Source: a virus
Lineage: Duplodnaviria; Heunggongvirae; Uroviricota; Caudoviricetes
Direction: 5' to 3' (one strand)
Virus record (IMG/VR): IMGVR_UViG_2681813230_000002
Location: 1 to 27,415 of that record
Length of the DNA stretch: 27,415 bases
Part shown: piece by piece, positions 1 to 27,415 of the stretch
Layout of the letters: the number at the start of each line of letters is the position of its first letter
Position numbering within the stretch: the first letter of the stretch is position 1
Made by a program: the position numbers and the translations under genes
Notes under the pieces: generated by a model
What the model saw: only the letters and a program-made list of their open reading frames with translations
Database searches by the model: none
What the model was told of the DNA's origin: nothing

Positions 1-246
1 TTATGGGAGATTTCCCCGGTTCACCCGAATAAGTGCGCGTGGTTTACTGACGGTAGCCCGCCGTAACCGGGCACGTTGCTTAACCAGTTTTCGAGGTACT
101 CGAGTCGATTTCGAAACGACAGAAACGCTTCGGTTGATGGCCTGCCCGGCAATACGGTTAACCGACTGGGCAGAGGCACGTGGAACGGCCGTTTTGCTGA
201 TGCTGTTGAGGTTTGCGATAGCCTGCTCGAGGCCTTTGATCGACAT
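1..246 (-). CDS. Minor tail protein Z (lambda gpZ-like), 81 aa, apparently truncated
   Basis: N-terminus MSIKGLEQAIANLNSISKTAVP...RVNRGNLP tracks my recollection of lambda gpZ (MAIKGLEQAVENLSRISKTAVP...KVNRGDLPVIK...), but a TAA stop follows LP at positions 1-3, whereas lambda Z is about 190 aa. Confidence 0.6.
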   Translation of the reverse strand: MSIKGLEQAIANLNSISKTAVPRASAQSVNRIAGQAINRSVSVVSKSTRVPRKLVKQRARLRRATVSKPRALIRVNRGNLP

Positions 247-254
247 AGCCCCTC

Positions 255-530
255 CTACTCAATGAAGATACGAGGTTTCCCGTTAAACAGTTCGTGACGT
301 GTGACGGTCCAGTTTTTGCCTTCCCAAACCACTTCATCGTTTCGTCGCGGGGTATAATCTCCACTGAATACCACCAGAGACCGTAAATTCCCTGATAACG
401 ACCCCATCTCTTCAAGCAACTCAGCAGAGATAACGTCGTATGTGATTCCGTTAATCAGAGCCGTTTTCCCCATCTTTTTTATGGTGGCCGCGTCCATGCG
501 AGCCGCCATCCGATCAAAGGGATTAGACAT
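255..530 (-). CDS. Head-tail attachment protein (lambda FII-like)
   Basis: 91 aa, located between head and Z genes; weak recalled similarity to gpFII family; overlaps upstream gene by 8 nt. Confidence 0.5.
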   Translation of the reverse strand: MSNPFDRMAARMDAATIKKMGKTALINGITYDVISAELLEEMGSLSGNLRSLVVFSGDYTPRRNDEVVWEGKNWTVTRHELFNGKPRIFIE

Positions 531-870
531 TAATCTTCACTTCAACAACGGTGGTGTTTGCCGGTGCATCTTCCCAGGCGATGCCTGCGGCAACGGCATC
601 CGTTCCATCGGTCTGGATTTTGCCGTCCTTCAGATACACCTGCGCCCCGGCAGTAACCGCATCTGCGGATACTTTTGGCAAGAGGAAAACACCCTCAGTA
701 AAACCGTCCCCGGTATCGCCAGCCGGGATATCGGTAATTGCCACCGCGATAAGTTTTCCAACAACAACCGGGTCGCCGCTCTGAATATCGGTTGCACCAC
801 TGTTTACCAGCGGGATCGTTTTCCCGTCCTGCGCATAGTTCTTAGCCATAACTTCTCCATTCAGCCCCAT
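523..870 (-). CDS. Head decoration protein (gpD-like, DUF2190-type)
   Basis: 115 aa Gly/Thr/Ala/Val-rich protein immediately downstream of capsid gene; typical of decoration proteins following protease-capsid fusions. Confidence 0.5.
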   Translation of the reverse strand: MGLNGEVMAKNYAQDGKTIPLVNSGATDIQSGDPVVVGKLIAVAITDIPAGDTGDGFTEGVFLLPKVSADAVTAGAQVYLKDGKIQTDGTDAVAAGIAWEDAPANTTVVEVKINV

Positions 871-931
871 GCGGGGCTGGTTTCAGGTATAAAAAAAGCC
901 CTTACGGGCATCTGTTTGTCAGGACTGTTTT

Positions 932-2878
932 TTATTGCCCAGTGGATTTGGTCATGCCGCGATGGTCCAGCGGCGCCACACCGGCATCAATACGCACTTT
1001 CGTGGCGATACCATCAGTGGTGAAGCCTTCCTGCTGATCGATGTAAGGCGTATCGACACCGTTGAGATAAGCGACCTCGATGGTGTCGGTGCCCTTCGCG
1101 GCGGCCAGATACCAGGCTTTCGCATCCGCTTCATCCAGACGCGGTTCAGCGATGACCTCTGCAAAGTTCTGGATCGGGTTAACGATGCCGGCATTAATAT
1201 CAGCACCTTTAACACTGGCCGACTTGATAGTCTGATTCGCCAGGGTTTCCAGAGCTACAGGCACCAGCATGTAGGCTGGGCGGATATTCAGGGTACGCTC
1301 ACCTTCCTTCTGCAGGCGCATCAGCTTGCGCGCTTCGTCCAGGCTGGCCACTGAAATTGCGCCCGCGCTCAGGTTCTTGTGATCGGCATGGAACAGCGGT
1401 TTGCCGTCGGAGAGTTTTGGGTTTTTGGTCAGGATGGCGTAAACCAGATCGCCAATCGTTGCTTTCGCCGCGCGCCCCATCTTCATCGGCACGTCGGTGA
1501 GCTGGTTCAGATCGTCGTTAATGATCGCCTGGCGGGTTACAGAGAAAATTTCACCATAAGTGGCAAGTGCGATGGTTTCGCCTTTATCACTGGTAGTGAC
1601 GTACTTGTACTCCGCCCCCTCACGAACCTGTCGCAGAGAAGGGAAACCACCCATACCGACACGATGCGCCGTTTTGAAGTCTGACAGCTGGCCTTTTTTG
1701 GTCCACAGTTCGAAGGTTTCCTGGGATTCTTCCCAGCCCTGAAGCAGCGCTTTGTTCGCCACATCGAGCAGAATATTGCCAAAGTCAGAGGTGCTGTGCG
1801 TCAGCGCCAGGCCAACCATCTGCATCGGATTGTAGCTGGATACACCGATACCTTTTTCTGTCAGGGCCATGCGCGCATACTCGCGCAGCGTCATACCGTT
1901 ATAAACGTTATCCCGCTCCTGGCCTTCAAAACCGGCACGCGCCATCAGCGCCTGTCGAATACCATCCGCAACGAAATTACCATTGCCCGCATAAATATGC
2001 GGTTGTGTGGTTTTGTTGGATGGCGTGGCTGTTTTACCGAGCTCTGCCAGCAGCAAATCTTTCGCCTTATCAACGGAACAATCAGGGTCGGCCACGCACT
2101 GATTTTGCAGTTCCGTGTGTTTATTACCGAACATGGCAAAGAGATCACCGATGGCGTTAACACGGGCTTTCTGCTCAGCCAGTACCTGCGCGCGGATCGC
2201 ATTTTCATCCGGCGCCGGGTCAGTTTTTGCCTGCGGTGCCTGAGGCTGGGTAATAACCGGGTCACGCTGGGTAGTATTGCGCGGCGGGGTGATCATGTTG
2301 CGAATGCTTTTTGGCATTTTTTCAAATTCCTCAATACGTTTTGAATGGATACAGGCCATAGCCTGCAGGGATGGAGTCACCTGGTCGGCAAAACCCTTTT
2401 CAAGGCATTCGCTGCCGCTCATCCAGGTTTCGTCTTCCAGCATTGCCGCAATTTCTTCGGTGGATTTCCCGGTTTTCTGCGCGTAAGCCGGGATAAGAAC
2501 GGATTCAACCTTGTCGAGAAGATCCGCATAGTCGCGCATATCAGTCGCATCACCACCAGCAAACCCCCAGGGCTTATGGATCATCATCATCGTGTTTTCA
2601 GGCATGATGACCGGATTGCCTACCATCGCGATCACCGAGGCCATGGAGGCCGCCAGACCGTCGATATGAACGGTAATCGCCGCACCGTGGTGCTTCAGCG
2701 CGTTATAGATAGCAATACCGTCGAAGACATCACCACCGGGTGAGTTGATGTGAAGGTTGATGTGGGTGATGTCACCAAGTGCCCGGAGATCATTGACGAA
2801 CTGTTTCGCCGTTACGCCCCAGTACCCGATTTCGTCATAAATAAAAATGTCGGCCTCGCTGTTATTGCTGGCCTGCAT
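932..2878 (-). CDS. Prohead protease (ClpP/S14 family) fused to major capsid protein (Mu gpT-like HK97 fold)
   Basis: N-terminal ClpP-like block (IFIYDEIGYWG...INSPGGDVFDGIAIYNAL...MASVIAM...MMMIHKPWGF) followed by linker and about 400 aa capsid-like domain. Start moved to ATG at 2878 (MQASNNSEADIF), 13 nt after portal stop; the 764-aa track ORF from 3226 overlaps the portal gene and looks like an out-of-context extension. Confidence 0.8.
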   Translation of the reverse strand: MQASNNSEADIFIYDEIGYWGVTAKQFVNDLRALGDITHINLHINSPGGDVFDGIAIYNALKHHGAAITVHIDGLAASMASVIAMVGNPVIMPENTMMMIHKPWGFAGGDATDMRDYADLLDKVESVLIPAYAQKTGKSTEEIAAMLEDETWMSGSECLEKGFADQVTPSLQAMACIHSKRIEEFEKMPKSIRNMITPPRNTTQRDPVITQPQAPQAKTDPAPDENAIRAQVLAEQKARVNAIGDLFAMFGNKHTELQNQCVADPDCSVDKAKDLLLAELGKTATPSNKTTQPHIYAGNGNFVADGIRQALMARAGFEGQERDNVYNGMTLREYARMALTEKGIGVSSYNPMQMVGLALTHSTSDFGNILLDVANKALLQGWEESQETFELWTKKGQLSDFKTAHRVGMGGFPSLRQVREGAEYKYVTTSDKGETIALATYGEIFSVTRQAIINDDLNQLTDVPMKMGRAAKATIGDLVYAILTKNPKLSDGKPLFHADHKNLSAGAISVASLDEARKLMRLQKEGERTLNIRPAYMLVPVALETLANQTIKSASVKGADINAGIVNPIQNFAEVIAEPRLDEADAKAWYLAAAKGTDTIEVAYLNGVDTPYIDQQEGFTTDGIATKVRIDAGVAPLDHRGMTKSTGQ

Positions 2879-2891
2879 GCGGAACCACGAA

Positions 2892-4391
2892 TTACTTTTT
2901 GCGCTGGCTTTCGGACGGTGGCGCGCCCGGTTCTTTGGCTTCGGCACTGGTGCCTCCTTTATCATTGGCGGGGTCGGTGTCAAACACCAGGCCCTGTTCT
3001 CGGTTCTCGTCAACCTCCGCTTTACGGCGTGACTTAACATCATCCGGGTTGCGACCGCTGGCACGGATCCAGTCGGATTCGGTTGCCGCACCGCCGCGGA
3101 TTTGCGTTTTCCAGGCATTGGCTTCTTTAACGGGATCAATCCACGGCATAACGGGTCCCGAATAAACCGCGTTATACAGCGTGTCCATATCGATGCCTCT
3201 CGGCAGCTTGATTTCTCCGGCAGCAATAGCCATCTTCAGCCAGGCCCGGTACATTGGCCGGGTCACTGAACCGATGAACCAGTCCTGCAAAATCAGATAT
3301 CCGTCGGTTGACTCGACAAGCTCCTGCCGCTGGGCACTGTATGTGCCGTTGTAGTTTCTGGATGTACTGGAAAAACTGAGGCGACTGCCCGCAGATACCG
3401 CCCGCAGCTGTCCGTTACGAAACGACTCGAGGTTAGGGTTCGGGCGATCGGATTTAATCATCCCGATTTCTTCCCCGGCCTGCAGTTCGTCATAGAGCAT
3501 ACCGGGCTGAATCATCAGCTCGCGGTCATCGCTGCTGGAATCTGAATCGAAACTCTGTCCGTCGCCTTTTTTGATATACATGCCGAGTGCCGCAGCAATT
3601 CTTGCTGCAGTAAGCTCCGAGTCCTCGTATTCTTTCAGCGCGCTCAGGCGCATCAGGACGCCAGACAAAAGAGACGTTCCGCGGGTCTGGTGCAGGCGGC
3701 GGGTGAATTTGAGATGGAGCATGTTCTCAGCATCTATCTCTTTCGTATCGAACTGTCGCCCGGATACCGGCAGACTTTTATAGACCTGATATTTTTTAGG
3801 CCGTCCCCAGTTATCGACAAAAACGCCCTGATTAAGCTGGGTGGCTTCATCGCTGTTCATCGGTACGAAATCAGGCTCCAGCGCTTCCAGCCAGAAAGGC
3901 ACACCAGCGACCGGCTGAAGCCCATTTCCGGTACCGCGAACCAGCTGAGCAAAAACCTCGCCGTCCCTGAGCCACGTTCGCAGCATAAGACGCTCAAGCA
4001 TGGGCCGGGTAAACTGGGTTGTGACATCGGGCCTTACGGACCATTCGCCCCACTTTCTGCGGATATCAGTGGCAAGCTTTTTGGCTATCTTCCCGTTACT
4101 CAGCATCGGATGCGGTTCAACTATGATGCCCTTCGCACCCACCACCCTTTCTTCCAGCTTGTCGAAAACGCCGATCACCAGATCGTGGTTGTTATCCAGC
4201 CAGCGCGCCTGCTGCCTCAGCGAAACCGCCCCCATCTGGCTGAGCTGATCGGCTGAACGATTTTCCTTCTGGGCTTTGTGGGTACGCGTTTGCTTTACCG
4301 CCTCATACGCTTTAATAACTGCGCGGGCACGCAGGCGTGAGGCTTTCCAGCCTGGTGAAAACAGGCCAATCGCATCATCTAAAAAACTCAT
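2892..4391 (-). CDS. Portal protein (lambda gpB family)
   Basis: 499 aa; position between gpW and protease-capsid gene; start overlaps gpW stop (ATGA). Confidence 0.8.
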   Translation of the reverse strand: MSFLDDAIGLFSPGWKASRLRARAVIKAYEAVKQTRTHKAQKENRSADQLSQMGAVSLRQQARWLDNNHDLVIGVFDKLEERVVGAKGIIVEPHPMLSNGKIAKKLATDIRRKWGEWSVRPDVTTQFTRPMLERLMLRTWLRDGEVFAQLVRGTGNGLQPVAGVPFWLEALEPDFVPMNSDEATQLNQGVFVDNWGRPKKYQVYKSLPVSGRQFDTKEIDAENMLHLKFTRRLHQTRGTSLLSGVLMRLSALKEYEDSELTAARIAAALGMYIKKGDGQSFDSDSSSDDRELMIQPGMLYDELQAGEEIGMIKSDRPNPNLESFRNGQLRAVSAGSRLSFSSTSRNYNGTYSAQRQELVESTDGYLILQDWFIGSVTRPMYRAWLKMAIAAGEIKLPRGIDMDTLYNAVYSGPVMPWIDPVKEANAWKTQIRGGAATESDWIRASGRNPDDVKSRRKAEVDENREQGLVFDTDPANDKGGTSAEAKEPGAPPSESQRKK

Positions 4392-4579
4392 CCAAACCTC
4401 GCCAGCCTGTAGCCGGGTCGCCCACGGCGTTTGTTATTGAGCGTTGCCAGTCGTCGCTCCCATTCCTGACGGCCTTTTCTGATTTCCGACAGGTTTTCGA
4501 GCGTCATCTGCTGCCCGTTGAAAGTGATTGATTTCCCCTCCAGAACAGACAGCTCGGCTGCAGCATAGCGGTCGATCAT
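4388..4579 (-). CDS. Head-tail joining protein gpW-like
   Basis: C-terminus ...LATLNNKRRGRPGYRLARFG resembles lambda gpW end (...RRRGPAGFYV). ATG at 4579 preferred over the track GTG start at 4627, which overlaps the terminase gene. Confidence 0.6.
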   Translation of the reverse strand: MIDRYAAAELSVLEGKSITFNGQQMTLENLSEIRKGRQEWERRLATLNNKRRGRPGYRLARFG

Positions 4580-4599
4580 GTTTTGAATATCTGCTGGAT

Positions 4600-6702
4600 T
4601 CACACCCAACCTCCTGACGAAGACCACGGATTAGCCTGCTCGGTTACGGGCTTCTCACGTTTTGGTTTTGGTTTAGATTTCGGCGCAGGCGGCGGGGATG
4701 GCATTTCGCCAGCTTCCGTCTGCGTGTCCTCGATCCACGTTTCCCGCCGTGCCCACTCAGGAGCTGACGGCCATTTGATTTTTTCGTAACCACTAAGGAT
4801 GGCGAGCGCGTCGGCATAAACGAGCAGGTCAAATGCTTCGTTTGCGCCCCGGCCGGGCTTACTCCATTTCCCTTCATTCGAGCGTTCCTCATACGTCAGT
4901 TCGTCATAGAACCAGCTGCCCAGCCAGGCGGGGAAATGCACATAGCCAGGGCCGGGTGAATCACGCCACAGCGCATTATTCACCCGGTCTTTAAGGGCAT
5001 CGGTCTGGAGAAGATAAAGAGGCACATCACCAGTCGCCTGTGCGCGGCGCGTTGATCTGCCCGTGTTGTCGGGAAACGTTCGCTGGATAAGTTTGCTGCG
5101 CCTGACGCTGTCCCCTTTGAAGAGATAGATACGCTTACCCAGCCCCTCACGGCGACATCTGCGCCAGAACTTGTAGGCATTATCCGTCACGCCATCTTCG
5201 CCCCCTGAGTCCACGGCCATCGACATCAGCCGCATGCCCTTTGATGGGTCAGCTGCGAGCGGCCACGTTTTATCAAAGACGTCAGTGAGTAAAAGATCCC
5301 AGTCCTCCGGATAGCTCGCCGGATCCACCTGAATGCTTTCACCGTTGCCGTCGCAGCGCAGCGAATGCCGGATGTTGTAACGGTCAACTATCCAGCGCTC
5401 ACCCATACTTCCATAACCCGTAATCTGCACAACAAAGCGCCGGTTGCGCCCGGCCTGCACGTCCACGGTCGCAGTGAGAAACTGCACGCCGTTCGGTACC
5501 GAACGTTTTGGGACGTCTTCGGCACGCTGCTCGAGCAATTCACTTTTACGCTGCTCCATGCTGGCTCGCGGCAAATAGGGCCTGCCGAAATCGGTGTTGA
5601 TCACCGTCTTCAGGGTTTCTTCGCTGCGCGTGGATTCATATTCCTGCTCGGCGGTCAGAAACTTATAAATAAGCTGCGCCCAGGTCTGGTAAGCAGCTGC
5701 CGGACCTTCCATCCAGAAGGAGGCAATACGGGAACGACGGCCATCACCGCTAACCAGGCCTTTCCTGTCGATGGTTTGCCCGTCCCGGAGCCAGACACAT
5801 TTCATGTTAAGCGCACGCTTCATGTCCGGTGTGATCCTGCCTTTACAGGCAGGGCACTGAAGAAACGCCGCTTCGCTGGCAAGCACAGGATCGCTGCTGT
5901 CGCGGTATCCGGTCATATTGTCCATTTCCGGCTGGAAATATTCGCCGCAATGCGGGCATGGCCAGTAAAGACGACGGCGGTCACCACGGTTATAGAGCGA
6001 TAAAATTCCGGTGGTCGGAGGGGCTTCATGGGGCGTGGAGCGCCGCCATTTTGTGTCTCTGATATCCCTCCCGGGCGAGCTCTCAACCAGCGTCATCCCG
6101 GAGGACATGAATGTCGTGGTTCGTTTCGATGCCAGTGAAAAAGCATCCCCCTCCCCGTCGATATCTTCCGGAAAGCGGTCATAATCCGTCAGCGCCACAC
6201 TTTTATAGTCCGAGGACGACATGATATTGACGGATGGCCAGCCCAGCTTCAGATAGTTACCGGCGCGGAATGTACGGTCGTAGACGTTGTTATCGTTACG
6301 TCTTGGGCTTAGCCGGGTTTTAACTTCAGGGCTACAGCGAAAAGTACGGTCCAGGCGTTTTTTGGAATGCTCGCGCGCTTTTTCCTCAGATACCTGAATT
6401 ACAAGCATATCTGCCGGATCGCAGACAATGTTATAAACGATCCAGCCGTCAATCAGCCCGATGGTTTTACCCGTTCGCGCTGGGCCCACAAACACAACCG
6501 CATCGTATTCACGCGATGCCAGACAGTTCATCGGCTCAATCACATAGGGTGCCAGATCCGGATCCCACGGAACTGAGTTTCCCGCCCCCATTGGCACGCG
6601 CATATAAGTACTGACCGCATCGGCCACCGGCATACGACGCGGGGCTCGTAAAATACCGGAAACATCGCGGCGGATGTCCCTGGCGGATGCCCGCTTTGCC
6701 AT
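4600..6702 (-). CDS. Terminase large subunit (lambda gpA family)
   Basis: 700 aa, Walker A-like GPARTGKT near N-terminus, follows Nu1-like gene with 1-nt overlap. Confidence 0.85.
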   Translation of the reverse strand: MAKRASARDIRRDVSGILRAPRRMPVADAVSTYMRVPMGAGNSVPWDPDLAPYVIEPMNCLASREYDAVVFVGPARTGKTIGLIDGWIVYNIVCDPADMLVIQVSEEKAREHSKKRLDRTFRCSPEVKTRLSPRRNDNNVYDRTFRAGNYLKLGWPSVNIMSSSDYKSVALTDYDRFPEDIDGEGDAFSLASKRTTTFMSSGMTLVESSPGRDIRDTKWRRSTPHEAPPTTGILSLYNRGDRRRLYWPCPHCGEYFQPEMDNMTGYRDSSDPVLASEAAFLQCPACKGRITPDMKRALNMKCVWLRDGQTIDRKGLVSGDGRRSRIASFWMEGPAAAYQTWAQLIYKFLTAEQEYESTRSEETLKTVINTDFGRPYLPRASMEQRKSELLEQRAEDVPKRSVPNGVQFLTATVDVQAGRNRRFVVQITGYGSMGERWIVDRYNIRHSLRCDGNGESIQVDPASYPEDWDLLLTDVFDKTWPLAADPSKGMRLMSMAVDSGGEDGVTDNAYKFWRRCRREGLGKRIYLFKGDSVRRSKLIQRTFPDNTGRSTRRAQATGDVPLYLLQTDALKDRVNNALWRDSPGPGYVHFPAWLGSWFYDELTYEERSNEGKWSKPGRGANEAFDLLVYADALAILSGYEKIKWPSAPEWARRETWIEDTQTEAGEMPSPPPAPKSKPKPKREKPVTEQANPWSSSGGWV

Positions 6703-7202
6703 CAGTCCTCCTCAGGCTGCTCCTCCTCTTTTCCAGCGTCCTGCACCTTCTCCGCCATCTGGTCGCGCAGATCATCGATAACGCTTTGCACACGAACTAC
6801 CGCAGCAGGCGTTAAAGCACAGTCGCGCTCGAGCACATCCGGGAGGGTTTCAAGTACCATGACGACGGCTTTCGCCATCAATGAGAATTCTCGCGCCACT
6901 TCATCTGCGGGTATTAACTGCCCCGTATCCTGTTCGAACTTCAGCCTCTCGTTCTCTGCTTTCCAGTGGGACAGCCTGTCAGAAGGGGGCATATCGTCGA
7001 TGTTGGCCGAAACGGTAGGGATCATCAGTTCGGTCAGAATGTCGGTCACCAGATAGAGCTTTAACTTGCTATTGCTGCCTGGAGCAGGTTCAACATTTTT
7101 CAGTCTCGCGGCAACCGTCTGACGGTGTACGCCGGTTATCCCTGCCAGCTGGTTGATATTGAGTTTTAAAGTGGCAATTTCCTGGTCCATGATGGTGAAC
7201 AC
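6702..7202 (-). CDS. Terminase small subunit (lambda Nu1-like, N-terminal HTH)
   Basis: 166 aa; N-terminal motif NINQLAGITGVHRQTVAARL resembles Nu1 winged-HTH; acidic C-terminus; immediately downstream of cos-like site. Confidence 0.65.
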   Translation of the reverse strand: MFTIMDQEIATLKLNINQLAGITGVHRQTVAARLKNVEPAPGSNSKLKLYLVTDILTELMIPTVSANIDDMPPSDRLSHWKAENERLKFEQDTGQLIPADEVAREFSLMAKAVVMVLETLPDVLERDCALTPAAVVRVQSVIDDLRDQMAEKVQDAGKEEEQPEED

Positions 7203-7295
7203 TTTTTGAACGATTCGACATGTTGCGAAAATGGCCTCTAATTAAATCAAAGACCTGCGCACATGATGATGATGACCCTGGATCCGAAAAACTAG

Positions 7296-7350
7296 CCGTT
7301 TCCCGCGAGCGCGCCGCCCCGTGGTAGGCAACCCCGCCGGGAGGACCCAT
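7296..7350 (-). other. cos site (cosN-like); predicted 12-nt cohesive end GGGCGGCGCGCT at 7308-7319 on the minus strand
   Basis: Minus-strand sequence ATGGGTCCTCCCGGCGGGGTTGCCTACCACGGGGCGGCGCGCTCGCGGGAAACGG closely resembles my recollection of the lambda genome-end junction (GGGTCCTTTCCGG...TTACG then GGGCGGCGACCTCGCGGGTTTTCG); lies about 110 bp upstream of the Nu1-like start. Confidence 0.65.
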
Positions 7351-7427
7351 AAGAAAACACAGGTCCGACCGCCGTTTTGAATTCTCTTCTAAACGACTCT
7401 AGTTTGATTTGAGTATGCAATACGCGT

Positions 7428-7451
7428 AAAAAAGCCCCGCATAGGCGAGGC
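7428..7451 (-). terminator. Rho-independent terminator downstream of the peptidase cassette
   Basis: Minus strand reads GCCTCGC-CTAT-GCGGGGC (7-bp stem with one G-U) followed by TTTTTT. Confidence 0.55.
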
Positions 7452-7470
7452 TGGAATCAGACAGGGGGGA

Positions 7471-8373
7471 TTAAGACTGGATATTCCAAATCATTGCGTT
7501 ACCGTTATGATTTTCAATGATTTTTGCCAGTGGTGCTCCACCAAAAGAATGCATGTAGCTGTGATGTATAGTCAAAACCAAATCTTGAAGTACTTGATCA
7601 CTTTCAAGTTCGGTAACATTCAACCCAATTTTCTGCGCCTTATCAAAATGAATATGACGCGAGTGGGTATAGGTTGTGTGATGGTTGTTTAACTCTGAAC
7701 AAACATGTGTTGCTTTTGATTCTGCCTCAGGATCATTATCAAACATGCCTGTCATAAGCCAATGCTTAACAATCTCATTTGCCCATTTGATTGCTTTCTC
7801 ACACTCGCCGATGATCGTCGGGTTTAGCTTTTGAAGAATGAACTGCCACATCTGAACAGCTGCGGGATTTTGAAAAATTTCCGTCTGCGCACGATTCCAT
7901 TCTTCAATGATGGCATGGGTGGAGAAACCGTTGAACTGAGGATCAATTGGGCCAATGTTGGACTGTTTACCCATGATGATTTCATTGGCACAACATGCAA
8001 GCATAGTTCCGCAGGACATTGAAATCATAGGAACAATTGCTCTGATGTTAGTTCCAAACTTCGACCTTAAGTAATGCCCGATTGATTCCAAAGCGGCAAT
8101 ATCACCACCTGGAGTATGAAGTATCAAATCCAACCCTTTTGATACATCTAAACCATTGATGGCTGTCATCAACCCGTTCTTATCATCATCAGTCATCTGA
8201 GTAAGATGGCGTACTTCTGCACCACCATGCTGTAACCACCCTGAGTAATATGTGATTACATTTCTTCCAGTATGATTCGAAAGTTGAGATAAGTATTTAC
8301 GGCGAACCTCATCCATAGGACTTTTATGGGCGAGAGCCGTTATCTCGCCCAGTACGTCGCTCCAATTAGGCAT
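7471..8373 (-). CDS. SDH/S49-like Clp-fold serine peptidase (accessory moron)
   Basis: 300 aa with motifs LILHTPGGDIAALESIGHYL and MISMSCGTMLACCANEIIMG typical of ClpP/SppA-fold serine peptidases; AT-rich relative to flanking phage genes. Confidence 0.7.
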   Translation of the reverse strand: MPNWSDVLGEITALAHKSPMDEVRRKYLSQLSNHTGRNVITYYSGWLQHGGAEVRHLTQMTDDDKNGLMTAINGLDVSKGLDLILHTPGGDIAALESIGHYLRSKFGTNIRAIVPMISMSCGTMLACCANEIIMGKQSNIGPIDPQFNGFSTHAIIEEWNRAQTEIFQNPAAVQMWQFILQKLNPTIIGECEKAIKWANEIVKHWLMTGMFDNDPEAESKATHVCSELNNHHTTYTHSRHIHFDKAQKIGLNVTELESDQVLQDLVLTIHHSYMHSFGGAPLAKIIENHNGNAMIWNIQS

Positions 8374-8376
8374 AAA

Positions 8377-8577
8377 TCAGTACGTGTAAAGTTGATGACT
8401 TGTAGTTTGGTTTTGCTTCGATTGTGTAGCGGTACCTTGTGAGTACCAAACACCTGTGTTTCCACTCGTACTAGTTTGCTGTGCCATTACACGAGAAGCG
8501 AAGTTGTTAACAGTTTCACCAGTCAACATTTCTGCCGGTTTGATATTGTAAACATCGTAGAACTCAGCTGGGGTCAT
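8377..8577 (-). CDS. Small hypothetical protein, 66 aa, with Ser/Thr/Gln/Asn-rich C-terminus
   Basis: ORF ends 4 nt before the peptidase start; strong SD (AAGGAG) 7 nt upstream of ATG; AT-rich. Confidence 0.5.
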   Translation of the reverse strand: MTPAEFYDVYNIKPAEMLTGETVNNFASRVMAQQTSTSGNTGVWYSQGTATQSKQNQTTSHQLYTY

Positions 8578-8584
8578 AATGATA

Positions 8585-8640
8585 GCTCCTTTTATAGCGC
8601 TACATATAGTGCCTGTGCCAAGGGGGACATACTATATGTG
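8585..8640 (-). promoter_or_regulatory. Putative promoter for the peptide/peptidase cassette
   Basis: Minus strand reads TTGGCA-18 nt-CTATAA, then AAGGAG and ATG; hand-identified, weak. Confidence 0.3.
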
Positions 8641-8664
8641 CCATTGTTGTCATATTTAAATGTG

Positions 8665-8686
8665 CAAAAAGCCTCAAAAGAGGCTT
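8665..8686 (-). terminator. Hairpin plus T-run upstream of cassette (downstream of Rz)
   Basis: AGCCTC-AAAA-GAGGCT stem-loop with flanking T-run on the minus strand. Confidence 0.4.
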
Positions 8687-8947
8687 GAAAAAGATGCAAA
8701 AATACTATCTATGACGTGACTATAGCTACTTACCCACAGTTTATACAAGCCAAAAATGCTAAATTCAGATAATCCTATTCGCTGAAAAACTACACAAAAG
8801 CTACGTTCATCTTGTCATTAGATAACGTCAGTAACTTTCACTGGATCTAAGCCATTGGTGAAAAAGCTAATTGCATGATGAAGCACTGTAATGTAGCAGT
8901 TGAGGTTGTTAAATGAGAATCACCCTAACAATGTCAACGGACATTAT

Positions 8948-9484
8948 TCATTTTCGTAACTTCTCAATCTCTCGTATACCCGCCAGGTTATTGTTGCCCT
9001 TCTCAATAACAGCCAGCAAAGGTTCAATCCAGAGGACGGCCTGGCAATACGTCATTGAGCTGGCGGCAGCGGTACTATCATCGGTTGCGTTAGTGTTCCC
9101 GGTATCGGGGTGCATTGCGCTGGCACGTAAACGGTACGCGTATTTGAGCAGCCCACCAGCGACATCAGCAGGAACAGGCAGATCACAGGTCTTTTCACGT
9201 CGGAGAATCTCCCGGTATTCGATGACAGTTTTCTCAGTACCGGCATCGATCAGCGAGTTAAGGCGGTTGGCGTTCTCTGCTATCTGGTTAAACCGATTGA
9301 AGTTGAAAGCCTGTGTAGTTATCACCGTCGCCTGCAGCGCGTTATCATTACGTAATACCCGATTCTCACTCTGTTCTGTTTCAAGAGCTGAGCGGCTACG
9401 AACCAGTAATACGCTAAGCACTGCAATAATGATTACGACAGCCACCAGCAGAACCGCAACAATCGTAATTTTTCTGGGTTTCAT
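8948..9484 (-). CDS. Rz-like i-spanin
   Basis: 178 aa, N-terminal TM segment (ITIVAVLLVAVVIIIAVLSVLLV) then coiled-coil periplasmic domain; directly downstream of endolysin with 1-nt overlap. Confidence 0.7.
   Translation of the reverse strand: MKPRKITIVAVLLVAVVIIIAVLSVLLVRSRSALETEQSENRVLRNDNALQATVITTQAFNFNRFNQIAENANRLNSLIDAGTEKTVIEYREILRREKTCDLPVPADVAGGLLKYAYRLRASAMHPDTGNTNATDDSTAAASSMTYCQAVLWIEPLLAVIEKGNNNLAGIREIEKLRK
9052..9246 (-). CDS. Rz1-like o-spanin (lipoprotein), embedded in Rz in another frame
   Basis: Lipobox-like LMSLVGCSN followed by Pro-rich C-terminus (PIPGTLTQPMIVPLPP); true start may be internal to the track ORF. Confidence 0.55.
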   Translation of the reverse strand: MPVLRKLSSNTGRFSDVKRPVICLFLLMSLVGCSNTRTVYVPAQCTPIPGTLTQPMIVPLPPAQ

Positions 9485-10056
9485 CAGAATACCCCCGGAA
9501 CTGATACCGGAATGCCTGGGTTAAGCGGCCCGAGCCCATCACCAAGAACCTGAGGTTTTTCTGCCCACAGGCAAACTTCACGCTCAATCTCACGCCGGGT
9601 AATCAACCCTTTCCATTGCTTACCACCGGCATATGTCCATCGACGAAGCTGATCACATGCGCCTTTGATATCACCCTGGTTTATTTTGTAGAGAAGAGTG
9701 GAGGTTTTGAAATTGCCAGCACCGACGTTGTAGACAAACGAGTAAAGAGCGCCCCGAGTAGTTTCAGGGATCGGAACCTTGATGTACGGATTAATCTGCT
9801 GCGCTACGGTGGTGAGGTCTTTATTAAGTAACGCTCGACACTCTGCTTTGGTGTAGGTCTTGCCGAGGATAATATCTTTACCAGTATGGCCCCAGCATAC
9901 AGTCCACACTCCAACAACATCCCGATAAGGCTGATAGCGTACACCTTCAAGGCCATCATTACCCGTTGGGCCAGTAATCAACGCCGCAGCGATAGCAATA
10001 GCGCCAGCGGGTATCGCTGCAATAACGCTATTCTTCAGCTTTGGTGACATTGCCAT
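9484..10056 (-). CDS. SAR endolysin (GH24 T4-type lysozyme)
   Basis: 190 aa; N-terminal weakly hydrophobic Gly/Ala-rich SAR-like segment ([16 protein letters not shown]); catalytic-region motif [25 protein letters not shown]. Confidence 0.8.
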
Positions 10057-10306
10057 TAAGCCGGTCCTCCCTTTCCTTTTTCCTGTAATACCAATTCACT
10101 GCACAGGTGATTACAGTGCATGCGATACCGACAATAATTGCCCAGTCGCTCAGGCTTAACCCTGCAATTCTGTCGGCCAACATCCAGGACACCTCTTTTG
10201 CTGTTTTAGCTGTTTCGGCATATGCCTTCGCTGATACACCGCAGCCGGTCAGCGTGGTTCCTGTTCCATATGAAAGTCTGCTGTAAATGGTGCTCATTCT
10301 GGTCAT
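10028..10306 (-). CDS. Holin (putative pinholin-type)
   Basis: 92 aa with TM segment [20 protein letters not shown] and charged C-terminus; overlaps endolysin start; first gene of lysis cassette. Confidence 0.55.
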
Positions 10307-10550
10307 AGCCTCACCTCCGATTTTTCGGATGGCGCTGTGCGTGTATGAAAAGGCTCAGGCTTCACGGGCTGGATTTATCAACAAAGCACGTAGCGGATGA
10401 TTCCCGTGAGCCTGAAATGAAAAAGGCCGCCAAGCGGCAGCCAACAGTCGATTCAATACCGGGATATTTATCCACGCCCGGCGCGTGGTTTCCCTGCTTT
10501 CCACAGACAAAGGAAATTGCTAAATTGGTCATTCCACAGACAATTAGGGA

Positions 10551-10967
10551 ATGACCATGGATGTAGGATTACTTATCGCGTCCCTTAAAAACGGGATCGG
10601 CGCGCTTTCTGCTGTGCAAAGTAACGAGGTCCTGCGCGAGCGCATCGCTTTCATTGGAGAGCAGATCGACGTACTTCAAAAAGCCCATGCTGCCACCATA
10701 GCAGAACTTGCCGAGGCGAAAGCCAAGAACGTAGAACTTGAGAAGGAAATAGCGGCTTATCGGGCAAAGGATGAGTTTGTCGAGCACATGGGTGCGGCCT
10801 TTAGAAAAAATCCCGCGGGTGGGTATATCAGCGCGGTTTATTGCCCCAACTGTCTTAAACAGGTCGGTAGCGGGTTCGATGACTTTCCTTACCATTGCGG
10901 CTCCTGCGGCTGGACTTCAAGATTTGAAGGAAGGGAGATTGATAGCGTAATGAAAACCCTCCCTTAA
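10551..10967 (+). CDS. Hypothetical coiled-coil / zinc-ribbon protein (moron, opposite strand to late genes)
   Basis: 138 aa with amphipathic N-terminal helix region and C-terminal CPNC...18 aa...CGSC pair; AGGGAA upstream of ATG; followed by two hairpins. Confidence 0.45.
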   Translation: MTMDVGLLIASLKNGIGALSAVQSNEVLRERIAFIGEQIDVLQKAHAATIAELAEAKAKNVELEKEIAAYRAKDEFVEHMGAAFRKNPAGGYISAVYCPNCLKQVGSGFDDFPYHCGSCGWTSRFEGREIDSVMKTLP

Positions 10968-10973
10968 TGTTAA

Positions 10974-10993
10974 GGCGAGGGTAGCGCCTCGCC
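10974..10993. terminator. GC hairpin (GGCGAGG-GTAGCG-CCTCGCC), possible terminator for the plus-strand gene
   Basis: Perfect 7-bp inverted repeat immediately 3' of stop at 10967; no strong T-run. Confidence 0.35.
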
Positions 10994-11010
10994 GTTACCT
11001 CCAGAAACGC

Positions 11011-11040
11011 AAAAGCCCCACGGTGTTATCCGCGGGGCTT
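11011..11040 (-). terminator. tR'-like intrinsic terminator downstream of putative late promoter
   Basis: About 10-bp GC-rich stem (one mismatch) followed on the minus strand by TTTTG; sits between Q and the lysis genes as lambda tR' does. Confidence 0.45.
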
Positions 11041-11124
11041 GAAACGAAGGCATTAACCCATCGTTGGGATAAAATTAACACAGATTCGGGAAAAGTAAAT
11101 AGCTGGAATTAACTTCCATAGCCG
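11041..11124 (-). promoter_or_regulatory. Putative late promoter pR' / Q-utilisation region
   Basis: Position immediately downstream of Q and upstream of tR'-like hairpin; candidate -35/-10 (TTTACT...TAATTT) by eye only. Confidence 0.3.
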
Positions 11125-11940
11125 TTATCGTGTTATTTGTTTCAGTTGGTTTTCTGCCCATGCCTCTTCAATATCGAATTTCGTAATCAGCTGATCATAG
11201 AACGGTTTAACGGACTTCTTCCACGTATCCAGGCTGATTACATCCGTAATCTGGCAAATAGCTGCGTGGGCCTCAGTTGAAGGAATGCGTTCATATCCAC
11301 GCCCGCCGCAGCGCTTGCAGTCAGTCATAACCGGCACACCCTGTTTCTTCGTTTCCTTCTGGTCTACGGCTTTCCCACGTCCCCGGCAATCATTGCAGGC
11401 ACAACTGACAACCTTCTTCCCCTTGCAGTTCGAGCACAGCACTCGAACCACCTCTCGAACCTGTCGTTTAACCTCGAAATCACTCGGTGACTGACCAAGC
11501 TCTTTCGCCCATTGAGGAATCCTCATTGAATAATGAGATTTCATTGTGAACACGTCGGCCTCAATAAATCCCTGCCCGCTGCAACAATCACACTGCTTAA
11601 CGCTCGCAGCGCTGCGGGAGTAATCTTCAAAAGCGAAGGTGGCCAACTGGTGCATCACCTTAGGCTTAACCCCGGAATCCAACTTACGCAGTGCGGCAAC
11701 CTTGTCACATTTGGTCATCGCATACTCAGCCAGCAGTCCGATCGCTCGCTCGCGATCGTAATCGCTGATATCCATCTTACCGAGGAATGCACTGAACCCG
11801 AGATCAGCCCGGCTCTGTGTCATTCCGATCGCCGCCATAATGTCAGTGCCGGTTAATGAGTCAGATGCGGTTGCACGTGGAGCGTCGCTAATCATCGTTG
11901 ACTTCGCGAAGTGGTATTTCACTGTGTTTTCGAGATTCAT
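11125..11940 (-). CDS. Q: Late gene antiterminator Q
   Basis: 271 aa with multiple Cys clusters (CDCCSGQG, CSNCKGK, CACNDCRGRG, CKRCGGRG) typical of lambdoid Q proteins; located between nin genes and lysis cassette. Confidence 0.8.
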   Translation of the reverse strand: MNLENTVKYHFAKSTMISDAPRATASDSLTGTDIMAAIGMTQSRADLGFSAFLGKMDISDYDRERAIGLLAEYAMTKCDKVAALRKLDSGVKPKVMHQLATFAFEDYSRSAASVKQCDCCSGQGFIEADVFTMKSHYSMRIPQWAKELGQSPSDFEVKRQVREVVRVLCSNCKGKKVVSCACNDCRGRGKAVDQKETKKQGVPVMTDCKRCGGRGYERIPSTEAHAAICQITDVISLDTWKKSVKPFYDQLITKFDIEEAWAENQLKQITR

Positions 11941-12083
11941 GCTTCTGCTCCTGATGGTTTATAGCGGCTGATGTAATTGCGTAAAATTCGGTAGTCCGTA
12001 GCAAATGAACCCGGGTGACGATAGATGCGTAACCGAGTCCATCGCAGACGAAGATGATCAGCAAAGTAGGATTCGAATGTCAT
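11937..12083 (-). CDS. YlcG-like small protein (48 aa), not in ORF track
   Basis: Hand translation [48 protein letters not shown]; ATGA overlaps with rusA stop and Q start; DLP12 has ylcG in the same position. Confidence 0.4.
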
Positions 12084-12442
12084 GCGGACTCCAGTTCAGT
12101 AATGGTCAGTTCAAGTCTGCCGCCTTTGACGACCGGCATTCTCTTCACGCTGTAGTAGTCGACTTGTTGGTCATCGAGCCAGAACCCGGATTTCGTCAGG
12201 GCGTCGAACGCGGCCTTTTGCAGATTGTCCAGGTCGCGGCGGCGGCGATCCGGCATATGGCACTCAATGCGTATTTTCACGGGTGTAGCCAGGCCGATAT
12301 CCAGCATTGAGTCTTTGATGATTCTGGCGACACTGTCGCGGTACGCCTGCCCCTCTGTGCTGATGTGCGTGCGCCCGCGGTTATGCCGGTAGTAGCGGTT
12401 GTTGCTCGGCGGCCACGGGAGGCTAATGCGGTATTCATTCAT
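12080..12442 (-). CDS. rusA: Holliday junction resolvase RusA
   Basis: 120 aa; sequence ...[19 protein letters not shown]...[28 protein letters not shown]... matches RusA as I recall it. Confidence 0.9.
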
Positions 12443-12729
12443 GCTTTCACGAGCCCCTCTTTAAGCCAGATGACCTGCGTGCGAGCCATGCCTTCCAGCG
12501 CGCACTCCTTTGCAAATTCCGCATCGACCAGACGGGTGCGGCGATCAATCTCGTCGTGGCAACTGCTGCATGCGATGGTGGCGATCAGGTCAGGCGGCTT
12601 GATTCCGGTCCCGCAGAGGCCAGCAATACGGATGTGGGCCAGTACCGAGGTTTCAGCGTTGCCGTTGCATACGCCGGGGATCCGCACCTGACATTCGCGG
12701 CCGCGTGCGGCCTTGCATAAATTAGCCAT
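12439..12729 (-). CDS. ybcO: YbcO-like protein (DUF1364, putative nuclease)
   Basis: 96 aa; [24 protein letters not shown]...[16 protein letters not shown]... closely matches recalled DLP12 YbcO. Confidence 0.85.
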
Positions 12730-12892
12730 GTGACCTCCGCGCTTTCAGGCGATCCCATTTCACCTGGGTCAGTCGCGCGGTGTAGCCGAGCAGTGATGGG
12801 ATTTCGGATGGCTTGAGTTCAGGCTTGCGCTTAGTGCGTGTCCGGACCCGGTAGATTTCGTTGGTGATGATGCGAGCGAGAGGGCTAGCCAT
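12722..12892 (-). CDS. ninE: NinE-like protein (56 aa), not in ORF track
   Basis: Hand translation [56 protein letters not shown]; coupled between ninB stop and ybcO start; pattern resembles lambda NinE. Confidence 0.55.
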   Translation of the reverse strand: MASPLARIITNEIYRVRTRTKRKPELKPSEIPSLLGYTARLTQVKWDRLKARRSHG

Positions 12893-13329
12893 TACGCAAC
12901 CCTCCCGAAGTAATCACCTGAGTAGCGAACTTCACGGAGTTGCACGCCGTTTTGCACAGCAAATGCCTGGCTGTATTCGATGAGACTGGTCATGCGACGG
13001 ATGCCCATCTTCGCAGTGCTTTCCCGGATGGCGCAGAACTCCCCTTCCAGACCCGGCACCACTTCACCAGGCTTACCGGTGGCAATGGCATGGCCTGAGA
13101 CATACAGGACTTTCCATGAAGCGAGGTCGCGCGACTTGCCAGCCCATTGCAATTGCTTCGCTGTATCGCCACAGAGAGCGTGGAAGAGGTCGTTTTGGGC
13201 GAGAGTGCGGTCAGCCTCAGAAAACTTCACCACGAGCGGCAGAGCGTCGTTAACAGGCAGCTTCCTGATGTAGTCGATGAGGTTATCGCGAACGCGTTCG
13301 TCGCGGAGGTAGAAAACAGGCTGTTTCAT
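12892..13329 (-). CDS. ninB: Recombination protein NinB
   Basis: Motifs DRTLAQNDLFHALCGD and VPGLEGEF resemble lambda NinB/Orf; start moved to ATG at 13329 (GGAGGTG SD upstream) instead of 13377. Confidence 0.8.
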   Translation of the reverse strand: MKQPVFYLRDERVRDNLIDYIRKLPVNDALPLVVKFSEADRTLAQNDLFHALCGDTAKQLQWAGKSRDLASWKVLYVSGHAIATGKPGEVVPGLEGEFCAIRESTAKMGIRRMTSLIEYSQAFAVQNGVQLREVRYSGDYFGRVA

Positions 13330-13532
13330 ACGCCACCTCCGAGAGGTAACGCAGAATACAGAAAATCGCAGGTGCATTTCTGCATCTGTGACAAGGTGAG
13401 AAGTTCATATTGTGGTCGCATTTAAGTCCCCTTAAATGCGCAGAAGTCACAATCGGGTGTTCAGGCCGACTGCGACTTAATTATGGCGGGATGATTTGAG
13501 AAAATCAATTTGCGAATAGCGACAATATATAG

Positions 13533-13730
13533 TTAAGGAATCCAGCCTTCGCCGCAATTTCCTGTCTCTCTCATCCACTCATGACCGCATTCCGAGCATT
13601 TGTAATAACGCTCGTTTGCTTCGCGTCCGTGATGGCTGAAGTTAACGGATTTATCGCCTTGCAAGACCATGCATGGAAGAGGCGGGTCCCTTCGTCCAAG
13701 GGGTTGTTTGTTACATACTTCACAAGTCAT
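13533..13730 (-). CDS. Small zinc-finger protein (two CxxC pairs)
   Basis: 65 aa, CEVC...CSEC; AT-rich upstream region; no family recognised. Confidence 0.35.
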   Translation of the reverse strand: MTCEVCNKQPLGRRDPPLPCMVLQGDKSVNFSHHGREANERYYKCSECGHEWMRETGNCGEGWIP

Positions 13731-13848
13731 AAATCCCGGACCTCACACGTCATTCGCCTGTAAAAAATCATTATACCAAGAAAGATTTGGTTAAGATGCG
13801 AGCGGAATGTAAAACATGTGTATAGCTATTAAATCGGTCCTTGGCGAT

Positions 13849-14136
13849 TTATTTTTTAGCGTCAAACCCCACATGATGGGACGCAACTTCAGTAAATTTA
13901 CGAACAACATCCATGGCGAAATCACCTCTCTCAGCAATCTTCCAGACCCAATGTACCACCTGCTCTGCGTTCGTTAGGTGGGAAAGAGGAATTGAGTAAA
14001 CCTGTCCATGGATGTCAATCACCTCAAGCTCATCGAGGCACACCTTAACAAGATCATCAAGCTCCCTTTCTCTTTCAAGAATCGTTGTGATGCTCATGCT
14101 ATTTTCCATTTGAATCTCCTGAAATTTATTTTGCAT
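13849..14136 (-). CDS. Hypothetical protein
   Basis: 95-aa ORF in same-strand gene array; overlaps neighbour by 11 nt. Confidence 0.4.
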
Positions 14137-14380
14137 TTTGCTCAGTCATTTCAATGTAGCGAGGATCAGATGCCTTAGGCAATGCAACGCTCTGCTCGCG
14201 ATAGTGCCGCACGCGATCCATGAAATACTCTCGTAGATGCTCTGGTTGCTCACGAGCTACCTGCTCGGCGATAACCGGCATATTCAGGCGCTCTTTGTAG
14301 GCCACGCCGGAGGCTGCCAGGTCAACATTAACCTTGTCGCGTTCTTCCTGCGGCTTTGCAGCAATATTCCAGTCAGACAT
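14126..14380 (-). CDS. Hypothetical protein
   Basis: 84-aa ORF, translationally coupled to neighbours. Confidence 0.4.
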
Positions 14381-14724
14381 TAGTCAGCAGTTCTCCCGCG
14401 CCAGCGTTTGTTACTTTCTGAGATTCTATCCGTATCGACGGACTCGACCTCCCCTTCGGAAAATCTAATGGCATTTGCTTTATTTAGTGCTGCCCTGGCT
14501 GCTTGTTCCGCCTTACTGAAATGTACCTTCTTCCGCCCCTTAAAACTGCCTACGCGGATTTTGGAAGAGGTCTGCGTCTTGTACTTGCTGATCCGTAACT
14601 GTGCGGCCAAATGGGCTTTTGCCTCGGTCCGGTTCGCAGGCTTCTTCTTGACCAATTCAAGGTCTAATTTGTATTGCTGCTCAGCATTTAGCTTCTTGGG
14701 CTTCATGGCGTCACTCTCAAACAA
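14380..14724 (-). CDS. Hypothetical basic protein
   Basis: 114-aa Lys/Arg-rich ORF in early-right gene array. Confidence 0.4.
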
Positions 14725-14799
14725 AGTCCGTTTATCATAGAATAAAAGGCCCCTAAGGGCCTTGATTTATATCTATGGTAACTCTCGTCATCTTGTTCG

Positions 14800-15468
14800 T
14801 CACTTCACCTCCTGCCGCGGTGCTGCTGGTGCAGCGGCGAGCATTTTCGAGTAGCAATGCACTGTATTCAGCCAGAACCCAACCACCGATTGCCCCGCAC
14901 GCAACATATCTTTTGTTGGGTCAATCGGAACGAGTTTCCATCCATTAGGAATGGAGGAGGTATTAACGCTTTCCCCCTGAAGCGCGGCAGCGGCTCGCTC
15001 CAAAAGCTCAGGTGATTTGATCTCTCCTTTTTCTCGAAGATATTTAGCTCTACCAGTAAGCATGCAAATAAAATCATCTGGCAATTTGTAAGCCGTCGTT
15101 ACAGGTTCAACCATATTGTTGGAGTCACCGGTATGGTTGGTTATCGCTTCCTGAAAGCGTTCAAGCTCCACGTACTCCTGGCATGACCAACCGCCATCAA
15201 TGAAATCACGAGCTTCAACAGCGTCGAAAGTGAATGATGTTTCGCTGCCAGTTGGTGAGGTTAAGCCGTACAGGTCTGCTACCGGCTTAAACTGTGTGGC
15301 TGTTATGGTGCCCTCATTGGCGAGGGTACCATCCGCTTCGAGCGATGCCAGAGCGATACGCGCCAGTTCAAGATCCATTTGCGCTTTTTCTGACTCCGGA
15401 AATCTTGATGCGACAGAAATTCTGTGCTGAAGCTTTTCGATTAACTGCTCTTTGGTGAAGGTGCTCAT
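14800..15468 (-). CDS. Hypothetical protein
   Basis: 222-aa ORF with protein-like composition; no family recognised. Confidence 0.5.
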   Translation of the reverse strand: MSTFTKEQLIEKLQHRISVASRFPESEKAQMDLELARIALASLEADGTLANEGTITATQFKPVADLYGLTSPTGSETSFTFDAVEARDFIDGGWSCQEYVELERFQEAITNHTGDSNNMVEPVTTAYKLPDDFICMLTGRAKYLREKGEIKSPELLERAAAALQGESVNTSSIPNGWKLVPIDPTKDMLRAGQSVVGFWLNTVHCYSKMLAAAPAAPRQEVK

Positions 15469-15478
15469 GGGTTAGTCC

Positions 15479-15673
15479 TCAGTATCCAGAGTACGCGCGG
15501 AGTGATGCTATTCTCGCGGTGATATCATTGATGATTTCTTCTACCACCACTGCGTGCTCATGCTCATCACGCAAGACGTCAAGGGCGCTGTCTATTTCAC
15601 GGAGCATAGCCTGCTGCCATTCAATATCTTCTGATTCCGGGATTTCGTATTTCATACTCACTCTCCTTTTCAC
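15479..15673 (-). CDS. Hypothetical small acidic protein
   Basis: 64-aa ORF; ATGA overlap with upstream Ead-like gene. Confidence 0.35.
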   Translation of the reverse strand: MKRRVSMKYEIPESEDIEWQQAMLREIDSALDVLRDEHEHAVVVEEIINDITARIASLRAYSGY

Positions 15674-16044
15674 TGCTGCCCATACGCTTGGATGGCTTTC
15701 TCAAATCCTGCTTGATCATCTGTCTGACCGTAACTAAAACCATGCTGGAGACCATGACGGAACGCGCTATCATGCAATTTGTCAGTGGCTTGGAGTTTCG
15801 CCTCCAGCTCAGCGTTGCGCCTGTCTTTGGATTCCAGCTCATCCAGCAGCGCCAGCACGGTGGCGGGGTTGGCTGCGGCGATAAATGCAGCATCACGCGC
15901 TTCGTTTTCACTGAATACCATGGCTATTTGCTCATGGTTCACGCCGTCAGTGGAGTAAATCTCATCGTCGAACTCAACAGCCCACCGGCCTTTCGTCGCC
16001 TTCTCCGCTGCTTCCCGTAATCCACGTTTGTCGATGTTGCTCAT
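15670..16044 (-). CDS. Ead/Ea22-like family protein
   Basis: Motif AANPATVLALLDELE characteristic of Ead/Ea22-like proteins. Confidence 0.6.
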   Translation of the reverse strand: MSNIDKRGLREAAEKATKGRWAVEFDDEIYSTDGVNHEQIAMVFSENEARDAAFIAAANPATVLALLDELESKDRRNAELEAKLQATDKLHDSAFRHGLQHGFSYGQTDDQAGFEKAIQAYGQQ

Positions 16045-16238
16045 TGGGCGGCCTCCTCCATGGCTGGGTCTGCTGGTAAAGTCATGTGCGGCACTTCAAT
16101 CAGTTCTGCCCGAGCATCAGCCGTGTTAAGCGCCATTAATGCGACGATCCGCTTCTGCTCAGCATCCATTCGTAACGCTACTGTCTTGCCGTTCATATTG
16201 AAGAACACCGCAACGTTTTTGATATCTTCGATTTTCAT
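16041..16238 (-). CDS. Hypothetical protein
   Basis: 65 aa from ATG at 16238 (MKIEDIKNV...), ATGA overlap with ren stop; track ORF start at 16295 looks like an extension. Confidence 0.4.
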   Translation of the reverse strand: MKIEDIKNVAVFFNMNGKTVALRMDAEQKRIVALMALNTADARAELIEVPHMTLPADPAMEEAAQ

Positions 16239-16579
16239 ACCCCTACCCTCCCCCAAACCATCAATACCCTTCTCATCGCCGCGCTGTTGCGGCACTCCTG
16301 GCAGATCACGTTTGTGTCCGTCCGCTGAATTAACTTCGACTTACCCTGCTTCATGCCAGGTATCGTGTCAGGGGCGAAGCGCATTCCGTAGCTGGTCAGG
16401 CTGTAAAGGCGCTGGCCGTATTTTCCTTCGCAGCGGATCAGGCCGTCTGCCAGCAGCGTGCTCACCGTTCCGGATATCTTTTTGGTGTCCATGCCGATAA
16501 GCCCTGCCAGTTTGGCGTTGTTCAACCCTGGGTTGTTGCGCAGGGCTGCCAGCACCTGCTCACGGATTGTTATGTTCAT
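16235..16579 (-). CDS. ren: Ren-like protein (Rex exclusion escape)
   Basis: C-terminus ...NVICQECRNSAAMRRVLMVWG resembles lambda Ren (...KECRQSAAMKRVLAVYG); immediately downstream of P; start at 16579 (ATGA with P stop), track ORF N-terminal extension rejected. Confidence 0.65.
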   Translation of the reverse strand: MNITIREQVLAALRNNPGLNNAKLAGLIGMDTKKISGTVSTLLADGLIRCEGKYGQRLYSLTSYGMRFAPDTIPGMKQGKSKLIQRTDTNVICQECRNSAAMRRVLMVWGRVGV

Positions 16580-16580
16580 G

Positions 16581-17270
16581 TCACACCATCCCGTTCGACT
16601 TGTTGCGGTTGTACTTGGCCAGCAGCAGCTGGATCGGCGTCGGCCCTTGCTCGGCAGCTGGTGCGGCAATAGCCCGGCGTACCGGCGGCACTGGCTTACC
16701 CTCGGTGACGCGCCTTTCCCACATGTCCAGCAGATCGCCTGCCTCGCGTGCCAGTTCACCATGCGTTAACTGGCGCTCGGTGCTGCGGTGGCGCAATTCT
16801 ACGCAAATGTGGTACATGACCGGCTGCGACCATGGAAATTGCTCGCTGGAGATGAATTCGAACGAGCGGTTACGCCAGTCCCAGTATTCGGCGATCACCT
16901 GGTCAACGTTGACGCCCAGCGCGCCGCCGCTCTGCTTGCACCAGGCGACGAACTGGCCCGGCGACGGCAGGAATGGGCGCTCCTGGCGGCGGGCAATGCG
17001 CATGCCGGCATCGACCTGAGCCATGGTGTGGATCCCGTTCTCCTGAAACGCCAGCAGCCACTGACGGCGGAATTCGTTCAGGTCTTCCTGGGTGCGGAAG
17101 TTCGCCATGCTGGCCGGGAACGCGGCGCGCAGCTCGTTGAACAGCTTGTTGAATACCTGCGCCACCTGCTCGACCGGCGCGCACTCCTGGTACTGCTCTG
17201 GCAGGTTATGGGCCATGCGGCTCATCTGCTCGCGGTCGTGGTTACGCATCTGCTCTGCAAGAGATTTCAT
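16581..17270 (-). CDS. P: Replication protein P (DnaB helicase loader)
   Basis: 229 aa; near-collinear with recalled lambda P (MKNIAAQMVNFDREQMRRIANNMPEQY... versus MKSLAEQMRNHDREQMSRMAHNLPEQY...; ...RPFLPSPGQFVAWC... identical block). Confidence 0.9.
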   Translation of the reverse strand: MKSLAEQMRNHDREQMSRMAHNLPEQYQECAPVEQVAQVFNKLFNELRAAFPASMANFRTQEDLNEFRRQWLLAFQENGIHTMAQVDAGMRIARRQERPFLPSPGQFVAWCKQSGGALGVNVDQVIAEYWDWRNRSFEFISSEQFPWSQPVMYHICVELRHRSTERQLTHGELAREAGDLLDMWERRVTEGKPVPPVRRAIAAPAAEQGPTPIQLLLAKYNRNKSNGMV

Positions 17271-18175
17271 CGGATCACCCCATAGGCCCAGTCAGTGTTG
17301 TTGAAGTCCAGATCTGGCTTGACAGCGCGCTGCTCACCTCCGGCGTTACGCTGCATTGTCAGCTTGTCCCACTGCTTACGCAGGCTTTCGGGACTCAGGA
17401 TGTTGGTCTGCCAGAAGTGGTGTTTGCTAGCCCAGTCATACAGCGCGCAGATGTCCTGGTGCGACCGGTTGTCTATCTGGCGCATCAGGCGAACAGTGTT
17501 AGACCAGGAGGTCATGTCCGGGGCTTTGCAGGTTGGGTTAATCAGCTTCACCCTGGAGGAAATCCACTTAGCTGTCTCGAGGTCTTCAGCAGAGCCCCAC
17601 TTCGCACCGGATGGTGTGTAGACCGCAGCTTCAGGATGAGTTGATAAAAATTTCTTCAGACGTGCGTCAGAGGATTCGTCAGAATTCTCGGACGAAGATC
17701 TTTTAATACTGTTCTTGTTCTTGTATTGGGTGTCTACCGTTTTCGGGAAGGTTATTCCTGATTTTGGGAAGGATTTTCCCGTTTTCGGGAATTTTCTTCC
17801 CGTTTCCGGTTTGTCTAAAATCCATGCTGAAAGGTCAGTGTTTACACCGACGATTTTCATCATGCCCTGCTTCTGTGAAAAGATGATTTTGCGTTCTGCG
17901 AGAGACTTAAGCGCGTCCGATACATGCGTATCGCTCAGGCCCGTAAGCTCGGCAATAACCGTATTTGTCACGCGGTCCTGTTTCTTGTTCCAGCCGTAGG
18001 TAAGCCAGATCACCGCCTCAAAACATTGCCATTCCCGGCCTGACAGTCTCAGGCGAGGCTTAAGCTGTTGGATCTCGTTAGCGACCTTGGTATACCCGTT
18101 CGACAGGTCGGCCATACGACCTCCCGGTTGTTCGGTTTTATTTGGGAAATTGATTATTTCAGCGGTGTTTGACAT
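17267..18175 (-). CDS. O: Replication initiator protein O
   Basis: N-terminal motif WLTYGWNK matches lambda O (KTYGWNK); internal iterons; start moved to ATG at 18175 with GGGAG SD. Confidence 0.9.
   Translation of the reverse strand: MSNTAEIINFPNKTEQPGGRMADLSNGYTKVANEIQQLKPRLRLSGREWQCFEAVIWLTYGWNKKQDRVTNTVIAELTGLSDTHVSDALKSLAERKIIFSQKQGMMKIVGVNTDLSAWILDKPETGRKFPKTGKSFPKSGITFPKTVDTQYKNKNSIKRSSSENSDESSDARLKKFLSTHPEAAVYTPSGAKWGSAEDLETAKWISSRVKLINPTCKAPDMTSWSNTVRLMRQIDNRSHQDICALYDWASKHHFWQTNILSPESLRKQWDKLTMQRNAGGEQRAVKPDLDFNNTDWAYGVIR
17741..17810. repeat. Replication origin iterons (3-4 tandem repeats of about 20 bp) inside the O gene
   Basis: TTTCGGGAAGGTTATTCCTGA / TTTTGGGAAGGATTTTCCCG / TTTTCGGGAATTTTCTTCCCG, adjacent to an AT-rich stretch (17700-17740); the encoded protein shows the corresponding FPKTGKSFPKSGITFPK repeat. 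Confidence 0.65.
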
Positions 18176-18260
18176 ACTTACTCCCGTTACTTGCCGTAAC
18201 ACAGTGTGATAAGGGCCTTTGAAGTTACCGCTTCAAGGGCTTTTTCTTTTCTTGTGCCTC

Positions 18261-18806
18261 TCATATAACCCCCAGCATCGATGTAACCATCGTCATCAGC
18301 GGTCCTACCTGCTCCGGCATGAGGCGGAACAGCGACGCTATACCCTCGCTTACCTCTTTGAGCTTCTGATGCTCTGGAGCGTCCAGCAGCACGGCCTGTT
18401 TAGCCTCGGCACACTCTTTCATCGCAGAGGCGATCAGCGACATCGTGTCGTTCTGCGGCGCCAGACGGTTTCGGTACTCCAGCGGCAGGACCGACATGAT
18501 TGCCGGGGCCAGCTGGCGAATGTTGTTGGCGGCGTATTCGGTATCGCCATCAATCCATCGAAACACTTTCTGCATCTGGCGGTGCGAGTCAGTCGGGATA
18601 TCCAGACCGGTTCCGCCGGACGCCCGCCACTCTTCCACGATCAGCGCGGCGACAAATTCACGGCTTCGGCAATCAGCTGCCCAGGCGCGAACAGCAGCGC
18701 GGATCCCATCGATGTTTAACGCCGCGGAATCAGGCTCCCGGCGATTCTGGTAAATCATCGCCGTTGGCGAAAATTTGTTACCTTGTTGATACGCAAGTGA
18801 ATGCAT
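18261..18806 (-). CDS. YdaT-like / CII-position regulatory protein
   Basis: 181 aa; segment FRWIDGDTEYAANNIRQLAPAIMSVLPLEYRNRL resembles recalled Rac YdaT (HRWLKGETKTQREKIQKLIPAILAILPRELRHRL); sits between cro-like gene and O. Confidence 0.55.
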   Translation of the reverse strand: MHSLAYQQGNKFSPTAMIYQNRREPDSAALNIDGIRAAVRAWAADCRSREFVAALIVEEWRASGGTGLDIPTDSHRQMQKVFRWIDGDTEYAANNIRQLAPAIMSVLPLEYRNRLAPQNDTMSLIASAMKECAEAKQAVLLDAPEHQKLKEVSEGIASLFRLMPEQVGPLMTMVTSMLGVI

Positions 18807-18823
18807 TGCTTTCCCTTTCGTGG

Positions 18824-19057
18824 TTAGGCCGCAGTATCACGCGGCGATGCGAATACCAGGCTTTCTTTTAGGACCGGAGCCTGGCGGTGAAAATTCTTCG
18901 TGCCTTTCTCGATAGCAGATGCCATTTCTGGAGATGCCCGGCGATTTCCGTAGGCGATCTGGTCCAGGTAACCTGGCGTCGTGTTAGCCAACTTTGCGAG
19001 CTGCGCCCATTCGTCGGTAGTGGCGGCCTTGCGCCAGCGGTGTAGTTCAGTGCTCAT
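18824..19057 (-). CDS. Cro-like HTH regulator (YdaS-type)
   Basis: 77-aa ORF divergent from cI across an operator-containing intergenic region. Confidence 0.5.
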   Translation of the reverse strand: MSTELHRWRKAATTDEWAQLAKLANTTPGYLDQIAYGNRRASPEMASAIEKGTKNFHRQAPVLKESLVFASPRDTAA

Positions 19058-19173
19058 TGGTGTCTCCGGGTGAGTCGTTTGATTTGGAGTTTAGCGTTAT
19101 GCTAAATACTACGCAAGCATCATTTAGCAATTTGCACATTTATCATTTTGCTAAAAGCAGTAACAATGCAGGT
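19058..19173. promoter_or_regulatory. OR-like operator/promoter region between cro-like gene and cI
   Basis: 17-bp palindrome TTTAGCGTTATGCTAAA (19090-19106) plus two related sites (19123-19139, 19139-19155) sharing half-site TTTAGC/GCTAAA. Confidence 0.55.
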
Positions 19174-19851
19174 ATGGAAAATAAAGAAATCAGAAAAGCC
19201 AACCTGGAAGCGCTGTACGAGAAGCGTCAGCACGAGTCTGGAATGACCAAAGCGCAGTTTGCCGAGCTCATCGAGACAAGTCCGGCTGCGCTTAGCCAGC
19301 TACTGGGACCAAACCCTCATCGCAATATCGGCGATAAGATGGCTCGCAAAATTGAAACTGCGCTTGATCTGCCTTTTGGCTGGATGGATGTTTTACACGC
19401 CAGTGAAGAACCTTCGAACGTTGCATTTCGAGGACTGAACGAGACAAAAGGAAGTTATCCTGTAATCAGCTGGGTAAGCGCGGGGCAATGGATGGAAGCT
19501 GTAGAACCTTATCACCGAAGAGCGATAGATCGCTGGTATGACACGACTGTTGACTGCTCAGAAGATTCATTCTGGCTGGACGTTAAAGGGGATTCTATGA
19601 CCTCTCCGGCTGGACTGAGCATACCCGAGGGAGCAGTGATACTTGTTGATCCTGAAGTCGAGCCGCGCAACGGAAAGCTGGTTGTCGCGAAGCTAGAAGG
19701 CGATAACGAAGCGACCTTTAAGAAGCTTGTAATCGATGCCGGCAGACGCTTCCTAAAGCCCCTTAACCCCGCATATCCAATGCTAGAAATTAATGGAAAC
19801 TGCAAAATCATCGGCGTTGTGGTTGATGCCAAAATACTAAACATCCCATAA
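19174..19851 (+). CDS. cI: CI-type repressor with C-terminal S24 (LexA-like) autopeptidase domain
   Basis: N-terminal HTH region; C-terminal GDSM...FKKL Ser/Lys dyad motifs; start chosen at ATG 19174 (MENKEIRK...), the track ORF begins in the intergenic operator region. Confidence 0.85.
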   Translation: MENKEIRKANLEALYEKRQHESGMTKAQFAELIETSPAALSQLLGPNPHRNIGDKMARKIETALDLPFGWMDVLHASEEPSNVAFRGLNETKGSYPVISWVSAGQWMEAVEPYHRRAIDRWYDTTVDCSEDSFWLDVKGDSMTSPAGLSIPEGAVILVDPEVEPRNGKLVVAKLEGDNEATFKKLVIDAGRRFLKPLNPAYPMLEINGNCKIIGVVVDAKILNIP

Positions 19852-19870
19852 CCTCACGCAAAACCCCTCA

Positions 19871-19896
19871 AGCCCGCCATCGCGCGGGCTTTTTTA
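19871..19896 (+). terminator. Rho-independent terminator after cI
   Basis: AGCCCGC-CATCGC-GCGGGCT 7-bp stem followed by TTTTTT. Confidence 0.65.
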
Positions 19897-19934
19897 CGTC
19901 CCGAATTCCTTCGCTGTAAATTTTTAATCGCTTA

Positions 19935-20011
19935 TTAATCAATACGCTAAATAAAATCATTCAACAATTTAGCATTTTGCTATTGCGCATAATTTAGCAT
20001 CACGCTAAATT
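19935..20011. promoter_or_regulatory. OL-like operator cluster and putative pL promoter
   Basis: TTTAGCATCACGCTAAA (19993-20009) and TTTAGCATTTTGCTATT (19968-19984), plus a weaker site at 19935-19951; same half-sites as OR. Confidence 0.5.
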
Positions 20012-20414
20012 TACCCCATCGAAACGAAACATCGACAGCTGAGCGAAGTTAGCCAGCGGCGGACAGCAAGTCGCCTGCTTTTTAACAACATGCAGATTTA
20101 CAGCGTCAATGACCTGTTAAGACCCCTACACGTAAACGTGCTGTATCACCGGGTGCGATCCGGTCGGTGAGAGAGTATCCCCGCGCGAGAGCGAGAACGG
20201 CGTGAGAACGGGCAACACTGGCAGGGAGTTGGCGCTGACCAATACAGGGAATGTTATGGGATGTGGTGAAGGGTTCATGGACGGGAATATGTCGCACGTA
20301 AAGCGGCGAGGCCCGAGGAGCTATTGCCGAAGATAAGTAGGCCGAATCGGGTCGAAATGGGTCTCCCACCTACCACATCGCCAAAGCATTTCTCCCGCAT
20401 CAGCGGGTAAGTCA

Positions 20415-21083
20415 ATGATTCGTCTTAACAACGAAATTAAAAATCAGCTATGCCATAACCTGCTTCTCGCATCCCCATTGTTTGAGAAAGCGAAAGCTGC
20501 GGTTAATGAGAGGGCGAAAATTGTTGAAGAAATTCGACAGGCATTGCTCAAGCAGGAAAACACTAGCGATGAGCAAATAACTAAGGCTCGGGAAGATTTC
20601 AAAGATAACTCCTTCATCAAGATGCAGGTCGGCGCTAAAACTGCAATTTTAAAGGTCATTATTAATGGTGAGTATCACGAATTAGCCAGGAACGGTTTGG
20701 ATCATCGCTATCGCCACCGTGGAAAACATATTGGTAAGCACGATCTTGAAAGCGACCTGTTCTTCGGAGCTTCCTTCGCGCCTGTAATTGATTCGGGTTT
20801 CGTTCCTGAAAGTTACAGCACGCTGAAGAAAGTTGGAAAATTACACGACCGACTCACTGAATCGACGGTAACCATCAACGTTCTTTACGATGAAGTTGAT
20901 GCCTTCCAATTGCAGGTTAAAGGTGCTCTAACCAAAGTCTCAACTGTTAAAAAACTGGCTGAGATGTGGCCTGAGGCAGTGCCATATTTGCCTGAGGTGG
21001 AACGCCGTGAAGCGACCAGCACCGCACTTGCCATTCCCGTTGAAACGCTAAACGCCCTTTGCGGCATACCAAAGAATGAATGA
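20415..21083 (+). CDS. Hypothetical protein, 222 aa (pL-proximal moron; no family recognised)
   Basis: Clean ORF with lower GC than flanks, preceded by hairpin TCCCGC-ATCA-GCGGGA and a 370-bp ORF-free leader, followed by a strong terminator. Confidence 0.55.
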   Translation: MIRLNNEIKNQLCHNLLLASPLFEKAKAAVNERAKIVEEIRQALLKQENTSDEQITKAREDFKDNSFIKMQVGAKTAILKVIINGEYHELARNGLDHRYRHRGKHIGKHDLESDLFFGASFAPVIDSGFVPESYSTLKKVGKLHDRLTESTVTINVLYDEVDAFQLQVKGALTKVSTVKKLAEMWPEAVPYLPEVERREATSTALAIPVETLNALCGIPKNE

Positions 21084-21105
21084 CCCGCTCCGGCGGGTTT
21101 TTTAT
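21083..21105 (+). terminator. Rho-independent terminator
   Basis: ACCCGC-TCCG-GCGGGT stem followed by TTTTTTAT directly after the stop codon. Confidence 0.7.
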
Positions 21106-21244
21106 CGGCCATACATAGGCAGATTTTCGAGTCTGCCCATTTATGACAACCGGCGGCCATCCACCGCCCATTGAAACACTGAATAAATGCGTTGAAGTCT
21201 TGTATTAACCGTTCCGTTCGCCGCGATAAGGCCAAGAGGAAATC

Positions 21245-21373
21245 ATGGTAAACCAGCAGCAGATCAGAGAGGCCCAACGGCTCGCGTCGTTCGCGGTGCT
21301 CCATCGCAATGCTCCGGCGTGGGAAGAAGCAAAACGCCTTTACGCCGTCGCCATCGGGAGGACTCTTCACTGA
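21245..21373 (+). CDS. Small hypothetical protein (42 aa), not in ORF track
   Basis: Hand translation MVNQQQIREAQRLASFAVLHRNAPAWEEAKRLYAVAIGRTLH; AAGAGGA SD 6 nt upstream; stop overlaps next start (TGATG). Confidence 0.4.
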   Translation: MVNQQQIREAQRLASFAVLHRNAPAWEEAKRLYAVAIGRTLH

Positions 21374-21570
21374 TGGAAACTTTATTCGCACTCGTCCTGA
21401 CCGTGGCAATGACCAACGGTGATTATCAGGATGTCATTCTCGGCGTTTACGACAGCCAGCAGGAATGCAGCCTGGCAGCTACAGAGCAGAAAGTGTCAGC
21501 TGAGTGCTGGCCGGTAGAAAGCATCATCCGCAACGGCGAGTTCCCGGCGAAATCCATCGCGCAGCAGTAA
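21373..21570 (+). CDS. Small hypothetical protein (65 aa) with N-terminal hydrophobic segment
   Basis: METLFALVLTVAMTNG...; coupled to upstream 42-aa ORF; the track start at 21319 is in an Arg-rich leader and probably not used. Confidence 0.45.
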   Translation: METLFALVLTVAMTNGDYQDVILGVYDSQQECSLAATEQKVSAECWPVESIIRNGEFPAKSIAQQ

Positions 21571-21640
21571 CCACCCTATTCAACCGATCGGCCTGGCATT
21601 ACGCGGGCGGGATCTGCACATCCAAATTTCAGGAGAAACC

Positions 21641-22612
21641 ATGAGCGAAGTAACGGACTTAACTGTCATCGAAATCAAGCCGGAACAGGCCCCAGTGCTT
21701 TACGTAGCGGGCGGCCTTGACGCGTACCTTGAGCAAATCCGCCAGGCTGTAAACGAAGTGCCGGACCTGTCCACGAAGAAAGGCCGTGACCGTGTTGCCT
21801 CTCTGGCAGCGCAGGTGTCCCGCAGCAAGACGGCAATCGAAAAGCCGGGCCGTGAGTACCTGAAGCGCCTGAAAGAGGCTGTGCGTCCGGCTGAGGCCGA
21901 AATTAAGCGATTCGTTGATGCCTGCGACGAGCTGCGCGATGCGACCCGCCGCCCACTCACCGAATGGGAAGCCGAGCAGGAACGCATTAAGGCTGAAGAA
22001 GCCATGAACGCGATGCACGCCGAAGCGCTGGAGATGAACATCAGGTTCGATCAGGAGCTGGCTGCCAAGTTCGAAGCGGACCACGAAATGGCTCTACTGA
22101 TGAACAAGGATTTTGACCGTGACCGCGAAGAGCAGCGCCGTCTGGCGGAACAGGCTCAGCGTGAACGTGATGAGCGGCTGAAACAGGAAGCGGCAGAACA
22201 AGCCCGCCGCGATGCCGAAGCGAAGCACAAAGCGGAGATTGAAGCCGCAGCGCGCCGTGAAGCCGAAGAGAAAGCCCGCGCTGAACTGGCGGAGCGCCAG
22301 CGCGTCGAAGCGGAACAGCGTGCAGCTCGCGAGAAGCAGGAAGCGGAAGCCCGGGCGGAACGCGAAAAAGCCGCGGCGGTTGAAGCCGAGCGCCTGAAGG
22401 CCAAACAGGCCGAAGATGCCCGCCTGGCCGAAGAGAAGCGCCTCGCCGATGAGCAGGCAAAGCGTGAAGCTGACGTTAAGCACCGCAAGACGGTCGGCAC
22501 CAACATCGTTAACGCGCTCACCAGCCAAACCAGCTTAACCCGCGAGCAGGCTATCGAAGTGCTTACCGCTCTGAAAGATAACCTGATCCCCTGCGCGAAA
22601 ATTCATTACTGA
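21641..22612 (+). CDS. Hypothetical protein with long Glu/Arg/Ala/Lys-rich low-complexity coiled-coil centre
   Basis: 323 aa; globular N- and C-terminal segments flank about 150 aa of EAxxR-type repeats; sits just upstream of gam-bet-exo. Confidence 0.6.
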   Translation: MSEVTDLTVIEIKPEQAPVLYVAGGLDAYLEQIRQAVNEVPDLSTKKGRDRVASLAAQVSRSKTAIEKPGREYLKRLKEAVRPAEAEIKRFVDACDELRDATRRPLTEWEAEQERIKAEEAMNAMHAEALEMNIRFDQELAAKFEADHEMALLMNKDFDRDREEQRRLAEQAQRERDERLKQEAAEQARRDAEAKHKAEIEAAARREAEEKARAELAERQRVEAEQRAAREKQEAEARAEREKAAAVEAERLKAKQAEDARLAEEKRLADEQAKREADVKHRKTVGTNIVNALTSQTSLTREQAIEVLTALKDNLIPCAKIHY

Positions 22613-22619
22613 GGCAACC

Positions 22620-22904
22620 ATGAACGCATACCTCACTTACGACCGCATCGAAGATCGGCGCTGGGCTGAGCAGCAGATCACCGACGAGAAAGAGAAGTGG
22701 ATCGACGACCGGGCGCAGAAAATCATCGACATGATGCCTAAAGAGCCGTCCGGCCTCTTCCACTTCACGATCCCGATAGACTCCAGCCCATACGAAGGGC
22801 TTCGCAGCGATAAAGCTGGCGAGGCCTACAACGATTTCATTTCGGTAGTTGCTTACGCCCAGGCGGAATACGACTGGGAACACCGTACCGGCTGCCCGTT
22901 TTAA
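22620..22904 (+). CDS. gam: Host-nuclease (RecBCD) inhibitor Gam
   Basis: N-terminus MNAYLTYDRIEDRRWAEQQ resembles lambda GamS start [21 protein letters not shown]; positioned directly upstream of bet. Confidence 0.75.
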   Translation: MNAYLTYDRIEDRRWAEQQITDEKEKWIDDRAQKIIDMMPKEPSGLFHFTIPIDSSPYEGLRSDKAGEAYNDFISVVAYAQAEYDWEHRTGCPF

Positions 22905-22922
22905 TTTTTGAGGGATTTAACA

Positions 22923-23669
22923 ATGAGTACTGCACTTTCCACCATGGCCGGGAAACTGGCCGCACGCCTCGGCATGGATGCCGGTACAGACCTGATGAAT
23001 ACGCTGAAGAATACAGCGTTCAAAGGTGGCAACGTCACGGACGAGCAGTTTACAGCCCTGTTGATCGTCGCCAACCAGTACGGCCTGAACCCATGGACCA
23101 AAGAGATTTACGCATTCCCAGATAAAGGCGGGATTGTCCCGGTCGTCGGCGTTGATGGATGGGCTCGCATTATCAACGAGCATCCTCAGTTTGACGGCAT
23201 GGAGTTCTCTTACGACAAGGAGGAAGGCGCGTGTACCTGCAAGATTTACCGCAAAGACCGTAAGCACCCGACCATCGTCACCGAGTACATGGGAGAGTGC
23301 AAACGCAACACTCAGCCATGGCAGTCCCACCCTACCCGCATGCTTCGCCACAAGACGCTGATCCAGTGCGCGCGTCTGGCCTTTGGTTTCGCTGGCATCT
23401 TCGACCAGGACGAGGCAGAGCGAGTAATTGAAGGAACAACGGCAGAGGTTCATGCGGGCCATGAATCAGATAGCCGCCGCCCGGAACTGATCGCAAAAGG
23501 TGAGTCCGCCGCGCGCCTTGGAACCGTTAAGTATCAGGAGTTCTGGGTGGCTCTGAGCGCCGAAGAGAAACAGGTGATCGGCGCAGTTGAGAAACGACGC
23601 ATGTATGACATGAGTCTTGCTGTCGACAACGCCGAACCTGTCAATGTCGCAGAGACGGAGGCTGAATGA
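22923..23669 (+). CDS. bet: Recombination protein Bet (Red-beta single-strand annealing protein)
   Basis: Near-collinear with recalled lambda Bet (MSTALATLAGKLAERVGMD...LIVANQYGLNPWTKEIYAFPDK...GIVPVVGVDGW...MLRHK..IQCARLAFGFAGI); start at ATG 22923 with GAGGGA SD. Confidence 0.9.
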   Translation: MSTALSTMAGKLAARLGMDAGTDLMNTLKNTAFKGGNVTDEQFTALLIVANQYGLNPWTKEIYAFPDKGGIVPVVGVDGWARIINEHPQFDGMEFSYDKEEGACTCKIYRKDRKHPTIVTEYMGECKRNTQPWQSHPTRMLRHKTLIQCARLAFGFAGIFDQDEAERVIEGTTAEVHAGHESDSRRPELIAKGESAARLGTVKYQEFWVALSAEEKQVIGAVEKRRMYDMSLAVDNAEPVNVAETEAE

Positions 23670-24283
23670 TAGAGCAACGCACCCCTGAATGGTTTGCTGC
23701 GCGCTGCAGCAAGGTCACAGCCAGTCGCCTGGCTGATGTCATGGCCCGGACTAAGTCGGGCTACTCCACCAGCCGCCAGAACTACATGGCCGAGCTGATT
23801 TGCCAACGGCTGACCGGGAAGCTGGAGGAAGGGTTTTCGAATGCCGCGATGATGCGCGGCACTGAACTTGAGCCAGTGGCACGCGAAATGTACGCGCTGA
23901 ATGAGTTCAATGCGGCAATCACTGAAGTTGGGCTCATCGATCACCCAACCATACCCGGATTCGCAGCCAGCCCGGACGGACTTGTCAACGACGACGGGCT
24001 TATCGAAATCAAATGCCCCAACACCTGGACCCATCTTGAAACGCTGAAAACTGGTGAGCCAAAGCGCCAGTACATGCTGCAAATGCATGCACAGATGATG
24101 TGCACCGGGCGGAAATGGTGTGATTTCGTTAGTTTCGATGATCGCCTGCCGCCTGACCTCGCCTATTTCAAGAAGCGGATTCATTTCGATGAAGAGCTGG
24201 CGCGCGAAATCGAATCTGAGGTTAAGAGCTTCCTTGCAGATCTGGAATCGGAAATTCAGAAAATCACAGAGCGTGCAGCATGA
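23666..24283 (+). CDS. exo: YqaJ-type viral exonuclease (Red-alpha/Exo analogue)
   Basis: 205 aa; motifs QRTPEWFAAR, SPDGLV and IEIKCP typical of YqaJ/lambda-exonuclease fold; ATGA coupling with bet. Confidence 0.8.
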   Translation: MIEQRTPEWFAARCSKVTASRLADVMARTKSGYSTSRQNYMAELICQRLTGKLEEGFSNAAMMRGTELEPVAREMYALNEFNAAITEVGLIDHPTIPGFAASPDGLVNDDGLIEIKCPNTWTHLETLKTGEPKRQYMLQMHAQMMCTGRKWCDFVSFDDRLPPDLAYFKKRIHFDEELAREIESEVKSFLADLESEIQKITERAA

Positions 24284-24708
24284 AACGCACACCATTTTAC
24301 CGCAGGCCAGGGCGCACCGGGCAATTCTCCGGCCTTCGTGAGCGCGTTATCTGGATGATTCAGACGCGCGGCCGCCCGGTAACCGGCAGCGAAATCGCTG
24401 AGAAGTTTGGCGTAACGCTCATCGAGTTTAACCGGGTAGCCAACGGTATTACCCGCGGCTCCGGACAGATAGCGCAGATCGTTGAGTCGGAAAAGTGGAT
24501 CAACGGGGACGGCATCTGCGACCGGACTTTCGACCTGGTCACGAAGCCGAAGGTTGTGACGCCGCAGGGCAAATCGCGCCTGTTCACCCGGCGCGCCATT
24601 GAGCAATCGCAGGAAGGTAGACGGCAGGAGTGCATAGCCCGTGCCGCCCGCCGTAGCCGCCTGATTGCTCAGGGCCTCTACATCGACGAAATGGAGTCCA
24701 TCCTATGA
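24280..24708 (+). CDS. Hypothetical protein (possible winged-helix DNA-binding)
   Basis: 142-aa ORF coupled to exo and to downstream small ORF. Confidence 0.5.
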   Translation: MKRTPFYRRPGRTGQFSGLRERVIWMIQTRGRPVTGSEIAEKFGVTLIEFNRVANGITRGSGQIAQIVESEKWINGDGICDRTFDLVTKPKVVTPQGKSRLFTRRAIEQSQEGRRQECIARAARRSRLIAQGLYIDEMESIL

Positions 24709-24863
24709 CTCACGCTCACGACGACATCAGGGTTGGCACGGTGCGCCTTCCCTGGCTCAAAGAGAAAAACGGATGGTTGCTGCCGTGGGGTGAAGTCGTT
24801 ACCAACCCACTGAAGGCGCAACGACTGGCTGAAGAACTTAACGAAAAGCAGGTGGCAGCATGA
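24705..24863 (+). CDS. Small hypothetical protein (52 aa), not in ORF track
   Basis: Hand translation MTHAHDDIRVGTVRLPWLKEKNGWLLPWGEVVTNPLKAQRLAEELNEKQVAA; ATGA overlaps at both ends. Confidence 0.4.
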   Translation: MTHAHDDIRVGTVRLPWLKEKNGWLLPWGEVVTNPLKAQRLAEELNEKQVAA

Positions 24864-25744
24864 GATACGGATCTGTTTGCAGTGGAGCTGCGGCGATGCC
24901 CATAGAAGAACCGGCGCTGCGCAGCTGGCAGCGCCCGTTCCTTAAATGGGCTGGCGGCAAATATTCGCTGCTGCCGGAACTGGATCGCCTGATCCCCGCA
25001 GGTAAACGCCTTATTGAGCCTTTTGTGGGTGGCGGCTCGGTGTTCCTTAACTCAGACAAGCACGAACGCTTCCTTCTGGCTGACGTCAGCGCTGACCTGA
25101 TTAACCTGTATCAGATGCTGGCGGTGGTCCCCGATTCGGTGATCTATGAGGCAATGAAGGCATTCAGGCATCTTAATGATGCCGAAAACTATACGTTAAT
25201 TCGTGAAGCATTCAACGCGCAGCGGCTGGATGCGGTCGAGCGTGCAGCAGCATTCCTTTACCTCAATCGGCACTGCTTTAACGGCCTGATTCGCTATAAC
25301 CTGGACGGTTTTTTTAACGTCGGCTTTGGGAAATATAAAGCGCCATATTTCCCGGAAGAAGAGATCAAGGCATTTAAGCGGAAATCTCACACATGCGTAT
25401 TCATGAATGCAGGCTTCAGGCGCACGCTCGCGCTGGCTGGTGATGGTGACGTCGTTTACTGCGATCCGCCTTATGAGCCGCTGCCCGGCACCGCGGGTTT
25501 CACTAACTACGCGGCTGGTGGGTTCTCATGGGATAGCCAGGTAGAGCTTACGGAAAGCTGTGTGGCAGCCCACCAGCGGGGGGCGAAAGTGGTGATCAGC
25601 AATTCTACCGCTCCGCGCGTAATTGAACTTTACGAACAGCACGGCTTCACGCTGCACCGCGTCAGTGCTCGCCGGGCTATATCCAGCAAAGGCAGTACCC
25701 GCGAAACAGCGAGTGATGTCGTAGCCACTTTGGGAGTGCAGTGA
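24860..25744 (+). CDS. dam: DNA adenine methyltransferase (Dam family, GATC-type)
   Basis: Motifs FLKWAGGKY, EPFVGGGSVFLN, YLNRHCFNGLIRYNL, DPPY match recalled E. coli Dam; start may instead be the internal ATG at 24896. Confidence 0.9.
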   Translation: MRYGSVCSGAAAMPIEEPALRSWQRPFLKWAGGKYSLLPELDRLIPAGKRLIEPFVGGGSVFLNSDKHERFLLADVSADLINLYQMLAVVPDSVIYEAMKAFRHLNDAENYTLIREAFNAQRLDAVERAAAFLYLNRHCFNGLIRYNLDGFFNVGFGKYKAPYFPEEEIKAFKRKSHTCVFMNAGFRRTLALAGDGDVVYCDPPYEPLPGTAGFTNYAAGGFSWDSQVELTESCVAAHQRGAKVVISNSTAPRVIELYEQHGFTLHRVSARRAISSKGSTRETASDVVATLGVQ

Positions 25745-25986
25745 TGATGAAGCTGATTAATCGCAGTAAGCAATCACCTATTGGTCGCCGCGCTTGCGAT
25801 GTTGCGCTGGCGGCTCACTTGCAAACATATGGCGACTATGGGCGAAGCAAGATGAAAGAGACTTATACGGTGAAGGTTGAAGGCGTGAAAGTCTGGGTGG
25901 AGGTGGTGAACCGAAAGGCGAGCTACGTGGCCACAGCGATGACCGGCATGCGCCGTCTCCGCTCCCTGCCCGGGCAGGTTGGTTGA
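25741..25986 (+). CDS. Hypothetical protein
   Basis: 81-aa ORF, ATGATG overlap with dam stop. Confidence 0.45.
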   Translation: MMMKLINRSKQSPIGRRACDVALAAHLQTYGDYGRSKMKETYTVKVEGVKVWVEVVNRKASYVATAMTGMRRLRSLPGQVG

Positions 25987-26225
25987 AAAAGATTTTGAAT
26001 GGCCCGAACGGGCAACTGGAGAGAGCTATGGATGATATTTTGGTAACGTCAGACCTGACCAGTCGCTACAAAATTTCACGCAAAACCCTTTGGTCATGGC
26101 AAAGTGCAGACACAATGCCTCGGGGCTTCGTATGCCCGTTCCCACCCCCTGACTGGCCCGGCAACCCTAACCGCTGGCGCTCTGAGTCAATCAAAGAGTG
26201 GGAGGATAAAAAGAAGATAAATTAA
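25983..26225 (+). CDS. AlpA-like excisionase / DNA-binding regulator
   Basis: Pattern Y..S..T.W.W.....P..F.....PN.W...I.EW resembles AlpA/Xis-type HTH proteins; lies next to the integrase. Confidence 0.55.
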
Positions 26226-27415
26226 CTGAAGGGCTCTCCGATGATCTCTTCAAGATGGCTCTGCCAAACGCGGAGCCAGTGTTTCTGATCATCGATATAG
26301 TCATGAAGGTTGTAATGCGCCATAACCCCCACCATCTGATGCCCGAGCAGCTTTTCAATTACGTGCGGCGGGCAACCTAACTCAGAGAGATTTGTGGCTA
26401 TCGTCCGCCTCATATCATGAAGCGACCACTCTGCCATACCTGTTCCATTCCAAATAGAACGGGCGTAATTGGATGCCACAGGTGAATGAACGGGCGAATC
26501 TTTGATCCCGCCATCAATTTTACGTTGTGAAGTCACCAGGTGATTGGTGTTTATTTTCTTGAGGTGATTTCTGACCAGGTTAACGGCGGCGTCTGAGAGT
26601 CCCCTTCTAATATGTACCCGAGTTTTATAACTGCCCGCAGGCACGACCCACTCATTATCATCCAATCGAAACCATGATCTCTCACTAAGTCGAATCTCAG
26701 CCGTACGGCATCCGGTAAGCATAATAAATTTCACCAGGAAAACGGACTCTATCGACATATGGCTTTTCAACCACTGATAGATTTTGCGCAGATCGTCATC
26801 GTCCATCCTGCGAGTTCTCTTTTTAGGCTTTTGCCCGACATCAGATGGCAGTAATCCCTCGAGTGGGTTTGAGGCGATCACACTTCTGTTAACGCAGAAC
26901 CTAAACGCCCGTTTGCACAGCGAAAGCATGTAATGAGCCATCACCCTGCTTTCTATAGAATCGAAGACGTTGATCCAGTGCATTTTCGCTGTGTTATCGA
27001 CTTTGACATTCTTCATCGGTTCGGCGATATGTTTCTCAAACACCTGGCGATAGTAATCGACTTTAACTAGCCCGTTAGCGATACAGTGCCTTTCAATCCA
27101 GTAATTGAACGCTTCGGCAACGGACATCGCTTCCTGTCGGGTCTGCTTATCCAGCTTCACCTGCTCTCGCGGATCCAGTCCCTCAGTTAACCAGTTTCTG
27201 AATTGTTGGCGACGCTCTCTTGCCTGGGTGATACTCATTGCAGGATAATCACCAACATTGAGTTTTACCGCTTTACCGGCCCAGCGATACCGATAGAAAA
27301 ATGATATTTTTCCGGCCTGGCTGATTCTGGCGTTGAGCCCGTGCGAATCAGAAATAATCTCGATATCATCTCTTTTCTTGCCGAGCGCCTTCCTGAGCTT
27401 TGTGTCGGTGATCAT
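26222..27415 (-). CDS. int: Tyrosine integrase, P4-type (N-terminal DUF4102-like arm-binding domain)
   Basis: N-terminus [10 protein letters not shown]...[33 protein letters not shown] typical of P4-family integrases; C-terminal region with HxxR and HDMRRT/HYNLHDY-type catalytic motifs; ATG is the last codon of the window. Confidence 0.85.

Follow-up and report, generated by a model that had tools for sequence, protein, structure and literature searches.

Insertion sequences (IS) inactivate lambdoid prophages in E. coli and Shigella, as in the cryptic prophages of K-12 and the prophages of O157 Sakai. The prophage described here is like such prophages in general: a host IS interrupts one late gene, and the prophage otherwise looks complete. 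Unlike cases of advanced decay, it carries a single clean insertion with the rest apparently intact, and it therefore looks recent. The gene concerned encodes a homologue of lambda gpZ, the prototype tail completion protein, which is present in virions (PMC11099176, PMC11784142, PMC10721106). Lambda particles made without gpZ have a normal appearance, yet most of them are non-infectious (PMC11099176, PMC11784142), a defect attributed to DNA misplaced at the head-tail interface (PMC11099176, PMC11784142, PMC10721106). Lambda gpZ (P03731, 192 aa) and the Z of this prophage share a family (PF06763; PHROG 27), and the gene order FII-like/Z/U/V/G-T/H is common to both. However, the Z gene analysed here matches profile positions 1-79 of 190 alone.

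The element concerned is IS186, whose published target, 5'-GGGG(N6/N7)CCCC-3', is highly specific. E. coli K-12 has 54 such sites; some have been hit repeatedly, and one was hit 16 independent times (PMC5009759). IS186 at the lon promoter is given as the basis of Lon deficiency in E. coli B where SaiSree et al. (2001) are cited in PMC3045373 and PMC4618355. IS186 at the same position of this promoter in the opposite orientation has been taken as an independent event (PMC3045373). The Z site and the lon hot spot share the same element (100% identical) and the same motif with a 6-nt core. At each of them insertions occupy one exact position in both orientations, apparently recurrently. However, the Z site lies inside a prophage structural gene and the lon site in a host promoter. 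Furthermore, the Z target is limited to one Z allele group. The GGGG(N6/N7)CCCC hot spots of PMC5009759 were mapped in mutation-accumulation lines.

A truncated tail completion gene at the window edge

The window, meaning the whole 27,415-nt stretch of DNA that was analysed (IMG/VR record IMGVR_UViG_2681813230_000002), covers a lambdoid E. coli prophage from its integrase to Z (Table 1). Apart from Z it looks intact, with integrase, S24 repressor, O, Q, lysozyme, DUF1441, gpA terminase, portal and ClpP-capsid fusion genes, and we therefore read the prophage as recently crippled rather than decayed. Both window ends are gene boundaries, the stop of the Z fragment at base 1 and the integrase ATG at base 27415, so the coincidence of a stop codon with base 1 is an artefact of trimming, not biology. 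The window is thus a provirus call trimmed at gene edges, from which the ~20 kb of tail genes of the prophage are missing. Its left edge probably originated in a repeat-induced contig break; a provirus call on a repeat-ended contig, followed by trimming to the gene edge, gives exactly this window.

Table 1. Positions of the features discussed, in window coordinates
Feature	Position	Strand	Evidence or remark
Z-N, truncated 5' part of tail completion gene Z, 81 codons	1..246	minus	ORF, PF06763, PHROG 27
IS186 terminal inverted repeat tip (CATAA on the minus strand)	1..5	minus	Junction in related loci
One copy of the 10-bp target-site duplication GGAAATCTCC	6..15	minus	Direct repeat in related loci
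Shine-Dalgarno AGGAGG of Z	251..256	minus	Direct sequence reading
Gifsy-2/FII-like head-tail joining gene, 91 aa	255..530	minus	PF13856, phrog_153, synteny; upstream neighbour of Z
ClpP-type prohead protease and major capsid fusion ORF	932-2965	minus	PF00574 and PF25209; alternative TTG start at 3226 overlaps the portal gene
300-aa ClpP-like SDH-type serine protease ORF	7471-8373	minus	PF01972, E = 8e-23; phrog_11747 (unknown function)
Q gene	11125-11940		Window annotation
Integrase	26222..27415	minus	PF13356 and PF00589; ATG is the last window base

An earlier note, made from the letters of the window, had described a gpZ-like gene that stops after 81 codons at the window edge, and the gene is there as described. 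The ORF (Z-N) runs from an ATG through 81 codons (MSIKGLEQ...RVNRGNLP) to a TAA at bases 3..1. Its residues 3-81 match positions 1-79 of the 190-position PF06763 (Minor_tail_Z) profile with E = 7.5e-27 and 94.8 bits, against a Pfam gathering cutoff of 23.9. A second match is to PHROG 27, 'tail completion or Neck1 protein', at positions 13-94 of 199 (E = 3.8e-24). By these matches Z-N is the genuine N-terminal 40% of a Z protein and not a chance ORF. Full-length members of the family have about 184-192 aa and cover the whole PF06763 profile; the window ORF does neither and is a gene fragment rather than a functional family member. Its placement follows the lambda gene order, between the FII-like gene upstream and, past the IS, Phage_tail_U and Phage_TTP_12.

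The same note had likened the N-terminus to lambda gpZ almost residue for residue. Family membership and the shared ...NRG(N/D)LP end hold, but near-identity does not: in an ungapped alignment with the 192-aa lambda-type Z of phage DE3, 51 of 81 residues are identical (63%) and 84% are similar. Z-N stops exactly after the conserved ...NRG(N/D)LP in this alignment, and the phage DNA in it amounts to 80 full codons plus one base. The fragment retains the AGGAGG of Z, a strong ribosome-binding site from which the 81-aa product is probably translated. An exact-sequence look-up in the public collection returned this product from 48 contigs (65 blocks), and its E. coli records include EQY69284.1 (UMEA 3240-1) and STI29430.1.

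IS186 within codon 81 of Z

In 5,426 complete E. coli genomes, megablast and blastn searches with the left window end and the rebuilt Z returned no copy of this Z allele above 90% identity. Because of this, locus context was drawn from draft, NCTC and metagenome assemblies through exact-protein look-up. A DNA search of the phage collection gave head-gene matches alone (mEp213, mEp043 and others; ~93%; query 465-1498) and no close Z.

At the left window edge, bases 1-5 (reverse complement CATAA) belong to the IS186 inverted repeat, CATAAGCGCTAACTTAAGGGTTG, and form its first 5 nt. Intact alleles read ...CTCC|CCGCC at this junction; four of the five window bases depart from this reading and agree with the IS. 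Uninterrupted phage DNA across the edge would read ...CTCCCCGCCATAAAACTC..., and it is the IS tip that supplies the last two bases of codon 81 together with the TAA stop. The junction ...GGGGAAATCTCC|CATAAGCGCTAACTTAAGGGTTG runs on into IS186 in all related loci that extend further (11/11). Contigs that share the junction and continue into IS186 are 95.8-100% identical to the window, and three of them (L004, L006 and L008) match it at 99.98-100% over 7.2-10.2 kb before the IS begins. The window itself holds 5 nt of IS186, and the claim for its own source rests on these near-identical contigs. The earlier suggestion that a different element might abut Z is thus borne out, and the element is IS186, already present in the five terminal bases of the window.

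Chromosome-scale contigs from three independent assemblies, among them E. coli UMEA 3240-1 (L001) and an NCTC E. coli (L002), show both junctions. In all three (L001-L003), the order after Z-N is a gene for a 370-aa DDE transposase, a short ORF, ~330 bp more of Z and then the tail genes. The element occupies 10242-11580 in L001 (1339 bp) and ends in perfect 23-bp inverted repeats, CATAAGCGCTAACTTAAGGGTTG on both sides; its transposase, InsL, is the 370-aa ORF with PF01609 (DDE_Tnp_1). It is flanked by the direct repeat GGAAATCTCC, which measures 10 bp, or 12 counting ambiguous end bases, and a second copy of which follows the IS in L001-L003. Across all 1339 bp the element shows 100% identity to copies that carry the annotation 'IS4-like element IS186B/IS421 family transposase'; of the 5426 complete E. 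coli genomes, 2221 contain such copies. We conclude, with a probability of roughly 0.93 for the explanation as a whole, that a host IS186 (IS4 family, 1339 bp) transposed into codon 81 of Z and left an 81-aa fragment.

When the IS and a single duplication copy are taken out of L001, the result is a restored 184-aa Z ORF that covers PF06763 from 1 to 190 of 190 (E = 2e-70) and whose stop overlaps the U start (ATGA). Z therefore does not continue in another frame, as had been proposed as one option; IS186 follows, and Z resumes in the same frame 1339 bp plus 10 bp further on, with its remaining 103 codons after the IS. To the left of the window, where the earlier note had proposed to look for the rest of Z and the downstream tail genes, related contigs carry IS186 and then 3' Z, U, V, G, T, H, M, L, K, I and J. 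The lengths of these genes in L001 and L002 equal those in loci with an empty site, and the IS therefore appears to be the sole lesion in the tail module as far as J. Accordingly, the idea of a disrupted tail module holds for Z, which is split by insertion, and fails for a deletion remnant, since 3' Z and U through J follow the IS at normal lengths.

A deletion that removed the tail module and placed host or unrelated DNA after the truncated Z would account for a window that lacks tail genes and ends at the truncation. It is nonetheless extremely unlikely. The rest of Z and U through J come directly after the 1339-bp IS in all three chromosome-scale loci, the window edges are gene-boundary cuts, and in short-read assemblies the complementary half of Z and the tail genes lie at the edge of another contig. 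Six short-read or metagenome contigs end 20-132 bp past the Z stop, as expected at a repeat. The same NCBI assemblies hold both an N-terminal 'partial' protein of 78-80 aa and a C-terminal 'partial' protein of 105 aa (LPAIKLG...), and the C-terminal contigs begin inside the duplication (ATCTCCCCGCC...) and go on to U, V, G, T and H.

Since the stop falls exactly at the window and contig edge, where assemblies are least reliable, one might also suspect a sequencing or assembly error, a chimeric join or a frameshift. Such an error has a negligible probability here: independent projects and platforms yielded the same junction, on 48 contigs (65 blocks) as well as on two IMG/VR contigs, and multi-megabase contigs span the whole IS with a proper target duplication.

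Z-N matches phrog_9077, a family of 81 positions and unknown function, end to end (E = 4e-37), which is what a natural and functional short form of Z in this lineage would predict. However, the stop codon of the fragment is IS DNA rather than phage DNA, and the closest Z proteins of cultured phages (HK225, N15 and mEp237) have 184 aa. These are 81% identical to the rebuilt Z, which is thus nearer to them than to lambda Z (56%). Moreover, the exact 184-aa protein (P0150) is found uninterrupted on 471 contigs, including Enterobacter cloacae ATCC 13047, other Enterobacter and E. coli, so the full-length allele is ~10 times commoner than the fragment (471 vs 48 contigs). Close variants occur in Salmonella and E. 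coli. The earlier note would have been refuted by functional phages that share an 81-aa Z followed by intact tail genes; instead, among 164 phage records that match, 162 reach at least 80% coverage of the 184-aa Z, and the 757 database homologues are mostly about 184 aa. A functional short form is therefore highly improbable, and phrog_9077 is most simply, and probably, a database family built from the IS-truncated product rather than a real protein family.

Two further forms fall in the same 90% cluster as this Z. P0122 (STQ11457.1, Enterobacter cloacae) is a 98-aa frameshifted Z that diverges after ...NLPAIK. P0132, from an ENA metagenome, is a 242-aa Z with a garbled internal duplication around the IS186 target and is probably an assembly artefact at the IS186 site.

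The IS186 target and its two orientations

Before insertion the target read GGGG-AAATCT-CCCC, a perfect IS186 N6 site, whose GGGG half lies at window positions 14-17. The duplication copy at 6..15 falls within the left portion of this target. Eight uninterrupted loci (L086-L093) have the empty site GGGGAAATCTCCCC and carry the exact pre-insertion sequence GTGAACCGGGGAAATCTCCCCGCCATAAAA; L077-L080 carry a one-base synonymous variant of it. The 27.4-kb window holds no other N6 or N7 site, where ~0.3 of each would be expected by chance. The peptide NRGNLPAIKLG is conserved throughout the Z family, but the motif is confined to this allele group: a scan of species-representative genomes found no carriers among 67 Z genes of other species (0/67), and lambda-type Z lacks it as well. 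Those 67 Z loci, which served as a negative control, have at most 81% identity, and none is interrupted. On this comparison of sequences, the IS186 target is an accident of the codon choice of this allele, CGG GGA AAT CTC CCC.

All 11 loci that extend past the junction have an identical junction and, where visible, an identical duplication. Their orientation differs: the transposase is co-directional with Z in seven (L001, L002, L005, L006, L007, L094 and L095) and opposite to it in four (L003, L004, L008 and L009). The 81-aa product is the same in both orientations because both inverted repeats are identical for 23 nt. In a neighbour-joining tree of the 7.2-kb head region, interrupted loci are spread over at least four backbones, 4-5% apart, and empty-site loci branch between them. 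Two empty-site loci, L087 and L092, show just 2-3 differences from the window across the 4 kb beside the junction, and both orientations occur within backbones 0-2 SNPs apart per 7-10 kb.

That IS186 sits here in either orientation, and on several backbones, suggests a hot spot used recurrently. As we analyse it, recurrent independent insertion is the simplest reading, and it has direct precedent. Alternatively, both orientations may reflect in-place inversion via the 36-nt extended inverted repeat, 94% complementary, that flanks the IS. A large chromosomal inversion between IS186 copies was considered as the cause of the orientation difference and rejected, by the reasoning that it would leave the orientation of the IS relative to the Z-N flank unchanged. 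It is also contradicted by L003, where both flanks stay in place.

Could the split gene be functional, or the IS a switch? Both IS ends read TAA inward and an in-frame ATG outward. The IS end CTTATG thus makes a 108-aa ORF (Z-C, MGNLPAIKLG...), called as a gene on five contigs, and Z-N and Z-C might complement each other. Both orientations in otherwise identical prophages, together with the extended inverted repeat, would likewise fit a reversible switch by precise excision or in-place inversion. We nonetheless regard this as very unlikely. Inspection of the sequence before the Z-C ATG found no Shine-Dalgarno or other ribosome-binding site, and halves of a tail completion protein are not known to assemble. 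The same two ORFs result from either orientation, so orientation is no switch for Z itself. Published IS186 hot spots receive repeated, independent insertions in either orientation (PMC3045373, PMC5009759), and this accounts for the polymorphism with no function needed.

We tentatively propose, as possible though short of even odds, that the RGNLP codons are a strong natural IS186 hot spot at which this prophage family is repeatedly knocked out upon entering E. coli that carry IS186, or that the IS flips in place; either way IS186 would be a recurrent, sequence-specific inactivator. If so, a host transposon recurrently inactivates one phage lineage, and the locus would offer a convenient natural system for studies of IS186 targeting. 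A known IS at a known consensus target in a known phage gene is a real but ordinary finding, and its hot-spot aspect is modestly interesting. We found no publication on IS186 at this Z site; recurrent use of its GGGG-N6-CCCC is a modest and clean addition to what is known of IS186 hot spots.

Predicted consequences and other features of the prophage

IS186 has transposed into the canonical GGGG-N6-CCCC target at codon 81 of Z, and its end (CATAAG...) gives an immediate TAA and thus the 81-aa N-terminal fragment. Heads and tails would still be made, but without full-length gpZ this prophage would likely yield particles that look normal and are mostly non-infectious, by analogy with lambda. Expression of U may be lowered as well: translation of Z up to the ATGA overlap would be lost, and with it translational coupling. 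Genes past the IS may further be reduced by transcriptional polarity, much of which Q antitermination may offset.

Several practical points follow from the split of this gene by IS186. The prophage is a nearly intact lambdoid with one clean IS186 lesion in its tail completion gene, not a tail-less remnant, and strains with an IS186-split Z are predicted to release non-infectious particles on induction. When provirus callers end a prophage of this kind at the IS, ~20 kb of tail genes drop out. In protein databases, halves of one gene build up as 'partial' tail proteins and as an 81-aa 'family', probably phrog_9077.

In three empty-site loci (L077, L091 and L093), the head region ~2.5-7.5 kb upstream of Z is rearranged: it contains an additional, shorter protease-capsid gene and has lost terminase and portal genes, and in L091 and L093 a transposase of the IS3 type (rve) is present. 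These changes represent another way in which prophages of the same family decay. The protease-capsid fusion of the window is itself a known arrangement, its E. coli homologues in RefSeq being named 'ClpP-like prohead protease/major capsid protein fusion protein'.

The SDH-type protease ORF is moron-like. It lies between the lysis cassette and the terminase genes, in a low-GC segment (~7000-9000) with a GC content of 0.40-0.45 vs ~0.55 in the flanks, and a PADLOC scan of the ORF gave no defence-system match. It also occurs in L001, L002, L004, L006 and L008. Its place is taken by other cargo elsewhere: a methyltransferase in L003 and L005, a Ser/Thr kinase and PP2C phosphatase in L007, and KilA-N in L009.

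Beyond the integrase end of the prophage lie the host genes kch-yciY-cls-sapF. The 397-aa integrase occurs extremely widely (15,250 blocks), in every case beside these genes, which lie to the right of base 27415 (L081-L084). The integrase locus is thus a heavily used integration site common to mosaic lambdoid prophages, and the early regions that follow the integrase vary, with RecT/YqaJ or a RecE-like Exonuc_VIII.

Follow-up and report, generated by a model that had tools for sequence, protein, structure and literature searches.

A lambda-type cos site precedes a DUF1441-family small terminase gene in an E. coli prophage

The stretch of DNA analysed here, 27,415 nucleotides in all and hereafter called the window, is an E. 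coli prophage, and the minus-strand site that a first-pass annotation had picked out at 7350..7296 is a genuine lambda-type cos, already known and unsurprising. We consider it very probable that the site is complete and belongs to a lambdoid prophage of the mEp213/mEp043/LLS type, with a Gifsy-2-like head module, resident in an E. coli chromosome. Its true extent is 7348..7188: the interval first marked out takes in cosQ and cosN but only part of the flanking box, and it leaves out cosB, which runs on to 7188. Counting the first base of the overhang as +1, the elements around the predicted cut are as follows.

7348..7342, minus strand: heptamer GGGTCCT, cosQ-like, starting at -29 from the nick; predicted packaging-termination element by analogy with lambda
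7303..7324, minus strand: cosN, CCACG-GGGCGGCGCGCT-CGCGG, matching lambda cosN at 19/21, with predicted nicks
7319..7308, minus strand: predicted 12-nt 5' cohesive end GGGCGGCGCGCT, the same 12 bases annotated in PQ299149.1
7320/7319 on the minus strand and 7308/7307 on the plus strand: predicted nicks
7284..7307, minus strand: conserved box CGCGGGAAACGGCTAGTTTTTCGG, right of the nick, at the position of the lambda I2 segment; putative functional element

On the minus strand the region reads TTAT, GGGTCCT, CCCGGCGGGGTTGCCTAC, CACG, GGGCGGCGCGCT and CGCGGGAAACGGCTAGTTTTTCGG, with a cosQ-to-nick gap of 22 bp made up of an 18-nt spacer and CACG. The 22-bp equivalent of cosN is CCACGGGGCGGCGCGCTCGCGG (7324..7303), and CGCGGG begins at 7307. 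The bases originally quoted from this strand are present exactly as written, and their likeness to lambda cos was borne out when we aligned them with the lambda junction formed by the real ends in NC_001416. The heptamer matches lambda cosQ at 7/7 positions and starts at -29, as against -30 in lambda, and is thus 1 bp nearer the nick; the 12-nt overhang matches lambda GGGCGGCGACCT at 10/12, with mismatches at positions 9 and 10. The lambda 21-mer ACGGGGCGGCGACCTCGCGGG finds a single match in the window, with 2 mismatches (19/21), against 0.00 expected from 100 dinucleotide shuffles, and the composite GGGTCCT-N18-CACGGGGCGGCG-N4-CGCGG is likewise unique, with 0.00 expected; the alignment is thus far above chance. 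As in lambda, CG dinucleotides lie at both predicted nicks, the window reading CACG, nick, GGG...GCT, nick, CGCGG. Dyad symmetry of cosN is 12/22 in the window and 10/22 in lambda.

The site is followed directly by the two terminase genes.

6702..7190, minus strand: small terminase (TerS), 162 aa; Pfam DUF1441 (7.6e-42) and PHROG 141 (phrog_141, 7e-68)
4600..6702, minus strand: large terminase (TerL), 700 aa; gpA family, with ATPase and nuclease domains

TerL hits GpA_ATPase (PF05876, 1.7e-73) and GpA_nuclease (PF20454, 2.2e-83), is homologous to lambda gpA (24% identity, E = 6e-17, BLASTP), and shares 693 of 700 residues (99%, end to end) with its counterpart in the viable phage LLS. The gpA-type TerL group is associated with 5' cohesive ends (PMC12315714). 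TerS, for its part, is 100% identical to TerS of mEp043/mEp213. The first-pass annotation had placed the site about 110 bp upstream of a Nu1-like gene. A small terminase gene is indeed there, its ATG (7190) lying 117 bp from the overhang end and 129 bp from the first overhang base, but it is not a Nu1 homologue: Pfam returns DUF1441 and no Phage_Nu1 (PF07471), and the gene is a small terminase by position and PHROG. BLASTP finds no similarity between the window TerS and lambda Nu1, and only E = 0.30 against N15 gp1; lambda Nu1 and N15 gp1 both score as Phage_Nu1. When DUF1441 proteins (36 sequences) were compared with Nu1 relatives (16) by hhalign, only a 22-residue helix-turn-helix aligned, at 6.5% probability. 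Because these sequence and profile searches were negative while position and PHROG indicate a small terminase, we place TerS outside the Nu1 family and regard it as Nu1-like in role.

A sequence search of the PDB with TerS gave no match. Its AlphaFold2 (AF2) model (mean pLDDT 75.5) has an N-terminal strand-helix-helix-strand-helix arrangement resembling a winged helix-turn-helix (HTH), followed by three long helices. Foldseek against the PDB returned local matches to MerR-type winged-HTH domains, all at E > 0.1; 1j9i, the DNA-binding domain of gpNu1, was among them, aligned across 49 columns with an rmsd of 2.9 A. We considered remote homology between TerS and Nu1 and rejected it, as BLASTP, Pfam and hhalign were negative or insignificant and Foldseek gave only the weak local winged-HTH likeness; the predicted fold suggests that the domain plan is possibly Nu1-like. 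Several Nu1 relatives (P0202, P0204, P0206, P0208-P0210 and others) carry a precomputed Pfam DUF1441 hit beside Phage_Nu1, perhaps a faint trace of remote kinship between the two families; the hit on P0202 was not reproduced at E <= 1.

Along the minus strand come Q, holin, endolysin and Rz, then two cargo ORFs and cos, followed by TerS, TerL, a head-tail adaptor, a lambda-family portal and the protease-capsid gene, an arrangement standard for lambdoid late operons. The reading frames of the Q, lysis, portal and capsid genes are intact. A 764-aa ORF (932-3226, minus strand) combines head maturation protease and major head protein families (phrog_133, phrog_4523), and is thus a fused protease-capsid gene of the sort noted for Gifsy-2-type heads (PMC12315714). 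The window also holds 6 Chi sites (GCTGGTGG; positions 2553, 9153, 9442, 23766, 25514 and 25570) against 1.14 expected, a number that 0/100 shuffles reach, and 5/6 lie on the minus strand, that of the late operon and cos. Chi enrichment with strong strand bias has been described for LLS-type lambdoid phages (PMC12315714). Two cargo ORFs occupy the interval between the Rz spanin gene and cosQ (7433-8577, minus strand).

8377..8577, minus strand: cargo ORF, 66 aa; phrog_25714
7471..8373, minus strand: SDH-type ClpP-like serine protease, 300 aa; PF01972, phrog_11747
7452..7433, minus strand: terminator-like hairpin after the cargo ORFs

Neither the protease nor the small ORF is recognised by PADLOC. 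The cos/TerS region itself is present in 67 of 5,426 complete E. coli genomes, and 11 of these 67 have the same upstream gene and cargo ORFs; mEp043 and LLS have unrelated DNA there. An 86-aa ORF runs across cosN and cosB (7090-7350, minus strand), its ATG fused to cosQ (ATGGGTCCT), and the mEp043 record PV340537.1 annotates a 'hypothetical protein' over cosQ and cosN (20503-20634). Such ORFs called over cos are most likely spurious gene calls.

We collected 108 loci with TerS relatives from species-representative genomes and IMG/VR and compared them with the window column by column. Among 93 unique sequences, columns left of 7348 agree with the window at ~0-30%, and from GGGTCCT on the agreement rises to 80-99%. 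The cos module therefore has a sharp left boundary at cosQ. For counts at each position, 89 unique sequences were anchored on the invariant flanking box, and the majority base was found as follows.

cosQ heptamer: 75-87 of 89 at each of the seven positions
positions -5..-1: 87-89 of 89
overhang +1..+7: 84-89 of 89
overhang +8: 70 of 89
overhang +9: 41 of 89
overhang +10..+12: 79-83 of 89
flank +13..+17: 88-89 of 89

These 89 relatives have 23 distinct overhangs, and that of the window, GGGCGGCGCGCT, occurs in 38. In lambda-like phages, conservation covers cosQ, the left half of the overhang and the CG at the nicks, leaving the right half free to vary (PMC4669245); the window clade shows the same left/right asymmetry, its overhang variation being limited to the right half. 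The box right of the nick is nearly invariant among the relatives, and it is recognisable in all the diverged phages with a DUF1441 TerS that we compared, as well as partly in the cyanophage Cr-LKS3. The cosQ-cosN spacer varies freely, without covariation. A conserved hairpin in this G+C-rich spacer was considered and rejected, RNAalifold finding 0 compensatory pairs in 27 diverse sequences, with a covariation term of 0.02.

Some relatives depart from this pattern. The distant DUF1441-TerS phages of Aliivibrio (H905), Aeromonas (AhyVDH1) and Klebsiella (Seifer) have no GGGTCCT or CGCGG upstream of TerS, and a lambda-like cosN is therefore not universal in the DUF1441 TerS family. In about one in seven relatives a second cosQ allele, (A)AGGTACTCC, replaces GGGTCCTCC at ~29 bp before the nick (L014, L027, L037, L091, L092, L096-L098, L106, L107 and L109-L111, as well as L128 [Gifsy-2], L129 [Fels-1] and L130 [Pmp14]). 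This contrasts with an earlier statement that natural cosQ variation is not apparent (PMC4669245).

The site has a published precedent. Megablast against phage records found mEp043, mEp213, Eeyore, Flotzy and LLS at 98-99% identity from cos to TerS, the similarity setting in at query 1051-1053, that is window 7350..7348, at the start of GGGTCCT. In the LLS record, PQ299149.1, the first base corresponds to window 7319, and the annotation there reads "5' extended single-strand cohesive site GGGCGGCGCGCT". The 12-nt overhang first predicted from the window is thus the one given in that annotation and, for LLS and mEp213, in PMC12315714, both of which are also inferences; the latter cites 2017 work and a personal communication from M. 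Feiss, and its Nanopore reads of LLS left the ends around cos uncovered. Because it appears in PQ299149 and PMC12315714, the cos was already known for near-identical phages, at that level of support. LLS and mEp213/mEp043 share with the window the overhang, the cosQ heptamer, the 22-bp cosQ-to-nick distance and the flanking box; cosQ through TerS is 98-99% identical, TerS 98-100% and TerL 99%. They differ from it at a few bases of the spacer and in the DNA directly upstream of cosQ, which is unrelated.

Ends of contigs and records coincide with the predicted nicks. In metagenome contigs L059 and L176, from different samples, contig position 1 is the first overhang base; L059 opens with GGGCGGCGCGCT and L176 with GGGCGGCGGACT, two overhang variants. 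Among 120 pattern-matched loci, L176 alone has the box within 60 nt of an end. The record of Hafnia phage yong2 starts with CGCGGGAAACGG (+13) and ends with GGGTCCT-N22-GGGGCAGCGACA (+12), and that of cdtI starts with GGGCGGGAGCGT-CGCGG (+1) and ends with GGGTCCT-N22 (-1); we found no stated basis for the ends of the yong2 and cdtI records. An experimental precedent comes from Cr-LKS3, whose authors describe a 9-nt 5' extension, GGGCTCGCG, at a spot homologous to that in the window; the next bases, CGCGGAAGTCGGCAGTTTTTCGG, are similar to CGCGGGAAACGGCTAGTTTTTCGG of the window, and the Cr-LKS3 TerS is a DUF1441 protein. The nick flanks stand 9 nt apart in the record of mEp460_4F5 (L117, LR595868, 1-40; GGGCGGGAG-CGCGG) and 11 nt apart in VT1-Sakai (L119, about 397-420). 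They are 12 nt apart (GGGCGGGAGCGT-CGCGG) in 569R4, PhiR40_1 and cdtI, which are close to the 9- and 11-nt records. Either the assemblies have collapsed at cos in the cases with shorter spacing, or the overhang truly varies in length. Collectively, the sequence of the site, the gpA-family TerL, the conservation pattern and the ends of related contigs and records support the original reading of lambda-type cos packaging.

Between the flanking box and the terS start, we find elements that recall lambda cosB, spanning 7276..7188.

7262..7276 (+44..+58), minus strand: putative R3-like TerS site GTCATCATCATCATG, a triplet tract
7245..7257 (+63..+75), plus strand: putative IHF-like core AATCAAAGACCTG, between R3 and R2
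7211..7222 (near +96), minus strand: putative R2-like site CATGTCGAATCG, inverted (reverse complement CGATTCGACATG); weak in the window, about 7/10
7188..7201 (near +122), minus strand: putative R1-like site TGTTCACCATCATG, a direct repeat that takes in the TerS start codon

In the window the R1 and R3 tracts form a direct repeat, 9/10 to 10/11 identical. The box, the triplet tract, a TTGAT core and copies of the tract are conserved across lineages whose TerS proteins are only 40-65% identical. The box is conserved as CGCGGRAAAMGGCTAGTTTTT at +13..+33, and the triplet tract lies at about +44..+58 in all Enterobacterales lineages examined, with a lineage-dependent motif (CATCAT, CACCAC, GCAGCA or CAGCACTGAA). 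The TTGAT core, at about +63..+76, gives an IHF consensus on the other strand, with one mismatch to WATCAANNNNTTR in the window. By count, IHF-consensus matches in the window (16 vs 19.2 expected) are not significant; read by eye, the consensus is perfect at the same place in cdtI, 569R4 and L032.

We searched for repeats blindly, with shuffled controls, and the positive control recovered lambda R3, R2 and R1 (0/500 shuffles). A direct copy of the tract lies at +112..+126 in 9 of 11 DUF1441 lineages, and an inverted copy of a lineage's own R3 motif at +94..+98 in 6 of 11. Significance ranges by lineage from 2/500 and 5/500 shuffles to not significant, with the window at 41/500. The motif changes together at all three places: it is CATCAT in the window, Klebsiella, Fels-1 and VT1-Sakai, CACCAC in 569R4, and TCGACACTGAA in Gifsy-2, where R1 and the inverted R2 are 12/12 identical. 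L032 has GCAGCA, and its TerS helix reads NRNL where most others read HRQT. A lambda-style R3-I1-R2-R1 cosB serving a different small-subunit family is a reasonable, but unproven, reading of these repeats. More tentatively, and with somewhat less than even confidence, we suggest that DUF1441 TerS proteins may form a separate packaging-specificity class that has reached or kept the lambda cosB layout although its sequences show no detectable kinship with Nu1, with triplet sites that co-vary with the recognition helix. No description of a DUF1441 cosB class was found in the literature searched, a search to which Vahanian et al. 2017 did not belong. In the window, the TerS start codon falls inside the last CATCAT-type repeat, TGTTCACCATCATG, as it does in yong2 and the Klebsiella, Atlantibacter and Symbiopectobacterium relatives, and putative terminase binding there could couple to terS translation.

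Set beside other cos systems, the window resembles lambda in its cosQ, cosN, nick-flanking CG and homologous TerL, and it likely also has the lambda order of R3, IHF site, inverted R2 and R1 ahead of the small-subunit gene. It differs from lambda in a shorter cosB (ATG at +130 vs +191), in CATCAT-type rather than CGTTTCC-type repeats, and in a DUF1441 TerS in place of Nu1. N15 pairs a gp1 of the Nu1 family with a cosB containing a single R site, whereas the window has another TerS family and three apparent repeats. Gifsy-2, Fels-1, VT1-Sakai/Stx phages, cdtI, mEp460 and yong2 have the TerS family in common with the window (40-65% identity). This group has the same geometry (cosQ, 22 bp, nick, 12 nt, CGCGG), a GGCTAGTTTTT box, and a putative cosB in which three repeats accompany an IHF-like core, the repeat motifs being lineage-specific; some members have the heptamer AGGTACT instead of GGGTCCT, and mEp460-like phages have a longer cosB (174 bp). 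Cr-LKS3 shares the DUF1441 TerS and gpA TerL, and its reported 5' extension starts with GGGC and is followed by CGCGGAAGTCGGCAGTTTTTCGG; it differs in its 9-nt overhang and in a cosQ-like GGGTCCC 33 bp from the nick, and its host and genome are otherwise unrelated.

If the resemblance to lambda were a chance likeness of G+C-rich DNA, the phage might instead package by the headful (pac) route. This account is effectively refuted by the zero chance matches expected for the lambda 21-mer and the composite, by a TerL of the gpA type, whose group is tied to 5' cohesive ends (PMC12315714), and by a conservation onset exactly at cosQ and contig ends at the nick. An intact-looking cos could also sit in a defective (cryptic) prophage and never be cut in this host. 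Defective prophages are common in E. coli, and the window (27 kb) covers only part of the prophage, yet we think this improbable, as the cos-to-TerS stretch is 98-99% identical to that of plaque-forming mEp043, mEp213, LLS, Eeyore and Flotzy, mEp043 has the very same TerS (100%), the full-length TerL matches that of LLS at 99%, and the Q, lysis, portal and capsid ORFs are intact. This objection in any case bears on activity in the strain and not on the identity of the element.

The site could also be a genuine cos with a stagger other than 12 nt, its second nick lying elsewhere and leaving, for example, a 9-11-nt overhang. In keeping with this, contigs L059 and L176 fix the left nick only, the flanks are separated by 11 nt in VT1-Sakai and by 9 nt in the record of mEp460_4F5, and Cr-LKS3, whose TerS is of this family too, carries a 9-nt extension according to its authors. 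Nevertheless, cosQ lies 41 bp (29 + 12) from CGCGG in nearly all Enterobacterales relatives, the yong2 record ends give a 12-nt difference, the start of the cdtI record agrees with 12 nt, and CG dinucleotides lie at both predicted nicks as in lambda, so that a different stagger is very improbable. We thus favor a complete lambda-type cos with a 12-nt overhang.

By analogy with lambda, we infer cleavage at this site, its 12-nt stagger, TerS-CATCAT binding, IHF involvement and the function of cosQ, and the following scheme, which fits the whole of the sequence evidence, is proposed in that sense. During late growth, the DUF1441-type TerS would bind the cosB repeats (7276..7188), probably helped by an IHF-induced bend, and would position the gpA-family TerL on cosN. 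TerL would then nick the strands 12 bp apart, at 7320/7319 on the minus strand and 7308/7307 on the plus strand, and strand separation would yield a left chromosome end with the 5' extension GGGCGGCGCGCT. DNA would be pumped into the prohead toward the terminase and head genes, that is toward lower window coordinates, until, at the next cos on the concatemer, cosQ (7348..7342) and cosN trigger the terminating cut.

For this prophage, the cos fixes the genome ends and the direction of packaging, and its value is mostly one of annotation, which includes correction of the 'Nu1-like' label of the small terminase. At the level of the family, cosQ marks the module boundary where unrelated cargo genes get swapped in. 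The cosB comparison supplies ready natural specificity variants for studies of DNA recognition by the small terminase, and these variants could help predict cross-packaging among lambda-like helper phages and cos-bearing islands.

Follow-up and report, generated by a model that had tools for sequence, protein, structure and literature searches.

The analysed window (27,415 nt) belongs to an E. coli lambdoid prophage and contains, between an Rz-like lysis gene and the terminase genes, a compact cassette with a small ORF followed by a gene for a putative serine peptidase. Its features are:

7389..8760, minus strand: mobile cassette (moron) of 1.37 kb, with promoter, leader, small ORF, peptidase gene and terminator
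8719..8748, minus strand: predicted sigma-70-like promoter P1 (-35 TTGTAT at 8748-8743, 18-nt spacer, -10 TATAGT at 8724-8719)
8665..8686, minus strand: leader hairpin (AAGCCTC-UUUU-GAGGCUU, stem 8686-8680/8675-8669, then UUUUG)
8600..8641, minus strand: second leader helix or inverted repeat (arms 8641-8631 and 8610-8600, 20-nt loop)
8586..8591, minus strand: Shine-Dalgarno sequence AAGGAG of the small ORF, read from the sequence, 8 nt before the ATG at 8577
8377..8577, minus strand: small partner gene, 66 aa (stop codon TGA at 8379-8377; phrog_25714, E = 4e-44)
7471..8373, minus strand: SDH-type ClpP-fold serine peptidase, 300 aa (PF01972 SDH_protease; phrog_11747, E = 2e-138)
7427..7452, minus strand: intrinsic terminator at the cassette end (8-bp GC-rich stem at 7452-7433 plus TTTTTT), from a terminator scan

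The limits of the cassette (8760-7389) were set by 80% nucleotide identity to the cassette of L093, a different lambdoid prophage in which it also sits in the Rz-terminase slot. No homology was found outside this span, and the backbone common with the Nissle 1917 prophage picks up again at 7347 (99.5%). These limits are near those given for the unit in the first-pass annotation (7380-8900), where it was described as two genes more AT-rich than the phage backbone; its GC content is indeed 0.40 versus 0.50-0.58 for the flanks (0.37-0.45 over 7400-9050 and 0.50-0.58 on either side). All genes of the cassette are on the minus strand, co-oriented with the late operon.

The signals around the two genes were compared among enterobacterial variants that diverge by as much as ~50% in their coding regions. 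A TTGnnA ... (GC)TATAGT/TATATT block is kept in 11 of the 12 variants. The unit had been credited with a promoter-like sequence of its own, and this holds for the conserved predicted promoter at 8748-8719 but not for a sigma-70-like scan match at 8660-8631, which is not conserved and was dropped as the main promoter. The hairpin at 8665-8686 is likewise kept in 11 of 12 variants, with compensatory changes (at 4 of its 7 pairs; 92% of cells paired), and was independently predicted by RNAalifold. The simple terminator scan did not call it; it resembles a terminator or attenuator and lies downstream of P1. Because the conserved promoter lies further upstream, this hairpin is within the leader and not before the promoter. 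Thus, of the two hairpin terminators that had been proposed to bracket the unit, the downstream one was recovered by the scan (its stem and T run are kept in the L093 variant, the changes being confined to the loop), whereas the other is a leader element and no upstream insulator. The second leader helix stops 8 nt before the Shine-Dalgarno sequence, which is present at 8591-8586 as originally reported. This helix has 11 pairs with 87% of cells paired, compared with 26-53% in slid controls, and its central pair is GC, AU or CG depending on the variant. It is predicted both by RNAalifold and by the MFE fold (z = -2.0); the inverted repeat could alternatively be a palindromic operator. No Rfam family reached threshold within 7200-9100.

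The peptidase ORF begins 3 nt past the stop codon of the small ORF and in the same frame (TGA, one codon, ATG). Stop-codon read-through joining both ORFs was rejected since at other loci the two ORFs are mostly spaced out of frame (-8, -17). The start leading to a 281-aa product in some PGAP records is too short, because the MPNW start is conserved across phyla. Clp/SppA-fold serine peptidase motifs had been noticed in the 300-aa protein, and this assignment is upheld by the PF01972 match (81.2 bits, cut-off 31.3, E = 8.4e-23, residues 22-255), by the AlphaFold2 fold (pLDDT 90, pTM 0.86) and by the best PDB folds for the model, which are ClpP and SppA (probability 1.0, TM 0.35-0.41). Weaker matches were obtained with NfeD, SppA and head-maturation ClpP models. 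With the NCBIfam equivalog model NF047768 (Clp_like_SDH) the score was 95.9 bits, below the 250-bit cut-off, and the peptidase is related to this group while standing outside it, in a ~300-aa subfamily of its own (phrog_11747). That it is not the head protease, as previously argued, agrees with the presence of a separate ClpP-major capsid fusion at 932-3226.

Ser120 (in MSCGT), the predicted nucleophile, aligns to the Ser that is catalytic in ClpP and in the PH1510 NfeD protease (1510-N). Six residues do not vary among 55 sequences: S120, D144, H237, H240, H270 and H271. Several His residues are candidates for the triad, and an extra helical C-terminal domain of ~150 aa carries invariant His residues. 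No transmembrane segment or signal peptide was found in the peptidase, which is probably cytoplasmic. It shares its fold with ClpP and the phage prohead proteases (the best PDB matches being ClpP chains, with weak matches to head-maturation profiles), but the His-bearing MIHQP of ClpP is replaced by GPIDPQ and there is no evidence for a ClpX/ClpA partner motif. With PH1510 1510-N and SppA (MEROPS clan SK, S49) it has in common a ClpP/crotonase-like fold and a nucleophilic Ser in a G-x-S-x-G-T-like turn. Those enzymes are membrane-associated and use a Ser/Lys dyad, whereas the present peptidase is predicted to be soluble, belongs to the Ser-Asp-His ('SDH') family and has the additional C-terminal domain; its sequence similarity to NfeD/SppA is marginal (E = 0.003 to 1e-5).

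PGAP leaves the 66-aa ORF unannotated in an identical record. Its dN/dS of 0.06 relative to the 82% variant argues for a real gene under strong purifying selection. The product is acidic (pI 5.5), its C-terminal half is GNTGVWYSQGTA and its C-terminus is QLYTY; every enterobacterial homologue has (L/M)Y(S/T)Y as its C-terminus. AlphaFold2 places helices at residues 3-9 and 23-36 and gives residues 38-66 a pLDDT <50, which yields a predicted architecture of two N-terminal helices and a conserved yet disordered C-terminal half. That a conserved half is left disordered suggests folding on binding. Neither a signal peptide nor a transmembrane segment was found in this protein, and there was no match to it in Pfam, NCBIfam or PADLOC and none to a DNA-binding domain.

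The association of the two genes was analysed in 99 peptidase-bearing sequences (98 loci and the present one), which span many bacterial phyla and include one archaeon. In 92 of these a small ORF lies next to the peptidase gene, usually upstream and often overlapping the peptidase start. Among 80 loci (many bacterial phyla and one archaeon) the small ORF is upstream in 70, with 37 overlapping and 28 within 20 nt; at 4 loci the order is swapped and the small ORF is downstream of the peptidase. The link between small ORF and peptidase is near-universal, and this is the strongest result of the analysis. It agrees with the tight coupling of the two that had been proposed.

The two members evolve very differently. 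The peptidase remains ~50% identical from Enterobacteria to Planctomycetes, Firmicutes and an archaeon, whereas the partner diverges past HMMER detection across phyla. Iterative HMM searches starting from the E. coli partner recovered, among 8,657 small ORFs, only those flanking a peptidase, the 4 loci with swapped order being among them. Despite their divergence the partners keep size, position, acidity (median pI 5.5 versus 10 in control ORFs) and a disordered tail. A C-terminal motif common to all partner families is not claimed: the strict type-A motif (hydrophobic-x-Y-[ST]-x-[STN]-[ST]) occurs in 0 of 53 members of the other families, and the loose pattern that is enriched among partners (25% versus 4.5%) was defined post hoc. 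Two apparent partner-protease fusions (P0226 and P0196) are weak evidence, as both are truncated and the P0226 contig is probably frameshifted. The commonest neighbours of the pair are phage integrases (4/148), DNA methyltransferases and restriction-modification components, with one BrxL, and defence genes are only weakly enriched around it in diverse bacteria. Since the neighbours are otherwise unrelated, the functional unit is the pair.

A small ORF beside a peptidase, with a (L/M)Y(S/T)Y C-terminus conserved in Enterobacterales, brings to mind peptide signalling or a RiPP-like pathway, in which the peptidase would cut the 66-aa precursor and so, much as in arbitrium, set free a bioactive or communication peptide. 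We regard this as most improbable: both proteins lack a signal peptide and a transmembrane segment, no conserved transporter, receptor or modifying enzyme is found nearby, and the partner families differ too much to share a receptor.

The genomic contexts of the pair are diverse. The Q-holin slot carries it in Enterobacter, Yersinia, Serratia, Klebsiella, E. coli Nissle 1917 and other E. coli, and the slot between lysis genes and terminase carries it in the present prophage and in L093. It adjoins an integrase in Pseudomonas, lies beyond the tail fibre in Proteus, and also occurs in a Mu-like Shewanella phage, a Gordonia phage and Porphyromonas phages, in one of which it adjoins HicAB. An integrase/Icd/RepA satellite-like island of E. 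coli carries it together with HEPN and GapS1 genes, and in Methylomonas it is found at the edge of a mobile genetic element, beside resolvase, RadC and Toprim genes; some contexts have no visible phage genes. The idea that it occupies a moron slot is therefore confirmed and widened, as the pair is met in Q-holin and Rz-cos slots, at prophage ends and in a satellite-like island. Judging from these comparisons, the pair appears to be a horizontally mobile accessory module (moron) that moves between slots of different prophages. The Nissle prophage shares the terminase but fills the lysis-terminase slot with other genes and has its copy of the pair elsewhere. Because closely related prophages, such as that of Nissle, lack the cassette in this slot, it is presumably dispensable for the phage. 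Like the lambdoid morons (lambda bor, lom and the stx slot) and the superinfection-exclusion or defence genes of prophages, it is AT-rich, has a promoter and terminator of its own, sits in the Q-holin or lysis-cos slot and is present or absent among otherwise near-identical prophages. It differs from them in encoding a protease pair instead of a membrane lipoprotein or toxin, and in its leader, where a conserved hairpin resembling a terminator follows the promoter.

The cassette lies in the late operon and is co-oriented with it, and should therefore be transcribed by Q-modified polymerase. This, and the recurrence of the pair in Q-holin or lysis-terminase slots, would suit a role in the lytic cycle or in counter-defence, where a late protease degrades a host protein (e.g. 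one involved in defence or stress) or processes a phage protein, to the advantage of the carrier phage, and the partner serves as adaptor or specificity factor; a fast-diverging partner next to a conserved enzyme would be expected of an arms-race specificity adaptor. Such a role seems rather unlikely to us, given that the cassette has its own conserved predicted promoter and terminator and that the pair is also found at prophage ends by integrases, in the satellite-like island, at the Methylomonas mobile element edge and in the contexts without visible phage genes. The presumed dispensability of the cassette, seen from related prophages that lack it in this slot, also speaks against such a role.

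The pair was then compared with known anti-phage systems. A DefenseFinder system named FS_HP_SDH_sah, with a gene SDH_sah, is attested in PMC13532340. The present cassette encodes a PF01972 protease with a co-oriented small ORF 3 nt upstream, the latter being a recurrent feature of the family (see above). SDH_sah is the former Pfam name of PF01972, and the system is said to come from Fillol-Salom et al. (Cell, 2022), where a PICI hypothetical protein plus an SDH_sah protease reportedly reduced plating of several phages. The pair looks like a member of this already listed system and not like something new in kind, an identification that rests on the reported content of the system and on the domain name. 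In both cases a small hypothetical protein and a PF01972 ClpP-like protease are carried by phage-related mobile elements of Enterobacteria; the present copy is in a lambdoid moron slot and not in a PICI accessory region. The protease of the satellite-like island is 46% identical to the present one, and its partner is not alignable to the 66-aa protein. The DefenseFinder profile for the hypothetical protein may well miss the 66-aa partner, because partners diverge past the reach of HMMER. PADLOC-DB v2 gave no match for either protein, most likely because the system is absent from that database. The earlier proposal of a processing, toxin-activation or anti-phage module, as opposed to a structural one, fits FS_HP_SDH_sah (name from PMC13532340) in its anti-phage form, and receives no help from PADLOC-DB v2, which has no model for either protein. 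The Tai system (PMC11364771) was considered as a match and rejected, as that paper does not mention any protease. A search of the literature on SDH-family, PF01972 or SDH_sah proteases and PICI ClpP-like anti-phage systems found no mechanistic paper.

The layout also resembles that of type II/III toxin-antitoxin (TA) and abortive-infection modules, in that a small gene comes first and is coupled to an enzyme, the tail of the partner is disordered, the operon holds an attenuating hairpin and mobile elements carry the pair. In ToxIN, a terminator between antitoxin and toxin sets their ratio. The pair might thus be a TA-like addiction or stabilisation module, i.e. a protease toxin with a small labile antitoxin that ensures retention of the mobile element and has no specific anti-phage role. 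The type II arrangement, in which translation of a larger enzyme is coupled to that of a small gene upstream, the disorder of the C-terminal half of the partner and the horizontal spread through many mobile contexts (including the one next to HicAB in the Porphyromonas phage) are compatible with this view. We nevertheless consider it improbable. There is no homology to TA families, the 'toxin' would be a protease, RNA repeats are lacking and the partner, unlike most type II antitoxins, is acidic and without a DNA-binding domain match; with neither component homology nor a DNA-binding antitoxin, the likeness to type II TA modules is one of layout only. In addition, the DefenseFinder listing (named in PMC13532340) implies an anti-phage phenotype. 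The two explanations overlap, since many TA modules are abortive-infection systems.

On this evidence we find it fairly probable that the pair is a prophage-borne module that protects the lysogen against other phages, with the partner as inhibitor, bait or substrate of the protease. In such a module the effector would be the cytoplasmic ClpP-fold SDH-type serine protease, whose Ser/Asp/His set is intact, and its obligate partner the small acidic protein translated just upstream. We infer that the two interact, with inhibition or cleavage as part of the mechanism: the disordered tail of the partner would bind the protease as inhibitor, bait or pseudo-substrate, and the partner would by analogy act like a trans-encoded pro-peptide or a type II antitoxin. 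When a foreign phage infects, the partner would be removed, titrated or cleaved, and the freed protease would then degrade a phage protein or an essential host protein, so that phage production stops. Within the same protease clan, the active sites of SppA bind the enzyme's own C-termini (cf. the title of entry 4kwb), and the NfeD protease PH1510 reportedly cleaves the product of its operon partner. The cassette would be expressed from its own promoter, with the structured leader and its terminator-like hairpin keeping the basal level in the lysogen low; once the prophage itself turns to lytic growth, late transcription antiterminated by Q would run through it. Against the anti-phage reading stand the weak enrichment of defence genes around the pair and the lack of a PADLOC-DB v2 match, and it gives no account of how the resident prophage escapes its own system.

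A more specific form of the proposal is put forward tentatively, as a possibility and not an expectation: the partner may be a rapidly co-evolving, trans-encoded pro-peptide that plugs the SDH protease, phage being sensed through loss or displacement of the plug. In Enterobacterales the tail of this plug would end in the invariant (L/M)Y(S/T)Y-COOH, and the promoter-proximal attenuator hairpin together with the second leader helix would set dosage. If true, the pro-peptide reading would describe a protease-executed abortive-infection switch, a mechanistic type not yet described.

The lambdoid prophage moron form of the pair is found in ~1.5% of complete E. coli genomes, including that of the probiotic strain Nissle 1917, and if the pair is a defence system it would be relevant to phage therapy and strain engineering. 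An unusually conserved protease with a partner that has diverged beyond recognition is the pattern expected of an arms-race sensor or inhibitor. The comparative data go beyond a catalogue entry and offer a testable route to the mechanism of what may be a protease-based immune system.

The window belongs to a lambdoid prophage of E. coli whose genes lie on the minus strand, and the cassette region (7300-9000) is identical in strain FAM21845 and nine further complete genomes.

Features of the window from Q to the capsid gene
11940-11125, minus strand: Q antiterminator
10306-10028, minus strand: holin
10056-9484, minus strand: lysozyme
9484-8948, minus strand: Rz-like spanin with an embedded Rz1-like ORF
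8947-8578: non-coding stretch
8748-8743 (-35) and 8724-8719 (-10), minus strand: sigma-70-like promoter P1, conserved in the variant alignment
8686-8665, minus strand: GC hairpin plus U tract, terminator-like, ~30 nt downstream of the promoter
8641-8600, minus strand: second helix or inverted repeat (11 bp, 20-nt loop), ending just before the SD
8577-8377, minus strand: 66-aa ORF (partner)
8373-7471, minus strand: 300-aa ORF (peptidase)
7452-7433: stem of the cassette terminator
7202-6702, minus strand: DUF1441 small-terminase-like gene
6702-4600, minus strand: TerL
Between TerL and the ClpP-capsid fusion, minus strand: portal gene
3226-932, minus strand: ClpP-capsid fusion

The GC content is 0.37-0.45 over ~7400-9050 versus 0.50-0.58 in both flanks. 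The first-pass annotation had described an AT-rich unit of two tightly coupled genes with its own SD, bracketed by hairpins, and this description was confirmed: the AAGGAG lies at 8591-8586, the ORFs are 3 nt apart and each hairpin is present. However, the hairpin at 8686-8665 lies downstream of the promoter, which makes it part of the leader and not an insulator placed ahead of the promoter. The Q-holin interval, the other classical moron slot, contains on the opposite (plus) strand a 138-aa ORF (10551-10967) whose N-terminus resembles a coiled coil and whose C-terminus bears a CxxC...CxxC motif like that of a zinc ribbon; it has no Pfam match and could represent another accessory gene carried by the prophage.

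A second, different lambdoid prophage (L093), whose lysis and terminase genes differ from those of the window, shares 80% nucleotide identity with it over exactly 8760-7389 and no sequence beyond. In the prophage of E. coli Nissle 1917, the terminase side matches the window at 99.5% up to 7347, other genes occupy the cassette slot, and the pair recurs between Q and holin at 70% identity (L092, NZ_CP058217.1 2188910-2191591). Since identity with L093 is confined to these limits, and since the Nissle slot is filled otherwise with a copy of the pair elsewhere, the cassette is a mobile 1.37-kb unit made up of promoter, leader, two genes and terminator. In Nissle the pair precedes a small ORF and a DNA methyltransferase gene. 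Of the 5,426 complete genomes of E. coli, 45 have a near-identical cassette and 80-86 some variant of it.

Positions of the pair at other loci
Between Q and holin: Enterobacter, Yersinia, Serratia, Klebsiella aerogenes and other E. coli
Beyond the tail fibre: Proteus
Adjoining an integrase: Pseudomonas simiae
At the edge of a mobile genetic element: Methylomonas
In a Mu-like phage: Shewanella
In phages, beside HicAB: Porphyromonas
In Gordonia phage BeeGee
In an integrase/Icd/RepA-helicase satellite-like island with HEPN and GapS1 genes: E. coli

The pair is most likely a self-contained accessory module of temperate phages, satellites and other mobile elements. Integrases, DNA methyltransferases and restriction-modification components (with one BrxL) are the genes most often seen beside it, and no third conserved gene was found. 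In E. coli APEC20/16 (L102, NZ_CP127297.1), an island resembling a satellite or PICI (integrase, Icd-like, RepA helicase, PerC), with a HEPN gene at the 5' end and gapS1 at the 3' end, carries, at 10584-11723, a 74-aa ORF and an SDH peptidase 46% identical to that of the window; this may be the kind of element that yielded the original description of the defence system. One Klebsiella aerogenes prophage encodes, in the same late region as the pair (L109 9136-9420), a protein of the Acb2/Tad1-hairpin family of anti-defence sponges, so that probable defence and counter-defence morons are present on one phage.

For the 300-aa protein, matches were obtained to PF01972 (E = 8e-23) and phrog_11747 (E = 2e-138); against the NCBIfam equivalog NF047768 its score falls short of the cut-off. 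The nearest solved folds to its AlphaFold2 model (55 homologues; pLDDT 90, pTM 0.86) are ClpP and SppA, with no close solved relative found; no transmembrane segment or signal sequence is predicted. In alignments, Ser120 (MSCGT) falls on the catalytic serine of both ClpP and the NfeD protease 1510-N, and S120, H86, D144, H237, R239, H240, H270 and H271 are invariant. At the site of the ClpP catalytic histidine (MIHQP) the family has GPIDPQ, which is consistent with the Ser-Asp-His order to which the SDH family owes its name. Sequence conservation across the family is striking: full-length relatives with 49-55% identity come from Planctomycetes, Acidobacteria, Firmicutes, Actinobacteria, Nitrospirae, Saccharibacteria and a methanogen. 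In a library with 1.84 billion representatives of 50%-identity clusters, 350 matches reached E<=1e-30 and 3,651 reached E<=1e-3. The MPNW N-terminus is kept across phyla; hence the internal Met start (281 aa) assigned by PGAP in comparison locus L001 (12172-13017) and other RefSeq records is too short. In two metagenomic proteins, P0226 (L111 3001-3756) and P0196, a partner-like N-terminus appears joined in frame to the peptidase; each protein is truncated, L111 seems to carry a frameshift, and the fusions may be artefacts or pseudogenes. A GmrSD-like gene lies close by in L111.

Judged from its conservation, the 66-aa ORF is a genuine gene. It matches phrog_25714 (E = 4e-44), and its dN/dS (0.06 against an 82% variant, 0.14 against Mangrovibacter) contradicts its omission by PGAP from several records (L001 and other RefSeq entries). 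A directly adjacent small ORF on the same strand is present at 92 of 99 peptidase-bearing sequences (98 loci plus the window). In a set of 80 phylogenetically diverse loci, the small ORF is upstream at 70, between -45 and +80 nt, 37 of these overlapping the peptidase start (most commonly by 8 nt) and 28 lying within 20 nt. Starting from the E. coli partner, an iterative HMM search converged on 39 matches among 8,657 small ORFs, all 39 of which flank a peptidase. Four of them lie downstream of it at loci devoid of an upstream ORF; the swapped order, with the partner immediately downstream, is that of L026, L052, L056 and L066 (Lachnospiraceae, Spirochaetota and Thermoguttaceae MAGs), where linkage survives the inversion. 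At least three more partner families could not be linked by HMMER to the E. coli partner or to one another, and the partner of the L102 island is not alignable with that of the window. Across families, size (~55-75 aa), position and acidity (median pI 5.5 versus 10 for control ORFs) are kept, as is, in most partners, an 'xxFxxLGL/FNIxxEE' N-terminal helix. AlphaFold2 predicts two N-terminal helices and disorder over residues 38-66, the half in which the most conserved blocks fall. All Enterobacterales partners end in (L/M)Y(S/T)Y-COOH. The strict motif 'hydrophobic-x-Y-S/T-x-S/T/N-S/T' is limited to the E. coli-type family, and a looser version, defined post hoc, is enriched in the others. The mobility of the pair, the PF01972 match and the near-universal small partner support the earlier interpretation as an accessory module of peptidase and peptide.

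Twelve enterobacterial variants share a common upstream architecture despite strongly diverged coding regions. In the two-helix structure, 88.9% of cells are paired versus 26-53% when partner columns are slid, and both-sided changes affect 4 of 7 hairpin pairs and 3 of 11 second-helix pairs, a covariation that, coming from 12 related sequences, is suggestive only. Unguided RNAalifold gives the same two helices; no Rfam match was found in 8600-8748. The alignment is suggestive of an attenuator or stabiliser at 8686-8665, and the element at 8641-8600 could be a palindromic operator; as a whole, the structured leader (8600-8748) could act as an attenuator, short leader RNA or operator.

The DefenseFinder system FS_HP_SDH_sah is a PICI-derived hypothetical protein plus SDH_sah protease, SDH_sah being the former Pfam name of PF01972. 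Fillol-Salom et al., in Cell in 2022, reportedly found it protective against several phages. We know of no published mechanism for this system, and our literature search found none. The cassette is probably a further member of an already known kind of anti-phage system, and the pair probably belongs to FS_HP_SDH_sah, judged by the SDH_sah name and the system description. The name and its SDH_sah gene are attested, and the system has been recorded in oral phage contigs (PMC13532340), consistent with the 45%-identical peptidase homologues in Porphyromonas phages. As far as literature searches reach, three features seem to be undescribed: a partner that is hypervariable though near-universal, the swapped order of the genes at some loci, and the conserved structured leader.

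We propose that the disordered tail of the partner would engage the protease as inhibitor, bait or substrate, that infection would disturb this complex and that the protease would then act on phage or host proteins. Such engagement would resemble that of the NfeD protease, which cleaves the product of its operon partner, and the tail would play a role like that of the disordered, protease-labile tails of type II antitoxins. Three alternatives are less well supported than an accessory defence pair: a module serving addiction alone, a protease that acts with an adaptor in the lytic cycle or in counter-defence, and a signalling-peptide module. The copy of the pair in Nissle 1917, a probiotic strain, may matter for the phage resistance of that strain.

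Follow-up and report, generated by a model that had tools for sequence, protein, structure and literature searches.

A conserved small gene paired with an SDH-family ClpP-fold serine peptidase gene in an Escherichia coli prophage, and a possible antitoxin-like role for its product

The small gene and the peptidase gene

The stretch of viral DNA analyzed here (the window) is 27,415 nucleotides in length. Inspection of the sequence gave a 66-codon open reading frame (ORF) at 8377..8577 on the minus strand, stop codon included, running from ATG to TGA (8577..8377). A first-pass annotation of the window had reported this ORF and its translation and both were reproduced. A Shine-Dalgarno (SD) sequence, AAGGAG, is located at 8586..8591 on the minus strand, 8 nt 5' of the ATG. 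Its predicted anti-SD duplex of -7.9 kcal/mol agrees with the strong SD claimed in that annotation. The spacing to the following peptidase gene had been given as 4 nt and is actually 3 nt, as the TGA stop (8379-8377) is followed by TTT and then by the peptidase ATG at 8373. The ORF is exactly 66 codons in length in prophage relatives with up to ~40% nucleotide divergence. Compared to the related locus L095, 25 of 35 differences were at codon position 3, with 23 synonymous and 6 non-synonymous codons. The 66 aa product matched phrog_25714 by HMM (E = 3.9e-44), a family annotated as "unknown function". The NCBI pipeline leaves the ORF unannotated in E. coli NZ_CP025916.1 (L001 9975-10548), the chromosome inspected. 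Due to the strong SD, the constant length of 66 codons and the third-position bias, 8377..8577 is considered a genuine, conserved gene.

The neighboring gene at 7471..8373 on the minus strand encodes a 300 aa SDH-family ClpP-fold serine peptidase and starts 3 nt past the stop of the small ORF. The protein scored 81.2 bits against Pfam PF01972 (gathering cut-off 31.3, E = 8.4e-23) and its RefSeq name is "SDH family Clp fold serine proteinase". It scored 95.9 bits against the NCBIfam equivalog NF047768, below the curated cut-off of 250, and is for this reason placed in a divergent subfamily within the SDH group and not in the NF047768 equivalog itself. A ClpP-like fold, a conserved nucleophile serine and oxyanion-hole glycines, the features of the ClpP/crotonase fold, were all found. 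The AlphaFold2 model was confident (pLDDT 90.7). S120 in the motif MS[AC]GT was invariant across 97 sequences, as were HTPGG and GPxDPQ, and the peptidase is expected to be an active enzyme on this basis. A sequence search of the PDB gave no direct match, and the only remote profile matches there were to ClpP and 1510-N. The HMM match to phrog_11747 (E = 2.1e-138) was again to a family annotated as "unknown function". Homologues of the peptidase formed more than 8,000 protein clusters, with at least 598 genome matches and 326 matches in IMG/VR viral contigs. Identity was ~50-55% between the E. coli protein and those of Firmicutes, Bacteroidota, Planctomycetota, Actinomycetota and one methanogenic archaeon. 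A Gln/Pro-rich C-terminal extension of 20-50 residues was present in six homologues (P0075, P0078, P0102, P0106, P0127, and P0053) and absent from the E. coli protein. Neither the peptidase nor the small protein matched any PADLOC-DB v2.0 family at E <= 1.

The two genes were compared across 28 distinct cassettes. A strong SD preceded the small ORF in every one (median -6.75 kcal/mol), an SD before the peptidase was almost never present (median +0.6 kcal/mol, the value also obtained for the window peptidase), and the gap between the two genes was 2-21 nt. The peptidase is thus probably translated by coupling, through termination and reinitiation, and would be unable to outnumber the small protein. 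The small ORF and the peptidase gene share a reading frame and are separated by TGA-TTT only (7471-8577, minus strand), so that stop read-through would yield a fusion protein. This arrangement is probably incidental because the spacing varies in relatives (2-21 nt, or overlap). In pairwise comparisons the peptidase and the small protein showed identities of 84 vs 52%, 74 vs 47%, and ~65 vs 30-37%, respectively. The small protein diverged 2-3 times faster than the peptidase.

Leader and terminator elements

The pair is bordered by putative regulatory elements, all on the minus strand. An intrinsic-terminator-like hairpin with a T-run lies at the 3' end at 7433..7452, 19 nt past the peptidase stop. 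A hairpin of the form AAGCCTC-N4-GAGGCTT followed by T's lies at the 5' edge at 8669..8686. Its sequence was kept in cassettes at other prophage positions (also in the L092-L139 upstream regions), and for this reason the mobile unit seems to carry its own upstream insulator hairpin. A sigma-70-like promoter, TTTAAA-18 nt-TATAGT, was predicted at 8631..8660 by consensus match only. The leader also contains two 9-nt inverted boxes at 8602-8610 and 8631-8639 (ACATATAGT / ACTATATGT), the upstream one overlapping the -10-like hexamer in the window. The proposed order of the cassette would be the hairpin, the promoter-like site with the inverted boxes, the SD, the small gene, the coupled peptidase gene and the terminator.

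The two boxes were present in 27 diverged enterobacterial cassettes with the consensus CACTACATGTAGTG, 32 nt apart and just upstream of the SD, with co-varying positions. The leader-box alignment comprised window 8602-8639 with L002, L104, L107, L108, and L121-L156, and the boxes in it were 10-14 nt. When box 1 was paired with box 2, 83% of cells were paired, covariation was 0.216 compared to 0.149 ± 0.018 in shuffles (reached by 0 of 500) and there were 24 double-change cells compared to 13.5 ± 3.2. A model of two palindromes gave 80% paired cells, a covariation of 0.079 compared to 0.104 ± 0.017 (reached by 474 of 500 shuffles) and 7 double-change cells compared to 7.5 ± 2.6. Covariation was found between the boxes and not within them, and two independent palindromic operators were rejected in favor of cross-box pairing. 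Either a symmetric operator or a stem-loop in the 5'-UTR could account for the boxes. No Rfam family matched the leader, and its single-sequence RNA fold was no better than shuffles (z = -0.17). The inverted boxes were found in enterobacterial cassettes only; outside the Enterobacterales upstream inverted repeats were not above shuffles (6 of 85 loci).

Prophage context and distribution

The region from roughly 7400 to 8900 has a G+C content of ~40% compared to 50-58% on its flanks, making the cassette AT-rich. Rz-like and lysozyme lysis genes are located on one side, and the genes for the small (DUF1441) and large terminase subunits of this lambdoid E. coli prophage on the other. With its terminator-like hairpin, promoter-like match and upstream hairpin, the cassette is arranged like a classic moron. 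The head module of the prophage has a separate prohead protease, fused to the capsid protein. Two further ORFs were observed in the window. The first, at 10551-10967 on the plus strand, encodes 138 aa with a C-terminal CxxC...CxxC zinc-ribbon-like motif and lies between the lysis genes and the next minus-strand ORF. The second, at 11125-11940 on the minus strand, encodes 271 aa with several CxxC repeats. It may be an antiterminator because the corresponding slot in the related prophage L103 holds a 271-residue Antiterm-family protein.

Of 5,426 complete E. coli genomes, 42 carried a 1.55-kb stretch containing the cassette at 99% identity or more. It was always chromosomal, and lay in a prophage at the one locus inspected. 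This stretch had no nucleotide match in the phage collection. Enterobacterial prophages carried the cassette in at least three accessory slots: Q/holin, beside the tail fiber, and Rz/terminase. In a related prophage an Acb2/Tad1 hairpin-domain gene (L191:2993-3274, L192:2882-3274) was located in the lysis-to-terminase slot ~0.7 kb upstream of the cassette. Acb2/Tad1 is a family of anti-CBASS or anti-Thoeris sponges.

The cassette was present in 7 of 50,697 isolated phage records, namely a Mu-like Shewanella phage, five Porphyromonas prophage-derived records and Gordonia phage BeeGee. All seven were read as temperate from their record names; BeeGee is presumably temperate. The BeeGee record (MW601219.1) has no annotation for its partner, a 58-codon ORF at L188:3825-4001 that overlaps gene 31 through ATGA and encodes "HVRYSTSATR". 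Only 4 of 72,556 plasmids carried the cassette. One locus (L195) was on Enterobacter asburiae p16773_5, a non-mobilizable 42.9 kb element and probable phage-plasmid, where the partner ORF was intact and the peptidase was split over four frames, which may reflect genuine decay or indels introduced by sequencing. Asymmetry of pseudogenes was rejected as a toxin-antitoxin test, as the "truncated" E. coli peptidase P0066 was an assembly gap of N's and the gene in the Phytobacter case turned out to be full length.

Among 148 immediate genome neighbors the commonest, in raw counts, was integrase (6); type I restriction, mad2, and PDC-S64 were found twice each. BrxL, a retron reverse transcriptase, AriAB, HEC-06, PDC-S20, and a methyltransferase were each found once, again as raw counts. 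The rank of integrase, together with scattered restriction, BREX, retron, PARIS, and candidate-defense genes, suggests that the cassette is carried on islands or prophages.

Pairing of the two genes across genomes

Loci with peptidase homologues were compared in 80 genomes, one per species, from bacteria and one archaeon. A small ORF abutted the peptidase gene in all 80, and no other neighbor was conserved. No modification enzyme, exporter or immunity gene was conserved near the peptidase in these loci. Peptidase homologues without a partner, which would have spoken against the pairing proposed in the first-pass annotation, were looked for and none was found in the 80 genome loci.

When the profile was built from enterobacterial partners only, it identified a single relative in the other loci, and iteration was needed. 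Searched against 1.84 billion proteins, that profile gave 16 representatives, several of which were compositional matches to long S/T/Q-rich proteins. An iterated HMM of the E. coli-type partner was then seeded with enterobacterial partners and with intermediates from viral contigs and look-ups, and run against 21,256 ORFs with a minimum length of 35 codons at a threshold of E < 1e-3. It matched 107 ORFs, of which 100 were directly upstream of a peptidase gene, 7 were directly downstream and none was elsewhere. The seven loci with swapped gene order (five genome loci and two viral contigs) were L016, L045, L050, L057, L077, L183, and L185, from Lachnospiraceae and relatives or other Firmicutes, a spirochaete, and viral contigs. 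The adjacency of partner and peptidase thus outlasts the swap in order. L046 and L056 were also listed with the partner gene downstream of the peptidase. In a reciprocal look-up, two homologues of the small protein picked by their own sequence were located directly upstream of a peptidase gene. Co-expression and functional pairing with the peptidase, as first proposed for the window, are strongly supported by the adjacency in 80 of 80 loci and its retention in the seven swapped ones. The small protein is very probably the cognate partner of the peptidase, and the pair an autonomous mobile cassette.

Architecture and classes of the partner protein

Counted from the sequence, S, T, Q and N make up 65% of the last 34 residues of the small protein, and four others there are aromatic. 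AlphaFold2 predicted helices at residues 3-9 and 23-36 (pLDDT ~75) and disorder at residues 38-66 (pLDDT < 50). The tail of the window protein contains the motif GVWYSQGTA and a C-terminal LYTY. Across nine homologues at 76-98% identity 37 positions were invariant, those in the tail half being G39, T41-S46, G48-A50, and Q62-Y66. The tail had been described as low-complexity. Its predicted disorder agrees with that description, but it is not featureless, as the most conserved motifs of the protein are located there. Partners in the Enterobacterales, compared over a span of peptidase identity from 62 to 100%, kept "E[LF]Y..[FY]GI.P.E", "E[ST]...F[AG]RRV", "GV.YS.G[TS]", and a C-terminal "LY[ST]Y". 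The segment beyond the conserved motif was variable in both length and sequence. None of 76 partners had a Pfam domain match or a recognizable DNA-binding domain, and none matched a chain in the PDB. No signal peptide or double-glycine leader was visible in the sequence of the small protein.

Recurrent sequence families accounted for 65 of the 80 adjacent small ORFs. Class A, the E. coli type, was found at 20 loci. Class B was found at 24 loci and has the pattern "I..VF..LGL..EE.R..F", then a strand, then "S.ST". Class C, from Bacteroidota, was found at 11 loci with the pattern "HWTRLSINSNIG.IIE". Class D (4 loci), class E (4 loci) and the downstream-pair partners (2 loci) were small clusters. 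The remaining 15 loci had singleton partners, each an adjacent ORF of similar size. Links between the classes by hhalign were weak, with a probability of at most 25% for global alignment and 45% for one local match in the N-terminal helix. The best link was between classes A and B (local P = 2e-4) and covered the N-terminal helix only. The element shared best between classes was this helix motif, of the type E-I-x-x-V-F-x-x-L-G-I. The common architecture comprised an N-terminal amphipathic helix, a spacer, a hydrophobic strand and a Ser/Thr-rich motif, the last located 3-25 residues from the C-terminus across classes. As the profile-profile links are weak, a shared architecture is claimed beyond class A and homology is not regarded as proven.

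Possible functions of the pair

The first-pass annotation had listed a peptidase substrate or precursor peptide, an adaptor and an antitoxin-like partner as options for the small protein. The best explanation for the whole, with a probability of roughly 0.4, is that the partner is an antitoxin-like pseudo-substrate which keeps the peptidase of a mobile element latent. Binding to the peptidase would involve both the N-terminal two-helix module and the otherwise disordered tail of the partner. The conserved strand and Ser/Thr motif (VWYSQGT) would occupy the substrate groove, serving as a pseudo-substrate or a slowly cleaved inhibitor. Coupled translation would ensure that no peptidase is made without its restraint, as with a type II antitoxin. 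If the labile partner were lost or titrated, for example by phage infection or loss of the element, the freed peptidase would degrade conserved cellular or phage proteins, with an outcome of the toxin-antitoxin or abortive-infection type. This reading was preferred because the small gene comes first, coupling appears obligatory and the partner evolves quickly beside a very conserved enzyme. It was also preferred because the disordered tail holds a conserved motif, as in type II antitoxins, because no orphan peptidase was found in the 80 loci, and because the cassette is carried on prophages or islands and is rare in isolated phage records. The near absence of the cassette from plasmids is, however, unlike classical addiction modules, and the partners have no recognizable DNA-binding domain. 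The lack of a PADLOC match, a defense-gene neighborhood signal that is modest, the weak homology across partner classes and the 15 singletons among the 80 adjacent ORFs also count against it. To our knowledge no type II toxin described so far is a ClpP-fold peptidase. The pair may even be the founding case of a widespread two-gene conflict module of bacteria, archaea and temperate phages, although this extension is doubtful. In such a module a self-compartmentalizing ClpP-fold peptidase would be a latent toxin or abortive-infection effector, checked by a rapidly evolving, largely disordered pseudo-substrate micro-protein.

The partner could also be a dedicated substrate or pro-protein of the peptidase, a possible reading but a rather unlikely one. 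The main job of the peptidase would be to cut its partner at the conserved motif of strand and Ser/Thr, with Y45 as one candidate position to cut behind, and the freed N-terminal two-helix fragment, or the protein relieved of an inhibitory tail, would be the true effector or regulator. The form of the motif (hydrophobic, small polar, x, x, Ser/Thr) and its variable distance of 3-25 residues from the C-terminus fit a cleavage site with a dispensable tail, and the best-shared element between the classes is the N-terminal helix that would be released. NfeD 1510-N cutting the stomatin encoded in its operon and CalpL cutting CalpT offer possible analogues. A peptidase with ~50% identity across phyla and a partner of barely detectable homology would, however, be unusual for a one-substrate enzyme, and the N-terminal fragment matched no known effector or DNA-binding domain. 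Less likely again is an adaptor or gating subunit, a stoichiometric partner that would recruit targets to the closed ClpP-like chamber or open it. The targets would be host defense proteins, as counter-defense, or proteins of an incoming phage, with the fast-evolving partner setting the specificity. Obligatory pairing and fast partner evolution are consistent with this, as is the position of the L191 and L192 cassettes beside an Acb2/Tad1-type anti-defense gene. The LY[ST]Y kept throughout the Enterobacterales could be a docking motif, for which the IGF loops of ClpX provide an analogy. That motif is lineage-specific, however, and 66 residues, half of them disordered, offer little surface for target recognition. 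The rarity of the cassette in isolated phage records (7 of 50,697), none of the seven looking virulent, is also unlike typical anti-defense genes.

Two other readings have a very low probability. A secreted or modified peptide precursor (RiPP, microcin or communication peptide) matured by the peptidase, an option raised in the first-pass annotation, would fit the size and the Ser/Thr/Gly/Gln-rich tail of the small protein, features in which some microcin precursors resemble it. It is judged very improbable, given that no modification enzyme or exporter was conserved nearby and that the putative core past the motif varies in length and sequence. The absence of a visible signal peptide or double-glycine leader and of a conserved immunity gene in the 80 loci also counts against it. 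Marginally lower still in probability is an ORF with no functional protein, either an ORF that arose by chance or a regulatory upstream ORF whose only role would be to supply the peptidase start with ribosomes. The dependence of an SD-less peptidase on upstream translation and the missing NCBI annotation in the E. coli RefSeq record are in line with it, but the amino acid sequence is under purifying selection and the motifs are kept at 30-50% identity. In the seven loci with a homologue downstream of the peptidase the partner cannot be a coupling ORF because it is placed after the peptidase. This last reading is considered largely refuted.

Comparison to known systems

Nothing was found in the literature searched on the partner-peptidase pair, nor a described function for SDH-family peptidases. 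Apparent "DUF114" matches were to DUF1140, DUF1145, and DUF1149. If the pair is a protease-based toxin-antitoxin or defense module as preferred here, it would be a new effector class in prophage-encoded immunity. If the partner is only a substrate, the physiological target of the peptidase would be identified all the same. In either case an orphan SDH peptidase family becomes a defined two-component system, in which every member examined has a small partner that is often missed by genome annotators.

The closest resemblance in layout is to type II toxin-antitoxin systems such as Phd/Doc and CcdAB. Both have two genes with the small gene first and translational coupling, and in the window the adjacent, co-translated small gene and enzyme gene are 3 nt apart. 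Both also have a fast-evolving partner with a conserved binding motif in a disordered C-terminal tail, a more conserved downstream enzyme, carriage on mobile elements and inverted repeats in the leader. The putative toxin here belongs, however, to the ClpP-fold serine peptidases, which are not known as a class of toxins, the partner has no recognizable DNA-binding domain and the cassette is nearly absent from plasmids. In the NfeD (1510-N)-stomatin operon of Pyrococcus horikoshii (PDB 2DEO, 3BPP, and 3VIV) a membrane-anchored protease that uses a Ser-Lys dyad is paired with a large membrane SPFH protein, whereas the partner here is a protein of 55-100 aa. The structure of the signal peptide peptidase SppA (S49; PDB 4KWB) shows the C-terminal peptide of the enzyme bound at the active site, but this peptide belongs to the same chain and is not a separate gene product. 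SppA is also a membrane-associated housekeeping enzyme. The ClpP-related phage prohead proteases share weak similarity with the peptidase (NCBIfam NF045542, E = 2.8e-4; phrog_53, E = 6e-5) and a phage location. The cassette differs in lying outside structural operon logic and in also occurring in non-phage contexts. ImmA/ImmR and CalpL/CalpT likewise have a protease gene beside a small cognate protein, cleavage of which switches a response. Their protease folds are unrelated (metallopeptidase and Lon) and their substrates are recognizable repressors or anti-sigma factors. The general logic, in which a mobile element supplies an enzyme together with its small cognate partner, is known, and the version with an SDH ClpP-fold peptidase is new as far as the literature searched shows.

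Follow-up and report, generated by a model that had tools for sequence, protein, structure and literature searches.

Accessory genes that lie antisense within phage lytic operons are emerging as sites for prophage defence and lysogeny functions that need to be silenced during lytic growth. In DLP12, the interval from quuD to essD (the Q-S slot) contains nmpC on the opposite strand, and the bor genes of lambda and DLP12 lie after Rz, also on the opposite strand. The bor gene is expressed from the prophage, and Mnt, encoded in the immI region of P22 (mnt / arc-ant), is made in P22 lysogens. In the 'noncontiguous operon' of phi80, the Q-controlled late genes are interrupted by taiEcA (orf63), a divergent accessory gene (He et al., Nat Commun 2024, PMC11364771). 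Its product, a tail-assembly inhibitor of 26 kDa, is produced by the lysogen, and a separate late gene beside it, atiEcA, supplies the antidote. The amount of TaiEcA was reduced when Q was over-expressed, but not after mitomycin induction (PMC11364771). The Q-to-lysis interval of Gifsy-1 contains the isrK locus, antQ-isrK-orf45-anrP, with a short terminated RNA from the late strand (Hershko-Shalev et al. 2016, PMC4825925).

We have analyzed one such interval in a window of 27,415 nucleotides (the whole stretch of DNA under study), which is phage HK225. The interval contains a plus-strand ORF annotated in GenBank as the hypothetical gene HK225_067, here called c0. On balance we think it probable that c0, a genuine gene, is carried on a self-contained moron cassette, inserted head-on into the late operon that depends on Q, with PR'/tR' on one side and the holin on the other, and that it acts most likely in the lysogen.

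The late control region of HK225

The features of the interval are listed in Table 1. The gap between Q and the holin, estimated at about 820 bp in the preliminary description, is 818 bp, from the end of the Q stop codon at 11125 to the holin ATG at 10306. Downstream of Q, which is 33% identical to lambda Q, the sequence has a lambda-type PR'/tR' late control region. The -35 (TTTACT, 11099-11094) and -10 (TAATTT, 11077-11072) elements of the predicted PR' align with TTGACT and TAAATT of lambda, CAACGATGGGTTAAT is identical in the two phages, and so is the initial transcribed AACGATGGGTTAAT from 11065. The AACGAT within PR' is presumably the sigma70 pause element, with its first A at +1 as in lambda PR'. 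The tR' stem (11040-11013) has 11 pairs and a T-run on the minus strand only, in agreement with the earlier suggestion of a tR'-like terminator on that strand; it is kept in mEp237, Louie and loci L021-L029. Two GC hairpins had been noticed in this part of the interval, and both (10974-10993 and 11013-11040) fold better than 200 of 200 shuffled sequences, with z scores of -3.2 and -3.8, respectively. The terminator tR' ends some 45 bp past the 3' end of c0. Because PR' and tR' stop just short of the gene, Q-dependent read-through would cross c0 antisense. With c0 antisense between PR'/tR' and the holin-lysozyme-Rz genes on the Q strand, the layout is that of a noncontiguous operon.

A second late-strand intrinsic terminator is predicted close to the c0 promoter, on its upstream side, where it precedes the holin leader; its stem is at 10442-10425 and a T-run at 10424-10416. 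Owing to a G:U pair, the stem folds better on the minus strand, at -14.1 kcal/mol, than on the plus strand, at -10.3 kcal/mol. Equivalent antisense terminators are found upstream of c0 in loci L063-L069 and L035/L054. On the minus strand, positions 10497-10420 resemble the Rfam isrK family (RF01394) from end to end, with both the CCGGG hairpin and the terminator matched. We rejected homology to isrK, since the score is 21.2 bits against a gathering score of 50 and the match is absent from six related loci.

Table 1. Coordinates of features in and around the Q-holin interval of HK225 (positions in the window)
Feature	Position	Strand	Description or basis
Holin gene	10028..10306	-	First gene of the lysis cassette; PF16080/PF04971; GenBank
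69-aa ORF	10345..10554	+	Not a gene; late-operon leader, terminator and c0 promoter region
Second late-strand intrinsic terminator	10416..10442	-	Terminator scan
Accessory cassette	10429..10997	.	Relative to mEp237, with other cargo in the same slot
c0 regulatory region	10443..10556	+	Alignment of 12 upstream regions
Predicted c0 promoter	10498..10526	+	Motif conserved in class-1 upstream regions
c0 (HK225_067)	10557..10967	+	136-aa predicted coiled-coil and C4 zinc-ribbon protein; ORF list, GenBank CDS
In-phase antisense ORF, 108 aa	10569..10895	-	Late strand
GC hairpin	10974..10993	+	Directly 3' of the c0 stop; GGCGAGG-6-CCTCGCC
tR'-type intrinsic terminator	11005..11040	-	Terminator scan; GenBank 'rho-independent terminator'
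Late promoter PR'	11060..11099	-	Alignment with the lambda Q-end/PR' region, Louie and mEp237
Q antiterminator gene	11125..11940	-	PF03589, E 1e-47; GenBank

The c0 gene and its predicted product

The plus-strand ORF of 138 aa, read in the preliminary description as running against the late transcript, is present at 10551-10967. Its first ATG, at 10551, is an alternative start confined to the HK225 type. The start common to every homologue, and chosen in GenBank, is the second ATG (10557, MDVG...), which lies 6 nt after AGGGA (10546-10550) and gives a protein of 136 aa. There are 66 close homologues of 136-137 aa, all with MD as N-terminus, and a profile search (E <= 1e-3) extended the family to 466 clusters at 50% identity, so that the conservation of the frame, on which the earlier reading had hung, is clear. 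The family occurs in Enterobacterales, Pasteurellaceae, Vibrio and Betaproteobacteria, and c0 is a real protein gene under purifying selection.

That the ORF might be spurious, the region being only an untranslated late leader or the 108-aa minus-strand ORF its sole real gene, is hardly credible. The region does lie inside the late transcription unit, and the minus-strand ORF has a good Shine-Dalgarno (SD) sequence and is called by some pipelines. Against this, the length, start codon and four cysteines of c0 are kept down to about 25% identity over hundreds of clusters, divergence at codon positions 1, 2 and 3 is 0.22, 0.13 and 0.36, highest at position 3, dN/dS is 0.06-0.38, and AlphaFold2 models c0 with a pLDDT of 91, compared with 56 for the antisense product.

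The homology and structure searches proposed in the preliminary description place c0 in PHROG 1244 (E 5.8e-26, residues 3-135 on profile positions 2-155 of 157), a family annotated as 'unknown function'. No Pfam or NCBIfam relative was found, a PDB sequence profile search gave coiled-coil noise and no relative, and a search of PADLOC-DB 2.0, a 2023 library that predates systems such as Tai, returned nothing at E <= 1. The source names of ten c0-family clusters are all 'hypothetical', and no paper on c0 was found in the literature on HK225 or on moron, zinc-ribbon and coiled-coil proteins.

The coiled coil and CPNC...CGSC motif recognized earlier are both borne out. The model has a long helix (residues 24-72 of 136) followed by a zinc ribbon, with beta strands around both CxxC motifs. 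The cysteines have the spacing CPxC-x14-CxxC; among 82 members, C96 and C114 never vary, and for C99 and C117 conservation is 90% or higher. A family-specific hairpin, GALFKRxPxGGY, precedes them. We thus predict a C4 zinc ribbon in which beta-hairpins carry the two CxxC knuckles. Neither a signal peptide nor a transmembrane segment was found (maximum 19-residue hydropathy 1.28), and the modelled product is probably a soluble dimer with a parallel coiled coil and two C4 zinc-ribbon heads.

The 69-aa ORF upstream exists and overlaps the ATG at 10551 by ATGA, as first described, but its standing as a gene did not hold up. In principle the two ORFs could form a translationally coupled operon, and in addition to the overlap both are called in the annotation of phage Louie and the 69-aa ORF weakly matches PHROG 37047 (E 3e-6). 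We consider this very improbable. Relatives that are more than 93% identical have the frame cut to 9, 32 or 45 aa or have different GTG/TTG starts, and PGAP never calls it. In phages without c0 its 5' half (10345-10428) accompanies the holin, c0 occurs without the 69-aa ORF, and the stretch holds the late-strand terminator and the c0 promoter.

The cassette and its insertion contexts

Phage mEp237 matches HK225 only over 10029-10428 (94%) and 10998-11200 (86%) and has different DNA between these segments. The same cassette is found in phage Louie, where it follows a lambda-type Q and the holin is a different one, and a portable core (10443-10980) is 81% identical to a copy in a PL-operon context (L049/L050). 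The cassette was found in 10 of 5426 complete E. coli genomes and in 6 phage records. Judged from these alignments, it is present or absent among near-identical relatives with sharp boundaries, as morons are. Deviant base composition, which is often cited for morons but is not obligatory, was not found: the GC content of the cassette is 0.51, compared with 0.525 for the window and 0.48-0.51 for neighbouring genes.

At least nine insertion contexts were recognized, including the Q-holin slot, the position after Rz (loci L034 and L041-L045), tail modules, and PL and PR operons. The preliminary description had regarded the Q-to-S interval as a cargo site with a possible opposite-strand moron; the other cargo of mEp237, the Louie copy and at least eight other contexts all agree with an independent moron. 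It had also called an opposite-strand gene in this slot unusual, which was overstated given the precedents of DLP12 nmpC and phi80 taiEcA. The 73 viral c0 loci fall into about five context types, and in all of these the functionally recognisable flanking genes are on the opposite strand; annotated neighbours include genes for a tape measure protein, an N antiterminator, a cI-like repressor and a virion protein. The gene is also antisense in a Salmonella tail module, in the replication operon of a metagenomic phage, between cII and O in Pasteurella Pmp14, between cro and rha in Haemophilus, in Castellaniella and in one more phage. In some phages c0 lies directly behind an Arc/Mnt-like gene, which diverges from an ant/Bro-N antirepressor gene.

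Regulatory elements

The predicted c0 promoter has a -35 element TTTCCA (10498-10503), a 17-nt spacer and an extended -10 element TGcTAAATT (10518-10526). The motif TTTCCA-17-TGnTAnnTT occurs in all class-1 upstream regions, which have about 75% overall identity. The HK225 promoter (8/12 match plus TG) was missed by the promoter scan; the homologous site of L053 (TTTCCA-17-TATATT with TG, 9/12) was flagged by it. Within the regulatory region there are direct repeats of TTCCACAGACAA at 10499-10510 and 10532-10543 and a DnaA-box-like TTATCCACG at 10468-10476, identified by a DnaA-box scan. A 9-bp inverted repeat, GGTCATTCC/GGAATGACC (10527-10535 and 10548-10556), covers the SD sequence of c0; it folds into a hairpin of -14.1 kcal/mol (z -3.0), and its stem has one compensatory change, from C-G to T-A. 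Across the family the upstream regions belong to unrelated classes, with TTCCACAG repeats in one and a CTGAT-N5-ATCAG palindrome in another. LexA control was considered and rejected: the palindrome, found in tail and post-Rz contexts, is CTG-N9-CAG and not the LexA box CTG-N10-CAG, and no LexA box is present in 10443-10556. The GC hairpin at the 3' side of c0, which has counterparts in most other contexts, probably marks the 3' end of the cassette or serves as its terminator, although the lack of a U-tract on the plus strand sets it apart from canonical terminators.

These elements bear on the proposal that c0 is a Mnt-like DNA-binding lysogeny regulator rather than a host-benefit or defence protein. 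As a dimer with zinc ribbons it would repress an antirepressor gene or a lytic promoter and perhaps, by way of the TTCCACAGACAA repeats, its own promoter. The c0 promoter is flanked by conserved repeats, both direct and inverted, and bZIP-type coiled-coil matches were obtained for 13 of 82 members. The context also offers some encouragement: c0 is found in immI-like settings behind an Arc-like gene and divergent from ant/Bro-N (Cronobacter ES2, Salmonella prophages), it is directly divergent from rha/ANT in Haemophilus prophages without an Arc-like gene, and in immunity-region contexts it has the orientation of cI. In most contexts, however, no antirepressor is nearby, and no known DNA-binding fold or family was detected for c0. 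Moreover, the upstream classes are unrelated despite a nearly identical zinc-ribbon domain, which argues against autoregulation through a co-evolving operator. We therefore regard a regulatory role of this kind as rather unlikely.

The antisense reading frame

The ORF of 108 codons on the late strand is in phase with c0, and its ATG (10895-10893) is preceded at 5 nt by AGGAG (10905-10901). This frame is kept open across the c0 family, with a conserved ATG and AGGAG. In 42 distinct coding sequences, antisense stops (TTA, CTA or TCA in the sense strand) occur 2 times in codons 6-119 and 75 times in the 22 terminal codons. Only 1 of 21 CTN/TCN columns has A at the third position, compared with 29 of the 63 remaining four-fold columns (Fisher p 4e-4). 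In each of the AT-rich lineages, the codon usage of flanking genes predicts 5-6.5 antisense stops, and 0 are seen (P(0) 2e-4 to 1.5e-3 each); for 14 lineages taken together the prediction is about 55 and the number observed is 3, with combined probabilities that are overstated because the lineages are not independent. None of the 4 TTR codons of the Haemophilus homologue is TTA, although A is the last base in 83% of its remaining two-fold codons with a purine ending. The codons that supply the antisense ATG and SD sequence are fixed, His113 being CAT in 39 of 39 sequences and Ser116 being TCC in all 36 TCN codons at that site, whereas neighbouring synonymous sites vary. The 108-aa ORF has been gene-called in 30 database clusters, nearly all of 108 aa.

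The open frame is specific to c0. Its companion genes (c14, c87 and the Arc-like genes) have antisense stops scattered throughout, and for this reason we rejected anti-polarity, a need for translation of the late mRNA to continue through the insert, as a full explanation. Nor is the family-wide open frame explained by the cassette and noncontiguous-operon model. The choice posed at first was between the two strands; the reality of the plus-strand gene is beyond doubt, but the minus-strand frame has signs of selection as well.

These observations raise the possibility, which we put forward tentatively, that both strands are selected, the zinc-ribbon protein being made from its own promoter and the in-phase ORF being read from the antiterminated lytic transcript. 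In such a dual-coding locus the antisense product would have its own function. With similar reserve we suggest that this product or its translation may matter for lytic growth, for example as an antidote or off-switch that counteracts c0. A two-state, two-strand module of this sort would at the same time account for the strict antisense placement of the cassette relative to lytic operons. The depletion of antisense stops, the avoidance of third-position A, the fixed start and SD codons and the recurrent 108-aa calls all favour it. The product itself does not: it is predicted to be unfolded (AlphaFold2 pLDDT 56, pTM 0.25, a single helix mirroring the coiled coil), and Pfam, PHROG and other family searches gave no matches. 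Further, the variation at codon positions 1, 2 and 3 of the antisense ORF (0.36, 0.13 and 0.22) is the reverse of that of a normal gene, and codon bias alone can give long in-phase antisense runs, as in nmpC with 296 codons. Far homologues have the antisense start codon at another place, and L088 has no ATG. Antisense dual coding that is conserved in evolution is rare, and this locus, if the frame is translated, would be one such case, with a link to the lysogeny/lysis switch.

Probable working of the cassette

Returning to the moron cassette with a lysogenic function, its architecture and context suggest that c0 is expressed in the lysogen. In that state, transcripts from PR' would stop at tR' and c0 would be transcribed undisturbed from its own promoter, while the upstream antisense terminator would bar stray divergent transcription from the holin. 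On induction, Q-modified polymerase would pass tR' and cross c0 antisense on its way to the lysis genes, and would so dampen c0. We consider action in the lysogen the most likely because c0 is kept off the lytic strand and is co-transcribed with a Mnt/Arc-like repressor in some phages. The protein would bind a protein or nucleic-acid target, either protecting the lysogen against other phages or holding lytic functions down; we infer a defence role purely from its position. Since TaiEcA is reduced by over-expression of Q only and not by mitomycin, the antisense shut-off may be weak.

Comparison with known systems

A head-on cassette in a late operon is a known kind of arrangement, and the c0 family itself is uncharacterised. 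As a widespread and compact family with an unusually consistent antisense rule, it is a good candidate for a new prophage-encoded function. In overall architecture c0 resembles CT398/HP0958 (FlgZ), YabA and DksA/TraR, but the likeness ends there and matches are confined to the helical part. The DksA/TraR family (PF01258) does not match HK225 c0 and is not in the 25 most frequent families of the 82 members, and no match to the PF02591 zinc module is among the Pfam hits listed for the family. YabA was rejected as a relative: PF06156 is hit in 11 of 82 members at E >= 1e-4, beside many unrelated coiled-coil families, and HK225 c0 has no such match.

Among phage loci, that of HK225 differs from the Gifsy-1 isrK locus in its cargo genes. 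The layout of P22 immI is similar to that of the loci in which c0 is the second gene behind a ribbon-helix-helix gene of the Arc/Mnt family; these are found in Salmonella, Cronobacter ES2 and related tail modules, where the ribbon-helix-helix gene diverges from ant/Bro-N inside the late region. The HK225 site has neither an Arc-like gene nor ant, and P22 immI has no c0 counterpart. In HK225 c0 occupies the slot held by nmpC in DLP12, and its copies after Rz share the slot of bor. Both nmpC and bor are promoter-gene-terminator units, as the c0 cassette may be, but NmpC is a porin and Bor a lipoprotein, both of the envelope, whereas c0 is predicted to be a cytoplasmic coiled-coil and zinc-ribbon protein. 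The gene taiEcA lies upstream of packaging genes rather than between Q and the holin, and its sequence is unrelated to that of c0. Unlike tai, c0 has no separate antidote gene, its defence activity is putative, and it has a conserved antisense ORF, none being reported for tai. As the worked example of an antisense accessory gene in a lytic operon, phi80 taiEcA is nevertheless the closest functional analogue for the probable working of the HK225 cassette.

Locus and gene layout

Over the 831 bp around the plus-strand gene c0 the sequence matches the reverse complement of Enterobacteria phage HK225 (JQ086371) at 100% identity; in that record the gene had been annotated, as hypothetical, before this analysis. 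Lysozyme and Rz are also on the minus strand, with Q and the holin. All homologues begin at the equivalent MD..., 6 nt past AGGGA, so the c0 product is 136 aa; the zinc-ribbon ORF of the preliminary description is a real gene, but not one of 138 aa. The two hairpins proposed downstream of it (10974-10993 and 11013-11040) are both real, and the second is indeed the tR'-like terminator, recorded in GenBank as rho-independent on the late strand.

Features of the c0 locus
Feature	Position	Strand	Evidence or remark
Q	11125-11940	-	PF03589
tR'	11040-11013	-	follows PR'
Plus-strand ORF (c0)	10551-10967	+	ORF call; GenBank HK225_067 'hypothetical protein', start at second ATG, 10557
Antisense ORF, 108 aa	10569-10895	-	
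Second late-strand terminator	stem 10442-10425, element 10416-10442	-	terminator scan; G:U pair works only on minus strand
Holin	10028-10306	-	family match and GenBank annotation

A 69-aa ORF that was also considered is, judged by sequence comparison, not a gene. Relatives with more than 93% identity have this frame shortened to 9, 32 or 45 aa or starting at other codons, PGAP makes no call of it, and its 5' part belongs to the holin leader, found in phages without c0.

Conservation and structure of the c0 protein

The plus-strand ORF is a genuine gene. Word-indexed searching gave 66 clusters with lengths of 136-137 aa and 58-96% identity, from Escherichia, Salmonella, Klebsiella, Citrobacter, Hafnia, Yersinia, Providencia, Morganella, Pantoea, Vibrio and others; with an exhaustive profile search the number rose to 466 clusters at E <= 1e-3, almost all of 125-145 aa. 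Pairwise divergence at codon positions 1, 2 and 3 is 0.22, 0.13 and 0.36, and dN/dS is 0.06-0.38. The ORF, whose conservation had been named as the point on which it could fall, is thus conserved. Among 82 diverse members, two of the four cysteines are invariant and the other two at least 90% conserved, and the motif EFVEHRGALFKRxPxGGYxxxVYCPxC...C..CxW is common to the family. The coiled coil and zinc ribbon read from the sequence are borne out by these cysteines and by an AlphaFold2 model (pLDDT 91) with a helix at residues 3-20, a 49-residue helix at 24-72, a beta zinc-ribbon domain at 74-124 and a short C-terminal helix. The homology and structure searches suggested earlier yielded a family, PHROG 1244 ('unknown function'), as the sole match, but no function: Pfam, NCBIfam and PADLOC gave nothing above coiled-coil noise, and PDB sequence and fold searches and BFVD nothing specific. 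The protein is named hypothetical in every source checked.

Borders and contexts of the cassette

Phage mEp237 has in common with HK225 the holin and its leader up to the window equivalent of 10428, and PR', tR' and Q from 10998; these are its break-points. In phage Louie the cassette, at 98% identity, is combined with a lambda-type Q and a different holin. Among 73 IMG/VR loci, c0 lies between several Q and holin types, directly after Rz, in tail modules at more than one position (by the gene for the tape measure or for a virion structural protein) and, from the annotation of its neighbours, in the PL operon beside N, near a cI-like repressor. Single look-ups added a Salmonella tail module, the replication operon of a metagenomic phage, Pasteurella phage Pmp14 (between cII and O), Haemophilus prophages (between cro and rha), Castellaniella (beside a P22-Cro-like gene) and one more phage. 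In every context examined the recognisable flanking genes are on the opposite strand, and the only same-strand neighbours are cassette companions. With at least nine independent contexts, all antisense, random orientation is unlikely (~2^-9). The cassette is portable and always antisense to its recognisable flanking genes; these sharp borders and varied contexts support the earlier reading of c0 as an antisense moron.

In mEp237 the slot between Q and holin, correctly described as a cargo site, holds a hypothetical 213-aa gene on the late strand (mEp237_056; locus L083, 2130-3141). In Cronobacter ES2, Salmonella and related prophages an Arc/Mnt-family gene (PF03869) immediately precedes c0 and diverges from an ant/Bro-N antirepressor gene; by analogy with P22 this would be an immI-like arrangement, with the Mnt-like unit the lysogenic one. 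In one sub-lineage, loci L021-L029 and L073, the 10974-10993 hairpin is replaced by a 96-aa gene (5455-5745, plus) that follows c0 on the same strand and matches nothing in Pfam or PHROG; in L063-L069 the conserved promoter is separated from c0 by an 84-aa gene. ORFs of ~170-200 aa adjoin the cassette in several otherwise different contexts (178 aa in L013; 182-200 aa in L063, L065, L068 and L069) and, on reading, look like HNH/AP2-type homing endonucleases. In the 5.6-kb viral contig L049, 47 nt immediately before the cassette (4831-4877, minus) match bacterial SSU rRNA (37 bits, E 3e-7); this contig may be an assembly chimera.

Transcription signals

The 114 bp at 10443-10556 move with c0 into unrelated contexts at 75-81% identity. 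They include a conserved motif, TTTCCA-17-TGnTAnnTT, a predicted extended -10 promoter that the promoter scan flags in locus L053, the HK225 copy being below threshold. Two exact TTCCACAGACAA repeats lie at about -35 and about +1, and a 9-bp inverted repeat (z -3.0, one compensatory change) covers the Shine-Dalgarno sequence.

DnaA-box-like 9-mers precede c0 in three promoter types that are unrelated to one another, at 3.0 per kb versus 0.33 per kb in the loci overall, and absent from the tail and post-Rz class. HK225 has TTATCCACG (10468-10476, plus), L021 the perfect 9-mer TTATCCACA, and other loci TTATCCACC and TTATACACA; they lie at -33 from the ATG in L062-L069 and at about -44 in L052, L059 and L071. 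The distant homologue in L079 adjoins a phage DnaA-like gene.

On the late strand, the segment 3' of Q aligns with lambda PR' (TTTACT for TTGACT, TAATTT for TAAATT), followed by the identical stretch CAACGATGGGTTAAT, which in lambda holds the start site and the sigma70-dependent pause element. From the positions of PR' and tR', a late transcript made without Q would be only ~60 nt long and would end ~45 bp before reaching the c0 stop codon, whereas Q would take late transcription antisense across c0. In Louie (L002), compared with window 11046-11082 (minus) and with lambda, a lambda-identical Q end and PR' extend to CAACGATGGGTTAAT and are followed by HK225-type tR' and cassette. The shared initial transcribed sequence thus appears to be a recombination joint, at which different Q/PR' modules can be swapped onto one downstream region.

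Two terminators separate PR' from the holin in HK225, the second directly behind the c0 promoter. Comparable antisense terminators upstream of c0 occur in L066 (4378-4394, minus) and L035/L054, in PL-operon and tail-module contexts, which suggests that they belong to the design of the cassette as an insulator; in HK225 the second would shield the holin from divergent or stray transcription. The segment 10420-10497 (minus) weakly matches Rfam isrK over its full length (21 bits, gathering score 50), a match not recovered in six related loci; isrK, a Gifsy-1 sRNA, also lies between a Q homologue, antQ, and lysis genes.

An open antisense frame

The minus-strand ORF is exactly in phase with c0, so that its stops correspond to the c0 codons TTA, CTA and TCA. 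In 42 distinct coding sequences these number 2 in codons 6-119 versus 75 in the 22 terminal codons. Third-position A occurs in 1 of 21 CTN/TCN columns versus 29 of 63 other four-fold columns (p 4e-4). AT-rich lineages contain none of the 5-6.5 stop-type codons that flanking phage genes predict; 14 lineages together have 3 where ~55 would be expected, although the lineages are related, which overstates significance, and all these probabilities are upper bounds on it. Even in far homologues, at 31-46% identity, 105-170 antisense codons stay open. The codon of His113, CAT in 39 of 39 sequences, is complementary to the antisense ATG, and that of Ser116, TCC in 36 of the 36 TCN codons there, is together with the next Cys codon complementary to the antisense AGGAG, while nearby synonymous sites vary freely. 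The companion genes carried in these cassettes lack this property, so a general requirement for translation of the late mRNA through the insert is insufficient as an explanation and was rejected.

That both strands are under selection, the antisense ORF being functional as well as c0, would account for the stop depletion, the conserved ATG and AGGAG and the closed frames of the companions. We nevertheless think it improbable: the antisense product is poorly modelled (AlphaFold2, pLDDT 56), has no family match and shows an inverted codon-position pattern, and codon bias by itself can give long in-phase antisense runs, as in nmpC. As far as the sequences go, the open frame is a statistically supported, unexplained observation.

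The usual enterobacterial leucine codon, CTG, is almost never used in c0 (10557-10967, plus), where most leucines are CTT, the antisense of which is AAG (Lys); this preference may be a further sign of constraint from the opposite strand.

Comparison with known systems

What makes c0 of interest is how strictly a large uncharacterised family keeps to the antisense orientation, together with the conservation of its open antisense frame. Its architecture recalls the coiled-coil/zinc adaptors CT398/HP0958, YabA and DksA, but their defining domains have no match in c0. An opposite-strand gene in this slot, which the preliminary description held to be unusual, has a precedent in DLP12, where nmpC lies between quuD and essD on the opposite strand; borD, after Rz, is another opposite-strand cargo there. 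Antisense cargo is thus an arrangement of a known kind. The nearest mechanistic precedent is taiEcA of phi80, an antisense gene that interrupts the Q operon; it is found in the lysogen, and over-expression of Q reduces it (PMC11364771). The c0 protein is unrelated to TaiEcA, but the HK225 cassette matches its 'noncontiguous operon' logic.

Follow-up and report, generated by a model that had tools for sequence, protein, structure and literature searches.

Six TTTAGC-type sites flanking cI of a lambdoid prophage as the probable operators of a lambda-type switch with its own immunity specificity

The six copies of a TTTAGC-N5-GCTAAA dyad that bracket the cI gene of the prophage described here are very probably the operators of a lambda-type bistable switch, acted on by CI and a Cro-like protein. 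The window, i.e. the whole stretch of DNA that was analysed (27,415 bp), is a lambdoid prophage. Its minus strand encodes the capsid/protease, portal, large terminase, lysozyme, Q and RusA proteins as well as the early genes P, O, a YdaT/CII-like gene and a 77-aa Cro-like helix-turn-helix (HTH) gene. The plus strand carries cI and then the early-left operon, as far as the integrase at the window end. From position 16207 onward, the window is 99.7% identical to a prophage of E. coli PEC422 that lies next to kch. Of 5,426 complete E. coli genomes, 27 contain the immunity core (19058-20011).

Three sites lie on each side of cI, as the first-pass annotation had proposed, with starts at 19090, 19123 and 19139 (OR) and at 19935, 19968 and 19993 (OL). 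OR1 (19090-19106) is the site nearest cro and forms a perfect palindrome, TTTAGC-GTTAT-GCTAAA. OR2 (19123-19139, TTTAGC-AATTT-GCACAT) combines a strong left arm with a conserved, non-consensus right arm and is centred 43 bp ahead of the cI ATG. OR3 (19139-19155, TTTATC-ATTTT-GCTAAA) deviates at one position and is nearest cI. On the other side of the gene, OL3 (19935-19951, TTAATC-AATAC-GCTAAA) and OL2 (19968-19984, TTTAGC-ATTTT-GCTATT) contain two mismatches each, the latter in a deviant right arm. OL1 (19993-20009, TTTAGC-ATCAC-GCTAAA) is the second perfect palindrome. The two best sites, OR1 and OL1, are thus those closest to cro and to the leftward early operon. The sites can be extended to 19 bp, A-TTTAGC-N5-GCTAAA-T. 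Centre-to-centre distances are 33 bp for OR1-OR2, 16 bp for OR2-OR3, 33 bp for OL3-OL2 and 25 bp for OL2-OL1. OR2 and OR3 share one base pair (19139), and with their centres only 16 bp apart it is uncertain whether both can be occupied at once. The arrangement had been called lambda-like in geometry; this holds for the order of the sites, but the spacings (33/16 and 25/33 bp) are not those of lambda.

An exact search of the window for TTTAGCNNNNNGCTAAA returns two matches, 19090-19106 (TTTAGCGTTATGCTAAA) and 19993-20009 (TTTAGCATCACGCTAAA), which are the two perfect palindromes noticed at first pass. No exact match occurs in any of 100 dinucleotide-preserving shuffles of the window. With up to two mismatches allowed, five matches are found vs 1.06 expected (shuffle maximum 4), and all of them fall in the two intergenic stretches on either side of cI. 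Besides the perfect sites, this set comprises 19139-19155 with one mismatch and 19935-19951 and 19968-19984 with two each. A search for further copies at this threshold therefore finds the motif only beside cI, and a 41.6-kb E. coli stretch containing the same prophage and ~14 kb of host genes yields the same five sites only. The two short cI-flanking regions also hold 8 of the 18 TTTAGC hexamers of the window.

At up to three mismatches the window contains 13 matches vs 10.7 expected, which is the chance frequency. The site at 19123-19139 (TTTAGCAATTTGCACAT) belongs to this class and is not significant alone, so that its assignment as OR2 rests on comparative evidence. Of the four degenerate copies originally listed, three are accordingly recovered by the search at two mismatches or fewer, and the fourth is backed by its conserved position in relatives. 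The reading of all sites as functionless chance palindromes can draw on the AT-rich composition of the intergenic regions and on the chance-level frequency of the three-mismatch class. We give it practically no weight, since it is effectively refuted by the two perfect matches against none in 100 shuffles, by the five matches clustered at cI where 1.06 are expected, and by sites whose register is the same from genus to genus even though the spacers diverge.

The register was followed in loci found via the CI protein alone, in the Klebsiella phages KO-TP1 and vB_Kpn_Chronis (CI identity 95% and 83%, respectively) and in E. coli genomes. All six sites occur in the same register in Escherichia, Enterobacter, Citrobacter, Atlantibacter, Phytobacter and Klebsiella phage relatives. 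Ten relatives have a CI N-terminal domain of the same class (L002, L003, L006-L011, L027 and L028); eight genome loci among them were collected solely by similarity of the protein. In 10/10 of these same-class relatives, OR1 and OR3 are present at identical offsets from the cI ATG (-84 and -35); OL1 and OL2 are present in 8/10. Measured from the cI ATG, the left-hand sites keep constant offsets in Enterobacter, Citrobacter, Atlantibacter, Phytobacter, Biostraticola and Pantoea, with no indel in the control region.

Within the sites, the half-sites hardly vary, whereas drift is seen in the central 5 bp and in the spacers from one site to the next. In a set of 39 distinct OR and 50 distinct OL sequences, the columns of the half-sites contain 1.8-2.0 bits of information, compared to 0.85-1.2 bits for the between-site spacers. 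For OR3, the arms reach 1.9-2.0 bits vs 1.16 for the centre. The arms of OL1 are invariant around a centre with at least six forms (ATCAC, ATCGC, AACAC, ATTAC, ACTGC and ATTGA). The OL3 core, (A/T)AATC...GCTAAAT, is conserved between flanks that diverge on both sides. The OR2 arms, TTTAGC and GCAYAT, hold their register both in the enterobacterial relatives and in those of the Pseudomonas type. For the IMG/VR loci, the argument from conserved OL1 and OL2 is circular, since these loci (at least 119 contigs) were collected by a scan with an OL2-OL1 composite pattern; OR1-3, OL3 and all protein-ascertained loci are unaffected by this bias. Many loci are moreover closely related, so that the counts are not independent.

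The cI gene (19174..19851, plus strand) encodes a 225-aa protein with an N-terminal HTH domain (Pfam HTH_3, PF01381) and a C-terminal S24 autopeptidase domain (Peptidase_S24, PF00717). Residues 10-218 match the lambda repressor (PDB 3bdn) with an E value of 2.8e-32. The alignment pairs the cleavage site (SAGQW with QAGMF in 3bdn), the catalytic Ser region (GDSMT with GNSMT) and the Lys region (TFKKL in both). Cleavage is placed at Ala103-Gly104, and the Ser and Lys residues lie within GDSM and FKK motifs. On this full-length homology, the protein is a true lambda-CI homologue. Its putative recognition helix reads S36-PAALSQLL.

The start at 19174 is backed by the conserved N-terminus MENKEIRK and by upstream in-frame stops in three relatives (L027, L028 and L151). 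A longer reading frame used in public annotation, starting at ATG 19099 or TTG 19057, was dropped: relatives have stops there, and MENKEIRK is conserved. The exact 225-aa CI is absent from the protein collection because gene callers take the longer start. The correction to 19174 concerns a start that public annotation now places inside OR1.

Divergent from cI, the Cro-like protein (18824..19057, minus strand, 77 aa) has an HTH containing TTPGYLDQIAYG. The open reading frame gives a weak HTH_3 match and a PHROG 35 match, and is classified as YdaS (Cro superfamily) by one source. It heads the rightward early operon, in which it is followed by the YdaT/CII-like gene, O and P. The gene co-occurs with the operator set, and its helix is nearly invariant in the enterobacterial relatives.

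Two Pantoea loci (L045 and L046) connect the half-site to the repressor. All six sites have the form TTTATC-N5-GATAAA in the same register; the left arm of OR2 is TTTATC, and the conserved arm of OL3 changes from GCTAAA to GATAAA. The CI of these loci is only 37% identical to that of the prophage and keeps the MENKEIRK start. In the putative recognition helix, S-PAA-LSQL is replaced by N-PAQ-LSQV (S36 to N and A39 to Q). It is possible that in these sister lineages all six sites shifted together, alongside residues one and four of the helix (S36N, A39Q). The Cro recognition helix is nearly unchanged in the TTTATC group, which suggests that Cro may not read position 5.

The converse is seen in loci with a similar CI C-terminal domain joined to another N-terminal domain. 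These loci contain dyads of the AATAC-N5-GTATT, P22-type, lambda-like or TTTACC/TATAC type, and TTTAGC dyads are found in none of them. The comparison supports an operator motif that follows the class of the CI N-terminal domain. The claim that the sites define the immunity specificity of the prophage is in this sense upheld, with sites that are phylogenetically footprinted and track the N-terminal domain class of the repressor.

The same data bear on the idea that the palindromes serve another regulator than CI, for instance the Cro/YdaS-like protein only or the YdaT/CII-like protein, with CI acting elsewhere. The co-occurrence of Cro with the motif and its highly conserved HTH in enterobacterial relatives fit this reading, but we regard it as very unlikely. 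The motif follows the CI N-terminal class across loci and disappears where the same CI C-terminal domain carries another N-terminal domain. In most Pseudomonas-type loci with a related CI N-terminal domain, no Cro homologue is detected (E <=1e-3) and yet the layout is kept. Direct reading of the cI-cro intergenic region also reveals no further repeated dyad.

A separate question is whether all six sites are operators. In a reduced scheme, only four or five good sites (OR1, OR3, OL1, OL2 and perhaps OL3) would function as such, leaving a two-site OR, and 19123-19139, possibly together with 19935-19951, would be conserved as a promoter element, a UP-like element or the site of another factor. 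The chance-level score of OR2, its conserved but non-consensus right arm GCAYAT and its 1-bp overlap with OR3 are compatible with such a scheme, as is the left arm of OL3, which is (A/T)AATC and not TTTAGC. However, OR2 keeps its TTTAGC arm unvaried and in register, and in Pantoea this arm is TTTATC, in step with the other five sites; OL3 likewise has GATAAA in place of GCTAAA there. Furthermore, the centre of OR2 is at about -43 from the predicted PRM start, which is where the CI proteins of phi80 and lambda act. We therefore consider the reduced scheme unlikely and retain six operators.

The promoters PR, PRM and PL are placed here as predictions that are weak by consensus. Their hexamers are conserved in register and overlap the operator sites. 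The predicted PR (19116 to 19088, minus strand) consists of a -35 element TTGCGT (19116-19111), a 17-bp spacer that holds most of OR1, and a -10 element TAAACT (19093-19088), which OR1 overlaps. In relatives, the TTG of the -35 element and TAAA(C/T)T are kept in register, with TTGATT in Chronis and TTGCTA in the Pseudomonas type. The combination TTGCTA/TATTTA and the hexamer TAGCAT were considered as PR elements and dropped in favour of TTGCGT-17-TAAACT, which is conserved and parallel to PL.

The predicted PL (19983..20011, plus strand) has a -35 element TTGCGC (19983-19988), a 17-bp spacer with most of OL1, and a -10 element TAAATT (20006-20011) that aligns base for base with the annotated pL -10 of phi80. 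With these positions, OL1 would lie between the hexamers and overlap the -10 element, and the right arm of OL2, GCTATT, would contribute the TTG of the -35 element. In Chronis, the -35 element reads TTGCCA. The Pseudomonas type has TTGACN, and the OL2/PL junction there is GCTATTGACN, with a near-consensus -35. In this window, PR and PL each match 7/12 consensus positions. A sigma-70 scan of 18950-20450 returned no promoter at the scanner threshold, PR included.

For cI itself, the OR3 left arm TTTATC would act as the weak -35 element of the predicted PRM (19139..19167, plus strand), followed after a 17-bp spacer by a -10 element AACAAT (19162-19167). The pattern nAnnAT is kept at 19162-19167, six bases before the ATG, and a TGn extended -10 is present in L028, L045 and L151. 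A Shine-Dalgarno sequence before the cI ATG is found in none of the relatives compared. Together with the position of nAnnAT, this points to a leaderless cI mRNA, with the PRM start probably at or beside the A of the ATG. Such a start would put the centre of OR2 at about -43 and OR3 over the PRM -35 element. TTGCAC (19132-19137) was considered as the PRM -35 element and dropped, as no -10 was found 16-18 bp downstream of it.

These positions suggest how the switch could operate. CI dimers would recognise the A-TTTAGC-N5-GCTAAA-T dyad of 17-19 bp via the HTH, and Cro dimers would bind the same sites but rank them differently. In a lysogen, CI bound to OR1, OL1 and OL2 would block access to the -10 element of both PR and PL and to the -35 element of PL. 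This would silence the rightward operon (cro, the YdaT/CII-like gene, O and P) and the leftward operon (Nmad5 through bet/exo to int). At OR2, with its centre at ~-43 from the cI start, CI would sit where it can activate PRM, which is weak and probably leaderless. When CI is abundant, occupancy of OR3 would cover the PRM -35 element and limit the synthesis of CI. Upon DNA damage, RecA-stimulated self-cleavage at Ala103-Gly104 would lift repression. Following the loss of CI, Cro could bind, turn PRM off and later turn down PR and PL. The order of occupancy, cooperativity and any looping between OL and OR are inferred.

At the sequence level, the module belongs to the lambdoid switch family and is predicted to work like the lambda switch. 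Several features are common to both. The repressors are homologous over their full length, including the cleavage site and the catalytic Ser and Lys, and cro is divergent. Three 17-bp partial dyads are present at OR and three at OL, with the strongest sites nearest cro and nearest the leftward operon, and the cI-proximal site would overlap PRM as predicted above. The cI start is probably SD-less and leaderless here, and the lambda PRM mRNA is leaderless.

Differences from lambda are also observed. The half-site is TTTAGC, while that of lambda is of the TATCAC type. The spacings of 33, 16, 25 and 33 bp compare to ~20-24 bp in lambda, and OR2 and OR3 share a base pair. OL is only ~0.9 kb from OR, without rexAB-like genes between them. 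The Cro protein is a candidate all-helical HTH of the YdaS type and is not lambda-Cro-like.

In its dimensions, the module is close to phi80. Both have 7+5+7 (19-bp) operators, an OR1-OR2 distance of 33 bp and an OL1-OL2 distance of 23-25 bp. With PL as predicted here, both would have a leftward promoter whose -10 lies partly in OL1 and whose -35 touches the edge of OL2, and the annotated OR2 of phi80 is centred ~42 bp before the expected pRM start. The operators of phi80, however, are of the AATCAAC...GTTGATT type (also read as AATCAAC...GTTAATT), and the cI proteins are not close. No TTTAGC dyad with up to two mismatches is found in the phi80 immunity region. OR2 and OR3 of phi80 are 24 bp apart, and its cI has a Shine-Dalgarno leader. 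The 1-bp overlap of OR2 and OR3 at 16 bp is unlike both lambda and phi80 and is kept as far as the Pseudomonas-type loci. Gene content differs as well. In phi80, gene 40A is located between cI and OL, and N follows the leader; here, cI is followed directly by the terminator and OL, and the leader by the Nmad5 gene. A tblastn search of the window detected no homologue of phi80 N.

Compared to P22 C2, the C-terminal domain of CI (oligomerisation and cleavage, residues 81-225) is 83% identical, with the identity confined to these residues, and the overall identity is ~64%. The N-terminal DNA-binding domain is of another class than in P22 C2 and coliphage 21. Loci with a P22-type N-terminal domain carry P22-type operators (ATTAAAGAACACTTAAAT-like) and not TTTAGC dyads. 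The different domain class and the different operators indicate an immunity specificity distinct from that of P22 C2 and phage 21. Set against the known immunity groups, the predicted immunity type is therefore that of neither phi80, P22/21 nor lambda. The same half-sites, site number and register are found in KO-TP1, vB_Kpn_Chronis, the 27 E. coli genomes and two cultured Pseudomonas phages, AUS531phi and Ostro.

These two phages represent a second group of repressors. About half of the IMG/VR contigs with OL2-OL1 (at least 119 contigs) encode the CI described above, and the others encode 'MDIY...' repressors, the Pseudomonas type to which AUS531phi and Ostro belong. The N-terminal domain of the 'MDIY...' proteins is 36-47% identical; their linkers are longer and different, and their C-terminal domains are different. 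The loci have the same layout nevertheless: OR1, a 16-bp gap containing GCAAG, OR2 ending in GCACAT and an overlapping OR3. The arrangement of OL2, OL1 and PL is likewise common to the contigs and to AUS531phi and Ostro. The motif was found neither in phi297, a D3-like Pseudomonas phage, nor in phage phi80.

Kept from enteric to Pseudomonas phages are thus the half-site, the 33-bp OR1-OR2 gap, the base pair shared by OR2 and OR3 and the SD-less cI start. We tentatively raise the possibility, for which the balance is close but not quite even, that the TTTAGC switch is not a one-off but an old, portable immunity module kept from Enterobacterales to Pseudomonas phages. If this is true, the loci would provide a natural series for a repressor and six operators changing specificity in step. 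It would also predict cross-immunity between the enteric and Pseudomonas repressors.

The general picture of lambdoid switches is unchanged by these results, which add a new, widespread immunity specificity to a well-understood class. The specificity can be assigned for a prophage family that includes the 27 E. coli genomes, several other enteric genera, two cultured Klebsiella phages and at least 119 uncultured viral contigs. No paper with these operator sequences came up in a full-text literature search that used the four 17-mers in either orientation. The AUS531phi paper contains no discussion of operators or repressor, and the titles and abstract openings of the Chronis papers do not refer to gene regulation. 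A paper on LfsT concerns a different motif. The pair of repressor and ATTTAGC-N5-GCTAAAT operator might find use as an orthogonal part or in marking homo-immunity, and the natural half-site variants form a small, clean test case for protein-DNA recognition. Of more interest are the six sites that change together with the recognition helix and the same half-site and layout in enteric and Pseudomonas phages.

The right edge of the immunity region is sharply defined. DNA identity to phi80 begins at 20011, exactly at the PL -10 element, which makes this edge a mosaic joint of the classical kind. The PL transcript leader (20011..20410, plus strand; 400 bp) shares 99.8% identity with its pL counterpart in phi80, and this stretch includes the nutL boxA and boxB annotated there. 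Rfam searches returned nothing at gathering thresholds for the whole window, and sub-threshold chance matches only for 18700-20500. Downstream of cI, an intrinsic terminator (19870..19897, plus strand) with an 8-bp stem, six G-C pairs and a T-run is predicted to end the cI transcript before OL3. Relatives have a G+C-rich hairpin and T-run at the same place, though the stems differ. The terminator scan of 18950-20450 also returned one hairpin with a T-run that is annotated as nutL boxA in phi80.

At the sequence level, the repressor CI (19174-19851) is a mosaic of domains. Its C-terminal part (residues 81-225) shares about 83% identity with P22 C2, but the DNA-binding part (residues 1-80) is of another class, which it has in common with the Klebsiella phages KO-TP1 and Chronis.

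The start of this N-terminal domain probably differs from that in public annotations, which place it at an ATG inside the operator OR1 (19099) or at a TTG at 19057 (PGAP in E. coli, KO-TP1 and Chronis). The upstream extension that such starts would add (19057-19173) is interrupted by stop codons in relatives, and the sequence MENKEIRK, encoded from 19174, is the conserved CI N-terminus. No Shine-Dalgarno sequence is found before the start at 19174. For these reasons, the annotated starts at 19099 and 19057 are probably wrong, and the cI mRNA is probably leaderless.

The same control-region layout is present in sister repressors that are associated with different half-sites. Two Pantoea loci (L045 and L046) carry TTTATC-N5-GATAAA at 6/6 sites, and three loci from Pantoea and Ewingella (L012-L014) have a dyad of the TTTACC/TATAC type. 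As judged from these comparisons, the five loci represent natural specificity variants, which point to S36 and A39 as candidate recognition residues. The TTTAGC operators themselves, together with the OR/OL arrangement, are shared by the Pseudomonas phages AUS531phi (L171) and Ostro (L173) and by about 50 IMG/VR loci. The repressors of these phages, which have a G+C content of 54-58%, are of a 'MDIY...' type with a length of 240-290 residues, and their N-terminal domains show only 36-47% identity to that of the CI described here. A homologue of the 77-residue Cro-like protein of the window is undetectable in most of these loci.

In the right operon, the position of cII is occupied by a YdaT-family gene (18261-18806, minus strand), which is assigned to 'YdaT_toxin' in Pfam and to 'CII-like transcriptional activator' in PHROG. 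The operon therefore resembles the ydaS-ydaT arrangement of the Rac prophage, here joined to a lambda-type cleavable CI.

On the opposite side of cI, the leader of the putative PL promoter (20011-20414) is 99.8% identical to its phi80 counterpart, and contains a nutL boxA (20076-20084) and a boxB-like hairpin (20129-20140), both annotated in phi80. Folding of the leader RNA gives a z of -2.35, and no Rfam family was matched. While the N gene follows the pL leader in phi80, here its place is taken by a Nmad5-family gene (20415-21083), with the swap located exactly at the joint. A tblastn search did not identify a homologue of phi80 N anywhere in the window. Further along the early-left region, ahead of the integrase gene, approximately 1.3 kb is inserted at 24322-25663 relative to the E. 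coli PEC422 prophage, which is otherwise 99.7% identical.

Follow-up and report, generated by a model that had tools for sequence, protein, structure and literature searches.

The 27,415-nt stretch of DNA analysed here (the window) comes from a lambdoid E. coli prophage and includes the start of its early-left (pL) operon, in which an N-type leader is followed by an Nmad5-family gene in place of N; we consider it probable, if by no means certain, that the two work in the manner proposed below. Both the leader and the gene are already known; what is new is their arrangement. Lambdoid phages normally have 200-420 nt of ORF-free leader ahead of their first pL gene (~220 nt separate N from the pL -10 in lambda and ~417 nt in phi80); a first gene other than N is unusual.

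The operon lies next to a cI-like repressor gene of the S24/LexA family (19171-19851; Peptidase_S24 and HTH_3 matches), whose transcript would end at an intrinsic terminator on the plus strand (19870..19897), formed by a GC-rich stem of 8 bp with a run of T behind it. The OL operators and pL (19934..20011, plus strand) comprise the direct and inverted repeats D1, D2, I1 and I3, with half-sites of the repeated form TTTAGCA..GCTAAAT. The -35 element of pL is TTGCGC at 19983-19988 and the -10 element TAAATT at 20006-20011, the latter positioned by homology, from where the -10 of pL is annotated in the aligned phi80 sequence. A strict consensus promoter scan did not call pL, nor did it call any other promoter-like site in 19800-21700. 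The remainder of the window resembles an intact lambdoid early and late region.

The non-coding pL leader was delimited by alignment to phi80 (JX871397) and occupies 403 nt of the plus strand (20012..20414). Window positions 20012-20410 are 100% identical to the phi80 pL-to-N leader in this record, and blastn against the early partial phi80 records M11919 and X13065 gave 99.5-99.7% identity over 399 nt. The phi80 record annotates a putative nutL here, as "nutL boxA" and "nutL core", in agreement with the nut-type element that the initial annotation had listed among its options. That annotation had also described a GC-rich leader free of ORFs, followed by a gene of lower GC, and both descriptions hold: the longest plus-strand ORF in 20012-20414 encodes 44 aa (20202-20336), with none of 60 aa or more, and the GC content is 0.551 in the leader, 0.450 in the Nmad5 gene, 0.525 in the whole window and 0.582 in 21140-22612. 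An 87-aa ORF on the minus strand (20106-20369) was rejected, as stops occur in all six frames, in 23-26 of 26 domain R variants per frame. The same six-frame stops, together with a 10-nt deletion in one variant, exclude a hidden coding gene on either strand of the leader.

Folding of the plus-strand leader was more stable than that of shuffled sequences (z = -2.76; 1 of 100 shuffles as good), with no such excess on the minus strand (z = -0.85). The 5' half folded alone showed no gain in stability over shuffles (z = -0.95), so the case for structure in this half rests on covariation and not on energy. Searches of the whole window against Rfam returned no match at the gathering score, and relaxed matches fell far below threshold (isrK, E = 0.055, on the terminator; AgvB, E = 7.6). 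Portable RNA modules make up the leader, a mosaic of four parts: a hairpin with an rrn-like boxA, two structured domains termed M and R, and a small hairpin at the ribosome binding site (RBS). The hairpins of the initial annotation were all found; only the last base of the RBS hairpin, given there as A, is a T.

The first module consists of a 5-bp hairpin predicted by folding (GGCGG..UCGCC, 20058-20075, plus strand) with boxA directly 3' of it. This boxA (TGCTTTTTAACAA, also written TGCTTTTTA(ACAA); 20076-20088, plus strand) is the "nutL boxA" of the phi80 annotation. It agrees at 12 of 13 positions with TGCTCTTTAACAA, the rrn boxA consensus. Leaders of the PA2/TL-2011c type carry another hairpin (CGGCG..CGCCG) followed by exactly TGCTCTTTAACAA.

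Domain M is a three-hairpin RNA domain (20113..20225, plus strand), for which 134 instances and 63 unique variants were collected. Its closing helix pairs CCUGUU (20113-20118) with GGCAGG (20220-20225) and encloses P2 (20129-20140), P3 (20141-20175) and P4 (20180-20212). P2, CACGTAAACGTG, is boxB-like (CACG-UAAA-CGUG) and corresponds to the phi80 "nutL core"; its stem is short (4 bp, -3.3 kcal/mol) and covaries (CACG/CGUG, CGCA/UGCG, CACA/UGUG), with loops that remain A-rich. The hairpin CACCGGGTGCGATCCGGTCGGTG at 20147-20169 has a predicted energy of -11.9 kcal/mol in context. Across the 33 pairs of the domain, 96.8% of cells were paired, compared with 32-44% when the partners were slid, and nine pairs were altered on both sides. 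This covariation mostly separates two clades and therefore reflects few independent events. Domain M has no Rfam family, and no second copy was found on the pR side.

Domain M was found at 96 distinct loci, of which 5 carry phi80-type N and 12 carry Nmad5; Nun and the N genes of lambda, HK97 and P22 are absent within 2.5 kb of all of them. Some carriers without phi80-type N are phages that are viable or have been induced (HK225, KO-TP1 and the Stx phages of the PA2/TL-2011c type). Because phi80-type N is present at so few of these loci, the distribution suggests that domain M probably acts with host factors rather than with N. Just downstream, GGCGCTGAC (20231..20239, plus strand) was picked out by eye; HK97 carries GGCGCTGACAAAGCGC at the equivalent place, and GGCGCTGAC might, with low confidence, be a relic of a P22/HK97-type boxB.

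Domain R is an N-leader stem domain of 143 nt (20249..20391, plus strand), for which 119 IMG/VR loci supplied 26 distinct variants. An interrupted helix of 21 pairs (20249-20272 with 20369-20391) closes it around four small hairpins. Over its 47 pairs, 98.7% of cells were paired versus 36-50% when slid; six pairs were altered on both sides, five of them within the closing helix. KO-TP1 has a third type of interior, again with compensated stem changes. The claim of the initial annotation that the leader could be a structured RNA is therefore supported, since it is conserved and non-coding and shows compensatory changes in two domains. The closing helix is the counterpart of a helix in the lambda N leader with the same closing sequence, and this lambda helix is presumably the RNase III stem. 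Among 121 loci, the gene right after domain R is an HK97/933W-type N in 81, a lambda-type N in ~20 and phi80 N in 7, with other genes in the rest. Domain R likewise has no Rfam family.

Between domain R and the start codon lies the RBS hairpin, UCCCGC-AUCA-GCGGGU (TCCCGCATCAGCGGGT; 20393..20408, plus strand; folding energy -9.0 kcal/mol). Upstream of the start codon (ATG, 20415), Shine-Dalgarno-like bases occur only in its 3' arm (GGGU). A 13-nt deletion at this hairpin is private to the window, whose relatives have GCGGGTAACGACAGAGGGTAAGTCAATG with a free GAGGG. In lambda, N synthesis is activated by RNase III, and translation of N is repressed when N is bound at nutL together with Nus factors (PMC9032294, PMC5725501).

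The gene that occupies the phi80 N slot (20415..21083, plus strand) encodes 222 aa. The initial annotation recognised no family for it, and here the result differs: residues 2-219 align to profile positions 1-206 of 206 of PF18757, Nmad5 (E = 1.2e-30; 107.6 bits against a cut-off of 27), the protein also matches phrog_1965 (E = 2.5e-49), and the NCBI pipeline PGAP already names it Nmad5. That annotation had named as an outcome against it a well-characterised phage early protein behind a leader without conserved structure or expression, such as a decayed N pseudogene. This holds by half: the protein does belong to a named family, if not a well-characterised one, and the leader is a known N leader with conserved structure and not a decayed N. 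A word-index search gave five close relatives of the protein, and an exhaustive HMMER search reached distant homologues. The C-terminal motif T-x-K-K-L-x-x-x-W-P-E ... L-N-A-L-C-G-(I/L)-P is conserved with these distant members; among 34 Nmad5 sequences, W185, P186, P193 and N213 are invariant and T177, L181, L212, G217 and P219 are conserved in at least 90%.

The confident AlphaFold2 model of Nmad5 (pLDDT 86, pTM 0.80) shows a hairpin of helices into which a small beta element is inserted; no enzyme-like structural relative of the model was found and no catalytic fold was recognised. No nucleotide-modification gene was found adjoining Nmad5, the sole candidate being a DNA methyltransferase 3.8 kb downstream (24860-25744); one distant homologue lies in an operon with a Mom-like gene and others do not. 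The predicted fold does not back the "nucleotide modification" label of the family. The homologues of two unrelated phages stand first or second in an early operon, and that of the virulent Dhillonvirus is encoded among head genes, on the opposite strand. Deletion of the Dhillonvirus gene is tolerated, attempts to clone it failed with apparent toxicity, and a K-to-E change in it allows the phage to escape Tmn defence (PMC11846954). The escape residue maps to K180 of the window protein, within the conserved TVKKLxxxWPE motif. The first pL gene of PA2 was considered as a further homologue and proved to encode a Rha-family regulator instead.

Nmad5 lies downstream of the repressed pL, no promoter-like site was called in 19800-21700, and the PADLOC defence models gave no match at E up to 0.01, which argues for an early lytic gene rather than one expressed in the lysogen. 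A relative with an 81% identical Nmad5 carries N (PF25694) upstream of it, which assigns Nmad5 to the accessory genes that lie between N and kil. Nmad5, helical and non-enzymatic in its predicted fold, would be an accessory protein made early, and its role is most likely host take-over or interplay with host defences, not lysogen immunity. The initial annotation was right to place the gene in an accessory zone of the pL operon, and its suggestion of rexAB- or sieB-like exclusion or defence cargo was not upheld.

As first described, the gene ends in a strong terminator with a second hairpin behind it. The intrinsic terminator (GACCCGCTCCGGCGGG followed by T6; 21082..21105, plus strand; -14 kcal/mol) would serve as tL1; it travels with Nmad5, being conserved after the gene in all compared loci, and is unlike phi80 tL1A. 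The second hairpin (21110..21145, plus strand, core 21118-21137; -12.4 kcal/mol) has no T tract and is kept in the closest Nmad5 loci. Identity to phi80 resumes in the spacer at 21141..21240 (plus strand), which corresponds to the phi80 tL1A-tL1B region and marks the 3' boundary of the cassette. By these borders, N has been exchanged for an Nmad5 cassette reaching from the Shine-Dalgarno sequence to just beyond the terminator.

No N homologue was found in the 27.4-kb window by tblastn with the N proteins of lambda, P22, HK97, phi80 and L134 and with Nun, and no small arginine-rich ORF in the window was a credible N candidate. A recognisable N is likewise missing in 20 of 22 loci with this clade of Nmad5. 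A put RNA of the HK639 type is present at five of those 20 N-less loci (L141, L144, L150, L152 and E. coli L73/L011).

We infer every functional step of the following mechanism. Upon induction, pL would transcribe the leader and host NusB/NusE would bind boxA; domain M would then act in cis, either on the polymerase as it elongates or on how the RNA folds, with no phage N involved. By analogy with lambda, the closing helix of domain R would be cut by RNase III. This cut, together with the small RBS hairpin, would set the level of Nmad5 translation, and unmodified transcripts would end at 21082-21105. A bolder and more tentative proposal is that the hairpin-boxA module and domain M (20058-20225) form a third early antitermination device, a cis-acting RNA that needs host factors only and no N, with phi80 N as an accessory. 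Such a device would use an rrn-like Nus complex or bind RNA polymerase directly, as put does. If true, it would be the early switch of ~100 known N-less prophages and phages, including PA2 and TL-2011c/O104:H4-type Stx2a phages.

An unlikely alternative is that the leader is an orphan, N-dependent phi80 nutL that has become functionless here, in a crippled prophage whose N was replaced by Nmad5. Transcription from pL would then stop at 21082-21105, and gam, bet, exo and xis would be poorly expressed. The complete identity to phi80, where N and a putative nutL are annotated, is consistent with this, as are the missing N and the strong terminator directly 3' of Nmad5. The arrangement is also rare, with at least 80% of 19900-21300 covered in 5 of 5,426 complete E. 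coli genomes, and the private 13-nt RBS deletion suggests drift. Against it, domain M has been kept with compensatory changes in the 91 of 96 loci that lack phi80-type N, some of them in viable or induced phages, and the intact appearance of the rest of the window is not that of a crippled prophage.

That Nmad5 might be expressed from the prophage to protect the lysogen, with the leader as an antitoxin-like or regulatory RNA, is considerably less probable. The lower GC of the gene and its own terminator do give it a moron-like anatomy, its zone of the pL operon is variable, and the apparent toxicity and genetic interaction with Tmn of its Dhillonvirus homologue would fit. However, the gene stands directly behind a repressor-controlled promoter, without a PADLOC match; distant homologues in virulent phages and at the heads of early operons point to a function on the side of the phage; and the leader, common to N, Rha and other genes, is not specific to Nmad5. 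Nothing was found in support of the antitoxin-like leader that had initially been suggested. Least probable of all is that Nmad5 is a non-homologous functional substitute for N, an early regulator that would target the nut-like leader or RNA polymerase and so allow transcription beyond the terminator. It does sit in the exact N slot, behind the hairpin and RBS that precede N in phi80 and ahead of a terminator, in a clade whose loci mostly lack N; its helical, non-enzymatic predicted fold and the early-operon position of the homologue in two unrelated phages would also suit such a role. Yet Nmad5 has neither an arginine-rich motif nor similarity to phi80 N, one lineage carries N and Nmad5 together, and five Nmad5 loci already have a put antiterminator RNA. 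Nor would a substitute for N be expected among the head genes of Dhillonvirus, where the gene is deletable, or in so small a share of the domain M loci (12 of 96).

The preferred reading, an N-type leader heading an operon in which Nmad5 has taken the place of N, bears on how N-less lambdoid phages pass their early terminators, which has so far been explained for put phages only. The leader is a defined candidate, a conserved and covarying RNA with a near-consensus boxA that heads the pL operon of many N-less phages. Its carriers include widespread Shiga-toxin phages, in which early transcription controls induction and toxin release. Two structured RNA domains absent from Rfam are also described, of which domain R occurs with four or more N types that are unrelated to one another. 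Should the leader be no more than an orphaned nut site, the locus would be a mosaic recombinant of the ordinary kind.

The closest known relative of the locus is the phi80 pL-N region (M11919, X13065 and JX871397), whose sequence is the same between the pL -10 and the end of the hairpin that precedes the RBS, and again in the spacer at 21141-21240. It differs in having N (98 aa) and tL1A where the window has the 222-aa Nmad5 and a different terminator; the operators and repressor of the window are of another immunity type, and the 13-nt RBS deletion is found in the window. The window protein matches the Nmad5 family (PF18757, PHROG 1965), to which Dhillonvirus nmad5 also belongs, over its full length and has the conserved C-terminal motif. 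It is encoded by the first pL gene of a temperate lambdoid prophage and is without the 80-residue N-terminal extension of the SM_S22 protein.

The lambda N leader has its parts in the same order (boxA, boxB-like hairpin, long interrupted stem, Shine-Dalgarno sequence and first gene), and the closing helices of the two leaders are near-identical (GGCUUUGGGGUGUG.../...CACACCACCAAAGC). The interior of the stem domain is unrelated, however, and the window adds the 113-nt domain M between boxA and the stem; lambda encodes the N that binds its site, whereas the window does not. The E. coli rrn leader likewise has a hairpin directly before a near-consensus boxA and an RNase III-type long stem further downstream, its order being boxB hairpin, boxA, boxC and then the RNase III-cleaved 16S stem. 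Domain M is without counterpart there. Antitermination at rrn uses host factors only (PMC4807359, PMC6614801).

The put RNAs of HK022 and HK639 are likewise structured RNAs just downstream of pL in N-less lambdoid phages, and a put-type element had been among the initial suggestions for the leader. Rfam has no put model, and HK022 and HK639 give no match to it. A covariance model (R1) was therefore built from 12 HK022/HK639-type put RNAs (putL, putR and HK639 put); having few base pairs, it tests mainly sequence. R1 detected put in four related loci at E ~1e-15 or better, scoring 68-76 bits in HK639, L011, L141 and L150, and gave no match in the leader at E up to 10, so the leader was rejected as a put RNA. 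The leader has a boxA, which put RNA does not need. The annotation of HK639 has a single copy of put, on the pL side, and the window leader is likewise present there in a single copy. Sister Nmad5 prophages carry a real HK639-type put at the same place as the window leader.

The window carries a lambdoid prophage of E. coli, in which lambda's leftward direction is the + strand; across 19900-21300 it shares 99% identity with a prophage of strain PEC422. The gene for a cI-like S24/HTH repressor (19171-19851) is closed by a terminator (19870-19897); repeated operators follow, then pL, whose -10 element (TAAATT, 20006-20011) was positioned from an alignment with the phi80 promoter annotation. Beyond the leader (20012-20414) and the 222-aa gene (20415-21083), the + strand encodes, in order, a 42-aa ORF, a DUF1482 protein, a 323-aa protein, a Gam-like protein, Bet, Exo, a DNA methyltransferase and Xis. 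The 323-aa protein (21641-22612, directly 5' of the Gam-like gene) is highly charged, with alanine/glutamate/arginine-rich repeats, and belongs to phrog_1376, of unknown function; the phi80 pL operon also has a 323-aa gene, 'Agt/Mog, anti-toxin for Gam', a possible counterpart. Cro, a CII/YdaT-like protein, O, P, Ren, NinB and Q are encoded on the - strand. A hairpin of 15 pairs, with a T tract (18211-18244, +), lies antisense to the CII/YdaT-like gene and corresponds in location to lambda oop and the phi80 M3 RNA terminator. The gap between cro and the CII/YdaT-like gene is 17 nt (18806-18824; 30 nt in phi80), which leaves no space for nutR or tR1, and an antitermination signal, if any, seems confined to the pL side in this phage group. 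On the pR side, the sole terminator-like site from P to Q is a perfect 7-bp GC-rich palindromic hairpin between two nin-region ORFs (14746-14763, both strands).

The anatomy described in the initial annotation was recovered throughout: the longest + strand ORF of the leader is 44 aa, GC content falls from 0.551 in the leader to 0.450 in the gene, all three hairpins named there are present, and the gene is followed by a terminator (21082-21105, -14 kcal/mol) and a second hairpin (21118-21137). The leader fold is more stable than shuffled sequence on the + strand (z = -2.76) but not on the - strand (z = -0.85). In an alignment to the complete phi80 genome (JX871397), 20012-20410 matched the phi80 pL-to-N leader at every position (100% identity); with two early partial phi80 records, identity is 99.5-99.7% over 399 nt. 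Such ORF-free stretches ahead of the first pL gene are normal, the phi80 gap from the pL -10 to N being ~417 nt. The phi80 genome record annotates 'nutL boxA' and 'nutL core' at positions equivalent to 20076-20084 and 20129-20140 (CACGTAAACGTG), respectively. Identity ends just 5' of the start codon and picks up again at ~21141, phi80 N (98 aa) being swapped for the 222-aa gene.

Pieces of the leader recur separately in other phages: 20016-20061 in HK639 and Enterobacter phages, 20012-20225 in HK225, 20076-20263 in TL-2011c/O104:H4-type Stx2a phages, 20076-20392 in PA2-type Stx phages, and 20257-20386 in HK97, 933W-like and P22-like phages. This distribution marks the leader as a mosaic built from portable modules. 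At 20231-20239, the sequence GGCGCTGAC, with CAATA after it, is similar to the HK97/P22 boxB region (GGCGCTGACAAAGCGCAATAA) minus 6 nt, which suggests that a P22/HK97-type N leader with a decayed boxB gave rise to the 3' half of the phi80 leader.

Two structured RNA domains were identified in the leader. The first, domain M (20113-20225), occurs once in the window and comprises a closing helix, P1 (CCUGUU paired with GGCAGG), a boxB-like hairpin, P2, a long hairpin, P3, and a fourth hairpin, P4. It is preceded by a 5-bp hairpin and, immediately after this, TGCTTTTTAACAA, which agrees with the rrn boxA at 12 of 13 positions; leaders of the PA2 type instead have another hairpin, then the exact TGCTCTTTAACAA. 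A search with the motif GGCGTGRGAACGGGCAACACTGGC, pooled with earlier loci, yielded at least 134 instances and at least 63 unique variants. Across 20 variants, 96.8% of cells in the 33 pairs were paired vs 32-44% when slid, both-side changes occurred in nine pairs (reached by 4 of 500 shuffles), and the covariation score was 0.254 vs 0.126 in shuffles, none of 500 reaching it. Much of this covariation splits two clades and so reflects few independent events.

The second, domain R (20249-20391), was found through its invariant core GGTCGAAATGGGTCTCCCACC in at least 119 IMG/VR loci. Among the matches listed, the next start codon always lies 30-60 nt from the end of the domain, and the next gene encodes an HK97/933W-type N (81/121), a lambda-type N (~20/121), phi80 N (7/121), a Rha-type protein (8/121) or Nmad5 (3/121). 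RNAalifold predicted 47 pairs from 26 distinct variants, with 98.7% of cells paired vs 36-50% with slid partners, both-side changes in six pairs and a covariation score matched by no shuffle; each of the six frames contains stops in 23-26 of the 26 variants. The 21-pair closing helix is near-identical in sequence to the helix at the base of the large stem in the leader of lambda N. That stem is reportedly, in work by Kameyama et al. 1991 and Wilson et al. 1997, 2002, an RNase III site modulating N translation. In lambda, nutL lies ~200 nt 5' of N, N mRNA is under positive regulation by RNase III, and N translation is repressed by nutL-bound N plus Nus factors (PMC9032294, PMC5725501).

A third, unrelated domain R interior lies within a compensated form of the same closing helix in KO-TP1, a Klebsiella phage obtained via antibiotic induction (GGGAUUGGAUG paired with CAUCCAAUCGCC, L007:3400-3590). 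KO-TP1 shares the immunity region of the window and its leader up to 20270, where the interior diverges; a 65-aa ORF is the first gene behind its pL, and N is absent. In phi419 (L006:1590-1600), a 10-nt deletion removes one internal hairpin arm; not being divisible by three, it fits a non-coding element, and in that record an annotated 'N-like' ORF runs into domain R.

The 222-aa product is a full-length Nmad5 protein (PF18757, E = 1.2e-30; phrog_1965), a name already assigned by PGAP. An exhaustive HMMER search gave 132 representatives, all of ~200 aa and sharing the C-terminal motif T-x-K-K-L-x-x-x-W-P-E ... L-N-A-L-C-G-(I/L)-P. A confident AlphaFold2 model (pLDDT 86, pTM 0.80) has two long helices in antiparallel arrangement, an insert of five strands and, at the C terminus, a small helical unit; this fold lends no support to the label 'modification enzyme'. 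Experimental data were found for Dhillonvirus only, in which nmad5 tolerates deletion, its cloning failed, apparently through toxicity, and one K-to-E change in Nmad5 suffices for escape from Tmn defence whereas deletion does not (PMC11846954). The escape lysine aligns to K180 of the window protein, within the conserved motif.

All Nmad5 loci compared have the terminator GACCCGCTCCGGCGGGTTTTTT in common. The hairpin and RBS ahead of the gene (CAAAGCATTTCTCCCGCATCAGCGGGTAACGACAGAGGGTAAG) are common to all of them except an N-bearing lineage, which keeps just AGAGGGTAAG of this stretch, and they also stand before phi80 N; this places the exchange point in the Shine-Dalgarno region. Unique to the window is the loss of 13 nt (CGACAGAGGGTAA) between two GGGTAA repeats just 5' of the Nmad5 start (20405-20414, compared with L013:3500-3530 and L140); every close relative keeps them, the PEC422 prophage included. 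This loss removes a free GAGGG Shine-Dalgarno sequence and leaves the sole SD-like bases (GGGU) inside a hairpin (20393-20408); the change could be a down-mutation in a gene that is toxic, or else an artefact of sequencing or assembly. An 81%-identical relative has the order pL, N (PF25694), two small ORFs, Nmad5, so that Nmad5 belongs to the accessory genes of the N-kil zone and is not an N substitute by descent. Nmad5 homologues are the first or second early-operon gene, 5' of exonuclease and annealing genes, in the unrelated phages VLCpiS11a and SaI_NFG_5577; Dhillonvirus nmad5 stands alone on the opposite strand amid head genes. Nmad5 would thus be an early, phage-side accessory protein. 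The proposal that the gene is defence cargo expressed in the lysogen is unlikely, since it lies behind repressed pL and no internal promoter-like site was found.

No N or Nun was detected in the window by tblastn with six N types and Nun, and no N was found in the pL regions of HK225, KO-TP1, PA2 and TL-2011c. Recognisable N is absent from 20 of 22 loci of this Nmad5 clade, whose N-less leaders span 270-1300 nt and at least five kinds (phi80-type, HK225-type with small ORFs, HK639-type put, KO-TP1-type and others). Among the matches listed, a phi80-type N lies within 2.5 kb in 5 of 96 distinct domain M loci with at least 1.8 kb of downstream sequence, and other N types or Nun in none. In 11 distinct loci, among them L012, L145, L147, L148 and viable phage HK225 (HK225_041, L002:2798-3010), the gene next to domain M on its downstream side encodes a 70-aa basic protein (MTQTYIPACLRDLPKKRQKPRKQAIKEAQ...), a candidate small regulator or N analogue of the HK225 sub-group.

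The main alternative treats the leader as an orphan nut site stranded in a partly defective recombinant; this would suit the phi80 nutL annotations and the exchange of N, but we consider it improbable, domain M being conserved where N is absent. That conservation points to action of domain M without N. In the reading that we favour as more likely than not, boxA would also recruit NusB/E, unmodified transcripts would halt at 21082-21105, and domain R, as a putative RNase III substrate, would tune first-gene translation together with the RBS hairpin. We further raise, as a possibility well short of an even chance, that the hairpin-boxA and domain M form an N-independent antitermination device.

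Such a device would differ from put, the HK022/HK639-type antiterminator RNA. The earlier suggestion of a put-type leader did not hold, as a model built from 12 put sequences had no match in the window leader; it had none in the phi80 and HK225 loci and only weak partial matches in PA2 and TL-2011c (E 1.7-3.9). Matches at ~1e-15 or better were obtained in HK639, E. coli L73, L141 and L150. In the last three, an HK639-type put RNA lies in the pL leader 5' of the same Nmad5 gene (L011:3180-3251, L141:3797-3868 and L150:3573-3644); the antisense 'ECs_2282 family putative zinc-binding protein' annotated by PGAP in the L73 leader could be a spurious call on RNA that does not code. The literature recognises lambdoid phages without N and presumes that they use put (PMC12315714); if the proposed device exists, many of them, Stx2a phages included, would share it.

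What the first reader, a model, noticed from the sequence alone, without database searches (positions are those of the whole stretch)
20012..21640. No recognisable N-type antiterminator between pL and the Red genes
Lambda-like early-left operons begin with a small Arg-rich N protein and nutL (boxA CGCTCTTA plus boxB hairpin). I could find neither an N-like ORF nor a boxA/boxB pair by eye. Instead the first gene is followed by intrinsic terminators before gam-bet-exo. Antitermination could be RNA-based (HK022 put-like), carried out by one of the small ORFs (42 aa, 65 aa), or absent.
Basis: inference. Interest (0 to 1): 0.55.

Follow-up and report, generated by a model that had tools for sequence, protein, structure and literature searches.

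The report
N-less phage leader with conserved RNA
This prophage has lost the usual N antiterminator gene but keeps, just after its early-left promoter, a Nus-factor binding site (boxA) followed by a conserved folded RNA that sits where other lambda-like phages have their N-binding hairpin, so read-through of the downstream terminator is probably RNA-based.

Summary
It was wrong that there is no nut-like signal.

The 400-nt pL leader (20011-20414) is 100% identical to the phage phi80 pL-to-N leader. GenBank marks that phi80 region as the 'nutL regulatory signal'.

The leader contains:
- an rrn-type boxA (TGCTTTTTAACAA, 20076-20088);
- a 133-nt multi-helix RNA, 'domain A' (20103-20235), supported by covariation;
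- a long hairpin, 'domain B' (20249-20391), which is the counterpart of the lambda N-leader hairpin.

phi80's 'N' gene is replaced here by an Nmad5 cassette that carries its own terminator.

Across about 200 phage loci, domain A occurs once per phage, always in the pL leader. It is followed by a hypervariable first gene and then by sense-strand terminators. It almost never co-occurs with Arg-rich N proteins (0/13 against 92/101 among domain-B loci).

Most likely, domain A plus boxA is a cis-acting antitermination RNA that works with host Nus factors and no phage N protein. This is inferred, not shown. The rivals are an orphaned N-dependent site and a leader RNA with another function. The family is not in Rfam and is not annotated in genomes.

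The parts
20006..20011 (+). pL -10 element (TAAATT); the transcript starts about 20017-20019
   Evidence: Aligns with the annotated pL -10 of phi80 (L001 2996-3001) and with the HK225 promoter. The position is inferred by homology.
20016..20061 (+). First ~46 nt of the pL transcript, a module shared with phage HK639, which uses a put-like RNA
   Evidence: 95.7% identity to HK639 directly after its putative pL and before its putL-like RNA.
20055..20079 (+). Hairpin directly upstream of boxA that overlaps its first bases (rrn-like boxB-boxA order; terminator-like with a U run)
   Evidence: dG -9.9 kcal/mol; listed by the terminator scan. Homologues have different sequences that also form a hairpin before boxA (seen by eye; not tested statistically).
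20076..20088 (+). rrn-type boxA, TGCTTTTTAACAA (presumed NusB-NusE binding site)
   Evidence: Only site in the window. Columns are at least 90% conserved in 78 distinct homologues. Perfect TGCTCTTTAACAA in PA2 and P13771. Annotated 'nutL boxA' in phi80.
20103..20235 (+). Domain A, a conserved multi-helix RNA. P1 20103-20110:20228-20235; P2 20114-20118:20220-20224; P3 20124-20126:20210-20212; P4 hairpin 20129-20140; P5 hairpin 20146-20170; P6 variable hairpin about 20182-20204
   Evidence: RNAalifold consensus. Covariation: 12 of 32 pairs compensatory against 5.0 +/- 1.4 in shuffles, and 2-5 in slid controls. Repeated on a second subfamily: 14 of 32 against 7.8 +/- 1.2. Covariance model gives 222 bits, one copy per phage. 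Coordinates.
20249..20391 (+). Domain B, a long irregular hairpin; counterpart of the lambda N-leader hairpin (boxC-like GGGAUGUGGUG at its 5' base)
   Evidence: Shares the basal-stem sequences with the lambda N leader and occupies the same place between the nut region and the first start codon. In 92 of 101 loci without domain A it is followed 54-60 nt later by an ARM-type N gene. Covariation in the basal stem.
20415..21083 (+). First pL gene, an Nmad5-family protein (222 aa), in the slot where phi80 has its 98-aa 'N'
   Evidence: Pfam PF18757, E = 1e-30. The alignment with phi80 shows the swap runs from just before the start codon to the terminator. The slot is hypervariable in homologues.
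21082..21105 (+). Intrinsic terminator tL1 of the cassette
   Evidence: 7-bp stem, dG -14, U6.
21139..21240 (+). Segment again identical to phi80; part of it is annotated there as the Rho-dependent terminator tL1B
   Evidence: Alignment; phi80 feature table.
21245..21570 (+). 42-aa ORF (21245-21373) overlapping the start of DUF1482 (21373-21570); not antiterminator candidates
   Evidence: Substitutions are synonymous in the 42-aa frame. DUF1482 Pfam E = 2.5e-24. Both lie downstream of tL1.
21641..24283 (+). Distal pL genes that need read-through: 323-aa protein, gamL, bet, exo
   Evidence: PHROGs and PGAP names.

Best explanation
The region is a phi80-type early-left leader in which the protein gene at the N position has been exchanged for an accessory cassette (Nmad5 plus its own terminator). 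The RNA signal has been kept.

From 5' to 3' the leader has the layout of a nut region:
- boxA;
- then a 133-nt multi-helix RNA (domain A) where lambda and P22 have the 15-nt boxB hairpin;
- then the N-leader hairpin (domain B).

Proposed mechanism. As RNA polymerase leaves pL, host NusB-NusE bind the strong rrn-type boxA. The folded domain A, held on the nascent transcript, takes the part that N bound to boxB plays in lambda. It stabilises a Nus-factor-modified, termination-resistant elongation complex. That complex reads through tL1 (21082-21105) and the Rho-dependent site behind it, and reaches gam-bet-exo.

Shown: the RNA exists, it is structurally constrained, it is always in this position, and it excludes N-type genes.

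Inferred: that it causes antitermination, and that it does so without a phage protein.
For: 1. The leader is identical to phi80's. The depositors of M11919 marked 661-938 (= window 20039-20316, spanning boxA and domain A) as the nutL regulatory signal.
2. Domain A is a real structured RNA: 98.5% of cells are paired; 12 of 32 pairs are compensatory with 0 of 500 shuffles reaching that; slid controls give 2-5. A second subfamily collected with a different pattern gives 14 of 32.
3. boxA is nearly invariant 12-17 nt upstream of P1.
4. There is one copy per phage, in the pL leader, in phi80, PA2, P13771, Edno5, HK225 and this window.
5. Positional replacement. Among loci with domain B, an ARM-type N gene follows in 0 of 13 with domain A upstream and in 92 of 101 without (Fisher p = 1e-11). 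Most of the latter carry a lambda-type or P22-type boxB instead.
6. Of 136 domain-A loci, 2 have an ARM-type N within 4 kb and 8 have phi80 N. In the second subfamily the counts are 3 and 1 of 69.
7. No downstream ORF is shared by all loci, and the first gene is hypervariable.
8. Isolated, sequenced phages (HK225; Oslovirus Stx2a phages PA2 and P13771) carry domain A and, in the pL-region loci examined, no phi80 N or ARM-type N.
9. Terminators are systematic downstream of domain A: 85 sense against 16 antisense, and at least one lies before Kil or GamL in 59 of 73 loci.
10. NusB binds rrn BoxA much more tightly than lambda nutL BoxA (130 against 2200 nM; PMC2800207).
Against: - No functional test exists for this window, and antitermination is inferred from position only.
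- phi80 N is found only together with domain A (6 of 6 among domain-B loci). The old 'nutL' label implies N-dependent read-through in phi80. I could not read the 1985 paper, but if it holds, domain A may need a protein partner.
- N-like proteins are small and diverge fast, so unrecognised analogues may escape similarity searches. One example is the 70-aa basic protein after domain A in HK225.
- Edwardsiella-type phages have both domain A and an ARM-type N, so the two are not strictly exclusive.
- Loci were collected with exact core patterns and many are closely related, so counts and the Fisher test overstate independence.
- The MFE z-score of the single sequence is modest (-2.3).
Confidence: 0.45

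Rival explanations
1. Orphaned N-dependent nut site. Domain A is the recognition RNA for phi80 N or an analogue. This prophage lost N when the Nmad5 cassette replaced it. Transcription then mostly stops at tL1, and the distal pL genes depend on leak-through or on N supplied by a co-resident phi80-like phage.
For: - phi80 N occurs only with domain A upstream.
- GenBank calls the region an N-utilisation signal.
- Domain B, which normally precedes N genes, precedes phi80 N too.
Against: - About 93% of domain-A loci lack phi80 N and any ARM-type N. These include the isolated phages HK225, PA2 and P13771.
- The Nmad5 arrangement recurs at 97-99.7% identity in E. coli from pig, pork, cat, goose, cattle and human, which does not look like a dead end.
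- RNA structure is conserved by compensatory change across lineages without N.
Confidence: 0.2
2. Domain A is a leader RNA with a different job, such as mRNA stabilisation or processing, translational control of the first gene, ligand sensing, or a decoy. boxA merely protects the long untranslated leader from Rho. tL1 is passed by ordinary leakiness or not at all.
For: - The leader is about 400 nt and untranslated, which invites Rho termination.
- Domain B corresponds to the lambda N-leader hairpin, which in lambda is an RNase III and translation-control element (my knowledge of the lambda literature).
- Edwardsiella-type phages carry both domain A and an N, which would be redundant if A alone sufficed.
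Against: - Domain A occupies the boxB position between boxA and the N-leader hairpin.
- It is strongly anti-correlated with boxB plus N.
- The gene immediately downstream changes freely, which argues against gene-specific control.
- No terminator or start codon overlaps the 3' strand of P1, as a riboswitch expression platform would require (seen directly in the sequence).
- Sense terminators accumulate downstream.
Confidence: 0.22
3. A protein encoded in the window is the antiterminator: Nmad5, the 42-aa protein, DUF1482 or another early protein.
For: - Nmad5 is the only gene transcribed before tL1.
- Its function is unknown. In Dhillonvirus phages it is described as a predicted DNA-modification gene linked to Tmn sensing (PMC11846954).
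Against: - Nmad5 is one of dozens of alternative cassettes in this slot.
- It also occurs in virulent phages near capsid genes.
- The 42-aa ORF and DUF1482 lie after the terminator and accompany domain A in only 9-10 of 92 loci.
- The Arg-rich frame at 21319 is not the conserved frame.
Confidence: 0.06

Closest known systems
Phage phi80 nutL region (Tanaka and Matsushiro 1985 entry M11919; phi80 genome JX871397)
   Same: Window 20011-20414 is identical in sequence to the phi80 pL-to-N leader. It includes the stretch annotated as the nutL signal, 'nutL boxA' and 'nutL core'.
   Different: phi80's 98-aa 'N' gene is absent and replaced by Nmad5. The records describe only a boxA and a short 'core' hairpin (P4), not a multi-helix RNA family.
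Lambda / P22 / 933W N-nut antitermination
   Same: Same place in the genome (start of the pL operon). Same order: boxA, RNA element, boxC-like N-leader hairpin, first gene, terminator. A boxA is present.
   Different: No ARM-type N protein and no 15-nt boxB. The RNA element is about nine times larger. There is no second site in the pR operon. boxA is of the tight-binding rrn type.
HK022 and HK639 put antiterminator RNAs
   Same: Lambdoid phages without N. A cis-acting RNA lies just downstream of pL, ahead of terminators. The first 46 nt of the transcript are shared with HK639.
   Different: No sequence similarity to the HK639 putL-like RNA. put is a roughly 70-nt pair of stem-loops, present as putL and putR, and needs no dedicated protein factor (PMC9378689). 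Here there is a boxA, a multi-helix junction and a single copy.
E. coli rrn operon antitermination signal (boxB-boxA-boxC)
   Same: Near-consensus rrn boxA preceded by a hairpin. No phage protein would be needed.
   Different: The large domain A has no counterpart in rrn leaders. To my knowledge rrn antitermination acts mainly on Rho-dependent terminators, whereas tL1 is intrinsic.

Membership tests
Lambda-type N/nut system | Small Arg-rich (ARM) N protein encoded as the first pL gene | tested here: not met
   Pfam and PHROGs scans. tblastn with 41 ARM-type N proteins gives best E = 0.065.
Lambda-type N/nut system | boxA upstream of the RNA hairpin | tested here: met
   TGCTTTTTAACAA at 20076-20088, conserved in homologues.
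Lambda-type N/nut system | boxB: 15-nt hairpin with a purine-rich pentaloop a few nt after boxA | tested here: not met
   No P22-type or lambda-type boxB. The P4 hairpin is 4 bp with a variable UAAA / AAAA / CAAA / AGAAA loop, 40 nt after boxA.
Lambda-type N/nut system | A second nut site in the pR operon | tested here: not met
   No second boxA. No second covariance-model hit in the window or in the phi80 pR region.
Lambda-type N/nut system | N-leader hairpin between the nut site and the first start codon | tested here: met
   Domain B aligns with the lambda and HK106 N leaders and precedes N genes of several types.
phi80 nutL | Sequence identity with the region annotated as the nutL signal | tested here: met
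   100% identity over window 20011-20411; M11919 feature 661-938.
phi80 nutL | Cognate phi80 N protein present | tested here: not met
   tblastn of phi80 N finds 8 of 128 loci, not the window.
HK022-type put RNA | Sequence or structure similarity to put (two stem-loops of about 70 nt) | tested here: not met
   No similarity to the HK639 putL-like RNA. The structure is a multi-helix junction. HK022 put itself was not compared.
HK022-type put RNA | Acts without Nus factors by binding the RNA polymerase beta-prime zinc-binding domain | not testable with these tools
   Needs genetics or biochemistry. The conserved boxA argues for Nus involvement.
rrn-type antitermination signal | Consensus boxA TGCTCTTTAACAA preceded by a hairpin | tested here: met
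   12 of 13 here, 13 of 13 in PA2 and P13771. Upstream hairpin dG -9.9.
rrn-type antitermination signal | Dependence on NusB, NusE, SuhB and S4 | not testable with these tools
   Requires host mutants or in vitro assembly.
Any Rfam family | Covariance-model score at or above the gathering threshold | tested here: not met
   No hit in the whole window. Only weak chance-level hits at E up to 10 in 19800-21700.

The most novel reading that the evidence does not exclude
boxA plus domain A is a third kind of protein-independent processive antiterminator RNA, after put and EAR. On this reading it hijacks the host Nus machinery through an rrn-strength boxA and replaces both N and boxB. It would be used by a large group of lambdoid phages of Enterobacterales, including phi80 relatives, HK225 and the Oslovirus Stx2a phages. 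phi80 'N' would then be an accessory or modulatory cassette protein rather than the essential antiterminator.
Probability: 0.35. Interest if true: 0.8.

Novelty: new variant of a known kind. Interest (0 to 1): 0.62.

Why it matters
Early antitermination is the textbook switch of lambdoid phage development. Only two solutions are known: the N protein with nut RNA, and the put RNA alone.

Specialists still note N-less lambdoid phages as unexplained and guess at put (PMC12315714).

This leader points to a concrete, testable third solution. It is a conserved RNA of about 160 nt with a strong Nus-binding boxA. It is present in 224 of 5426 complete E. coli genomes, including the phi80 remnant of DH5alpha, and in Shiga-toxin phages. 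It is nowhere annotated.

It also shows that the slot behind it is a hot spot for accessory-gene cassettes that bring their own terminators. That arrangement only works if the leader makes polymerase terminator-proof.

Tried and rejected
- **Rfam.** Whole window at gathering thresholds, and 19800-21700 at E up to 10. Nothing credible: Trp leader and isrK hits are just terminators, and the fluoride hit is on the wrong strand and below threshold.
- **put-like RNA.** No similarity to the HK639 putL-like RNA.
- **Hidden N gene.** Pfam, PHROGs and tblastn with 43 query proteins found none.
- **Arg-rich frame GRSKTPLRRRHRED (GTG 21319) fused to DUF1482.** Rejected, because substitutions among homologues are synonymous in the overlapping 42-aa frame instead.
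- **Peptide coded inside the leader.**
  - The 44-aa ORF 20202-20336 occurs in 17 of 92 loci only.
  - The 26-codon ORF at 20090 has no ATG in PA2 or in the second subfamily.
- **A protein that always accompanies domain A.** None found: Kil 63 of 92, GamL 48 of 92, and everything else rarer.
- **Similarity between Nmad5 and the first genes of PA2 or P13771.** None. Those are Rha / ORF6N antirepressor-type proteins.
- **A nutR-like second copy.** None.
- **Representative-genome scan.** Beyond Enterobacter, Kluyvera and Escherichia it gave only GC-rich chance hits.
- **Literature.** Searches for phi80 nutL, N-less lambdoids and boxA leader RNAs found no description of this RNA. The phi80 genome paper (PMC3510586) is not held. 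The 1985 nutL paper did not turn up in any search.

Full report
**Layout**

The + strand of the window from about 19900 is the early-left operon of a lambdoid prophage.
- The LexA-type repressor (19177-19851) ends with a terminator (19870-19897).
- Operators and pL follow.
- After a roughly 400-nt untranslated leader come Nmad5 (20415-21083), a terminator, a 42-aa ORF, DUF1482, a 323-aa protein, gamL, bet, exo, a Dam methylase and the integration genes.
- cro, a YdaT-type cII, the replication genes and a Q-type late antiterminator (11125-11940) lie on the other strand.

**Check of the observation**

No N-type protein is encoded.
- Family scans find none.
- tblastn of 41 Arg-rich N proteins collected from related phages, phi80 N and the HK225 70-aa protein gives no hit better than E = 0.065.
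- No lambda-type or P22-type boxB exists.

The terminator after the first gene is real: 21082-21105, dG -14 kcal/mol, U6.

A boxA does exist, however. TGCTTTTTAACAA at 20076-20088 is one mismatch from the rrn boxA.

**Identity of the leader**

- Window 20011-20411 is base-for-base identical to the phi80 leader between pL and the gene called N.
- The sequences diverge just before the start codon.
- They become identical again about 35 nt after the terminator (window 21139-21240).
- So phi80's 98-aa gene has been exchanged for Nmad5 plus its own terminator.
- The phi80 genome record labels window 20076-20084 'nutL boxA' and 20129-20140 'nutL core'.
- The original 1985 entry labels 661-938, equal to window 20039-20316, 'nutL regulatory signal'.

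**The leader is mosaic**

Its pieces are shared with different phages.
- 20016-20061 is shared with HK639, just after its pL and before its put-like RNA.
- 20076-20263 is shared with Oslovirus Stx2a phages such as PA2 and P13771. There it lies in an unannotated gap ahead of Rha/antirepressor genes.
- 20257-20386 is shared with 933W, HK106 and mEp234-type phages, directly upstream of their N genes.

The single-sequence fold gives two domains whose borders match these mosaic borders.

**Domain A**

- I collected homologues with an exact core pattern from viral contigs (119 loci) and from representative genomes. In the latter, only Enterobacter, Kluyvera and Escherichia were real hits.
- Seventy-eight distinct sequences align well.
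- The consensus fold has six helices around a multi-way junction.
- 98.5% of cells pair. Twelve of 32 pairs show compensatory changes, against 5.0 +/- 1.4 in column shuffles (0 of 500 reach it) and 2-5 when partners are slid.
- A second subfamily was found with a different pattern from the boxA-P1 region (89 loci). Most of these lack the first pattern (15 of 76 distinct sequences have it).
- The covariance model recognises the second subfamily at 122-157 bits. It again shows covariation: 14 of 32 pairs, and 103 cells against 40.6 +/- 4.1.
- This includes A-U to G-C exchanges in the otherwise invariant P5 (seen by eye).
- boxA is nearly invariant 12-17 nt upstream of P1.
- Candidate peptides in the region are not conserved.
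- The model finds one copy per phage. There is none in the pR operon of this window or of phi80.

**Domain B**

- A scan with its core returned 111 usable loci.
- In 92 of the 101 without domain A upstream, an Arg-rich N gene starts 54-60 nt later. These N genes are of HK106/933W, lambda, P22 and other types.
- Most of these loci carry a lambda-type or P22-type boxB just upstream.
- Alignment with lambda shows that domain B replaces the interior of the lambda N-leader hairpin. It keeps the same basal stem, CUUUGGGGUGUG ... CACACCACCAAAG.
- The base of the stem covaries.
- In lambda this hairpin contains boxC and the RNase III site that controls N translation (my knowledge of the lambda literature).
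- Domain B is therefore an ordinary N-leader element that has stayed behind in front of a non-N gene.

**What replaces what**

The order in lambda is boxA, boxB, N-leader hairpin, N. Here it is boxA, domain A, N-leader hairpin, Nmad5.
- Among domain-B loci, those with domain A never have an Arg-rich N (0 of 13). The others nearly always do (92 of 101; Fisher p = 1e-11, not corrected for relatedness).
- Of 136 domain-A loci, 2 (Edwardsiella-phage type) have an Arg-rich N within 4 kb and 8 have phi80 N.
- In the second subfamily the counts are 3 and 1 of 69, and 8 of 69 have the HK225-type 70-aa basic protein.
- The first gene after the leader differs in almost every lineage: phi80 N, Nmad5, Rha, HNH, zinc-binding proteins and many unknowns.
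- No ORF is common to all loci.
- Sense-strand intrinsic terminators are frequent downstream: 85 against 16 antisense. At least one lies before Kil or GamL in 59 of 73 loci.
- The isolated phage HK225 has domain A and no recognisable N in the locus examined.

**Interpretation**

The simplest reading is that boxA plus domain A is the cis-acting signal that makes pL transcription terminator-resistant, and that in most carriers, this prophage included, it works without a dedicated phage protein.
- The rrn-type boxA should bind NusB-NusE far more tightly than lambda's. NusB alone binds at 130 against 2200 nM (PMC2800207).
- A single pL copy is enough because the right operon here has no gap for a terminator between cro and the cII-like gene.

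The mechanism is an inference. The main counter-argument is phi80 N, which occurs only with domain A and gave the site its name.

I therefore put about 0.45 on RNA-only, Nus-assisted antitermination. I put 0.2 on an orphaned N-dependent site, about 0.2 on a different leader function, and little on a protein of this window.

**Novelty**

- The sequence was seen in 1985 and labelled nutL.
- I found no description of it as a conserved structured RNA family in Rfam, in genome annotation (no feature is annotated under any of the listed matches among 224 E. coli genomes), or in the searchable literature.
- The same holds for its distribution mostly without N.

**Limits**

- Homologues were gathered with exact patterns and are mostly from Enterobacterales.
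- Many loci are closely related.
- Viral contigs include predicted prophages.
- Fast-evolving N analogues can escape similarity searches.
- I could not read the primary phi80 papers.

Noticed in passing
window 20415-21105, and the same slot in L001-L357: The position between the conserved leader and the conserved post-terminator segment is a cassette slot. Dozens of unrelated first genes occupy it (phi80 N, Nmad5, Rha/antirepressor, HNH, ECs_2282 zinc-binding, DUF551 and unknowns), and the window's Nmad5 cassette carries a terminator different from phi80's. It looks like a hot spot for accessory or counter-defence genes.
   Followed up: partly
window 20016-20061; L004 2501-2546: The first 46 nt of the pL transcript are 96% identical to those of HK639, a phage that uses a put-like RNA, although the antiterminator RNAs that follow are unrelated. 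The stretch contains a -10-like AAACAT about 12-18 nt after the start. That could be a sigma-dependent pause of the kind proposed to help put folding (PMC9378689).
   Followed up: no
window 20055-20085: A hairpin (dG -9.9) pairs with the first bases of boxA and is followed by UUUUU, so it looks like a weak terminator or a structure that could occlude boxA. Homologues have other sequences that also form a hairpin before boxA.
   Followed up: partly
window 21245-21375: The 42-aa ORF is a real gene by substitution pattern (changes are synonymous in its frame). Its stop overlaps the DUF1482 start (TGATG). The Arg-rich N-like peptide in the DUF1482 frame upstream of its ATG is an artefact.
   Followed up: yes
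L001 3418-3714 (phi80 'N'): phi80 N has no lambda-type N-terminal Arg-rich motif that I could see in its translation, no Pfam family, and a PHROG of unknown function. It occurs in only about 6% of domain-A loci, always with domain A. Its status as a true antiterminator deserves re-examination.
   Followed up: partly
L284 1798-2010 (HK225); L020 and others: A 70-aa protein with a basic stretch (LPKKRQKPRKQAIKEAQ) follows domain A and an extra hairpin in HK225 and 8 of 69 second-subfamily loci. It is a possible unrecognised N analogue.
   Followed up: partly
L006 3909-4583 (phage P13771 ORF26): This ORF is annotated 'antitermination' in GenBank but is an ORF6N/antirepressor-type protein by Pfam and PHROGs. 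The annotation is probably wrong.
   Followed up: yes
window 20219-20226 versus L005 1968-1982: The 3' strand of P1 (GGCGCTGAC) matches the 5' half of the P22-type boxB (GCGCTGACAAAGCGC) that sits at the equivalent place in HK106. It may be a recombination junction between the two kinds of leader.
   Followed up: no
window 21508-21570, minus strand: Weak fluoride-riboswitch match (19.4 bits, gathering score 34, E = 0.021) inside the DUF1482 gene on the antisense strand. Most likely chance.
   Followed up: no
window 19930-20010: The operator region holds several copies of a TTAGCA / TGCTAA-type inverted motif. This immunity differs from phi80's although the transcribed leader is identical from the -10 onward.
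   Followed up: no
H91, NZ_CP025520.1 126794-126964 (E. coli DH5alpha): Domain A is present at 100% identity in DH5alpha and other laboratory strains, presumably in the phi80dlacZ remnant. Material for experiments is already in most laboratories.
   Followed up: no
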